In this document: positions 1-32,000 of the stretch, piece after piece | Layout of the letters: each line of letters opens with the position of its first letter | Numbering within the stretch: position 1 is the stretch's first letter | Source: Mycolicibacterium smegmatis | Lineage (GTDB): Bacteria > Actinomycetota > Actinomycetes > Mycobacteriales > Mycobacteriaceae | Assembly (NCBI RefSeq): GCF_001457595.1 | Contig: NZ_LN831039.1 | Span: 1,140,001-1,172,000, forward strand | Reading direction: 5' to 3' | Length of the DNA: 32,000 nucleotides | The notes under the pieces: model-generated | The model's input: the letters and a program-made list of their open reading frames with translations, nothing else | Databases searched by the model: none | Told to the model about the DNA's origin: nothing | Position numbers and translations under genes: made by a program

Positions 1-146
1 CACACGGCCTGCACGTGCACCGCGACGGCGACCTGTCGGTGGAGACCTCGGCCCGCCGGTCGGGCCGCGCGCCCGACGGCTTCGCCGACTACCTGCGCGA
101 ACTCGCCCGCACCCCGGTGCCTGCCGAACTCGGCGCCCCGGCCTGA
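1..146 (+). CDS. 3' end of an unidentified CDS (partial, runs off the left edge)
   Basis: Open frame from the window edge to TGA at 144-146, reading ...HGLHVHRDGDLSVETSARRSGRAPDGFADYLRELARTPVPAELGAPA*. Third positions are G+C rich. A hairpin follows at 169-196. No family recognised. Confidence 0.4.
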   Translation, partial: HGLHVHRDGDLSVETSARRSGRAPDGFADYLRELARTPVPAELGAPA

Positions 147-168
147 TCTCCTGCGCGAGCGGACGGAG

Positions 169-196
169 GTACCCCGCGACGAGGGGTGCGGGGTAC
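169..196. terminator. Hairpin between convergent genes (GTACCCCGC-N10-GCGGGGTAC)
   Basis: Perfect 9-bp inverted repeat between the stop of the partial + strand CDS (146) and the stop of the - strand ligase (217). No U-tract on either strand, which is common in mycobacteria. Confidence 0.4.
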
Positions 197-216
197 TGCC
201 CGTCTGCCGCGCCCGA

Positions 217-1836
217 TCAGCCGACCGCGCGCGCGGCACCCTCCCAGAACTGGGCCCGCACGGCCTTCTTGTCGGGCTTGCCCAGCGCGGTCACGGGCAC
301 CGAGTCGACGACGATCACCTGCTTGGGTGACTGCACCGAACCCTTGCGTTCCTTCACCGACGCCTGGATCTCGGCGGTCAACCGCTCGATGCCCTCCTCG
401 CTGCGGTCGGCGTCGGGACGCAGCACGACCACCGCGGTGACGGCCTCGCCCCACTTCTCGTCGGGCGTGCCGATCACGCACACCTGCGCGACCGAGGGAT
501 GTTCGGCGACAACGTCTTCCACCTCACGCGGGAACACGTTGAAGCCGCCGGTGACGATCATGTCCTTGACCCGGTCGACGATGAACCAGTAGCCGTCCTC
601 GTCCTCGCGGGCCATGTCGCCGGTGTGCAGCCAGCCGTCCTTGAACGTCTCGGCCGTCGCGTCGGGCAGCTTCCAGTACCCGCCGGCCAGCAGCGGGCCG
701 GACACGCAGATCTCGCCGACCTCGCCCTGCGGGACGGGGTTTCCCTCGGGGTCGAGCAGCGCCGTGCGCGCGAACATGGTGGGCCGCCCGCACGAGGTGA
801 GCCGCTTCTCGTCGTGGTCCTTCTTGCCCAGGTACGAGATCACCATCGGGGCCTCGGACTGGCCGTAGTACTGCGCGAAGATCGGGCCGAACCGCTTGAG
901 CGCCTCGGCCAGCCGCACGGGGTTCATCGCCGAGGCGCCGTAGTACACGGTCTCCAGCGACGACAGGTCGCGCGTGTGGGAGTCGGGGTGGTCCAGCAGC
1001 GCGTAGAGCATCGACGGCACCAGCATGGTCGCGGTGATGCGACGTTCTTCGATGACGCGCAGTACCTCGCCAGGATCGAACTTGGGCAGCACGATCATCT
1101 CGCCGCCCTTGACGATCGTCGGCACGAAGAACGCCGCACCGGCGTGCGACAGCGGCGTGCACATCAGGAAGCGGGGGTTCTCGGGCCACTCCCATTCGGC
1201 CAGCTGGATCGTCGTCATGGTGGTGATCGACCGCACCGTGCCCATCACGCCCTTGGGCTTACCAGTGGTTCCGCCGGTGTAGGTGAGCCCGCCGATGTGG
1301 TCGGGCGGCAACTCGGCCGCGACGAGCGGCTTCGCCGGGTACTTGGCGGCCTCGGCGTTCAGATCGGTGGCCACCCCGGCCAGCGCCTCGGGCACGGGCC
1401 CGATGGTCAGGATCTGGCGCAGCGTCGGGACCTTCTCCAGCAGTCCCAGCGCGCGCTCGACGAACGCGGGCGTCGGGTCGATGATCAGCGTCGTGACCTC
1501 GGCGTCGGACAGCACGTAGGCGTGGTCGTCGAGGGAACCCAGCGGGTGCAGCGCCGTGCGCCGGTAACCCTGCGTCTGCCCCGCTCCGATGATCATCAGC
1601 ACCTCGGGCCGGTTCAGCGACAGCAGGCCGACGCCCTCGCCGGAACCCGCACCGAGCGCCTCGAACGCCTGGATGTACTGGCTGATGCGGTCGGCGAGTT
1701 CACCGCCGGTCAGCGTGGTGTCGCCGAGGAACAGCACCGGCTTGTCCCGGTTGCGTTTGAGCGCTGCCACGGTCAGGTGGCCGGAGTGAGTGGGGTGACG
1801 CAGCAGATCGGGCGAGGAGCTTTTCACCTGGGTCAT
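217..1836 (-). CDS. fadD: Acyl-CoA synthetase / fatty-acid-CoA ligase (AMP-binding family, Rv0551c FadD8-like by synteny)
   Basis: AMP-binding motif LTYTGGTTGKPKGV and a typical adenylate-forming C-terminus (GWLHTGD...DRVKDMIVTGGFNVFPREVE). I place the start at the internal ATG at 1836 (MTQVKSS...), not at the track start of 1932. It sits next to the men genes as in M. tuberculosis. Confidence 0.9.
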   Translation of the reverse strand: MTQVKSSSPDLLRHPTHSGHLTVAALKRNRDKPVLFLGDTTLTGGELADRISQYIQAFEALGAGSGEGVGLLSLNRPEVLMIIGAGQTQGYRRTALHPLGSLDDHAYVLSDAEVTTLIIDPTPAFVERALGLLEKVPTLRQILTIGPVPEALAGVATDLNAEAAKYPAKPLVAAELPPDHIGGLTYTGGTTGKPKGVMGTVRSITTMTTIQLAEWEWPENPRFLMCTPLSHAGAAFFVPTIVKGGEMIVLPKFDPGEVLRVIEERRITATMLVPSMLYALLDHPDSHTRDLSSLETVYYGASAMNPVRLAEALKRFGPIFAQYYGQSEAPMVISYLGKKDHDEKRLTSCGRPTMFARTALLDPEGNPVPQGEVGEICVSGPLLAGGYWKLPDATAETFKDGWLHTGDMAREDEDGYWFIVDRVKDMIVTGGFNVFPREVEDVVAEHPSVAQVCVIGTPDEKWGEAVTAVVVLRPDADRSEEGIERLTAEIQASVKERKGSVQSPKQVIVVDSVPVTALGKPDKKAVRAQFWEGAARAVG

Positions 1837-1979
1837 GCAGTCCAGACTAGAACGTGTTCCAGAAATGGTGCAGTCGATCCCCCTGAACTCGGGCCGAGGC
1901 GCACAAAGCAGGTAGTCCGCTACGCATGTCACCCCTGGTCGACCTCCCTAACGTCACACATGAACAAGGAGGCACGAAC

Positions 1980-2204
1980 ATGGCGACCACCGACCGCCGG
2001 TATCCGGCGATCACCCTCTACGACGCGGCACTGTGCGCGGTGTTCGGCGCGCTGGTGTCCGCCGCGTTGACACTGGCGGTCCAGGACACCTCGTGGACCC
2101 ACGGCGCGACGGCGTGCGCGCAGCCGATCACCACCGGAACGCACGACACCGTCGTGCACCCGGGCGGCGTCATCGCCGTGACCAACGACCCGTGCCACCC
2201 ATGA
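1980..2204 (+). CDS. Small hypothetical membrane-anchored protein (74 aa)
   Basis: ATG at 1980 lies 8 nt after a strong SD (AAGGAGG). Third positions are G+C rich. One hydrophobic helix (AALCAVFGALVSAALTLAV) and 3 Cys in the tail. No family recognised. Confidence 0.5.
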   Translation: MATTDRRYPAITLYDAALCAVFGALVSAALTLAVQDTSWTHGATACAQPITTGTHDTVVHPGGVIAVTNDPCHP

Positions 2205-2259
2205 CGGGTGGGGGCTTCCCGGCGGTTGAGGGGTCCGCCGGGGAGCCGCCCACAAACGT

Positions 2260-2712
2260 TCAACGTGCCGCGACCGCCCGCGCGTCGGCGGCCGCTTTCT
2301 CCGCCAGTTCGACGCGCCACTGGATCTCACGCTGAACCCACTCGTTGTCCTGCGGGAACTCCTCGACGTCGGCGATACGCCGCACCTCCAGTGTCACGCC
2401 GGTGCCCAGCGGGCACTTCGCCGCCCACTTCTTGGCCTCGTCCTTGGACGGCACGTCGATGATCCAGAACCCGTCGAAACGCGCGGTGGGGTAGGGGCCG
2501 TCGGTGACCGTGGGGTCGTCGGTGCCGAAGTCGACGACGAAACCCTCCTCCGGGTCGGTCAGGCCCTCACCGGCCACCATCACCCCGGCCTTGATGAGTT
2601 CTTCGTTGTAGCGGCCCATTTCGGCGATGATCTCGTCGAAGTCGATGTCCTGTTCGGCCAGGGCGGCCTCGGCCTCGGGGGTGGACCGCATGATCATCAT
2701 GTAGCGCGACAT
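2260..2712 (-). CDS. YciI-family (DGPF domain) protein
   Basis: MSRYMMIMRS... with TDGPYP...FDGFWIIDVPSKDEAKKWAAKCP, typical of the YCII/DGPF superfamily. I use the internal ATG at 2712, not the track start of 2805. Confidence 0.8.
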   Translation of the reverse strand: MSRYMMIMRSTPEAEAALAEQDIDFDEIIAEMGRYNEELIKAGVMVAGEGLTDPEEGFVVDFGTDDPTVTDGPYPTARFDGFWIIDVPSKDEAKKWAAKCPLGTGVTLEVRRIADVEEFPQDNEWVQREIQWRVELAEKAAADARAVAAR

Positions 2713-2737
2713 TGTTCGGGTTCCCTTCGTCAGAGCG

Positions 2738-2751
2738 TGTGAGGTCTCACA
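2738..2751. promoter_or_regulatory. 14-bp palindrome TGTGAG-GT-CTCACA in a divergent intergenic region
   Basis: Perfect 6-bp arms, 26 nt upstream of the YciI-like start codon on the other strand. The TCTCA core recurs in the neighbouring tandem repeats. Confidence 0.3.
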
Positions 2752-2773
2752 GGATCGACTCGGCCCGCGCGCA

Positions 2774-2809
2774 TTTCTCATCGCAGTTCTCATGCGGTTT
2801 CTCATGCGG
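2774..2809. repeat. 3 x 12-bp tandem direct repeat (TTTCTCATCGCA / GTTCTCATGCGG / TTTCTCATGCGG)
   Basis: Read directly. It lies in the divergent promoter region between the YciI-like gene (-) and the 388-aa gene (+). Confidence 0.7.
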
Positions 2810-2841
2810 GGATCAGAGACGCCTTAGATCTCACCCGCAGC

Positions 2842-4008
2842 ATGTCGATCATGAAACGTGCGCTGGCGTTGGCGGTCGTCGTCATCGGAACCCTCGCAGG
2901 CATGTTCGTGGGGTCACGCGTGATGAACTCGCCCATGGTGAGCGCAAGTCCCGTCGTCGCCTACACCGCGGTGCGCGGCCACGACGCGGTCCTGGTCGCC
3001 TATGAACGCGTGGGTGGGCAGATCCCGGTACCGTTCGGCCGCGACGACCAATGGCAGGAGCGTGTGGCCGCCTACTCCCTGGACACCGGGGAACTGTTGT
3101 GGGACAACAAGTTGCACGGTCACTCCCGAGCGGCGCGCGGAGTGCTCGCCGTGGCCGACGGCAAGGCGTACGTGGCCACCGACTTCGGATTGTCCATCGT
3201 GGACACCGAGACCGGTGAGATAATCGCCGACCGCGACCGCATCGACGGGCTCGGCGCCGACTATGCCGAGGCGTACGCGGCCTACGAGGTCGACCCGCGC
3301 CTCGATGCCGTGGTGGCGCTGACCCGCTCCGGGGCGGTGATGCAGATCCCGTTGGGTTCGATTCGGGCGCACAACGTTCCCGACGCGGTCGCCGCCGACT
3401 GGCGCGACGCCCTGCTCGACGAGTGGTCGGTGATCCTGGGGCCGACGTTCTCCACCAGCAACGTGGACCCGGCCGGCATGCCACGCACCGCGACCCTGCC
3501 CGACGGCAGCACCTTCACGTTCGCCAGGCCGTACAACACCGAGAGGGCGCAACTGATGCGCGACGGCAACATCGTCGCCAACATCACCGATCTCGAGCGG
3601 GCGCAGATCGCCTACGAAATCGTCCGCACGCCGGCGCCTCTTGCCTCTCCTGAACAACGCCGTGAGCGCCTCGACCGGACCAGGCACCACTCGTCGGCCG
3701 CGCTGCTCGGTGTCGCCGACGGGGTGGCGCTGGTGTACGGCGACCGCAGTGGTCAACCCGGCGCCGAGGAACTTCGGCTGTACGACCTCGACACCGGCGA
3801 CGTCCTGGCCACGGTCGACGACTTCGGCGGATACGTGCGGGCCACGGCCGCGCCGAAAGAGCGCATCGTCGTGATCGGCGCCGCGGAGGATTCCGGGCTG
3901 GACGACGACCGACTGATCATCTTCCGCGCCGACGGCAGAACCACGATCACCACGGTGGGCGACACGGATTTCTGGGGACGGCCACGCACTTCGGTCGCCA
4001 CGCCTTAA
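2842..4008 (+). CDS. Hypothetical membrane-anchored/exported protein (388 aa)
   Basis: N-terminal hydrophobic anchor MKRALALAVVVIGTLAGMFVG. A segment LWDNKLHG...VADGKAYVATDFGLSIVDTETGEII resembles PQQ-like beta-propeller repeats. The start could instead be the ATG at 2851. Coding-like codon bias. Confidence 0.6.
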   Translation: MSIMKRALALAVVVIGTLAGMFVGSRVMNSPMVSASPVVAYTAVRGHDAVLVAYERVGGQIPVPFGRDDQWQERVAAYSLDTGELLWDNKLHGHSRAARGVLAVADGKAYVATDFGLSIVDTETGEIIADRDRIDGLGADYAEAYAAYEVDPRLDAVVALTRSGAVMQIPLGSIRAHNVPDAVAADWRDALLDEWSVILGPTFSTSNVDPAGMPRTATLPDGSTFTFARPYNTERAQLMRDGNIVANITDLERAQIAYEIVRTPAPLASPEQRRERLDRTRHHSSAALLGVADGVALVYGDRSGQPGAEELRLYDLDTGDVLATVDDFGGYVRATAAPKERIVVIGAAEDSGLDDDRLIIFRADGRTTITTVGDTDFWGRPRTSVATP

Positions 4009-4017
4009 CATCCCGGC

Positions 4018-5628
4018 ATGCCTGCAGCCGATCTCGTTTTTTACGGCACCGTCATGACGGTGGACCCCGCCCGGCCCACGGCCGAGGCGCTCGCGGTGTC
4101 GGGCGGGCAGATCGTCGCCGTCGGCGACCGCGCCGACGTGGCGCAGTGGGTAGGCCCCGACACCGACGTGCGAGAGCTCGGAAATTCCTGTGTGGCACCG
4201 GGGTTCGTCGAGGCGCACGGTCATCCGTTGATGGAGGCCGTCGCGGTGTCCGACCGCATCGTCGACATCCGGCCGGTCACCCTCGGCACGGCCGACGCCG
4301 TCGTCGACGCCATCCACGCCGAGGTTGCCAAACGCGGTGCGGCAGGCGCATATCTGAACGGCTGGGATCCGTTGCTGCAAACCGGCCTGCCGGAGCCGAC
4401 ACTGGCGTGGCTCGACGGCATCGCACCCGAACACCCGTTGGTGATCCTGCACAACTCCGGGCACAAGGCGTTCTTCAACTCCGCGGCCGCACGCGCGGCG
4501 GGACTCACGCGTGACACGCCGGATCCCAAGGGCGCCAAGTACGGTCGGGACGCCAACGGCGACCTCGACGGCACGGCCGAGGAAAGCGCGGCCGTGTTCA
4601 CCCTGCTGGGCGGCGCGATCTCGGTCGCCGATTACCCGGCCATGCTGCGCGCCGAGTGCGCCCGCCTCAACCGTGCCGGGCTCACGACGTGTTCGGAGAT
4701 GGCGTTCGACCCGATGTTCCGCCCGCTGCTGGCGAATCTGCACGATCACCTGACCGTCCGGTTGCGCACCTACGAGATGTCCACCGCAGCACTGCACACC
4801 GATGCGCAACCGTTCGAGGGCGACGACGTGGTGCGCCAGGTCGGCATCAAGATCTGGGTCGACGGGTCACCGTGGATCGGCAACATCGACCTCACCTTCC
4901 CGTACCTGGACACCGACGCGACCCGGACCATCGGCGTCGTCCCCGGCTCGTGCGGACACGCCAACTACACCCCTGAGCAGCTCGCCGAGATCGTCGACAC
5001 GTACTACCCGCAGGGCTGGCAGATGGCGTGCCACGTGCACGGCGACGCCGGCGTCGACACCATCCTCGACGTGTACGAGAAGGCGTTGCGACGCTGGCCG
5101 CGCGACGATCACCGTCTGCGCCTCGAACACGTCGGGGCGATCACGCCCGAGCAGTTGCAGCGGGCCCACGATCTCGGGGTCACGTGCAGCCTGTTTGTCG
5201 ACCAGATCCATTACTGGGGCGACATCATCGTCGACGGCCTGTTCGGTGCGGAACGCGGCGAGCGCTGGATGCCCGTCGGCTCGGCCGTCGCCACCGGCAT
5301 GCGCGTCTCACTGCACAACGACCCACCCGTCACACCCGAGGAACCGCTGCGCAACATCGCGGTCGCTGCGACCCGCACCGCACCCAGCGGCCGCGTGCTG
5401 GCACCCGAGCAGCGCATCACCGTCGAGCAGGCGATCCGTGCGCAGACCATCGACGCGGCATGGCAGCTGTTCTCCGACGACGTCATCGGCTCACTCGAGG
5501 TCGGCAAGTACGCCGATCTCGTGGTGCTGTCCGCCGACCCGCGCGCCACCGAACCCGCCCGCATCGCCGATCTCGACGTGCAGGCCACGTTCCTGGCCGG
5601 CCGGCAGGTGTATCCGGCGCTCGGCTGA
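4018..5628 (+). CDS. Amidohydrolase-family metal-dependent hydrolase (Rv0552-like, YtcJ/amidohydrolase_3 type)
   Basis: 536 aa with APGFVEAHGHP (metal-binding HxH) and later HVHGD and LHNDPP motifs. It occupies the same position as Rv0552, upstream of menC. Confidence 0.85.
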   Translation: MPAADLVFYGTVMTVDPARPTAEALAVSGGQIVAVGDRADVAQWVGPDTDVRELGNSCVAPGFVEAHGHPLMEAVAVSDRIVDIRPVTLGTADAVVDAIHAEVAKRGAAGAYLNGWDPLLQTGLPEPTLAWLDGIAPEHPLVILHNSGHKAFFNSAAARAAGLTRDTPDPKGAKYGRDANGDLDGTAEESAAVFTLLGGAISVADYPAMLRAECARLNRAGLTTCSEMAFDPMFRPLLANLHDHLTVRLRTYEMSTAALHTDAQPFEGDDVVRQVGIKIWVDGSPWIGNIDLTFPYLDTDATRTIGVVPGSCGHANYTPEQLAEIVDTYYPQGWQMACHVHGDAGVDTILDVYEKALRRWPRDDHRLRLEHVGAITPEQLQRAHDLGVTCSLFVDQIHYWGDIIVDGLFGAERGERWMPVGSAVATGMRVSLHNDPPVTPEEPLRNIAVAATRTAPSGRVLAPEQRITVEQAIRAQTIDAAWQLFSDDVIGSLEVGKYADLVVLSADPRATEPARIADLDVQATFLAGRQVYPALG

Positions 5629-5648
5629 CCACGGTGCATGATTGACCC

Positions 5649-6614
5649 GTGACCAACGGCGTTCCGGCACTCGACGACATCCTGGAACGCCTGCATGTGG
5701 TGGCCCTGCCCATGCGGGTCAGGTTCCGCGGCATCACCGTGCGCGAACTCGCACTGATCGACGGGCCCGCAGGCTGGGGCGAGTTCGGGGCGTTCGTCGA
5801 ATACGAGCCGCCTGAGGCCGCGGCCTGGCTGTCCTCGGCACTGGAAGCCGCGTATCGCCCCGCACCCGCCGCCCTCCGCGACCGCGTGCCGATCAATGCC
5901 ACGGTGCCCGCCGTGTCCGCCGAACGCGTACCCGAGGTGCTCGCGCGGTTCCCCGGTGCGCGCACCGCCAAGGTCAAGGTCGCCGAACCCGGCCAGAGCC
6001 TGGCCGACGACGTCGCGCGGGTCAACGCCGTGCGCGAGTCGGTGCCCGTCGTGCGTGTCGACGCCAACGGCGGGTGGAGCGTGGACGACGCCGTCGAAGC
6101 GGCTGCCGCGCTGACCGCCGACGGCGAGCTCGAATATCTCGAACAGCCCTGCGCCACAGTCGAAGAGCTCGCCGCACTGCGCGCCCGGGTCGACGTGCCG
6201 ATCGCGGCCGACGAATCGATCCGCAAGGCCGAGGATCCCCTGCGGGTGGTCCGCGCGCATGCGGCCGACATCGCGGTGCTCAAGGTCGCGCCACTCGGTG
6301 GTGTGGCGCGCATGCTCGACATCGCCGCACAGATCGACATCCCGATCGTGGTGTCGAGCGCACTCGATTCATCGGTGGGCATAGGCCGTGGCCTGCTCGC
6401 CGCGGCCGCGCTACCCGAACTGCGGCACGCGTGCGGGCTGGGCACCGGCGGACTGTTCGTCGACGACGTCGCAGAACCCCGCGTTCCGGTCGACGGGTGC
6501 CTGGCCGTCGAACCCGCGGTGCCCGATCCGGCCCGCTTGGCTGCGCTCGCCGCACCCGAACCGCGTCGGCAATGGTGGATCGACCGGGTGTGTGCCTGCC
6601 ACGCCCTGATCTGA
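5649..6614 (+). CDS. menC: o-Succinylbenzoate synthase
   Basis: Near-colinear with M. tuberculosis MenC as I recall it (ALPMRVRFRGIT, VPINATVPAV, RTAKVKVAEPGQSLADD, VRVDANGGW, EYLEQPCATV, IAADESIRKAEDP, VLKVAPLGG). GTG start. Confidence 0.95.
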   Translation: MTNGVPALDDILERLHVVALPMRVRFRGITVRELALIDGPAGWGEFGAFVEYEPPEAAAWLSSALEAAYRPAPAALRDRVPINATVPAVSAERVPEVLARFPGARTAKVKVAEPGQSLADDVARVNAVRESVPVVRVDANGGWSVDDAVEAAAALTADGELEYLEQPCATVEELAALRARVDVPIAADESIRKAEDPLRVVRAHAADIAVLKVAPLGGVARMLDIAAQIDIPIVVSSALDSSVGIGRGLLAAAALPELRHACGLGTGGLFVDDVAEPRVPVDGCLAVEPAVPDPARLAALAAPEPRRQWWIDRVCACHALI

Positions 6615-6648
6615 CGGGCACGCTTCGGATCCCAGTACCGCGCCACGG

Positions 6649-6713
6649 TTCCGCCGTTTGTAACGCCAGGGCGGAAAAATGCCCGATTCTCCGCCGTGGC
6701 GTTACGCACGCGA
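6649..6713. repeat. Hairpin-forming intergenic repeat, copy 1
   Basis: TTCCGCCGTTTGTAACGCCAGGGCGG-aaaaatgcccgattct-CCGCCGTGGCGTTACGCACGCGA. The stem GTAACGCCAGGGCGG/CCGCCGTGGCGTTAC pairs at 14 of 15 positions. Confidence 0.8.
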
Positions 6714-6750
6714 GGTCTTGACGGGCTCCGCCCCTTCCTGCCGTGTTGGC

Positions 6751-6816
6751 TTTCCGCCGTTTGTAACACCAGGGCGAAAAAACGCCCGAATTTCCGCCGT
6801 GGCGTTACGCACGCGA
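6751..6816. repeat. Hairpin-forming intergenic repeat, copy 2
   Basis: Nearly identical to copy 1, about 100 bp downstream. It contains an inner hairpin GGGCG-aaaaaa-CGCCC. Confidence 0.8.
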
Positions 6817-6970
6817 ACGCGCCCCGAAATCTAAGTAGTGCACTACGGTCGCCGGGCTTGCGGACGCGGTCAGAGACTGCACGTATGACGGAAATCGGTG
6901 GACCACAGGGCACCTCGGGCCCGATCCACCCCGCAGACTTCGAGGGGACCCACCCGACAAAGGAAGAGCG

Positions 6971-7162
6971 ATGGCAATGTCACGACTGGTAGCCGCCGCA
7001 CTGACGGCCGCAGCAGCTGTCGCCTTCGCCCCGACCGCCGCCGCCAACCCCGCCCACGATGTTCTGTGCTTCACCAACCCGGCCTTCGCGAACGGTCATT
7101 CATCGGAATGCTCGGACGCCAAGAACCCGCTGGGTGACGAGCCCAACATCGACGTCCTGTAA
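6971..7162 (+). CDS. Small secreted protein (63 aa)
   Basis: Signal-peptide-like N-terminus MAMSRLVAAALTAAAAVAFAPTAAA/NP. The mature part has 2 Cys. Purine-rich SD (AAGGAAG) upstream. No family recognised. Confidence 0.5.
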   Translation: MAMSRLVAAALTAAAAVAFAPTAAANPAHDVLCFTNPAFANGHSSECSDAKNPLGDEPNIDVL

Positions 7163-7226
7163 GGCAAACCCATTCGGGTAGACGCCTACTCTATTGACCT
7201 GCCCCGGCGCGGAGCACACTCACACA

Positions 7227-8373
7227 ATGAGTGGATTTCGCGTCGGGGTCAGCGACGGGGTGGTCGTCTCCCGTCCCACCGCGGACGCGTTCACCCGATC
7301 GAACTATCTGTCCGCAGTGGCTGCCGGAGTCGACTCGTTCTGGGTTCCTGATCACCTGAACAGCCTCTTCCCGCGCACCTTGTGGAACCCAAAGAACTCC
7401 GGCGCAGCGAAACTCGCGCCGTCCATCGACGCGGTCATGGAGCCGTGGACGATGCTCGGACACCTCGCGGCCCGCAACCGAGTCGCGCGTCTGCGACTGG
7501 GCATCGGCGTCACCGACAGCGGACGACGCAATCCGGCGGTCACGGCGCAGGCCGCGGCGACGCTTCACCTGCTGACGAAAGGGCGCGCGATCCTCGGGAT
7601 CGGCACCGGTGAACGCGAGGGCAACGAACCCTACGGTGTCGACTGGTCCAAGCCGGTGGCCCGGTTCGAGGAGGCGATGGCCACCCATCCGCGCGCTGTG
7701 GGATTCCAAAGGCGAGTTGGTGAACCGTGATTCGCCGTTCTTCCCGCTGCGCAACGCGCTCTTCGATCTACCGCCGTACCGCGGCACGTGGCCTCAGATC
7801 TGGATCGCGGCGCACGGACCACGGATGCTGCGCGTGGTGGGCCGCTATGCCGACGCCTACTTCCCGGCCTTCCCGCACCGCCCGGCCGATTACAAACAGC
7901 GTCTCGATCTGATACGCGATGCGGCGTCGAACGCCGGTCGCGATCCCGGCGACATCCTTCCGGCCGTGGAACTCTTCGTGGTCACGGGGCGCACCCGCGA
8001 CGAGGTCGACGCGGCTCTCGAGTCCCCGTTGGTCCGGTCGTTCGGACTGTCGATCGCCGACGAGCACTTTGTGCGCCATGGCACACAGCATCCACTGGGA
8101 GAGGGATTCTCCGGCGCCCAGGACATCCTGCCGCAGCAGTTCGACGAACAGACTGCGCTGGAGCATGCGGCGCGCGTACCGGTGTCACTTCTGAAAGAGG
8201 TCCTGGTGACAGGGACTTCCGACGACATCGTCGACCAGGTGGCCGAACGGCGGGATTGCGGTGTGCGGTACGCGGTGCTCGCGAACATCACCCCGTTGCA
8301 GACCAGCCTGCGCAAGGGTCTCGCGGCAAGCGGACCGTTCCTGAAAGCGCTGCGCAAACTCAAGAAACTCTGA
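7227..8373 (+). pseudogene. LLM-class F420-dependent oxidoreductase (Rv2951c-like), interrupted by a +1 frameshift
   Basis: Two ORFs in different frames (7194..7730 and 7609..8373) together give one luciferase-like monooxygenase protein. Frame A reads ...[12 protein letters not shown] then nonsense (HPRAVGFQ...*). Frame B resumes [33 protein letters not shown]. Removing one C from the CCC run at 7684-7686 restores ...EEAMATIRALW. Confidence 0.8.
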
Positions 8374-8408
8374 ATGTCCTGATATGTGGGATGCGTGGCG
8401 TAGACGCC

Positions 8409-9416
8409 ATGAGCCGGGTGTTCGACACTGAAGTGGTGACGCGGTCGGTGGTGATCCTCGGGTACTCCGGCGTCCAGGCATTGGATCTGGTGGGCCCGTT
8501 CGACGTGTTCACCGGCGCCGCGCTGTGGCTGGCCGGGCAGGGCCGCGAACAGCAGGCGTACACGGTCACGCTCGCCTCGGCCGACGGCGCGCCGGTCACC
8601 ACGCTGACCGGCCTGGAGTTCGTCGCCGCGCCGCCGCCCGACCCGTGTGGCGACATCGACACCGTCGTCATCCCCGGTGGCATCGGCGCCGACGAGGCCA
8701 GGCGCAACCGGGAGGTCGTCAACTGGATCAAGACCGCGGCCGACCACGCACGCCGCGTGGTGACCGTGTGCACGGGCGCGTTCCTGGCCGCCGAGGCAGG
8801 CCTGCTCGACGGCTGCCCGGCCACCACCCACTGGGCGTCGGCGCGTCGGCTCGCCGACGAATTCCCGTCGGTGACAGTCGATCCGGAGCCCATCTTCATG
8901 CGCAGCTCCGAACGCGTGTGGACCGCTGCCGGTGTCACGGCGGGCATCGACCTGGCACTGTCGCTCGTCGAGGACGACCACGGTACCGACGTCGCGCAGA
9001 ACGTCGCACGCTGGCTCGTGCTGTATCTGCGCCGGCCCGGCGGTCAGACGCAGTTCGCCGCGCCGGTGTGGATGCCGCGGGCCAAACGGGCGCCGATCCG
9101 CGCGGTGCAGGAGGCCATCGAAGCCGATCCCGGTGGTGCACACAGCATCTCGGACCTCGCGCAGCGTGCCGCAATGAGCCCTCGGCACTTCACGCGGGTG
9201 TTCACCGAGGAGGTGGGGCAGTCGCCCGGGGTGTACGTCGAGCGCATCCGCATCGACGCCGCGCGTCGTCAACTCGAGGAGAGCGACGACACCGTCACCG
9301 CCATCGCGGCGCGCTGTGGATTCGGCACCGCGGAAACCATGCGCCGCAACTTCATCCGCCGTCTCGGGGTCTCGCCCGACCAGTACCGCAAGACGTCCGC
9401 GCTCACCGGACGCTAG
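8409..9416 (+). CDS. GlxA-family AraC-type transcriptional regulator (DJ-1/PfpI-like N-domain plus AraC HTH)
   Basis: N-terminal DJ-1-like domain (VCTGAFLAAEAGLLDG) and C-terminal AraC HTH (SISDLAQRAAMSPRHFTRVF...IAARCGFGTAETMRRNFIR). An alternative ATG lies at 8391. Confidence 0.85.
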   Translation: MSRVFDTEVVTRSVVILGYSGVQALDLVGPFDVFTGAALWLAGQGREQQAYTVTLASADGAPVTTLTGLEFVAAPPPDPCGDIDTVVIPGGIGADEARRNREVVNWIKTAADHARRVVTVCTGAFLAAEAGLLDGCPATTHWASARRLADEFPSVTVDPEPIFMRSSERVWTAAGVTAGIDLALSLVEDDHGTDVAQNVARWLVLYLRRPGGQTQFAAPVWMPRAKRAPIRAVQEAIEADPGGAHSISDLAQRAAMSPRHFTRVFTEEVGQSPGVYVERIRIDAARRQLEESDDTVTAIAARCGFGTAETMRRNFIRRLGVSPDQYRKTSALTGR

Positions 9417-9431
9417 GAACCAGGAGCAACC

Positions 9432-10163
9432 ATGCAGATCGCCGTCGTGCTGTACCCGACGTTCACCGCGCTCGACTTCATCGGCCCCTACGAGGTGCTG
9501 CGCAACCTGCCCGACGCCGAGGTGCGGTTCGTGTGGCACGAACCGGGCCCCGTCACCGCCGATTCGGGGGTGCTGATGGTCGGCGCGACCCACACCTTCG
9601 ACGAGACCCCGTCCCCCGACGTCGTGCTGGTGCCCGGCGGGCCGGGCAGTTCGGCGGCCGCGCGCGACGAACGCGTACTCGCCTGGCTGCGCGCGGTGCA
9701 TCCCACGGCCAACTGGGTGGCTTCGGTGTGCTCGGGGTCGATGGTGCTCGCCGCGGCGGGTCTGCTCGACGGGAAACGCGCGACGTCGCACTGGGGTGCC
9801 CTGAGCGCGCTCAAGATGTGTGGTGTCACCGCGGTGAGCGACGAACGCATCGTGCGCGCCGACGACAAGGTGATCACCGCTGCGGGCGTGTCCGCCGGAA
9901 TCGACCTGGGAATGTGGCTCGCCGGGCAGATCGCCGGCGAGGCCAAGGCGAAGGCCATCCAGTTGCTCATCGAGTACGACCCGCAGCCGCCGTTCGACGC
10001 CGGGCACATGTCCAAGGCGTCGGCGACCACCAAGGCCGGTGCCACGGCCCTGCTCGGCCGCGACATGATCAAGCCCGAGCCGCTCAAGGCGAGTGTGTTG
10101 CTGGCCTGGGATCAGGCGATCCGCAGGGTGCGAGGGCGGGGTGCGGCACGTCGTACCGCGTGA
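9432..10163 (+). CDS. DJ-1/PfpI family protein
   Basis: MQIAVVLYPTFTALDFIGPYEVL...SVCSGSMVLAAAGLLDGKRATSHW (nucleophile-elbow Cys). SD GGAGCA upstream. Pairing with a GlxA regulator is typical. Confidence 0.85.
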   Translation: MQIAVVLYPTFTALDFIGPYEVLRNLPDAEVRFVWHEPGPVTADSGVLMVGATHTFDETPSPDVVLVPGGPGSSAAARDERVLAWLRAVHPTANWVASVCSGSMVLAAAGLLDGKRATSHWGALSALKMCGVTAVSDERIVRADDKVITAAGVSAGIDLGMWLAGQIAGEAKAKAIQLLIEYDPQPPFDAGHMSKASATTKAGATALLGRDMIKPEPLKASVLLAWDQAIRRVRGRGAARRTA

Positions 10164-10200
10164 GCTGAGGCACCGAGCGTCATCAAGTAGCGTCAGCCAC

Positions 10201-11019
10201 GTGAACTTGGCTTACGACGAACGAGGTAAAGGCGAAGCGGTTCTGTTCATCGCCGGCCGCGGTGGGGCAGGCCGCACCTGGCATCTCAACCAGGTACCGG
10301 AGTTCCAGCGCGCCGGGTACCGCGTCATCACGTTCGACAACCGCGGGGTGGGCGCCACCGAGAACGCCGAGGGTTTCGGCACCGAGCAGATGGTCGCCGA
10401 CACCGCCGCGCTCATCGAGAAGCTCGACGCCGCGCCGGCACGCCTGGTGGGGGTGTCGATGGGATCGTTCATCGCGCAGGAGCTCATGGTGGCCCGGCCC
10501 GAACTGGTGCACTCGGCGGCGTTGATGGCCACGCGCGGCCGCCACGACCACGCCCGCGAGTTCTTCCGCAAGGCCGAGCTGGACCTGTCGCAGTCCGGTG
10601 TCGATTTGCCGCCGACCTTCGACGCGAAAGTCCGCATGCTGGAGAGCTTTTCGCCGAAAACCCTCAACGACGACGCGTTCGTGCGGGACTGGAGCGAGAT
10701 GTTCACCATGTGGCCGACCAAGCAGACCCCGGGTTCGCGCACCCAACTCGACGTCGGACCGGTGACCAACCGGCTGCCCGCGTACCGGGCCATCAGCCAC
10801 CCGGTGCTGGTCATCGGGTTCGCCGATGACGTCGTGCTCCCCGCCCACCTGGGCCGCGAGGTGGCCGACGCGATGCCCAACGGCCGCTATCTGCAGATCC
10901 CCGACACCGGGCACCTGGGCTTCATCGAGAAGCCGCAGGAGGTCAACGCGGCGATCTTGAATTTCTTTGCCGAGCACGGCGGCAGAAAGGTCACCAACCT
11001 GTTGGCGAATAAGCTGTAG
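10201..11019 (+). CDS. Alpha/beta hydrolase (Rv0554 BpoC-like, located between menC and menD)
   Basis: [11 protein letters not shown] nucleophile elbow and a C-terminal [13 protein letters not shown] His motif. GTG start at 10201 ([19 protein letters not shown]) chosen over the longer track ORF. Same position as Rv0554. Confidence 0.85.
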
Positions 11020-11021
11020 TG

Positions 11022-12662
11022 GTGAACCCATCGACGACACAGGCCCGCATCGTCGTCGACGAACTCATCCGCGGCGGTGTCCGCGACGTGGTCCTGTGCC
11101 CCGGCTCACGTAACGCACCGCTGGCGTTTGCGTTGTCCGACGCCGACCGGGCCGGCCGGATCCGGCTGCACGTGCGCATCGACGAGCGCACCGCCGGCTA
11201 CCTGGCGATCGGCCTCGCGGTGGCCGAACGCGCCCCGGTGTGCATCGCGATGACCTCGGGGACCGCGGTAGCCAACCTGGGCCCGGCGGTCGTGGAGGCC
11301 AACTACGCGCGGGTTCCGCTGATCGTGCTGAGCGCCAACCGGCCCTACGAGATGCTGGGCACCGGCGCCAACCAGACCTTCGAACAGCTCGGCTACTTCG
11401 GCACCCAGGTCCGCGCGGCCATCAGCCTCGGTCTGGCACCCGATCTGACCGGCCCCAACGCGGCCGACCTCGAAACCCTCAACGCACAGTGGCGCTCGGC
11501 GACGTGCCGTGTGCTGGTCGCGGCGACCGGCGCACGCAGCGCCAACGCGGGCCCGGTGCAGTTCGACATCCCGCTGCGCGAACCGCTCGTACCCGATCCG
11601 GCCGAGCCCGCGGGCGGCACCATCCCGCCCGGACGGCCCGACGGCCGGTCGTGGACGCACACGCCGCAGGTGACGTTCGACCAGCCCCTGGACATCGACC
11701 TCACGCCGGACACCGTGGTGATCGGCGGGCACGGCGCCGGGGAGCACCCGAACCTGGCCGAGCTGCCGACGGTCGCCGAGCCCACCGCCCCGCCGCCGGC
11801 CAACCCGCTGCACCCGCTCGCGCTGCGGCTCGCGCACCCCAAGCAGGTGATCATGCTGGGCCGCCCGACGCTGCACCGGCCGGTGTCGACGCTGCTGGCG
11901 GATCCGTCGGTGCCGGTCTACGCGCTCACGACGGGGCCGCGCTGGCCCGATGTCTCCGGCAATTCGCAGGCCACCGGCACCCGCGCGGTCACCAGCGGCG
12001 CCCCGAGCGTGGCCTGGCTGCGCAAGTGCGCCGAACTCAACGAGCACGCGGTCACCGCGGTACGCAAGCAACTGGCCGCACACCCGATGACCACGGGCCT
12101 GCACGTCGCCGCGGCCGTGGCCGACGCGCTGCGTCCCGGTGATCAGCTGGTGCTGGGCGCGTCGAACCCGGTACGCGACGCGGCGCTGGTGGGTCTGCGG
12201 CCCGACGGCATCAAGGTGCGGTCCAACCGCGGCGTCGCCGGCATCGACGGGACCATCTCGACGGCCATCGGCGCCGCGCTCGCCCACGACGGTCGGACCG
12301 TGGCACTCATAGGCGACCTGACGTTCGTGCACGACAGCTCGGGTCTGCTGATTGGCCCGACCGAGCCGACACCGCGCAGCCTGACCATCGTGGTGTCCAA
12401 CGACAACGGCGGCGGCATCTTCGAGTTGCTCGAGCAGGGTGATCCACGGTTCTCCGACGTGTCGTCGCGGATCTTCGGAACGCCGCACGACGTCAACATC
12501 GGCGCGCTGTGCCACGCCTACCACGTCGACTATCACCAGATCGAGGCCGACGCGCTCGGCGCGGCGCTCGAAGACCCGTTCCAGGGCATGCGGGTTTTGG
12601 AGGTGAAGGCCGACCGGTCATCGCTGCGCTCGCTGCACGCGTCGATCAAGGCGGCCCTGTGA
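11022..12662 (+). CDS. menD: 2-Succinyl-5-enolpyruvyl-6-hydroxy-3-cyclohexene-1-carboxylate (SEPHCHC) synthase
   Basis: The N-terminus [37 protein letters not shown]...[19 protein letters not shown] matches mycobacterial MenD. The ThDP motif GDLTFVHD...NDNGGGIF is present. A GTG at 11022 gives the canonical MNPSTTQ start. A GTG at 11019 overlaps the upstream TAG. Confidence 0.96.
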
Positions 12663-13156
12663 GGGTGCCCGTCGCCGACCGGGTGCGGGCCGCGGCCCGG
12701 GTCGTGCTCCCGCATCTCTACGGCGAGCCGGGGGAGACCCGCAGGCAGCGCATCATCCGGCGCGTGCGCATCGGCATCGTGATCGCGGCGTGCCTGGTGA
12801 CGCTGCAGTCGGTGCTGTTGGTGCTCGGCGCATGGCGCAACGACCGGCAGATCGAACGCAACATGGGTGTCGCCGCGGCCGAGGTGCTCAGCGCGGGCCC
12901 GCGCCGGTCGACCATCGAGTTCGTCACGCCCGACCGCGTCACCTACCGGCCCGAACTCGGCGTGCTGTACCCCAGCGAACTCGACACCGGCATGCGCATC
13001 TACGTCGAGTACGACAAGAACAACCCCGAGCTGGTGCGCGTGCGCGACCGCAACGCCGCGCTCGCGATCATCCCGGCCGGGTCGATCGCGGTGGTGGGGT
13101 GGATGATCGCAGGCGCCGCACTGGTCGGGCTGTGGCTGTTGCAGCGGCGTACCTGA
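12659..13156 (+). CDS. Rv0556-like conserved membrane protein
   Basis: Two predicted TM helices ([22 protein letters not shown]; [25 protein letters not shown]). The GTG at 12659 overlaps the menD stop (GTGA). Same position as Rv0556. Confidence 0.7.
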
Positions 13157-13160
13157 GGTT

Positions 13161-13838
13161 CTACGACCCCAGGCCCAGCATCAGATCCGACAACCAGTCG
13201 TCGCGCAGCGGGACCAGCGTGTCCTCGTTGAGGTCGTACACCGCGGGCGTCGCGGCGACCCCCGCGGCGTCGGTGAGGTACTCGATGTTCTGCTCGGCCA
13301 CCATGTCGATGTCGACGCCCTCGTCGCCCGACCTGATGCGGTCGACCAGATCGGCGGAAATCCCGCTCTCGGAGGCCATGTCGGCCAGCTCGTCGTCGGA
13401 GGGGCCCGCACTGCCTTCGGGTTCCTGGTTCGACCACACGGTCTGCACGAACTTTTGGAACGTCGTGGCGTCGGTGTCCGGTCCCGCCGCGAGGAACAGC
13501 GCGTTGCTCACGTGCGCCGAGTAACCGGGGCCGTCGAGATCCAGGAACGTCATGGGTCGGTAGACGACCGCGAGCCGGCCCTCGCCGACGTACTCGGCGA
13601 TCTCGTCGCCGTAGTCGCGCTGCAACCGGCCACACGGCGGGCACTGTGGTTCGGCGAAGATCTCGATCCGCACCGGCGCTGCGTGATAGCCGATGAGGAT
13701 TCCCGAGCCGTCCTCGGTGATCTCGCTGCCGGGCGGGTCGGTGTTGGCCTGCGGCGTGCCCTCGACCACCCGCGCACAGCCGGCCGTGGTGAGGACCACA
13801 GCCGCCAGTACCGCACCCAACACCCGGGTCATCCGCAT
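13161..13838 (-). CDS. DsbA/thioredoxin-like lipoprotein
   Basis: Lipobox LTTAGC after a signal sequence ([15 protein letters not shown]). Thioredoxin-type CPPC active site ([12 protein letters not shown]). The start is ambiguous (ATG at 13832, 13838 or 13859). The rest of the 348-aa track ORF is rejected. Confidence 0.75.
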
Positions 13839-13925
13839 GGCGGCAACCTTAGCGGGCATCGAGTTTTCGAGTGTCGTATCCCGTGGCGCAACCTCGCGGC
13901 CAACTGCGATGGGGAACATCGTGAC

Positions 13926-15053
13926 GTGCGCGTTGCCATCGTCGCAGAGTCCTTTCTCCCGAACGTCAACGGCGTCACCAACTCGGTGCTGCGGGTGATC
14001 GACCATCTCCGCCGAACCGGCCACGAGGTGCTCGTCATCGCGCCCGACACGCCCCGGGGTCAACCGCCCGCCGACCGGATCCACGACGGGGTGCGCGTGC
14101 ACCGCGTGCCGTCGCGGATGTTCCCGAAGATCACGTCGCTGCCGCTCGGTGTCCCCAGGCCGCGCATGATCGGTGTGCTGCGCGGTTTCGACCCCGACGT
14201 GGTGCACCTGGCGTCACCGGCGTTGTTGGGGTACGGCGGTCTGCACGCGGCGCGTCATCTCGGGGTGCCGAGTGTCGCGGTGTTCCAGACCGACGTCGCG
14301 GGATTCGCCGAGAGCTACGGCATGGGCGTCGCGTCCCGCGCGGCGTGGGCGTGGACCCGGCATCTGCACAGCCGCGCCGACCGCACCCTCGCCCCGTCCA
14401 CGTCGGCCATGGAAAACCTTGCCGCCCACCGTATTCCCCGTGTGTACCGGTGGGGACGCGGTGTCGACATCACCGGTTTCGTACCGTCTGCGCGTGACGA
14501 GCATCTGCGGCGCACCTGGTCACCCGACGGCAGGCCGATCGTCGGCTTCGTCGGCAGGCTCGCGCCCGAGAAACACGTCGAACGGTTGGCGGTCCTCGCG
14601 GCACGCGACGATCTGCAACTGGTCGTCGTCGGCGACGGCGTCGACCGTGCGAAGCTCGAAACCCTCCTGCCCGCCGCGGTTTTCACCGGCGAGCTGCGCG
14701 GTGCCGCGCTCGCAGCCGCGTACGCGAGCATGGACGTGTTCGTGCATCCCGGTGAACACGAGACGTTCTGCCAGACCGTGCAGGAGGCGATGGCCTCGGG
14801 AGTTCCGGTGATCGCGCCCGACGCGGGTGGTCCGCGGGATCTGGTGGCGCCCTGGCGAACCGGCCTGCTGCTCGACGTCGACGGGTTCGAGAACGCCCTG
14901 CCCGCGGCGGTCGAGCACCTGCTCGCCGAACGCCGCCGCTACGGGATCGCGGCGCGCCGCAGCGTGTTGGCCCGCACCTGGCCGGTGGTGTGCGACGAGC
15001 TCATCGGCCATTACGAGGCCGTCCTCGGCCGGCGTAGCCTGCGTGCGGCCTAG
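13926..15053 (+). CDS. mgtA: GT4 alpha-mannosyltransferase (Rv0557 MgtA/PimB-like)
   Basis: [24 protein letters not shown]... N-terminus and the GT4 EX7E region ([25 protein letters not shown]). A GTG at 13926 gives 375 aa. Same position as Rv0557. Confidence 0.9.
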
Positions 15054-17014
15054 TGTTTCGCGTGGTCTTTCTCGCGGGCCAGCCAGGGGATCAGCCCGCC
15101 GGCGAGCACGTGGTCGATCTGACGTGACGAAAGCCGGTGGCACACTGAGAAAGTGGTGTTCTTGGTCGTGTTGGTGACGATGAGCGGCTGGTCGTCGTGC
15201 AATGTCTGCCATACATCGGACAGGGTGAGCACATCGTCCTGGTCGATGCGGTCGTAATCGGCGTCGTCGACGAACTCCAACGCGAGCACCCCGAAGTTGG
15301 CCAGGTTCTGCCAGTGGATACGGGCGAACGATTTGGCGATGACCGCCAACAGTCCGAGATGCCGCGGCGCGATGGCCGCGTGTTCGCGTGACGAGCCCTG
15401 CCCGTAGTTGTCCCCGCCGACGACGATGTGACCCTGCGGCGTGGATTTCGCGCGCTCCGGATAGGTTTCGTCGACCTGGGTGAAGCTGAACATGGCGAGC
15501 TTGGGGATGTTCGAGCGGTACGGGAGGGCCCTGGCACCGGCGGGCGATATCTCGTCGGTGGAGATGTTGTCGCCGACCTTGAGCAGCACCGGCGCCTCGA
15601 TGGTGTCGCCCAGCGGCCGCAGATCGGGAAGGTCGGAGATGTTGGGTCCCTTCACCACCTCGACCGCTTTGGCCTCCTCCGGTGGTGGTGGTTCGACCAG
15701 CATGGCCGTGTTGACGGTGTGGTGAGACGGCAGGTCCAGAGCCGGGTAGTCGACGTCGTTGTCCTTCGCCCACTGACGCGGATCGGTGATCACACCGGTG
15801 ATCGCCGAGGCCGCGGCCGTTTCCGGAGAGCACAGCCACACCGAATCCTCCCTGGTGCCCGACCGGCCCGGGAAGTTGCGGGGCATGGTGCGCAGCGAGT
15901 TGCGGCCCGTGGCAGGCGCCTGACCCATGCCGATGCAGCCCATGCACCCGGCCTGGTGGATGCGGGCCCCGTTGATCACCAGGTCGGTGGTCGCGCCCAT
16001 CTTGGTCAGATCGGTCAGGATCTCGCGTGATGTCGGGTTGACGTCGAAGCTGACCTCAGGGGAGGTCTGGCGGCCGCGGACCATCGCGGCAGCGATCGCG
16101 AAGTCCCGCAGTCCCGGGTTTGCGCTGGAACCGATGACCACCTGGGAGACGGGTTCGCCCGCGACCTCGGCGACCGTGACGACGTTGCCCGGTGACGACG
16201 GCTTCGCGATGAGCGGTTCGATCTCGGAGAGGTCGATCGTCTCCTCGATGTCGTACTCGGCGCCCTCGTCGGCGAGCAGTTCCACCCAGTCGTCGCCGCG
16301 GTCCTCGGCGACCAGGAACTCGCGCACGGCCTCGTCGCTGGGGAACACCGTGGTGGTGGCCCCGAGTTCGGCACCCATGTTGGCGATGACGTGGCGGTCC
16401 ATCGCCGACAGGCTGTCCAGGCCCGGGCCGTGGTACTCCAGTATCCGGTTCAGCCCACCTTTGACGTCGTGCCGGCGCAGCATCTCCAGGATAACGTCCT
16501 TGGCCGAACACCATTGCGGGAGTTCGCCTTCCAGGCGGATTCCCCACACCTCGGGCATCCGCAGATGAAGCGGCTCACCGGCGATGGCCAACGCGACCTC
16601 CAGGCCGCCGACGCCGATCGCGAGCATGCCCAGTGAGCCCGCCGCGGGGGTGTGCGAATCGGAGCCGACCATGGTCTTGCCGGGGATCCCGAAACGTTGC
16701 ATATGGGTGGGGTGCGACACCCCGTTTCCCGGTTTGGAGAACCACAGGCCGAACCGTTGCGCCGCGGTACGCAGGTACTCGTGGTCCTCGGCGTTCTTCT
16801 CGTCGGTCTGCAGCAGGTTGTGGTCGACGTACTGGACGCTGACCTCGGTGCGGGCCCGGTCGAGTTGCAGGGCCTCGAGTTCCTGCATGACCAGTGTCCC
16901 GGTGGCGTCCTGGGTCAGGGTCTGGTCGATGCGGATGGCGATCTCGTCTCCCGGTGTCATGTCGCCGGAGACGAGATGCGATCCGATCAACTTGTGGGTG
17001 ACACTCTGCGACAT
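15050..17014 (-). CDS. Aconitase-family hydratase (654 aa, short single-chain type)
   Basis: Aconitase signatures [19 protein letters not shown] and RNFPGRSG, plus a C-terminal swivel domain ([17 protein letters not shown]). It is much shorter than the about 940-aa mycobacterial Acn, so the substrate is unknown. Its stop overlaps the mgtA stop within CTAG (15050-15053). Confidence 0.85.
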
Positions 17015-17071
17015 CTACCCAGGCTTCCCGGGGTGGCCCCGGTTGAAACGGTTCGCGGGCTTGCCGATTTT

Positions 17072-17134
17072 CGCCGAGGCTACGGTTTCTCGCGTGAATT
17101 CCGAGAATTCACACGAAAAACCGTAGCCTCGGCG
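17072..17134. repeat. 63-bp near-perfect palindrome (30-nt arms, 3-nt loop)
   Basis: CGCCGAGGCTACGGTTTCTCGCGTGAATTC-cga-GAATTCACACGAAAAACCGTAGCCTCGGCG with 2 mismatched pairs. It lies 8 nt downstream of the SDR stop and 57 nt upstream of the aconitase-family start (both on the - strand). Confidence 0.85.
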
Positions 17135-17141
17135 CAAACAC

Positions 17142-17966
17142 TCAGCCTTGTGCTTCGACGGCCACCGGCTGCCACTCCTCCCAGAGCTTGATCCGGCGCT
17201 CGTAGTCGGCCTTGGCGATCTCGAGCGGACGCTCACCGAAGAACACACGCAGCGGCGGCTTTTCGGCGTCGACGATCTTCAGCACGGCCGATGCCGACGC
17301 CTTCGGGTCGCCCGGCTTGGAGTTGCGCTGCGACCGCGCCGTGTTCGTGGCGTCGCGCAGCTCGTCGTAATCGGCGATCGGCGTTGCGTGCTTGGCCGAC
17401 GAGCCCGCCCAGTCGGTGGAAAACCCGCCCGGCTCGATCAGCGTCACGTGGATGCCGAATCCCTCGACCTCCTGTGCCAGCGACTGTGAGAAGCCCTCCA
17501 GCGCCCACTTCGACGCGTGGTACATGCCCACGAGCGGGAACGCCGAGATACCGCCGATCGACGACACCTGGATGATGTGCCCGCTGCGCTGCGCACGCAG
17601 GATCGGCAGCGCGGCCTGCGTCACCCACAGGGCGCCGAACAGGTTCGTCTCGATCTGAGCGCGCGCCTCGGCCTCTGAGAGTTCCTCGATGAACCCGAAC
17701 TGTCCGTAGCCGGCGTTGTTGACCACGATGTCGAGCCGCCCGAAGTGCTCATGGGCCTGCTTGACCGCGGCGAAGTCGGCGGCACGGTCATCGACGTCGA
17801 GCTGCAGCGGCAGCAGCGCGTCGCCGTACTTGTCGGCCAGATCGGCCAGGGTCGCGGTGTCGCGCGCGGTGGCGGCGACCTTGTCGCCACGGTCGAGGGC
17901 CGCTATCGCCCACTCCCGGCCGAAGCCCCGCGAAGCACCTGTGATGAACCAGACTTTCTCACTCAT
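17142..17966 (-). CDS. Short-chain dehydrogenase/reductase (classical SDR)
   Basis: TGASRGFG cofactor motif, NNAG, and catalytic YHASK. ATG at 17966 ([12 protein letters not shown]) is preceded by GAAGAGG. The track start at 17972 is a TTG. Confidence 0.9.
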
Positions 17967-18095
17967 ATCCAACCTCTTCTGTATCGGCCTGTGCGGTTCA
18001 AGGCGCGCGAGGCGATGCTCATTCCCGGCTGCAGGATGTTCACAGAGGTTCGGTCACTGTCAGTCTTTTGCCGGGCGCCCGGTAGCGTCGGCGTC

Positions 18096-18785
18096 GTGAG
18101 TCGAGCGAGCTTGGAGAAGAATCCCCACGACGTGGCATCGATGTTCGACGCCGTCGCGAAGCGCTACGACCTGACCAACACGGTGCTGTCGCTCGGTCAG
18201 GACCGGTTCTGGCGTCGCGAGACCAAGTCGGCCCTGCGTATCGGGCCAGCGGACAAGGTGCTGGACCTGGCCGCCGGGACCGCGGTGTCCACCGTCGAGC
18301 TCGCCAAGTCCGGCGCGTGGTGTGTGGCCGCGGACTTCTCGGTCGGCATGCTGGCCGCCGGGGCGTCTCGCCAGGTACCCAAGGTTGCCGGCGACGCCAC
18401 GCGGCTGCCGTTCGCCGACGAGGTCTTCGACGCCGTCACCATCAGCTTCGGTCTGCGCAACGTCGTCGACCACAAGGCAGGCCTGCGCGAGATGGCGCGG
18501 GTGACCAAGCCGGGCGGGCGCCTGGTGGTGTGCGAATTCTCCACGCCCACCAACCGCCTGTTCTCCACGGTCTACAAGGAGTATTTGATGAAGGCGCTGC
18601 CTGCCATGGCCACGGCGGTGTCGAGCAATCCCGAGGCCTACGTCTACCTCGCCGAGTCCATCCGCGCCTGGCCCACCCAGGCCGAGCTCGCCCGCCAGAT
18701 CGGCGAGGCCGGCTGGTCCGACGTCCGCTGGCGCAACCTCACCGGCGGCATCGTGGCCCTGCACGCCGCCACCAAGCCCGCCTAG
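18096..18785 (+). CDS. menG: Demethylmenaquinone methyltransferase (UbiE/MenG; Rv0558 homologue)
   Basis: [41 protein letters not shown]...[12 protein letters not shown]...ISFGLRNV is near-colinear with Rv0558 as I recall it. A GTG at 18096 gives 229 aa. The upstream part of the 346-aa track ORF is rejected. Confidence 0.93.
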
Positions 18786-18925
18786 GCCCTTTCAAGGCCG
18801 CCGAGCGGGCAGTTCTGTCACTCTGCACCGCGAGCGTGCGGGTCTGCACCCCGACACACCGCCATCAAGCAGCACTCGACGCACGCTCACCACGACCGAG
18901 CGCGCGCCGAGCGGCGACACAGGTG

Positions 18926-20278
18926 TCAAAGGTCGAAAAGTCGCCGCCGATCCCAGTCGGTGACCGCAAGCTGACTGGCGCGCAGTTCGCTGGACAAGAA
19001 CGTAGTGATGTGTTCGACGGCCGCCTCGCCGAGGGTCTGCCGAGTAACCGGGCTGTCGTAGAAAGCGTCGAGCGCTTCACCGAGTGACTCGGGCAGCGGC
19101 CGACCGATCTTCTCGGTGTAGGCGTTCCGCTGCCCCACTTCGTCGGCGGGAAGGAGGCCGCGTTCGATGCCTTCGAGTCCGGCCGCCAACAGTGCGGCAT
19201 ATCCCAGATAGGGATTGATGTCGGCGCCCGGGATGCGGTTCTCTAAGTGGCGGGCCGAGCCGTGGCCGGTGACGCGCAGCGCCACCGTGCGGTTGTCATC
19301 ACCCCAGGTGAGCGCAGTCGGGGCGAACGTGCCATCGCGAAAACGCTTGTATGAGTTCGGGTATGGCGCCCAAAGCAGGAAGAAATCACGTGCGAAAGCC
19401 TGCAGTCCGGCGCCGAAATGGCGTAACAGGTTCTCATCTGTGGCGAACAGATTGCTGCCGTTCTCATCGGTCAGCGAGATGTGCAGGTGCGAGCTCGATC
19501 CGGCCCAGTGGTCATCGACTTTGGCCATGAACGTTGCGCTCATTCCGTGGCGGCGGAAAATTTGGCGGGTGGCCATCTTGTAGAGCGCATGCTGATCGGC
19601 CATCCGCATCGGATCGGTGGGGACCAGGGTCACCTCATACTGGCCTGGACAGTATTCGGTCTTGGCGGTCTCGACCTCGATGCCGGTGCGCTGCAACGCG
19701 CCGAACAACTCCGCCATGATCGTCTCGTCGGTGCTGATGGCGCAGGCCAGCTCGGGTTGTAAGGTTTCGCGGATCGGTTTGAGACCGGTGAAGCCCTGTT
19801 GGGCAAGTGTTTCCGAGGTGTGCTGGAGCGCGAAGAACTCGAGCTCCGAGGTAACCAGAGGTTGGTAACCCGCACTGTGCGCACGCTCGATCTGTTTGCG
19901 CAGGATGTTGCGAGGTGACGCGAAAAACGGTGTGCCGTCACCGGTCACGACATCGGCGAACGCGATGCCGACACCGTCCTGCCAACCCATCGGGCGAAGA
20001 GTGTCGGGGTCGGTGACGAAGCGCAGGTCGCCGTAACCGTGATCCCATCCCACGCCGCTGAACCCGTCGAGAAGTTCATGGCCGAGTCCCCAACCGAACA
20101 CCACTTCGCAGGTATTTACGGCCTTCGACGCGGACGCCTGGTAGTGGGGCCAACTGTGTCGCCTTCCCAACAGGCGTCCGGCCAGATCGGGTGTTGCGAC
20201 GACGACCGCGCTGAACGGGTCGGTCGCTGTGTTGACGAAGCCGTTCGTCGTGGTGCGGGGCGAGGCAGCGTTCACCAT
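18926..20278 (-). CDS. Glutamine synthetase-like gamma-glutamyl ligase (GlnA-like/PuuA-like)
   Basis: GS catalytic-domain motifs (TSELEFF, KTEYCPGQYEV, MAKVDDHWAGSSSHLHISL, NSYKRF, NRTVALRV...ENRIPGADINPYL). ATG at 20278 is preceded by AGGAG. The N-terminal 31 aa of the track ORF are rejected. Confidence 0.85.
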   Translation of the reverse strand: MVNAASPRTTTNGFVNTATDPFSAVVVATPDLAGRLLGRRHSWPHYQASASKAVNTCEVVFGWGLGHELLDGFSGVGWDHGYGDLRFVTDPDTLRPMGWQDGVGIAFADVVTGDGTPFFASPRNILRKQIERAHSAGYQPLVTSELEFFALQHTSETLAQQGFTGLKPIRETLQPELACAISTDETIMAELFGALQRTGIEVETAKTEYCPGQYEVTLVPTDPMRMADQHALYKMATRQIFRRHGMSATFMAKVDDHWAGSSSHLHISLTDENGSNLFATDENLLRHFGAGLQAFARDFFLLWAPYPNSYKRFRDGTFAPTALTWGDDNRTVALRVTGHGSARHLENRIPGADINPYLGYAALLAAGLEGIERGLLPADEVGQRNAYTEKIGRPLPESLGEALDAFYDSPVTRQTLGEAAVEHITTFLSSELRASQLAVTDWDRRRLFDL

Positions 20279-20291
20279 TGAAGCTCCTAAA

Positions 20292-20316
20292 TGGACTAGG
20301 GTTGATCCATAGACCA
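20292..20316. promoter_or_regulatory. Imperfect 25-bp palindrome TGGACTAGGGTTGATCCATAGACCA in a divergent promoter (candidate GntR operator)
   Basis: 9 of 12 positions are self-complementary (outer arms TGGaCTA / TAGaCCA). It lies in an AT-rich spacer between the GS-like start (20278, -) and the GntR start (+). Confidence 0.3.
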
Positions 20317-20373
20317 ATCGAAGATACAGTACGACGCGTGTCACGCAACACTGCTGCAGAGGGCGCATCAAAC

Positions 20374-21093
20374 GTGGTCAACGACGTAGTTTTCCGTCCG
20401 GTACGGGGCGGGAACATCGTCGAGGAGACGGTCGATCGACTGGTGGGCGCCATCACACTTGGTGTGATTCCGTTCGGGGGTCAGCTCCCCGTCGAACGAG
20501 ACCTGTCCCAAAAACTGGGAGTCAGCAGAACGACCCTGCGCCAGGCGATCCGCACTCTGGAAGAGCGCGGTGTCGTCGAGGTCCGCCTGGGCCGGGGCGG
20601 TGGCACGTTTGTCCGGCACCGTTCGACGCTGCCGCCGGCTGAAGAAGCCCGGGCACGCGTCGTCGCCATGGGCGATGATCTCGATGACACGTTGGATTAC
20701 CGACAGGTGCTCGAACCTGCCGCCGCCGAACTGGCTGCCCGCCGGCGTAAGCCAGGAGCGGGTGAGTGGCTGGAGAGCCTTCTGAGCGACACCCGGCCGC
20801 CGACGCTCGCCGAGTACCGCATCAACGACGCCCGGTTTCATCTCGCCATCGCAGAACTTGCCGGGGTGCCTTCGTTGACCGCCGCCGTGGCCGACGTCGA
20901 GGTGAGGATTGCCGCACCGCTGGCGCTTCTGCCGCCGTGGGATGACGCTTTGGAGCGGTCCGACCGAGAACATCACGCACTGGCCTACGCGATCGGCCGG
21001 GGGAACGCCGATGAGGCACGCCAGATCATGACCGAGCACCTGTCCTGCACTGCCCATCTGTTGAGGGACCTGAGGCTGCCGTCGCCATCCTGA
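20374..21093 (+). CDS. GntR-family (FadR/FCD-type) transcriptional regulator
   Basis: wHTH LPVERDLSQKLGVSRTTLRQAIRTLEERGVVEV followed by an all-helical FCD-like C-domain. The start is uncertain (GTG at 20374 or 20338). The TTG at 20278 in the track overlaps the divergent gene's ATG and is rejected. Confidence 0.8.
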   Translation: MVNDVVFRPVRGGNIVEETVDRLVGAITLGVIPFGGQLPVERDLSQKLGVSRTTLRQAIRTLEERGVVEVRLGRGGGTFVRHRSTLPPAEEARARVVAMGDDLDDTLDYRQVLEPAAAELAARRRKPGAGEWLESLLSDTRPPTLAEYRINDARFHLAIAELAGVPSLTAAVADVEVRIAAPLALLPPWDDALERSDREHHALAYAIGRGNADEARQIMTEHLSCTAHLLRDLRLPSPS

Positions 21094-21112
21094 TCTGATT
21101 TCTATCTGTCAC

Positions 21113-21136
21113 GGTCACACGCCGTCTGGTGTGACC
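21113..21136. promoter_or_regulatory. Perfect inverted repeat GGTCACAC-N8-GTGTGACC (operator and/or terminator candidate)
   Basis: Located 20 nt after the GntR stop and 45 nt before the permease ATG. It contains the GT..AC cores typical of GntR/FadR operators. Confidence 0.4.
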
Positions 21137-21180
21137 GCCCTGTTGTTGTACCCACCTGTATCTCAACGAGGAGAACCGAC

Positions 21181-22716
21181 ATGTCCGAAGACGTCAGTGA
21201 AATACACCGGAGCGCAAGGGAAAATCGCCTGAAACCGAATGCGCTGGGGCTGACGAGCGTGGTGTTCATGGTTGTTGCCACCGCTGCGCCGATCACCGCG
21301 ATCACCAGCAACATGCCGATCATGGTGGGTCTCGGCACGGGTGTCGGTACGCCTGCGGGCTTCCTGTTGGCAACGGTCACCCTGTCGATTTTCTCGGTCG
21401 GATTCGTGGCAATCGCACGACATGTCACCAGTGCCGGGGCCTTCTACGGGTTCATATCGCGTGGGCTCGGCCGCATCGTCGGCCTTGGGTCGGGATTGCT
21501 GACCACGGCGTCCTACATGATGTTCGAGGTCACTTTGGTCGCACTATTCGGTGTTTTCACCAAGGAGACCATGGCCGCCGAACTGGGTGTGGATTTGCCG
21601 TGGTGGGTATACACCTTCACGCTCATCGCGGTCATCGCCGTGCTCACATACTTCGAAATTGAGCTCACGGCAAAGGTTCTCGGCATAGCACTGGCAGCAG
21701 AAGTGCTCATCCTGGCCGCCATTGCGCTGGCGGTGCTGGCCAACGGTGGCGGGCCCGAAGGCATCTCCGCAGCACCCCTGAGCCCGGCCGAGGCGTTCGC
21801 CGGCCCCTCGGTGGGCCTGGGCCTGTTCTTCGCGTTCTGGTGCTGGATGGGCTTCGAATCCACCGCCCTGTACGGTGAGGAATCGAAGAATCCTCGGCGT
21901 ACCGTCCCCGTTGCGACCTTCATCGTGGTCATCGGCGTCGGTTTGTTCTACGCCTTTGTGAGCTGGATGATCATGTCGGGCAACGGCATCGAGCAAACCG
22001 CTGCCCTCGCGGCGTCGGACAGCCCGTTCGAGACGGTATTCGCGCCGACCCGTGAATTCCTCGGCGAGTGGGCCGTGCTGATCTTCCGCTGGCTCCTGCT
22101 GACCGGAACATTCGCCTGCGCAATGGCATTCCACAACTGCGCGTCCCGGTACCTGTATGCGCTCGGGCGCGAGCGCATCCTGCCGGGTGTGCTGGGTCGT
22201 ACACATCCGCGCTATGGGTCACCGTGGGTGGCGTCGATCGTCCAGTCGGCATTTGTGGTGATCGTCACCCTGTGCTACTGGTCCAGCGGACTGGATCCGT
22301 ACGTCGGTCAGTACACGCTTTCGGCATTGTTGGGCACCATGGGAATCATTGTGGTCCAGGCACTCTGCTCGCTGGCGGTCACGGCGTACTTCTGGCGTAA
22401 TCCCGATAAGCGACCGCATTTCCTCGTCTGGGTCGTGGCGCCCATCCTCGGTGCGTTGGCGATGATCGGCGCTGTGTTGCTGCTCGTGCTCAACATGGAC
22501 GCAGCCGCCGGCGGGCCCGCAGCATCGACGCTGCTGTTCCGGCTGATCCCCTGGATTGTCGGTGCCGTGTTCATCGCGGGTTGCGTGTTGGCAGTGTGGC
22601 TGCGCAAATCGGCTCCCCAGCGGTATGAGCTCATCGGCCACCTCGATGTCGTCGCTCCAGGTGGTGTCGAGAACGGCCCGGAGGGAACGAAGTCGTTTCC
22701 CGCGGCGATGAACTGA
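21181..22716 (+). CDS. APC-superfamily amino acid/amine permease
   Basis: 511 aa with about 12 hydrophobic helices and typical APC features (FFAFWCWMGFESTALYGEESKNPRRTVP). SD GAGGAG upstream. Confidence 0.85.
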   Translation: MSEDVSEIHRSARENRLKPNALGLTSVVFMVVATAAPITAITSNMPIMVGLGTGVGTPAGFLLATVTLSIFSVGFVAIARHVTSAGAFYGFISRGLGRIVGLGSGLLTTASYMMFEVTLVALFGVFTKETMAAELGVDLPWWVYTFTLIAVIAVLTYFEIELTAKVLGIALAAEVLILAAIALAVLANGGGPEGISAAPLSPAEAFAGPSVGLGLFFAFWCWMGFESTALYGEESKNPRRTVPVATFIVVIGVGLFYAFVSWMIMSGNGIEQTAALAASDSPFETVFAPTREFLGEWAVLIFRWLLLTGTFACAMAFHNCASRYLYALGRERILPGVLGRTHPRYGSPWVASIVQSAFVVIVTLCYWSSGLDPYVGQYTLSALLGTMGIIVVQALCSLAVTAYFWRNPDKRPHFLVWVVAPILGALAMIGAVLLLVLNMDAAAGGPAASTLLFRLIPWIVGAVFIAGCVLAVWLRKSAPQRYELIGHLDVVAPGGVENGPEGTKSFPAAMN

Positions 22717-23432
22717 TGGCGAATCGTCCGCTCATCGGGCTGACCACCTACCGTGAGTCGATCCGCTGGGGCAAGTGGCACATGCCGGCTTTGTTCACCC
22801 CGGAGACGTACGTCTCGGCGGTGGATCGTGCCGGAGGCGAACCGCTCCTGCTGCCCACAGCTCTCGGTCACGCACGGTCGGCGGTGTTGGCACTCGTCGA
22901 CGGCCTTCTGGTCGTCGGCGGTGCCGATATCGCCGCGGAAAATTACGGCGAGCGCACGCAGCCGGAAACGGATCCTCGGCCGGTGCGCGACCGTGGTGAG
23001 CTGGAAGCGCTCGACTATGCGCTGGGCAACGATCTGCCGGTGCTCGGGGTCTGCCGAGGCATGCAACTGATCAACGTGCACGCGGGCGGTTCCCTGATCC
23101 AACATCTACCGACACAGGTCGGGCATCACGAACACCTCCGGACTCCAGGAGAATTCGGAAGTCACCCGGTGCGGGTCGACCAGGCAAGCAGGATCTCCAC
23201 GGTCGTCGGCCCGGGACCTGTGGTGACCACATACCACCACCAGGGCATCGGGCGGCTTGGTAGCGGATTGAAAGCGGTCGCCTGGGCCGACGACGGCGTG
23301 ATCGAGGCAGTCGAATCCACCACCCATTCCTACGTAATCGGCGTGCAGTGGCACGCCGAGCGGGACGACGGAACGCCGCTGATCGAGGCGTTCGTCGAAC
23401 AATGCGCGCGAAGAAAGGCGAAATGGCCATGA
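22716..23432 (+). CDS. Gamma-glutamyl-gamma-aminobutyrate hydrolase family protein (PuuD-like, peptidase C26 / class-I GATase)
   Basis: GLTTY..., the nucleophile motif LGVCRGMQLIN, and VQWHAE (His/Glu). The ATG overlaps the permease stop (ATGA-type, 22714-22718). Confidence 0.85.
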   Translation: MANRPLIGLTTYRESIRWGKWHMPALFTPETYVSAVDRAGGEPLLLPTALGHARSAVLALVDGLLVVGGADIAAENYGERTQPETDPRPVRDRGELEALDYALGNDLPVLGVCRGMQLINVHAGGSLIQHLPTQVGHHEHLRTPGEFGSHPVRVDQASRISTVVGPGPVVTTYHHQGIGRLGSGLKAVAWADDGVIEAVESTTHSYVIGVQWHAERDDGTPLIEAFVEQCARRKAKWP

Positions 23433-24400
23433 TGAACGGCGAGCTCCGAATCGCCATCGCACAGAAAGCACCGGTGTTTCTCAACCGGGCGGCCACGACA
23501 GAGTTGGTCTTGAGCACAATCGCGGAGGCGGCCGCCGCGGGGGCCCGCTTGGTGGTCTTCCCGGAGACCTTCCTTCCCGGGTACCCGATGTGGGTGTGCC
23601 GCACAGACGGTGCAGTGTTCGACGACGCGGACCAGAAAGCGGCGCACGCCTACTATCTGGACCAGGCAGTCGAGGCCGACGGACCGGAACTACGCTCGAT
23701 CGCGCAGTGCGCGCGTGACCACGGGGTGCTCGTCTATCTCGGTATCGCCGAACGTGGGCACGCGGCCGCGCGAGGGACCGTGTTCTGTTCGCTGGCCACG
23801 ATCGAACCCGAACGCGGGCACGTCACCATCCATCGGAAGCTTTTGGCAACCTACGACGAACGGTTGGTCTGGGGACACGGAGACGGGTATGGGTTGCGCT
23901 GCCACAACCTCGACGGCGTGAACCTCGGAGGGTTGATCTGCTGGGAGAACTGGATGCCGCAGGCGCGCCATGCGTTGTACGCCGACGGTGAGGATGTGCA
24001 CATCAGTGTGTGGCCCGGCAACAAGAGCCTGACCAAGGACATCTCGCGATTCATCGCGCTCGAAGGGCGGGTGTGGTCCGTGGCGGCGGCGGCGGTGCTG
24101 ACGAGTGAGCACATCCCAGCCGATTTCCCGTTGGCCGAGCAACTTGCGGCCCGCGGGCCTGAAACCTACTTCGACGGTGGATCTGCCGTCGTATCACCGA
24201 CCGGCGAGTTCGTCGTCGAACCCGTTGTGGGCGAGGAACGTCTGATCATTGCGGATCTGAGTTCCGCAGCCGTCCGTGAAGAGCGATTGCTGTTCGACGC
24301 GACCGGTCACTATGCGCGACCGGACGTCTTTACCTGCACGGTCGATCGCCGCCGCAGAGATCCGGTGCAGTTCGTTGACGGTCAGGGCGTGTCCCGTTGA
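23423..24400 (+). CDS. Nitrilase / carbon-nitrogen hydrolase
   Basis: Glu-Lys-Cys triad in context: VVFPETFLPGYP, HRKLLATYDER, GLICWENWMP. The start ATG is at 23423, 23429 or 23432 and overlaps or abuts the PuuD-like stop (23430-23432). Confidence 0.85.
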   Translation: MAMMNGELRIAIAQKAPVFLNRAATTELVLSTIAEAAAAGARLVVFPETFLPGYPMWVCRTDGAVFDDADQKAAHAYYLDQAVEADGPELRSIAQCARDHGVLVYLGIAERGHAAARGTVFCSLATIEPERGHVTIHRKLLATYDERLVWGHGDGYGLRCHNLDGVNLGGLICWENWMPQARHALYADGEDVHISVWPGNKSLTKDISRFIALEGRVWSVAAAAVLTSEHIPADFPLAEQLAARGPETYFDGGSAVVSPTGEFVVEPVVGEERLIIADLSSAAVREERLLFDATGHYARPDVFTCTVDRRRRDPVQFVDGQGVSR

Positions 24401-24780
24401 GCGTGCAGGTGTTGTCGGCGATCGCCTTGGTCATGATTGCGATCGCGGCCTGGTCCGGGTGGTTGTTGGAGATCAACCACCGCAAACCGCAATTGCTGGA
24501 GAAAGTCGGCATCGTTGCCATCCGGCCGATCTTGCAGGCCCACCTCGATTGGTTGTTGATGGGCGCCGTGCTGATCGGTGTCGACGTGATCGTGCCAGAC
24601 AGGCCTGGATGGATCACGTTCCTGTTGGGCTACGGGGCGATCATCAACCCGGTGTTGTTCCTGCCGCTGGCGTTCCGCGGACGCGGCCTCAAGCCGCTGC
24701 CATGGCAGATCCTCATGTTCAGTTCATTCGGTGCACTGAGCATCGGTTTCACCGCACTGGCCGTGCACGCGCTCATCTGA
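24397..24780 (+). CDS. Small integral membrane protein (127 aa, about 4 TM), function unknown
   Basis: Four hydrophobic segments. The TTG at 24397 overlaps the nitrilase stop (TTGA). An alternative GTG lies at 24403. No family recognised. Confidence 0.55.
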   Translation: MSVQVLSAIALVMIAIAAWSGWLLEINHRKPQLLEKVGIVAIRPILQAHLDWLLMGAVLIGVDVIVPDRPGWITFLLGYGAIINPVLFLPLAFRGRGLKPLPWQILMFSSFGALSIGFTALAVHALI

Positions 24781-24970
24781 CGTGCCCGCACGCGCACCGT
24801 TACCGAGTACGCGGTCCATGCGGCGCTGGCATTCGTCGTCGACCTCGGGCCTCTGGTGGGCTACGAGAACTCCGCGTGTGCGCGGGCCCGGATGATGGAG
24901 GTGACGCTCACCGGCACGCTGCGGTCGGCGACGGCAGCGCCCGCCGCGCGCAGACCGCCACCCCGCTTAC

Positions 24971-24985
24971 TGAAAACTGTTCTCA
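24971..24985. promoter_or_regulatory. Zur-box-like palindrome TGAAAACTGTTCTCA
   Basis: 15-bp palindrome with one mismatched pair. It resembles the actinobacterial Zur box TGAAAATGATTTTCA. It ends 20 nt upstream of the GTG of a COG0523 GTPase, a classic Zur target. Confidence 0.5.
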
Positions 24986-25004
24986 ACAACCTTACGATGG
25001 CCGG

Positions 25005-26003
25005 GTGAGGACAACCGGATCTGTACCCGTGCTGGCCCTCGCTGGATACCTGGGGGCGGGCAAGACCACGCTGCTCAACCATCTGCTGCGCAACAGTCGC
25101 GGCGTGCGCATCGGTGCCCTGGTGAACGACTTCGGCGCGGTGAACATCGACGCCATGTTGGTGGCCGGTCAGGTCGACGCGATGGCCGGGCTGACCAACG
25201 GGTGTATCTGCTGTGCCGTGGACGCCGACGAGGCAGGGGAGATGCTCGGCAAGCTCGCGGCCGTGAAGCCGCGTCTGGACCTCATCGTCGTGGAGGCCAG
25301 CGGGCTCGCCGAGCCTGCCGCGCTCGCGCGCACCATCGCCATGGCCGACGACACGCGCTACCACTACGCGGGGCTGGTGCTCGTGGTCGACGCCGTCGAA
25401 TCCACCCGTGCCGAACTGGGCAACAACGTCCAGGTGGCCGACCTCGTCGTGGTCAACAAAGCCGATCAGGTCAGCGACGCCGAACTGGAGGCCGTCCGCG
25501 CCAAGATCACCGCCCTCAACGATCGAGTCCCGGTGCTGCCCACCGAATTCGGACGCGTCGACCCTGAGCTGCTCATCGACCCGCCGCAGCAGGTGCCCAG
25601 GGTCGCGCAGCTGAGTCTCGACGAACTGCTCTGGGAGACATACGATCACGACCATCACGAGCACGCGACGTTCCAGAGCGTCGCATTCACGTCCGATGTG
25701 CCGCTCGATCCGCGGCGGTTCATGGACTTGCTCAAGAACCGCCCGGCCGGGATGTACCGCGCCAAGGGTTTTGTCGACTTCGGCGATGCCGGCGAGGGCC
25801 GCAAGTTCGTCCTGCAACTCGTCGGTGGATCGCTGCGGTTCGAGCGCCGGCGCTGGGACCGCGGCGAGGCCCGCCGGACATCCCTCGTGCTGATCGGCAC
25901 GGACATCGACGAGGCGGCCGCATTGTCTGCTCTGCAGGGGTGCGCGACCGCTGAACCCGCCGACAAGCAGGCCATCCTCGGCGTCCTGCGTTACACCGAC
26001 TGA
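25005..26003 (+). CDS. CobW/COG0523-family G3E GTPase (putative zinc metallochaperone)
   Basis: Walker A GYLGAGKTTLLNHLL, the CxCC motif GCICC, NKAD, and the His-rich stretch YDHDHHEH before the CobW C-domain. GTG start at 25005. The 243-aa N-terminal extension of the 575-aa track ORF overlaps two better genes and is rejected. Confidence 0.9.
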   Translation: MRTTGSVPVLALAGYLGAGKTTLLNHLLRNSRGVRIGALVNDFGAVNIDAMLVAGQVDAMAGLTNGCICCAVDADEAGEMLGKLAAVKPRLDLIVVEASGLAEPAALARTIAMADDTRYHYAGLVLVVDAVESTRAELGNNVQVADLVVVNKADQVSDAELEAVRAKITALNDRVPVLPTEFGRVDPELLIDPPQQVPRVAQLSLDELLWETYDHDHHEHATFQSVAFTSDVPLDPRRFMDLLKNRPAGMYRAKGFVDFGDAGEGRKFVLQLVGGSLRFERRRWDRGEARRTSLVLIGTDIDEAAALSALQGCATAEPADKQAILGVLRYTD

Positions 26004-26014
26004 GCATTTCGTCG

Positions 26015-26067
26015 ATTTCTGCACCAGGGCTGCGAATCCCGCGTCATCGCGACCCTCATGCAGAAAT
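26015..26067. promoter_or_regulatory. Inverted repeat ATTTCTGCA-N35-TGCAGAAAT (extendable to about 13 bp) between the GTPase gene and the ferredoxin gene
   Basis: Perfect 9-bp arms, then CC/CA mismatches, then AGGG/CCCT. It could be a terminator stem for the GTPase gene or an operator upstream of the ferredoxin promoter. Confidence 0.35.
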
Positions 26068-26103
26068 CGGCGCATCTCTATTTTTTACAAGTGAGAGTTG
26101 GAG

Positions 26104-26109
26104 TAATAT
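26104..26109 (+). promoter_or_regulatory. Candidate -10 hexamer TAATAT placed for a leaderless ferredoxin transcript
   Basis: TAATAT ends 6 nt before the ATG at 26116, and no SD lies between them. The surrounding 40 bp are AT-rich (TCTATTTTTTACAAGTGAGAGTTGGAGTAATAT). The geometry is typical of mycobacterial leaderless mRNAs. Confidence 0.4.
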
Positions 26110-26115
26110 GACGCC

Positions 26116-26460
26116 ATGACATACGTGATCGGCCGGCCGTGCGTGGACGTCAAAGACCGCGCATGCGTGGATGAGTGCCCGGTCGACTGCATCTACGAGG
26201 GCGCGCGGATGCTCTACATCCGCCCCGACGAATGTGTCGACTGTGGCGCGTGTGAACCCGTGTGCCCGGTGGAGGCGATCTACTACGAGGACGACCTGCC
26301 CGAGGATCTGCAGCCGTACCAGGAGGAGAACGCGAAGTTCTTCACCGATGTCCTGCCCGGGCGTGCCCAACCGCTCGGATCACCGGGCGGTGCCGCGAAA
26401 CTCGGTGTCGTGGACGCCGATACGCCCATGGTGGCGCAGTTGCCGCCGCAGGGGGACTGA
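26116..26460 (+). CDS. fdxA: 7Fe ferredoxin (3Fe-4S + 4Fe-4S), FdxA-like
   Basis: MTYVIGRPCVDVKDRACVDECPVDCIYEG...CVDCGACEPVCPVEAIYYEDDLP carries the classic CxxxxxxCxxxCP and CxxCxxCxxxCP clusters. At 114 aa it matches the size of mycobacterial FdxA. Confidence 0.9.
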   Translation: MTYVIGRPCVDVKDRACVDECPVDCIYEGARMLYIRPDECVDCGACEPVCPVEAIYYEDDLPEDLQPYQEENAKFFTDVLPGRAQPLGSPGGAAKLGVVDADTPMVAQLPPQGD

Positions 26461-27113
26461 TGGACACCGACACCAGCTCGCCACCTCGAGGCCGCCGCGA
26501 TGCGATCCTGCAGGTGCTGCGCGCCTCCCCGCAGCCGCGCGCCATCGCCGGCATCGCCGACGAACTCGGCGTGCACCCCAACACGGTCCGATTCCACCTC
26601 GAGGCGCTGGCCCGGGCCGGGCGCGTCGAGCAGGTGGTCGGTGAGGCCGTCGGCCGGGGCCGACCTCCGGTCCTGTACCGCGCGAGCCGCCGGATGGACC
26701 CGTCCGGACCCACCAACTACCGCCTCCTGGCGAGCATTCTGACGGGCTACGTCGCGCGTGACCCGGATGCCGCCGCTGTCGCCGCGGATCTGGGCCGGTC
26801 GACGAGTCCCGGGCTGGTCACCACCGCACCGCACGGTCCGTCGACCAGAACGCAGGCCGTCACCGAACTGGTGGATCTGCTGGCGGAGCTGGGTTTCGAA
26901 CCCGAACCCGCAGATGGCCGGCGCGCGCGCGAGATCCGACTGCGTCACTGCCCGTTCCAGAATCTCGCCGAGGAACACGGTGAGGTGACCTGCGCGCTAC
27001 ACCTCGGTCTCATGCAGGGCGCACTACGGGACCTGCAGGCGCCGGTCACCGTGGATCGCCTGGAACCCTTTGTCGAACCTGATCTCTGCGTCGCGCATCT
27101 GGCACCGCGATGA
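26460..27113 (+). CDS. Winged-HTH (ArsR/MarR-like) transcriptional regulator with a Cys-containing C-terminal domain
   Basis: RDAILQVLRASPQPRAIAGIADELGVHPNTVRFHLEALARAGRVEQV is the wHTH. The C-terminal part contains HCPF, TCALH and LCVAH. The ATG overlaps the ferredoxin stop (TGATG at 26458-26462). Confidence 0.75.
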   Translation: MDTDTSSPPRGRRDAILQVLRASPQPRAIAGIADELGVHPNTVRFHLEALARAGRVEQVVGEAVGRGRPPVLYRASRRMDPSGPTNYRLLASILTGYVARDPDAAAVAADLGRSTSPGLVTTAPHGPSTRTQAVTELVDLLAELGFEPEPADGRRAREIRLRHCPFQNLAEEHGEVTCALHLGLMQGALRDLQAPVTVDRLEPFVEPDLCVAHLAPR

Positions 27114-27143
27114 CGAACCCCCCCGCCCACCAAGGAGGTTGAC

Positions 27144-27428
27144 ATGGCCGCTTCGCAGCCGGTGTTGGAGGCGCTCGGCGATCACGACTACCTGCTGAGA
27201 TTTACGCAGGACGACGACGCCCCCGTGGTGGTGCGCGTGTATGCCGATCCCACTGTCGTCGCGCAGATCGCAGCCGACGAGACGCGTGTGGTCGCGGCGA
27301 CCGCGGACTATCTGATCGCGCGTCAGAGCCTCGAGGACCTGCCCGAACAGGTCGATCTCGACGAGGTCGCCGCCGCCTACGACGACTACGTCGCTGAACT
27401 GCACAGCCGGCTGAATCCTTCGACGTGA
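27144..27428 (+). CDS. Small acidic hypothetical protein (94 aa)
   Basis: Strong SD AAGGAGG 6 nt upstream of the ATG. Coding-like codon bias. Rich in Asp/Glu. No family recognised. Confidence 0.6.
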   Translation: MAASQPVLEALGDHDYLLRFTQDDDAPVVVRVYADPTVVAQIAADETRVVAATADYLIARQSLEDLPEQVDLDEVAAAYDDYVAELHSRLNPST

Positions 27429-27443
27429 CCGGAGAACACGGCG

Positions 27444-28040
27444 ATGGACACGTTCACGCTCGGTATGCCCCGGTGGCCGTTCCTGTTGCGGTTGTGGGGC
27501 CGTCACCCGCTGGTGCGCCCCGCCGATCGGGTCGAGGCATTCGCTGTCGTGCTGACCGTCGTCGTGATGCTGGTGACCGCGCCGATCGCCGCGGCGATCG
27601 GGACCACCGTCTACGACACCCGCCGCACGATGTACGCCGAGCAGGCGGACACACGCCGAACCGTCGCCGCCACCGTCATCGATGACGATGCCGCACAGGC
27701 GGTTCTGCGAACCAACACTGCCCTGATGCCGGCACGATGGTCCGTTGCGGGCGTCGAGCACACCGGGACCGTGGAGGTCGCGTCGACAGCGAAAACCGGT
27801 GATGTCGTGCAGATCTGGGTCGACGACCGCGGGGAGCGGACCTCAACGCCGACACCGATCGGCCTCGCTGCCGTGGAAGCGGTGACCGGCGCACTGGTCC
27901 TGTGGCTTGTCGTCGGCTGCATCCAGGGCGGTCTGCTCATGGCGACACGAGCCTTGTGCGACCGGGTCCGCTCGGCTGCCTGGCAGCGCGAACTCGACCA
28001 CCTCGCCGGTACCGACGGGTTTCACTACCCGACCCCATAG
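27444..28040 (+). CDS. Rv1733c-like conserved transmembrane protein
   Basis: Colinear with Rv1733c as I recall it: RHPLVRPADRVEAFAVV (RNPLVRGTDRLEAVVML), ATVIDD (ATVIDH), PARWSVAGVEHTGTVEV (PARWVVNGIERSGEVNA), GDVVQIWVDD (GDRVGIWVDS), and RVRSAAWQRELDHL (RVRNASWQHDIDSL). Two TM helices. Confidence 0.8.
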   Translation: MDTFTLGMPRWPFLLRLWGRHPLVRPADRVEAFAVVLTVVVMLVTAPIAAAIGTTVYDTRRTMYAEQADTRRTVAATVIDDDAAQAVLRTNTALMPARWSVAGVEHTGTVEVASTAKTGDVVQIWVDDRGERTSTPTPIGLAAVEAVTGALVLWLVVGCIQGGLLMATRALCDRVRSAAWQRELDHLAGTDGFHYPTP

Positions 28041-28045
28041 CGATC

Positions 28046-28092
28046 AAAAAAGGGGAGTACCGGCGCAGGAACCCAGACTGCGCCGGTACTCC
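28046..28092 (-). terminator. Intrinsic terminator (15-bp perfect stem plus T-tract on the - strand); possibly bidirectional
   Basis: GGAGTACCGGCGCAG-gaacccaga-CTGCGCCGGTACTCC at 28054-28092. The A6 run at 28046-28051 reads as CCTTTTTT after the stem on the - strand. It lies 6 nt after the + strand Rv1733c-like stop and about 120 nt after the - strand 39-aa gene. Confidence 0.8.
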
Positions 28093-28213
28093 GTGCACCC
28101 GCCCGCACCGATGTGCGAATTATGGATGCGTCGGTTTGGTCTTTCGCGAAATTGCGCGGTTACCGGCTCCGAAATCCGTCATCCGGAATTTCGGGTGTGG
28201 TGAGAGCCTGCCA

Positions 28214-28333
28214 TCAGCCCTTACGTTTGCGGATGATCGGCATGGACTCTTCGGCCTTGGCGCGCTTGATCGCTCGCCGCTCCTTGAGGGAGAGCTCAGG
28301 TTTTCGAAGGGTCTTACCGGATTTGTCAGCCAT
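28214..28333 (-). CDS. Very basic 39-aa protein (MADKSGKTLRKPELSLKERRAIKRAKAEESMPIIRKRKG)
   Basis: ATG at 28333 with a consensus SD (AAGGAG) 6 nt upstream. An AT-rich promoter region lies upstream and a canonical terminator downstream. About 72 percent G+C at third positions (hand count). The longer 91-aa track ORF is rejected. No family recognised. Confidence 0.6.
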   Translation of the reverse strand: MADKSGKTLRKPELSLKERRAIKRAKAEESMPIIRKRKG

Positions 28334-28419
28334 TGACGCTCCTTTTCCGAAGTGGCAACTGCTGGTCCGACCATACGTCAGAAAAAATAAAAATCCAGTC
28401 GGGCCGTTTTTTCGACGAG

Positions 28420-28460
28420 TTTGTCGGATCCGGACAACCCGACGCCGGTGCGTTGTCCGA
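28420..28460. promoter_or_regulatory. Array of TTGTCCG/CGGACAA half-sites in a divergent promoter
   Basis: TTTGTCGGATCCGGACAAC-ccgacgccggtgc-GTTGTCCGAT. CGGACAAC (28431-28438) and GTTGTCCG (28452-28459) form a perfect 8-bp inverted repeat. A third, imperfect copy (TTGTCGG) sits immediately upstream, around a CGGATCCG palindrome. Confidence 0.4.
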
Positions 28461-28534
28461 TTTCCGCAACCCTTTCCCGCACTCCGCACGAAGAATGAAA
28501 TTACAAAAAGAAAATTTCCTGAAATGGAGGCAAC

Positions 28535-29806
28535 GTGGTCGGCTACGGGCGCATCGACGGTGGGCCGCGGTCGGCGATCGTGGTCGGTGCCGGCACGGTC
28601 GGACTGTCGGCGGCGTGGTTCCTGCAGGAACGTGGTGTCGCCGTCACGGTCGTCGACCGGGTCGGCGTGGGCACCGGCGCGTCATGGGGCAATGCCGGGT
28701 GGATCGCGCCGGCGCTGACTGTGCCCGCCAACTCGCCGGCGATGCTGCGCGACGGCCTCCGCTCGCTGTTCGATTCGCAGGCGCCGCTGCACATCCCGCT
28801 GGCCGCGGACTCCGAACTCGCCAACTTCCTGATCCAGTTCGCCGCCAACTGTCGTCGCGCGTCATGGAAACGGGCGATACGCGCCAACGTCCCGCTCAAC
28901 GAGGAGTGCCTCGAAGCCTTCGATGTCCTGTTCGCCAACGGCGTCGACGCGCCTTTGACCGACGCACCCATCACCGCGTTGTTCAGCACCGCCGCCGAAG
29001 CCGAACGGATGATGCGTGATCTGCGCGCGCTCGAAGACGCCGGGCAGACGATTTCGGTCAGCGGACTGTCGGGCAGACAACTGCGCGACCAGGTTCCGCT
29101 GGCATCGCCGGCAATTGCCGCCGCACTGAACGTCAACGGCCAGCGCTACGTCGATCCGGGCCGGTTCGTGCAGGCGCTGCGACACGCGGTCGAGGAGCGT
29201 GGCGCCACGATGCGCACGATGGAGGTCTCCGACGTGTTGAGCTCCGGCAACGGAGTTCAGGTGTACCCCCGCATCGGCAAGTGGCTCACAGCCGACGTCG
29301 CGGTGGTCGCCACCGGCGCGTGGTTGCCGCGCCTGGCCGGTAGCCGCATCACCGTGCCGGTGCAGGCTGCGCGACGCTACTCGTTCACCGTGCCTGTCGA
29401 CCGTCCCATCCCCACGCCGATCTACCTGCCGGAGGCCGGGATCGCGTGCACGCCCCACAAGGGGGCACTGCGGGTCACTGGTGCCACCGAACTGCGCGAT
29501 CCCTATGAGCCGGCGATGCCGTCGCGCATCGGAGCCATGGTGGCCGCCGCCGAACCCCTGCTGGAGGGCGTGCGCTGGGCCGAGCGCAGCGACATCTGGG
29601 TCGGCCCAGGGGCTCTCACCCCAGACGGGCGGCCCCTGATCGGCGAGATGTCGCGCGGCGTGTACCTCGCCGGCGGTCATGGCATGTGGGGCCTGGCGCA
29701 CGGACCGGTGACCGGCAGGCTCCTGGCCGAGTACATCACCACCGGCAAGCAACCGGAGGCCCTACGACCGTTCGACCCGCTGCGCCGCACGGGTGCCGAC
29801 CCCTGA
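28535..29806 (+). CDS. FAD-dependent oxidoreductase (DadA-like D-amino-acid dehydrogenase / DAO family)
   Basis: N-terminal dinucleotide fold AIVVGAGTVGLSAAWFLQERGVAVTVVDR. The ASWGNAGW motif is typical of DadA-type enzymes. C-terminal GGHGMWGL. GTG start preceded by GGAGG. Confidence 0.85.
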   Translation: MVGYGRIDGGPRSAIVVGAGTVGLSAAWFLQERGVAVTVVDRVGVGTGASWGNAGWIAPALTVPANSPAMLRDGLRSLFDSQAPLHIPLAADSELANFLIQFAANCRRASWKRAIRANVPLNEECLEAFDVLFANGVDAPLTDAPITALFSTAAEAERMMRDLRALEDAGQTISVSGLSGRQLRDQVPLASPAIAAALNVNGQRYVDPGRFVQALRHAVEERGATMRTMEVSDVLSSGNGVQVYPRIGKWLTADVAVVATGAWLPRLAGSRITVPVQAARRYSFTVPVDRPIPTPIYLPEAGIACTPHKGALRVTGATELRDPYEPAMPSRIGAMVAAAEPLLEGVRWAERSDIWVGPGALTPDGRPLIGEMSRGVYLAGGHGMWGLAHGPVTGRLLAEYITTGKQPEALRPFDPLRRTGADP

Positions 29807-29837
29807 CGAAATGCTCCACAAAGAGAAAGGACCCGAA

Positions 29838-29981
29838 ATGACCAGCGTTGAACCACGTTCGATGCCGCGCCTGGCCGTCGAAGTACCCGATGACCTCATG
29901 GACCGCTCAGGCCACGTCGAGATGAAGACCGACATCGTCGTCGTGCTCGACGATGGCTCGCCGAGCTGCGACTGCCGATAG
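29838..29981 (+). CDS. Micro-ORF 1 (47 aa, acidic, ends ...SPSCDCR)
   Basis: ATG 7 nt after GAAAGGA. About 79 percent G+C at third positions (hand count). Located 32 nt after the oxidoreductase stop. No family recognised. Confidence 0.45.
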   Translation: MTSVEPRSMPRLAVEVPDDLMDRSGHVEMKTDIVVVLDDGSPSCDCR

Positions 29982-29993
29982 GAGGGGAAACCG

Positions 29994-30185
29994 ATGTCGC
30001 CCACTGCTCCGTCGCTCATGACGCTCACCAACCGACTCATGAAGGCCCACCACAGGATTCGCGAGCTCGAAGCCAGCGAGGCCGAGCTGCGCGAGAAAAC
30101 CAAGGTGCTCTGCGCCGTCATCGCCAAACTCACCACCGAGGTGCAGTCGCGTTCGGATGCCGAGCCGGTCATGGAGGACGCCTGA
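29994..30185 (+). CDS. Micro-ORF 2 (63 aa, predicted coiled-coil helix)
   Basis: Strong SD AGGAGGGG 5 nt upstream of the ATG. About 86 percent G+C at third positions (hand count). Heptad-like RIRELEASEAELREKTKVLCAVIAKLTTEV. The stop overlaps the next ATG. Confidence 0.6.
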   Translation: MSPTAPSLMTLTNRLMKAHHRIRELEASEAELREKTKVLCAVIAKLTTEVQSRSDAEPVMEDA

Positions 30186-30325
30186 TGACCGCCGAACTGT
30201 CGACAACCGACCAGACGCTCGGGATCGATCCCGATGCGGTGGACCGCCTCCTTCTCATCGCCCTTCAGCGATGGGAGTCCGATGGAGGTGCCGTCCCCCC
30301 TCGAATGGTCCGACAACACGAATGA
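30185..30325 (+). CDS. Micro-ORF 3 (46 aa; MTAELSTTDQTLGIDPDAVDRLLLIALQRWESDGGAVPPRMVRQHE)
   Basis: Not in the ORF track because it is under 60 aa. I translated it by hand and found no internal stop. The ATG overlaps the micro-ORF 2 stop (TGATG). Its TGA overlaps the GAGGAG SD of the next gene. Third-position G+C is only about 67 percent, so support is weaker. Confidence 0.4.
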   Translation: MTAELSTTDQTLGIDPDAVDRLLLIALQRWESDGGAVPPRMVRQHE

Positions 30326-30334
30326 GGAGACCAC

Positions 30335-31462
30335 GTGGACGTTTTGGAACGACTCGACCTCGACACCGTCCGAGAACTGTCGCAGCGGACCGACAGGCTG
30401 GGAGTGGTGTCGCTGTACTTCAATGCCGACCCTACCCAGAACCTGCAGGTGCAGGCCATCGATCTGAGAAACCGATACCGGTTGTTACATCGCCGCATGG
30501 AAGCCGATGGCTCCCAACGCTATCGGGACGTCGCCGCAGCGCTGGAGCGCCGCAGGCCGCTCATCGAGACCCTGATCACCGGAGTCGCGTCGGGCCGCGG
30601 GCGCATCATGTTCATCGGGTTGGACGGCGACTGGACCGTGCACTTCGAGTGTATGATGCCGGTGACCAACCGTGTGGTGCTCGACGACGGCCCTTTCATC
30701 CACCCGCTGGTGGAAGTTCTCGACGAAGGCCGCCCGGCCGGCGTCGTGGTGATCTCCGCCGACGATGCGCGGTTGCTGGAATGGCGCCTGGGCCAGCTGC
30801 AGGAGATCAGTCGCATCGCGCAGCCGTTCGGTCAGGCGCCGCACGAGCGGGCCGGCCAGATGCGCGAACAGCGCCAGGCCCGCGAGCGTGACGGCATGCA
30901 GCGATTCGTGACCCAGGTGACCGCGACCGCGACGGATCTCGCCGAGGAGCGTGGGTGGGAACGGATCGTGGTCAGTGGCGGGCAACGCTGGACCGAGCCG
31001 GCCAAGACGAGGTTCGGTCCTCCGCTGCGCGGCAAGGTGCTGGTGGACCGGGGCCTCGGCGGCCTCGACGACGCTGCGCTGACGGCCGCCGTCACCGCGC
31101 GTCTGCACCGGCAGCACAAGTACGACGAACAGCAACTGCTCGACTACTTGTGTGACGCCGGCGGGACCGGTGATGTCGCACTGGGCCTGTCCGAGGTCGC
31201 CGCCGCACTGAACGCAGGCAGGGTCGACCATCTGGTGTACGACCCGGCCGTGCGCTACGTGGGGTCCGTGGGTGCCGACGGGTCGCTGTACGCCGACGGT
31301 GAGATCGCGCCGCACAGTCACGCGGCGACGAAGGACTCCCGATTCACCGAGCGCCTCGTCGACCGGGCATTGGCCACCGGCGCGAGGATCAGCCCGGTGG
31401 AGGGCGCGGCCGGTGCGGTGCTGAAGGACGCCGCAGGCGTCGCGGCGGTGCTGCGCTGGTGA
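30335..31462 (+). CDS. eRF1/Pelota-like protein (bacterial baeRF-type; Rv2629-like)
   Basis: 375 aa, GTG start after GAGGAG. The layout matches eRF1/Dom34. A central-domain strand GVVVISADDARLLEW is followed by a Gln-bearing loop PFGQAPHERAGQMREQRQARER. It then has a GWERIVVSG strand, a C-domain GDVALGLSEVAAALNAGRVDHLVY, and a terminal GVAAVLRW (compare eRF1 GGIGGILRY). It is about the same length as M. tuberculosis Rv2629 (374 aa). Confidence 0.7.
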   Translation: MDVLERLDLDTVRELSQRTDRLGVVSLYFNADPTQNLQVQAIDLRNRYRLLHRRMEADGSQRYRDVAAALERRRPLIETLITGVASGRGRIMFIGLDGDWTVHFECMMPVTNRVVLDDGPFIHPLVEVLDEGRPAGVVVISADDARLLEWRLGQLQEISRIAQPFGQAPHERAGQMREQRQARERDGMQRFVTQVTATATDLAEERGWERIVVSGGQRWTEPAKTRFGPPLRGKVLVDRGLGGLDDAALTAAVTARLHRQHKYDEQQLLDYLCDAGGTGDVALGLSEVAAALNAGRVDHLVYDPAVRYVGSVGADGSLYADGEIAPHSHAATKDSRFTERLVDRALATGARISPVEGAAGAVLKDAAGVAAVLRW

Positions 31463-31509
31463 GTCCGGCCGTAATCCGCAGGGCCGCAACGTCGCACCCG
31501 GGTGACGGC

Positions 31510-31521
31510 CGACACGTGTCG
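31510..31521. promoter_or_regulatory. Perfect 12-bp palindrome CGACACGTGTCG upstream of the TspO gene
   Basis: Read directly. It ends 30 nt upstream of the ATG at 31552. Confidence 0.3.
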
Positions 31522-31551
31522 AAAAGGCGTACAGCGGGTACTAGTTGACGC

Positions 31552-32000
31552 ATGCGACCGATCACCTTGGCCAAGACAGCATCTGCAGTAATCGCGACGG
31601 GAGTCGTCGGCGGGCTCGCGAGCCGCGGGTCACAGACTGCCTGGTATCAGTCGCTGCGCAAGCCGTCGTTCCAGCCGCCGCCTGCGGCGTTCCCGATCGC
31701 GTGGAACCTGCTGTACGCCGATATCGCGTCGACGTCGGCCCACACCATCGACAAGTTCCAGGAGCAGAACCGTGACGACAAGGCCCGCGCCTATTCGGTG
31801 GCTTTGGCCGCCAACCTGATCCTCAATGCGAGCTGGTCGTGGATCTTCTTCAACCGCGGCAAGCTCGGCACCGCTGCCATCGCGGCCGGGGCGCTCGCGG
31901 CCAGCAGCGCCGACCTCACCCGTCGTGCGGTCGACGCGCAGGGCGCACGCGGTGCGATCCTCGCGCCCTACCCGCTGTGGTGCACGTTCGCGACGGTGCT
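31552..32000 (+). CDS. tspO: TspO/MBR family tryptophan-rich sensory protein (partial, runs off the right edge)
   Basis: Translated by hand: MRPITLAKTASAVIATGVVGGLASRGSQTAWYQSLRKPSFQPPPAAFPIAWNLLYADIA...NLILNASWSWIFFN...APYPLWCTFATV. This shows the W..L.KP.w.PP...F..vW..LY and N..WS..FF signatures. It is absent from the track because no stop lies in the window. Confidence 0.8.
   Translation, partial: MRPITLAKTASAVIATGVVGGLASRGSQTAWYQSLRKPSFQPPPAAFPIAWNLLYADIASTSAHTIDKFQEQNRDDKARAYSVALAANLILNASWSWIFFNRGKLGTAAIAAGALAASSADLTRRAVDAQGARGAILAPYPLWCTFATV

Follow-up and report, generated by a model that had tools for sequence, protein, structure and literature searches.

A nitrilase within a Puu/Ipu/Atd-type gene set of Mycolicibacterium smegmatis: a candidate route for nitrile-bearing amines

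In the isopropylamine pathway of Pseudomonas sp. KIE171 (Ipu) the amine is reportedly glutamylated, a remote carbon is modified while the amine is masked, and the glutamyl group is finally removed. The Puu system of E. coli (PuuP, PuuA, PuuB, PuuC, PuuD and PuuR) includes an importer, a glutamine synthetase (GS)-like ligase and a hydrolase, and AtdA1/AtdA2, TdnQ/TdnT and NpaA1/NpaA2 from the aromatic-amine systems each pair a γ-glutamylanilide synthetase with a GAT-like hydrolase. The Ipu ligase is named IpuA in an eLife paper citing that system (PMC11335346), and three further papers describe GlnA2, GlnA3 and GlnA4 of Streptomyces and Mycobacterium as γ-glutamyl polyamine and ethanolamide synthetases (PMC5403932, PMC8998196, PMC6529630). 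Here we analyzed a stretch of 32,000 nucleotides of M. smegmatis mc2155 (the window), in which the block MSMEG_1116 to MSMEG_1121 (Table 1) would encode a variant pathway of this Puu/Ipu/Atd type with a nitrilase. The block has about an even chance of being induced by its substrate and serving to break down or detoxify a small nitrile-bearing amine.

Table 1: Features of the MSMEG_1116–1121 block, in positions of the window.
Feature	Position	Strand	Basis
GS-like ATP-dependent γ-glutamyl ligase, MSMEG_1116, 450 aa	18926..20278	-	Pfam Gln-synt_C 1e-82; coordinates agree with published annotation
Divergent control region, 95 bp, between ligase and regulator genes	20279..20373	.	Candidate operator inside
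GntR-family regulator, FadR/FCD subfamily, MSMEG_1117, 239 aa	20374..21093	+	Pfam GntR 3e-15, FCD 1e-18
Perfect 9-pair hairpin CGGTCACAC-N8-GTGTGACCG, between regulator and permease genes	21112..21137	+	Terminator scan and sequence
APC-superfamily permease, MSMEG_1118, 511 aa	21181..22716	+	Pfam AA_permease_2 2e-27
PuuD-like γ-glutamyl hydrolase, Peptidase C26, MSMEG_1119, 238 aa	22716..23432	+	Pfam Peptidase_C26 2e-54
Branch-1 nitrilase, ligase-linked subfamily, MSMEG_1120, 322–332 aa by start	23402..24400	+	Pfam CN_hydrolase 1e-39
Hydrophobic membrane protein, MSMEG_1121, 127 aa, rare uncharacterised family	24397..24780	+	Without Pfam match

All six genes proposed in the first-pass annotation were found, each in its place and with the gene content described there; the four transmembrane segments of MSMEG_1121 are a count taken from that annotation. 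A start of MSMEG_1116 at the longest open reading frame (to 20371) was rejected, as homologues and the published annotation give 450 aa instead. Stop and start codons overlap throughout the last four genes (MSMEG_1118–1121), and the junctions were read from the sequence. Between the permease and hydrolase genes the proposed ATGA has to be corrected to TGATG with a 1-nt overlap; the overlap of a few nucleotides between the hydrolase and nitrilase genes amounts to 1 to 31 nt, depending on which nitrilase start is chosen (ATG at 23402, 23423, 23429 or 23432), and the TTGA between the nitrilase gene and MSMEG_1121 (4-nt overlap) is indeed present. A tightly overlapped four-gene unit had also been postulated; its overlaps hold, but MSMEG_1121 has ~12-fold fewer RNA-seq counts than MSMEG_1120. 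The regulator gene MSMEG_1117, which PMC2018728 includes among the FadR-type proteins (239 aa), is probably a separate transcription unit, and the hairpin behind it may serve as terminator or operator. The level of MSMEG_1116 is 3.8-fold lower in the wild type than in a glnR mutant; this and the low counts of MSMEG_1121 speak against the proposed reading. As had been noticed before, no equivalent of PuuB or PuuC is present within the block. The DAO-family gene at 28535–29806, which lies 3.7 kb downstream, was rejected as PuuB, having only FAD-binding motifs in common with the E. coli protein and being missing from the related loci.

In PMC7816997, MSMEG_1116 and MSMEG_5374 are counted as further putative GS genes, distinct from glnA1–4 and with no known function. 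The automatic name of MSMEG_1116 in the published annotation is ‘gamma-glutamylisopropylamide synthetase’; the protein scores below every NCBIfam equivalog cut-off, and in the PDB it matches 11ZS and 5DM3 best. When aligned with E. coli GlnA (alignment A1) it keeps all metal, ATP and glutamate residues (E129, E131, E212, E220, H269, H271, R321, R339, R344, E357, R359). Two elements of the ammonium site are lost: the Tyr179 loop of true glutamine synthetase is deleted and the flap residue Glu327 is replaced by Phe, a pattern common to MSMEG_1116, E. coli PuuA and NpaA1-like ligases. Glutamine is reportedly not a product of enzymes of this class (PMC11335346). Asp50 of GlnA is seemingly kept as well, within a poorly aligned stretch of A1, which counts against the proposed reading. 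In the hydrolase MSMEG_1119, residues Cys114, His222 and Glu224 are kept in the alignment with PuuD (alignment A2), and its PDB matches are 3FIJ, 7D4R and 6VTV (PuuD). The Glu-Lys-Cys triad seen earlier in the nitrilase MSMEG_1120 is intact as part of a complete Glu-Lys-Glu-Cys tetrad, and the best solved relatives of this protein are true nitrilases (3WUY, 2e-46; 8UXU, 1e-41).

The six-gene block is also present in Patulibacter defluvii (L001) and on an M. goodii-like contig (L084) with protein identities of 53–79% and unrelated flanks in all three cases; judged by these two other genomes, the arrangement is not a matter of chance. MSMEG_1121, which matches nothing in Pfam at a threshold as loose as E=5 and whose family counts 62 representatives among 1.84 billion proteins, is kept in the same place in both (53% and 66%, respectively), and its more distant relatives are found in other gene contexts. 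The 95-bp control region is nearly identical in the window and the M. goodii-like contig (AAATGGACTAgGGTTGATCCATAGACCAA...GATACAGTAyGACGyGTGTCACGCAAC), and Patulibacter carries GGTCTGT-TG-ACAGACC in the same place, suggesting that the region holds a candidate operator. A second architecture was found in 20 further loci including MSMEG_5374/5373, distributed over Solirubrobacteraceae, Patulibacter, Mycobacterium/Mycolicibacterium, Pseudonocardia, Amycolatopsis, Umezawaea, Streptomyces and Cryptosporangium. Here an NpaA1-like GS-like ligase, sharing just 30–35% identity with MSMEG_1116 and matching NpaA1 (PDB 8WWU) at 5.7e-141, lies immediately 5' of the nitrilase gene and in the same orientation, with a gap of 1–31 nt in the loci with called genes. 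A class-I amidotransferase (GATase)-like hydrolase with a Cys-His-Glu triad usually follows (14 of 19 evaluable loci), and 18 of the 20 loci have a GntR/FCD regulator close by. A survey of gene neighbourhoods had been suggested along with the first-pass annotation, and it finds nitrilase, GS-like ligase and γ-glutamyl hydrolase co-conserved in two independent architectures across Actinomycetota; 5 of the 19 evaluable loci of the second one lack the hydrolase, which counts against the proposed reading. In the literature searched we found neither a characterised pathway with this combination, in line with what had been supposed, nor any description of the ligase–nitrilase pairing. The recurring partnership across many actinobacteria points to a putative, so far undescribed route for the use of nitrile-bearing amines.

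The ligase-linked nitrilases (23 of 23), MSMEG_1120 among them, all fall into a single group whose signature is Asp145, Phe250 and Leu289, and none of the 62 sister nitrilases is linked to a ligase. MSMEG_5373 is a member of the same subfamily. Asp145 directly precedes the catalytic Glu146 and is present in 20/20 linked sequences, whereas 61 of the 62 unlinked ones have Glu there; at position 289 the linked nitrilases have Leu or Met, and Leu289 aligns beside A291, a lid residue in the structure of the Rhodococcus nitrilase. We reconstructed a neighbour-joining tree of 82 nitrilases (20 ligase-linked sequences from the genome scan and 62 unlinked ones, 100 bootstraps), in which all 20 linked nitrilases lie to one side of the root; of the 62 sequences to the other side, none is linked. 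In 90 of 100 bootstraps the window-type nitrilases form a group with ligase-linked sequences alone, and the single split setting apart all 20 linked ones is recovered in 42 and 44 of 100 (two runs). Because this split is weakly supported, the linked nitrilases have long branches and MSMEG_1120 is on average slightly closer to the unlinked sequences (57%) than to the linked ones (55%), long-branch attraction may account for the grouping. The sister-clade nitrilases function without a ligase, and therefore the nitrilase fold itself needs no glutamylated substrate.

In the proposed pathway the APC permease would import a nitrile-bearing amine, which the GS-like ligase would acylate with ATP and glutamate to the γ-glutamyl amide; the dedicated nitrilase would convert the nitrile of the conjugate into a carboxylate and ammonia, and the C26 hydrolase would free glutamate and the amino acid product. 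The FadR-type GntR regulator would repress the operon and the divergent ligase gene as long as its ligand is absent. We infer that one substrate runs through all three enzymes, in what order they act and what this substrate is. Weakly basic α-aminonitriles such as aminoacetonitrile are attractive candidates on general chemical grounds; N-acylation of α-aminonitriles stops their breakdown to cyanide. β-Aminopropionitrile, β-cyanoalanine and 4-aminobutyronitrile are possible substrates as well, and the route could be tested in a model organism.

Ligase and hydrolase could instead act on an ordinary amine (polyamine, ethanolamine or alkylamine) and the nitrilase separately free ammonia from unrelated nitriles, the genes forming a co-regulated nitrogen-scavenging island without a shared intermediate only because both activities serve nitrogen acquisition. 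In its favour, 62 of the 82 sequences in the tree are close nitrilase homologues (52–62% identity) without any ligase, relatives of MSMEG_1116 at ~52% identity have a SnoaL-like protein and a PLP decarboxylase but no nitrilase as neighbours, and a permease relative on Rhodococcus opacus pR1CP1 adjoins a glutaminase, an FCD regulator and PuuD-family hydrolases, again with no nitrilase. MSMEG_5373 and MSMEG_5374 respond to general nitrogen limitation (~2.2–2.3-fold up, GlnR-dependent), which fits the proposed pathway as well. MSMEG_1116–1121 were not induced under this condition in RNA-seq (0.7–1.5-fold, not significant), and this counts against the island and also against the proposed pathway. 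We nevertheless regard such an island as unlikely: ligase and nitrilase genes are separated by 1–31 nt or overlap in their codons in more than 20 lineages, their linkage persists though ligase and hydrolase have both been swapped for distant paralogues, and it follows a nitrilase subgroup with its own near-active-site residues (23/23 versus 0/62). Slightly less probable still is one pathway in another order, with the nitrilase acting first on an imported nitrile (e.g., a dinitrile or cyano-amine) and the ligase then glutamylating the amine product so that it can be processed further, or with the import of a ready-made plant γ-glutamyl nitrile. γ-Glutamyl-β-cyanoalanine occurs in Vicia according to PMC4283224, hydrolase and nitrilase come after the permease in the window with the ligase being transcribed separately, and the hydrolase is dispensable in some loci. 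However, a nitrilase acting first on an amino-nitrile would give an ordinary amino acid and render glutamylation needless, and pre-glutamylated import would do the same to the strictly conserved ligase, which is the most constant partner (23/23 loci). A small biosynthetic cassette, with the permease as exporter and γ-glutamyl as transient protecting group for a secreted metabolite, as used in some natural-product pathways such as the butirosin and glutamylhydrazine routes, is highly improbable. The block is conserved without any further biosynthetic genes, and its flanks are different in each genome. Nitrilases break nitriles down and do not make them, and the combination of a FadR-type regulator and an APC permease is typical of catabolic operons.

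Returning to the described systems, a comparison with the Nit1C cluster and Nit6803-family nitrilases (cyanide assimilation in Pseudomonas) shows Nit6803 (3WUY) as the closest solved nitrilase, and both nitrilases are of branch 1 and part of a conserved gene cluster; the block differs by having no Nit1C partner genes (radical SAM, GNAT, AIR-synthase-like and others) and its nitrilase scores 183 bits against the Nit6803-family model with a cut-off of 503 bits. GlnA2, GlnA3 and GlnA4 are, like the window ligase, actinobacterial GS-like proteins and glutamylate amines for catabolism or detoxification, but there is no report of any of them together with a nitrilase. The second architecture including MSMEG_5374 mirrors NpaA1/NpaA2 with its class-I GATase-like partner, with a nitrilase instead of the ring-hydroxylating dioxygenase of the aromatic-amine systems and a polar loop (FQTATLIFDTTNNP) in place of the hydrophobic loop V68–M81 of NpaA1, whereas the window ligase belongs to another GS-like subfamily than NpaA1 (just 123 bits). 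With Puu the block shares its logic and three protein families, namely an APC-type importer, a GS-like ligase without Tyr179 loop and Glu327 flap and a C26 hydrolase with a Cys-His-Glu triad, and in both the ligase gene is divergent from the remaining genes. In contrast, the FAD oxidase PuuB and the aldehyde dehydrogenase PuuC are missing with a branch-1 nitrilase in the middle position, the regulator is of the GntR/FadR type and not PuuR, and ligase and hydrolase reach 173 and 87 bits against the NCBIfam equivalogs of PuuA (cut-off 650) and PuuD (cut-off 266). Compared by pathway description, Ipu and the block have the same mask-modify-unmask logic, the middle step being carried by a monooxygenase and dehydrogenases in Ipu, as is reported, and by a nitrilase here.

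The six open reading frames of the block MSMEG_1116–1121 were all found where the first-pass annotation had placed them (see the table), and the gene coordinates of the published mc2155 RNA-seq table equal those of the window plus 1,161,437 for every gene checked. The tight packing of the four-gene unit can be confirmed with one correction, as the permease/hydrolase junction had been read as ATGA while the sequence is TGATG, a 1-nt overlap. Hydrolase and nitrilase genes overlap by 1–31 nt, the length varying with the choice among four in-frame ATGs as nitrilase start; the nitrilase is joined to the gene of the 127-aa protein by TTGA. A 9-pair hairpin lies between the regulator and permease genes. 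The regulator MSMEG_1117 has been listed as FadR-type/FadR-like with 239 aa (PMC2018728), and its N-terminal GntR winged helix-turn-helix together with the C-terminal FCD domain places it in the FadR (FCD) subfamily of the GntR family. The GC content at third codon positions is 0.74–0.79 in the block's five large genes, and likewise in the downstream CobW and ArsR genes, in contrast to 0.86–0.90 in the upstream aconitase, SDR and MenG genes. Together with its position inside what we assume, from the gene order of M. tuberculosis, to be a menaquinone locus (MenC, MenD, PimB-like, MenG), this lower value suggests that the block may have been acquired as an inserted island.

Features of the window with positions, strand and the evidence for their assignment
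Feature	Locus tag	Position	Strand	Evidence or published annotation
GS catalytic-domain ligase	MSMEG_1116	18926-20278	-	Pfam Gln-synt_C 1e-82; 'gamma-glutamylisopropylamide synthetase'
GntR + FCD regulator	MSMEG_1117	20374-21093	+	PF00392 3e-15, PF07729 1e-18
Hairpin, 9 pairs		21112-21137
APC permease	MSMEG_1118	21181-22716	+	amino acid permease
Peptidase_C26 protein	MSMEG_1119	22716-23432	+	Pfam 2e-54; 'glutamine amidotransferase'
CN_hydrolase protein	MSMEG_1120	end 24400	+	Pfam 1e-39; nitrilase
127-aa protein	MSMEG_1121	24397-24780	+	no family; hypothetical protein
404-aa ORF, rejected as gene		24861-26075	-	no family
AT-rich stretch		about 24968-24990
CobW/COG0523 GTPase	MSMEG_1123	25005-26003	+	start GTG 25005; CobW
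DJ-1/PfpI-AraC ORF		7788-9416	+	DJ-1/PfpI domain fused to AraC-type HTH
DAO-family gene		28535-29806
baeRF family 10 protein		30335-31462	+	5e-36

The RNA-seq table annotates MSMEG_1115 as MenG. Downstream of the block, the 404-aa ORF was rejected as a gene, as it matches no family and runs antisense to MSMEG_1123, the true gene at this place, which encodes a CobW/COG0523 GTPase and is not co-conserved with the block. The AT-rich stretch TTACTGAAAACTGTTCTCAACAA upstream of MSMEG_1123 resembles what we take to be an actinobacterial Zur box, and by this resemblance MSMEG_1123 would be a separate, zinc-regulated unit. Elsewhere in the window we noted a match to the bacterial archaeo-eukaryotic release-factor-like baeRF family 10, unrelated to the block, and the long DJ-1/PfpI-AraC ORF, whose true start is probably internal.

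To take a closer look at the nitrilase we aligned MSMEG_1120 with enzymes of solved structure. Its residues E48, K139, E146 and C173 line up with the 3WUY tetrad, and in 8UXU they correspond to E48/K131/E138/C165; E48, E146 and C173 are invariant across the window nitrilase and 230 homologues. The closest relatives are Nit6803 (2e-46) and the Rhodococcus nitrilase 8UXU (1e-41), and the top 13 PDB matches are all nitrilases, NIT4 or cyanide (di)hydratases (2e-46 to 2e-32), with amidases and carbamoylases at 6e-10 or worse. With the Glu-Lys-Glu-Cys tetrad in a CN_hydrolase domain and these nearest characterised relatives, MSMEG_1120 is a branch-1 nitrilase by fold and is predicted to hydrolyse nitriles. 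Membership in the Nit6803/Nit1C family (TIGR04048) was rejected, since it scores 182.7 bits where the cut-off is 502.6 and the neighbours are not the Nit1C genes of the seven-gene neighbourhood.

In an alignment with GlnA and PuuA of E. coli, the ligase MSMEG_1116 retains all metal, ATP and glutamate ligands, the equivalents of GlnA E129, E131, E212, E220, H269, H271, R321, R339, R344, E357 and R359 being invariant. Enzymes that join glutamate to organic amines have been termed 'GoaS' (PMC11335346), with the loss of the Glu flap, of the Tyr179 loop and of Asp50' as the features applied here. In MSMEG_1116 the Tyr179 loop is deleted and Phe occupies the GlnA Glu327 flap, the same as in PuuA and NpaA1-like ligases; at GlnA Asp50 an Asp is aligned, in a weakly aligned N-terminal stretch, and the ligase of the M. 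goodii-like contig has Glu there. MSMEG_1116 scores under every NCBIfam equivalog cut-off, its best solved relatives are the uncharacterised GS-like proteins 11ZS and 5DM3, and by PDB comparison it is not NpaA1-like. A metagenome scan with MSMEG_1116 as query gave three short, uninformative loci only. Four loci with relatives at about 52% identity (L085–L088) have a SnoaL_2 protein after the ligase and an adjoining PLP-dependent decarboxylase in place of the nitrilase context, one of them (L087) also a GntR/FCD regulator, and may represent another uncharacterised glutamylation unit.

The hydrolase MSMEG_1119 reaches 185 bits with PF07722 (cut-off 20.5), matches the PuuD structure 6VTV at 5e-23 and keeps C114, H222 and E224 of the PuuD triad; C26 domain and Cys-His-Glu triad together make it a Peptidase C26/PuuD-type protein. 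The 127-aa protein found no match in Pfam even with E relaxed to 5, its family has 62 representatives among 1.84 billion proteins, and its more distant relatives occur in unrelated gene contexts, so that no role can be assigned to it. A 41%-identical relative (L094, 4713-6399) is divergent from an adjoining gene for a different, 293-aa CN_hydrolase. A DUF1097 membrane protein, possibly analogous to the small membrane protein in the window, is encoded immediately 5' of the NpaA1-like ligase gene in Streptomyces sp. NPDC001292 (L063, 7823-8371) and Pseudonocardia benzenivorans (L074, 7901). A plasmid search returned no copy of the block and only relatives of the permease; one of these, on pR1CP1 of Rhodococcus opacus 1CP (L098, 203600-216525), has as its neighbours genes for two PuuD-family hydrolases, for glutaminase A, for an FCD regulator and for the beta subunit of an N,N-dimethylformamidase.

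In order to see whether nitrilase, ligase and hydrolase are conserved together, a check that the first-pass annotation had itself proposed, we used the nitrilase to query a single genome of each species, which gave 80 loci that are best matches and no census, and whose gene calls come in part from a crude GC3-based caller. Co-conservation was borne out in two forms. The full six-gene block recurs in Patulibacter defluvii and on a Logan contig whose nitrilase shares a 90%-identity cluster with M. goodii proteins, with protein identities to the window of 53–79%; the window's flanking genes were sought in both loci, and one weak (38%) methyltransferase match was all that appeared. A second architecture, in which the ligase gene directly precedes that of the nitrilase and shares its strand (gap 1–31 nt where genes were called), is found in 20 loci, 17 from the other loci compared and three via homologues, in the Streptomyces phaeochromogenes group, Cryptosporangium phraense and Mycolicibacterium madagascariense. 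In 14 of the 19 evaluable loci the pair is followed by a class-I amidotransferase-like protein bearing a Cys-His-Glu triad, and 18 of 20 have a GntR/FCD regulator in the vicinity. The ligase of this architecture is only 30–35% identical to MSMEG_1116 and matches NpaA1 (PDB 8WWU), the 1-naphthylamine glutamylating enzyme, at 5.7e-141. The hydrolase differs as well, so that each of the two has been swapped for a distant paralogue, with all three functions retained. In two loci from Solirubrobacteraceae, L019 (12617-16358) and L014, an APC permease 38–40% identical to that of the window is located just downstream of the trio, followed in L019 by a copper amine oxidase (Pfam 7e-166) with a homologue at the same place in L014, which hints at an amine substrate.

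M. smegmatis itself holds both architectures, as MSMEG_5373 ('Nitrilase 2', A0R378) has the GS-like, NpaA1-type ligase MSMEG_5374 and the FadR-type GntR regulator MSMEG_5375 as neighbours. The three mycobacterial loci compared differ in the class-I GATase-like hydrolase, which is missing in L062 and L093 and present in L076.

We then reconstructed neighbor-joining trees of the nitrilases, which contain no characterised outgroup and in which the ligase-linked sequences sit on long branches. In the tree of 82 nitrilases the midpoint root puts all 20 linked sequences to one side, opposite 62 that include no linked one; bootstrap values for a single split of all 20 are weak (42/100 and 44/100 in two runs), the window-type nitrilase groups with linked sequences only in 90/100 replicates and the window-type clade itself reaches 99/100. 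Three positions separate the groups: 145 is Asp in 20/20 linked and Glu in 61/62 unlinked sequences, 250 is Phe in the linked and Tyr or Cys in most unlinked ones, and 289 is Leu or Met versus mostly Gln. In the alignment to 8UXU, Asp145 immediately precedes the catalytic Glu in the strand bearing T135 and H136 of the pocket entrance, and Leu289 aligns with Q290, beside lid residue A291 from the partner monomer. The Asp-Phe signature occurs in at least about 136 of 230 homologue clusters (90% identity), among them the 110 closest to the M. yunnanensis enzyme, without exception, and one that contains MSMEG_5373. This is a nitrilase subgroup paired with a GS-like ligase wherever linkage was checked (23 loci from several orders of Actinomycetota).

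On the published RNA-seq data we reject the idea that the window operon is under general control by nitrogen. Ratios between nitrogen-limited and nitrogen-replete chemostats are 0.71, 1.51, 0.78, 0.83, 1.10 and 1.18 for MSMEG_1116 to MSMEG_1121, none of them significant, at low expression (about 5 counts for MSMEG_1121 versus 59 for MSMEG_1120). Given this lack of response the operon looks substrate-induced. Nitrogen limitation raises MSMEG_5373 2.35-fold and MSMEG_5374 2.18-fold, and both are GlnR-dependent, being 2.9-fold and 3.6-fold higher in the wild type than in a glnR mutant; MSMEG_1116 is 3.8-fold lower in the wild type than in that mutant. None of these genes was found in the other supplementary tables of the RNA-seq paper, including that of the GlnR regulon.

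What we observed are the protein families, the catalytic residues, the overlaps between genes and the linkage, and the simplest reading that uses all conserved parts is a route whose shared substrate, step order and chemistry we infer. The permease would import a compound, its amine would be gamma-glutamylated at the expense of ATP, the nitrile of the glutamyl conjugate would be hydrolysed and the glutamyl group would finally be taken off, all under control of the FadR-type regulator. That the genes merely form a co-regulated island with no shared intermediate appears unlikely to us, and a single pathway running its steps in a different order somewhat more so. A biosynthetic cassette is very improbable.

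For the five-step route, alpha-aminonitriles are the compounds for which glutamylation would be most useful, because they are weakly basic, like the arylamines of NpaA1-type ligases, and break down to cyanide unless N-acylated. Aromatic amines are judged unlikely substrates of the nitrilase-linked NpaA1-like ligases, as the pocket loop, hydrophobic in NpaA1, is polar in them, which argues against an aromatic substrate. Tentatively, and with considerable doubt, we propose that the ligase-linked nitrilases might mark out a pathway, widespread in actinobacteria, by which cyanide-derived nitriles of the weakly basic N-C-N or alpha-amino type are assimilated, candidates being Strecker-type alpha-aminonitriles such as aminoacetonitrile, or cyanamide, and that M. 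smegmatis might have two such systems differing in substrate and regulation. A compound that would otherwise give off cyanide would be captured and stabilised by gamma-glutamylation, and from the conjugate the nitrilase would make a gamma-glutamyl amino acid or, with cyanamide, glutamine itself. This would explain both why relatives of the ligases acting on weakly basic arylamines were recruited and why some genomes can do without the dedicated hydrolase.

For most bacterial nitrilases we know of no natural substrate or physiological role, and the compound range of GS-like amine ligases is still being mapped. The pairing of the two offers a testable hypothesis of gamma-glutamylation-dependent amino-nitrile metabolism, and it can be tested in the genetically tractable M. 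smegmatis, which carries MSMEG_1116–1121 as well as MSMEG_5373–5375. If true, it would add a new sink in soil for nitriles and cyanogenic compounds, as well as nitrilases adapted to N-acyl amino-nitriles that may be of use in biocatalysis.

The first-pass annotation had described a Puu-like set in which a nitrilase replaces the oxidase and aldehyde dehydrogenase steps. Indeed neither enzyme is encoded in the block, and there is no aldehyde dehydrogenase among the ORFs scanned in the window. Its only DAO-family gene, 3.7 kb downstream of the block, was rejected as a hidden PuuB, as it has only FAD motifs in common with E. coli PuuB and is not conserved with the block. A full-text literature search, in the part of the literature outside subscription journals, gave no functional study of MSMEG_1116–1121 and no link between a GS-like ligase and a nitrilase, in agreement with the first-pass annotation, to which no characterised pathway of this combination was known. 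Compared with E. coli Puu, the equivalog scores are 173 against a cut-off of 650 for PuuA (NF045547) and 87 against 266 for PuuD (NF008471). The Atd/Tdn/Npa systems combine ligase and GAT-like hydrolase with a ring-hydroxylating dioxygenase, whereas no Rieske/dioxygenase genes occur in the window block or the second-architecture loci. With the defining middle enzymes missing and the equivalog scores below cut-off, the unit stands outside the Puu, Ipu and Atd/Npa pathways. It shares with them the logic of glutamylating, modifying and deglutamylating a compound, to which nitrile hydrolysis would, if the hypothesis holds, add a new middle step.

Follow-up and report, generated by a model that had tools for sequence, protein, structure and literature searches.

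Three conserved small genes upstream of the hibernation factor Balon in Mycolicibacterium smegmatis, probably derived from a larger DAO-linked cluster

Introduction

What are the three very short open reading frames (ORFs) that directly precede an eRF1-like gene in Mycolicibacterium smegmatis, and do they belong to that gene? In the classic annotation of strain mc2155 they lie within a 528-nt intergenic gap. Our analysis covers one stretch of 32,000 nucleotides from another M. smegmatis strain (the window). A sequence-only reading of it had described three translationally coupled micro-ORFs, here m1, m2 and m3, feeding into a 375-aa gene of 'Rv2629 type', and had proposed an undescribed module for ribosome rescue or peptidyl-tRNA hydrolysis in dormant cells, with the micro-proteins as partners, adaptors, inhibitors or leader peptides. 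The ORFs, junctions and Shine-Dalgarno (SD) sites that it had listed are all found in the sequence at their coordinates, and the locus is laid out as follows.

28535 to 29806, plus strand: DAO gene (FAD-dependent D-amino-acid-dehydrogenase-like; MSMEG_1129 orthologue), Pfam DAO 183.7 bits
29825 to 29831, plus strand: SD-like GAAAGGA, 6 nt before the m1 ATG, read from the sequence
29838 to 29981, plus strand: m1 micro-ORF, 47 aa, ATG start
29980 to 29985, plus strand: SD AGGAGG of m2, overlapping the m1 TAG stop
29994 to 30185, plus strand: m2 micro-ORF, 63 aa, ATG start
30173 to 30178, plus strand: SD-like GGAGGA of m3, within the m2 3' end
30185 to 30325, plus strand: m3 micro-ORF, 46 aa, ATG start
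30324 to 30329, plus strand: SD GAGGAG of Balon, overlapping the m3 TGA stop
30335 to 31462, plus strand: Balon gene, 375 aa, GTG start
31552 to 32000, plus strand: TspO/MBR gene (MSMEG_1131 orthologue), Pfam TspO_MBR 109.7 bits, running past the window end

Results

The 375-aa gene encodes Balon

The 375-aa gene is that of Balon, the already characterised ribosome hibernation factor MSMEG_1130. Its product is about 97% identical to chain z of PDB entries 8V9J and 8V9L, named 'Ribosome hibernation factor Balon (MSMEG_1130)', with residues 1–375 aligned on 1–375 (E 1e-241), and 99% identical to an M. smegmatis protein. The window gene and the published one thus encode the same protein in different M. 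smegmatis strains, agreeing in length, in the GTG-start N-terminus and in the 12-aa loop deletion, and differ by a few substitutions only. The NCBIfam family of MSMEG_1130 (NF052288) recognises the window protein at 577.5 bits (cutoff 480; residues 5–375 on profile positions 1–387), whereas the Rv2629 family (NF052289, Rv2629_fam_RHF) scores it at 33.1 bits, below the cutoff of 320, and the designation 'Rv2629-type' has to be dropped. Rv2629, in the literature the closest M. tuberculosis counterpart, is likewise an aeRF1-like A-site hibernation factor, but it forms a separate equivalog family and has another genomic context. The three-domain eRF1-like layout proposed from the sequence is backed by the PDB match and by Pfam baeRF_family10 (124.5 bits, cutoff 27.1, residues 120–261); in the same Pfam search the eRF1_1/2/3 profiles gave no match at E≤1. 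Scanned with the 375-aa protein, genome contigs yielded a single locus, a distant proteobacterial one (L001), and none from mycobacteria.

The mc2155 protein binds in the A site of the ribosome along with EF-Tu(GDP) and makes contact there with both the decoding and the peptidyl-transferase centre; it inhibits translation in vitro and silences ribosomes in stationary phase and stress (Helena-Bueno et al., Nature 2024, PMC10901736); its stationary-phase association is also reported in PMC13393426. We assume A-site/EF-Tu binding and translation inhibition for the window protein from its 97% identity. Balon is derived from aeRF1 and is without NIKS and GGQ (PMC10901736). With aeRF1/Pelota (Dom34) it has in common the ancestry of the three-domain fold and A-site binding with a translational GTPase; unlike them it lacks NIKS and the catalytic GGQ, and its effect is to silence ribosomes, not to release peptides or rescue ribosomes that have stalled. 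With the central gene known, its mechanism and ribosome cryo-EM structures published and GGQ and NIKS missing from the family, the locus is therefore neither an undescribed ribosome-rescue system nor a peptidyl-tRNA hydrolase, and the remark that a biochemical function had yet to be established has been out of date since 2024. The broader idea of a bacterial aeRF1-like, ribosome-binding dormancy factor fits the Balon identity.

No NIKS motif occurs in the 375-aa sequence. Its sole GGQ is at residues 213–215, where the third position varies between Q, P, E and D across the family (GGx). The counterpart of the eRF1 GGQ had instead been sought in a PFGQ...AGQ loop, which belongs to the middle domain and reads PFGQAPHERAGQ in the window protein. 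In the family this loop (HERAGQ-IGGGPxGQFHTP-MREQRQ) is nearly invariant; its 12-aa IGGGPxGQFHTP segment is present in 15 of the 15 other family members aligned and missing from both the window protein and the PDB protein. The supposed GGQ counterpart is thus a loop from which M. smegmatis alone has lost 12 aa. Without these residues, which hardly vary in the rest of the family, M. smegmatis Balon is an atypical member, the loop being an observed conserved feature of the family and not a curated criterion of membership.

The micro-ORFs are conserved coding sequences

The mere presence of ORFs is not significant at this locus, as 3.5 kb of this 67% GC DNA contain 37 ORFs of at least 30 aa. Comparison between genomes is more telling. 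All three micro-ORFs are intact in six genomes from four or five lineages, with every indel in frame (in m1, too, only in-frame indels occur across the 6 genomes), while pairwise dS across the lineages reaches 0.5–1.1. The carriers are M. smegmatis variants (L016-18), M. goodii (L002/3) and three more lineages (L004/5, L012 and L013-15). Likelihood-ratio tests under a codon model gave omega values of 0.13–0.21 (p<1e-8 for all three), namely 0.19 for m1 (p 8e-9), 0.13 for m2 (p 1e-14) and 0.21 for m3 (p 1e-9); dN/dS of m2 and m3 is similar to that of Balon. The tests were run with our own M0 implementation on one assumed topology in a region with recombination, and comprise 43–62 codons each because the micro-ORF architecture occurs in four or five closely related lineages only. 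In frame controls the proposed frame had the lowest omega among the six frames and no stop columns; four other frames gave 1.4–3.9, and the antisense shadow frame gave 0.24–0.31 with stops present.

The starts and their ribosome-binding sites are conserved as well. SD-like motifs stand 6–9 nt before each of the four starts: the m1 site is kept as AAAGGAC in L002 and L004, the AGGAGG of m2 in L002, and the m3 region ATGGAGGA in L002 and L004. From the m1 stop to the m2 start there are 12 nt, the m2 stop and m3 start have one base in common (-1 nt; TGATG in the window, ATGA or GTGA in other lineages), and 9 nt lie between the m3 stop and the Balon GTG. As the sequence-only reading had held, m1, m2 and m3 are shown by these comparisons to be genuine conserved small-protein genes under purifying selection, with junctions of the coupling type.

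Two other accounts of the region were weighed against these data. The longest ORF here is an antisense frame of 190 aa (29762–30334, minus strand) that spans the whole micro-ORF region and might have been the real gene. It is ruled out by the frame controls: it is a typical shadow frame for m1 and m2 (third codon positions coincide), its omega exceeds the sense-frame value, and other lineages have stop codons in it, while gene callers picked the plus-strand ORFs in independent genomes. We regard its probability as negligible. The second account takes the micro-ORFs for debris: functionless remains of deleted genes, which GC-rich DNA happens to leave open and automatic annotators call as genes. 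Chance ORFs are indeed plentiful, m1 and m3 look like fragments of larger proteins (see below), the locus is prone to deletion (the Balon losses described below and the 12-aa loop deletion), and GC3 of m3 is 0.66 against 0.85 in its neighbours. Records of expression point the same way: the micro-ORFs are absent from the searchable text of small-protein and Ribo-seq supplements (Shell 2015), and no transcription start site (TSS) is mapped for MSMEG_1129 or MSMEG_1130 (Martini 2019). However, debris is hard to reconcile with omega far below 1 and in-frame indels only across lineages at such dS, with conserved starts and SD motifs, and with frame-shift controls that behave as for true coding sequence; moreover, stops and frameshifts have struck Balon and not the micro-ORFs. 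We consider it very improbable.

A leaderless TSS is mapped in mc2155 for the TspO/MBR gene (MSMEG_1131). No DosR box (GGGACNNNNGTCCC, at most one mismatch) lies near the locus, and the single match in the window is within what chance would give. Promoter and terminator scans found no sites in 27800–32000, Rfam nothing significant in 29500–30500, and the PADLOC defence models no match for any protein of the cluster.

Each micro-ORF resembles part of a longer gene of a DAO-linked cluster

Word-index protein searches with m2 and m3 retrieved very close relatives only, and the m2 family emerged from a HMMER profile search, with 63 cluster representatives at E≤1e-3, of which 31 reach E≤1e-10. These proteins have 50–621 aa, mostly 50–147 aa, and the match mostly begins at residue 1 or 2. 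The family core is the N-terminal ~48 aa (MSPTAPTF.TLN..L.KAH.RIRELEA.E.EL......LCAVI.ELT), and m2 has all invariant residues of the 31-sequence family alignment. In L007 and L008 its counterparts are proteins of 125/126 aa, whose N-terminal 57 residues m2 matches (tblastn E 1e-16 to 1e-18), and a collinear DNA block joins window 29991–30154 to L008 1695–1858. AF2 predicts one long helix over residues 8–56 (mean pLDDT 89), in agreement with the helix read from the sequence. On these predictions and alignments, m2 is a putative single-helix small protein of an unnamed family outside Pfam and NCBIfam and keeps the whole conserved core. The uncharacterised SCO5555 family (NCBIfam NF052446) is similar in size (about 65 aa) and matches 17 of the 31 m2-family members weakly (best E 2e-4), but m2 itself scores 16.5 bits (E 0.0057) against a cutoff of 40 bits, which makes this a lead only.

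m3 aligns with residues 139–175 of 196-aa DUF5994 proteins in L007/L008 (tblastn E 1e-5 to 1e-6), and a DNA block joins window 30256–30294 to L008 2885–2922. The aligned stretch is outside the Pfam domain of the parent (PF19457, residues 24–133), and no m3 variant matches Pfam DUF5994 at E≤10. By homology, m3 would be the retained C-terminal tail (STxDQxLG...IALQRWES[DE]GGAV) of a DUF5994 protein, without the whole Pfam domain and with an acquired start codon of its own that overlaps, and is coupled to, the m2 stop. DUF5994 proteins with the C-terminal tail IALQRWE[SA][DE]GGA likewise stand directly before Balon: L006-8 have DUF5994–Balon pairs with a junction as at m3/Balon, and TGAGG is kept at both kinds of junction. 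The W-E-S-D-G-G motif singled out earlier is kept as W-E-S-[DE]-G-G in every lineage sampled. Two toxin–antitoxin assignments were tried and rejected. As a Rv0078B/MenA1-like antitoxin (PF18993), m3 matches in one of nine variants, with 14 bits (E 0.054; cutoff 27.1), and PDB sequence and profile searches with m3 returned no antitoxin chain; DUF5994 as the MenT1 toxin partner was ruled out because Rv0078A is a DUF1814 protein.

The origin of m1 is less sharply drawn. NCBI records of M. smegmatis list m1 as a hypothetical protein. It takes the position of the first of two tandem GreA/GreB-like paralogues (PF01272) that follow DAO in mycobacteria. Its N-terminus (MTSVEP...VEVPDDLMD) aligns with that of GreA-like-1 (MTSTEP..[16 aa]..IEVPDDFMD), with the motifs MTS.EP and EVPDD[LF]MD in common, and hhalign of the two alignments gave a weak match (probability 49%, E 1.7e-4, 16 columns). 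The paralogues have 160–200 aa, whereas m1 has 47–59 aa and no match to the Pfam GreA/GreB domains (PF01272 / PF03449). A terminal CxC motif thought to mark m1 is not conserved, one Cys alone being invariant. m1 is probably what extensive deletion has left of the first GreA/GreB-like gene, with the GreA-like-1 N-terminus kept.

Upstream of all these genes, DAO (dN/dS about 0.1) accompanies the m2-family genes at all locus types examined and serves as the conserved anchor of the cluster; downstream, TspO/MBR holds an equal position in L002, L004, L012 and L013 and is a conserved neighbour in the M. smegmatis clade. Collinear DNA blocks between the window and L007/L008 keep the order DAO, m2, m3 motif, Balon, and the long gene forms are found in more divergent lineages. 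From this collinear homology we infer an ancestral cluster that ran from DAO through two GreA/GreB-like genes, the gene of an m2-family helix protein and that of a DUF5994 protein with the WES[DE]GG tail to Balon, and that deletions would have compacted to leave the three micro-ORFs: probably the GreA-like-1 N-terminus in m1, the whole family core in m2 and the DUF5994 tail only in m3. Balon would have inherited the old DUF5994–Balon junction. The polarity (deletion, not insertion or fusion) was derived by parsimony, without a rooted species tree.

The small genes and Balon occur without each other

Do the micro-proteins serve Balon? They could be its dedicated partners, adaptors or inhibitors, for instance binding Balon or the Balon–ribosome–EF-Tu complex to tune hibernation. 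The genes all run in one direction with tight, coupled junctions, the last of which places the m3 stop inside the Balon SD; the m3/Balon junction is kept in three lineages and has its likeness in the DUF5994–Balon pairs; and the constraint on m2 and m3 resembles that on Balon. The distribution of the genes, however, speaks against a role of this kind, whether as adaptor or as leader peptide. First, Balon has been lost independently in two lineages, being a frameshifted 40-codon remnant in L012 and carrying a TAG at about codon 48 and an internal deletion in L013-15, and in both the micro-ORFs are intact, with a concatenated dN/dS of 0.25–0.33. Second, L019 and L021 have DAO, GreA-like and m2 genes without Balon. 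Third, Balon orthologues in L009, L010 and L011 come without any micro-ORF gene. Lastly, the published cryo-EM complexes and in-vitro inhibition were obtained with MSMEG_1130 alone (PMC10901736), a paper in which the three small genes are unmentioned: the word 'upstream' does not occur, and its operon passages name other neighbours only. The Balon-adaptor or leader role is unsupported because micro-ORFs persist without Balon, m2 relatives occur without it and Balon occurs without micro-ORFs. It is conceivable that L012 and L013-15 lost Balon so recently that relaxed selection on the micro-ORFs has yet to show, so that these could depend on Balon after all, and junctions as tightly coupled as those leading into Balon would also suit a functional link within the M. 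smegmatis clade. On balance we think dedicated Balon partners unlikely.

The same distribution bears on the proposal that the micro-ORFs act in cis, as upstream or leader ORFs, in which the act of translation would set that of Balon by coupling or stalling and the peptides would have no function. SD motifs over stops and a stop/start overlap are the classic geometry of coupling, and a preprint describes short ORFs that serve as attenuators in mycobacteria (bioRxiv 10.1101/834739). A leader peptide would be expected to be unconstrained in sequence, with its ORF only before the regulated gene; here, in contrast, the amino-acid sequences are under purifying selection in the coding frame, the m2 protein family is conserved across about 60 clusters, the micro-ORFs persist where there is no Balon to regulate, and they have no regulatory codon runs. 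This proposal strikes us as decidedly improbable.

Discussion

Our preferred explanation, which we hold to be probable, is that the locus consists of Balon and of compacted, selected and coupled small genes that belong to a larger DAO-linked cluster and are not specific to Balon. The SD motifs lie over or beside the preceding stop codons, which makes it most likely that the four cistrons are translated in sequence from one mRNA by termination–reinitiation coupling. Functionally, the small proteins would be part of a DAO/GreA-like/m2/DUF5994 stress cluster. A literature search found neither DUF5994 nor MSMEG_1126-1129 in the main text of any paper.

Within this cluster, the m2 helix and the WExDGG tail are repeatedly retained together, including in natural fusions: in the chimera P0152 the m2 helix is fused to ALQRWESE, and P0156 combines the m2 helix, the DUF5994 N-terminus and ALQRWESDGGAV. 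This suggests that helix and tail may form the minimal working pair of the cluster module. One could go further and see in the m2 helix and the WE[SA][DE]GG peptide (m3) a conserved and so far undescribed pair of mycobacterial small proteins that would be the minimal core of a DAO/GreA-like/DUF5994 dormancy cluster, physically linking GreA-like paralogues (as transcription factors) or Balon to a common stress signal and, in M. smegmatis, modulating the loading or release of Balon; we put this forward as a speculation with little likelihood of being right.

For work on M. smegmatis, the 528-nt 'intergenic' gap before MSMEG_1130 in mc2155 corresponds to three conserved, apparently coupled small genes, which anyone who designs a knock-out, an antisense construct or a complementation plasmid for MSMEG_1130 may delete or carry along without noticing. 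Structural work on mycobacterial Balon takes the M. smegmatis protein as its model, yet this protein is atypical in that its 12-aa loop is gone, and close relatives have repeatedly lost the paralogue of the MSMEG_1130 type. As conserved but uncharacterised small-protein elements, the m2 family and the WExDGG tail would be of interest for work on mycobacterial hibernation.

Identity of the 375-residue protein

The 375-residue protein encoded downstream of the three micro-ORFs (m1, m2 and m3) is Balon, a ribosome hibernation factor. It matches the NCBIfam model NF052288 (MSMEG_1130 family ribosome hibernation factor) at 577.5 bits against a cutoff of 480 and Pfam baeRF_family10 at 124.5 bits, and reaches only 33 bits against a cutoff of 320 with the NCBIfam Rv2629 family model. 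Over residues 1–375 it is ~97% identical to the protein in PDB 8V9J/8V9L (‘Ribosome hibernation factor Balon (MSMEG_1130)’), and another M. smegmatis protein is 99% identical to it. On M. smegmatis ribosomes, MSMEG_1130 binds to the A site and recruits EF-Tu; it inhibits in-vitro translation ~15-fold and, like other Balons, lacks the NIKS and GGQ motifs (Nature 2024, PMC10901736). The statement in the sequence-only reading that no biochemical function was established is out of date in view of that report; the same Balon data contradict its idea of a ribosome-rescue or peptidyl-tRNA-hydrolysis module, and its undescribed system proves to contain an already known factor. A literal GGQ is present at residues 213–215, yet the column is variable, with Q, P, E or D in different members of the family. 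In a yeast two-hybrid study, gp35 of mycobacteriophage Giles was reported to bind MSMEG_1130 residues 55–154 (PMC5705681), which would mean a possible phage–Balon interaction.

Both the window protein and the PDB 8V9J protein lack a 12-residue segment, IGGGPxGQFHTP, between HERAGQ and MREQRQ. Family alignment places the deletion as follows:

Balon residues 175/176, nt ~30859/30860, + strand: loop deletion site

The segment is nearly invariant across all 15 other MSMEG_1130-family members aligned, M. goodii included, and its place is the middle-domain loop region where aeRF1 has GGQ. The protein of the structural model is therefore an atypical deletion variant.

Three small genes precede Balon

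The placement of the four forward-strand ORFs in the sequence-only reading was confirmed throughout, and a long antisense ORF spans the same region:

29838–29981, + strand: m1, 47 aa
29994–30185, + strand: m2, 63 aa
30185–30325, + strand: m3, 46 aa
30335–31462, + strand: Balon gene, 375 aa, GTG start
29762–30334, − strand: antisense ORF, 190 aa, covering the whole micro-ORF region

The m1/m2, m2/m3 and m3/Balon junctions measure 12 nt, a one-base overlap (TGATG) and 9 nt, respectively. Each of the four starts is preceded at 6–9 nt by a Shine–Dalgarno (SD)-like motif, two of which overlap the preceding stop codon. Since 37 ORFs of 30 aa or more occur within 3.5 kb of this 67% GC DNA, ORFs of micro-ORF size are common by chance, and comparative evidence alone can prove the micro-ORFs real.

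Orthologous loci were collected via Balon and m2 homologues. The order DAO (an FAD-dependent D-amino-acid-dehydrogenase-like gene), m1, m2, m3, Balon or its remnant, TspO was found in M. smegmatis-like metagenome contigs (L016 and L018 with the DAO-to-TspO arrangement; L017 as a 1-kb fragment with m1–m3 and the Balon 5′ end), in M. goodii (L002/3; Balon 86% identical), in a separate lineage (L004/5; Balon 72% identical) and in two further lineages with the same arrangement (L012 and L013–15). All three micro-ORFs are intact in every one of these loci and all indels are multiples of three; conservation extends to the start codons, which are ATG or GTG, to the SD motifs and to the stop-start overlap between m2 and m3, which reads TGATG, ATGA or GTGA. 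Pairwise dN/dS (Nei–Gojobori) was 0.17–1.1 for m1, 0.20–0.37 for m2, 0.05–0.42 for m3 and 0.20–0.33 for Balon, with ~0.1 for the flanking DAO and TspO. A codon-model likelihood-ratio test on six taxa (own implementation) gave omega values of 0.19 for m1 (P = 8e-9 versus omega = 1), 0.13 for m2 (P = 1e-14) and 0.21 for m3 (P = 1e-9), and m1–m3 are under purifying selection.

Frame controls on the same alignment columns decided between the competing readings of this region. The proposed frame had the lowest omega and zero stop columns, the antisense shadow frame had an omega of 0.24–0.31 with stops, and the remaining four frames ranged from 1.4 to 3.9. Chance ORFs on the forward strand are rejected by these controls, as is a real antisense gene: the third codon positions of the 190-aa ORF coincide with those of m1 and m2, it is interrupted by stop codons in other lineages, and we regard it as a shadow ORF. 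Intactness across lineages, low omega and the frame controls agree that the micro-ORFs are genuine coding sequences, as had been proposed. NCBI M. smegmatis records contain all three products verbatim as hypothetical proteins, which is their only annotation; they have no Pfam, NCBIfam or PADLOC family match, and a literature search drew a blank. Together with the 99% match of Balon, these verbatim records identify the window as M. smegmatis. For m2, AlphaFold2 run on an alignment of 31 sequences predicts one helix spanning residues 8–56 (mean pLDDT 89).

Relationship to larger genes

In more divergent mycobacteria (L006–8; Balon 62–64% identical), four genes lie between DAO and Balon: two GreA/GreB-like, one of 125/126 aa and one encoding a 196-aa DUF5994 protein, the stop of which abuts or overlaps the Balon start. 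The micro-ORF m2 is homologous to residues 1–57 of the 125/126-aa protein (56–60% identity, E 1e-16 to 1e-18), and m3 to residues 139–175 of the DUF5994 protein, ALQRWESDGGAV included, a tail outside the Pfam DUF5994 domain (residues 24–133). For m1 the support is weak to moderate: it has an N-terminus (MTS.EP) and an EVPDD[LF]MD motif in common with the first GreA-like protein, and profile–profile comparison gave a probability of 49% (E 1.7e-4). DNA blocks follow one collinear order: the 3′ end of DAO, m2, the m3 motif, and lastly Balon together with the 15 nt preceding it. We infer that the micro-ORFs arose by deletion, and parsimony favours compaction in the M. smegmatis clade because several divergent lineages have the long forms and a single tight clade has the short one.

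When 1.84 billion representatives were searched by profile, m2 proved to belong to an unnamed family of 63 representatives, nearly all of 50–147 aa (three outliers, 199–621 aa), with a conserved core of ~48 N-terminal residues that begins at residue 1 in most, and highly variable C-terminal tails. By size and core, m2 is therefore a normal-sized member and not a stump. Two natural chimeras, P0152 (the m2 helix fused directly to ALQRWESE) and P0156 (the m2 helix followed by the DUF5994 N-terminus and ALQRWESDGGAV), point to recurrent deletion of the DUF5994 domain between helix and tail, with the tail kept. A distant relationship may link m2 to NCBIfam SCO5555_fam (65-aa Streptomyces small proteins), which 17 of 31 m2-family members match weakly (best E 2e-4); the score of m2 is 16.5 bits, below the 40-bit cutoff. 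For m3, a sub-threshold lead to Rv0078B/MenA1 was rejected.

A second, uncalled small ORF was seen in one relative:

L019 ~5130–5220, + strand: small ORF ending in ...AAIAIQRWEAEGGALGAISHS

It lies just 3′ of a full DUF5994 gene with its own WEADGG tail, and the tail motif therefore also exists elsewhere as a stand-alone peptide.

The micro-ORFs are genetically separable from Balon

The gene content of the compared loci is listed below.

Gene content of the DAO–Balon interval (locus; DAO; m1 or GreA-like; m2 family; m3 or DUF5994; Balon)
Window, L002/3, L004/5; yes; m1 (probable remnant); m2 yes; m3 tail only; intact
L012; yes; m1 (probable remnant); m2 yes; m3 tail only; remnant
L013–15; yes; m1 (probable remnant); m2 yes; m3 tail only; inactivated
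L006–8; yes; GreA-like two copies; 125/126 aa; DUF5994 full; intact
L019/20; yes; GreA-like two copies; 63 aa; DUF5994 full; absent
L021; yes; GreA-like one copy; 50 aa; DUF5994/tail absent; absent
L009; yes; GreA-like two copies; absent; DUF5994 fragment downstream; intact
L010, L011; no; no GreA-like; absent; DUF5994/tail absent; intact

From this distribution, the m2 family goes with DAO and the GreA-like genes rather than with Balon. That argues against the micro-ORFs being obligate Balon partners or pure leader peptides; partners and leader peptides were among the roles suggested in the sequence-only reading. The micro-ORFs, DAO and TspO are still intact in L012 and L013–15, where concatenated m1–m3 dN/dS is 0.25–0.33, and m1–m3 are separable from Balon.

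The Balon paralogue was inactivated independently in these two close relatives:

L012:4353–4480: Balon remnant, frameshifted, first 26 codons joined to the last 14
L013:3367–4359 (also L014, L015): Balon with an in-frame TAG at ~codon 48 and residues 280–338 deleted

TspO of M. goodii (L002:4254–4739) and of L012 (4596–5081) are nearly identical (dS 0.00), as against dS of 0.35 for DAO and ~0.7 for the micro-ORFs between the same loci, which implies a recombination breakpoint inside the Balon/micro-ORF interval.

Neighbourhood and expression

A highly basic small ORF, the MSMEG_1128 orthologue, lies divergently 5′ of DAO; it is conserved in L003, L004, L012, L013 and L019 and has a mapped transcription start site (TSS) in strain mc2155. 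In several relatives, the region 5′ of the DAO cluster contains an extra DUF5994 gene as well as Rv1733c-like genes (Pfam PF27099). The coordinates of both features are:

28214–28333, − strand: 39-aa basic ORF (MADKSGKTLRKPELSLKERRAIKRAKAEESMPIIRKRKG)
L004:1–504, L013:183–848, L019:1–342: Rv1733c-like/extra DUF5994 region

In M. tuberculosis, Rv1733c is a membrane protein of the DosR regulon, and the Rv1733c-like genes suggest a dormancy-gene neighbourhood around the DAO cluster; a scan of the window revealed no DosR box near the locus.

In mc2155, the last base of MSMEG_1129 (the DAO orthologue) is 1191243 and the first of MSMEG_1130 is 1191772; the 528 nt between them, a ‘gap’ in the classic annotation, are taken up by the micro-ORFs (~1191275–1191762). 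No TSS for either gene is mapped in the mc2155 TSS data, and the micro-ORFs appear in neither Ribo-seq nor proteomic data within the small-protein/Ribo-seq supplement text searched. RNA-seq RPKM is 38–82 for MSMEG_1130 versus ~6 for MSMEG_1129 in the first four samples, a roughly 9-fold difference that suggests a promoter 3′ of the DAO start. The four cistrons would be translated in sequence by coupling, and the m2 helix and WExDGG tail would represent the minimal functional pair of the DAO/GreA-like/DUF5994 cluster. The coupling geometry runs into Balon in M. smegmatis, and a functional link between the micro-ORFs and Balon may exist there. The locus is a Balon stress operon with an additional, uncharacterised small-protein component.
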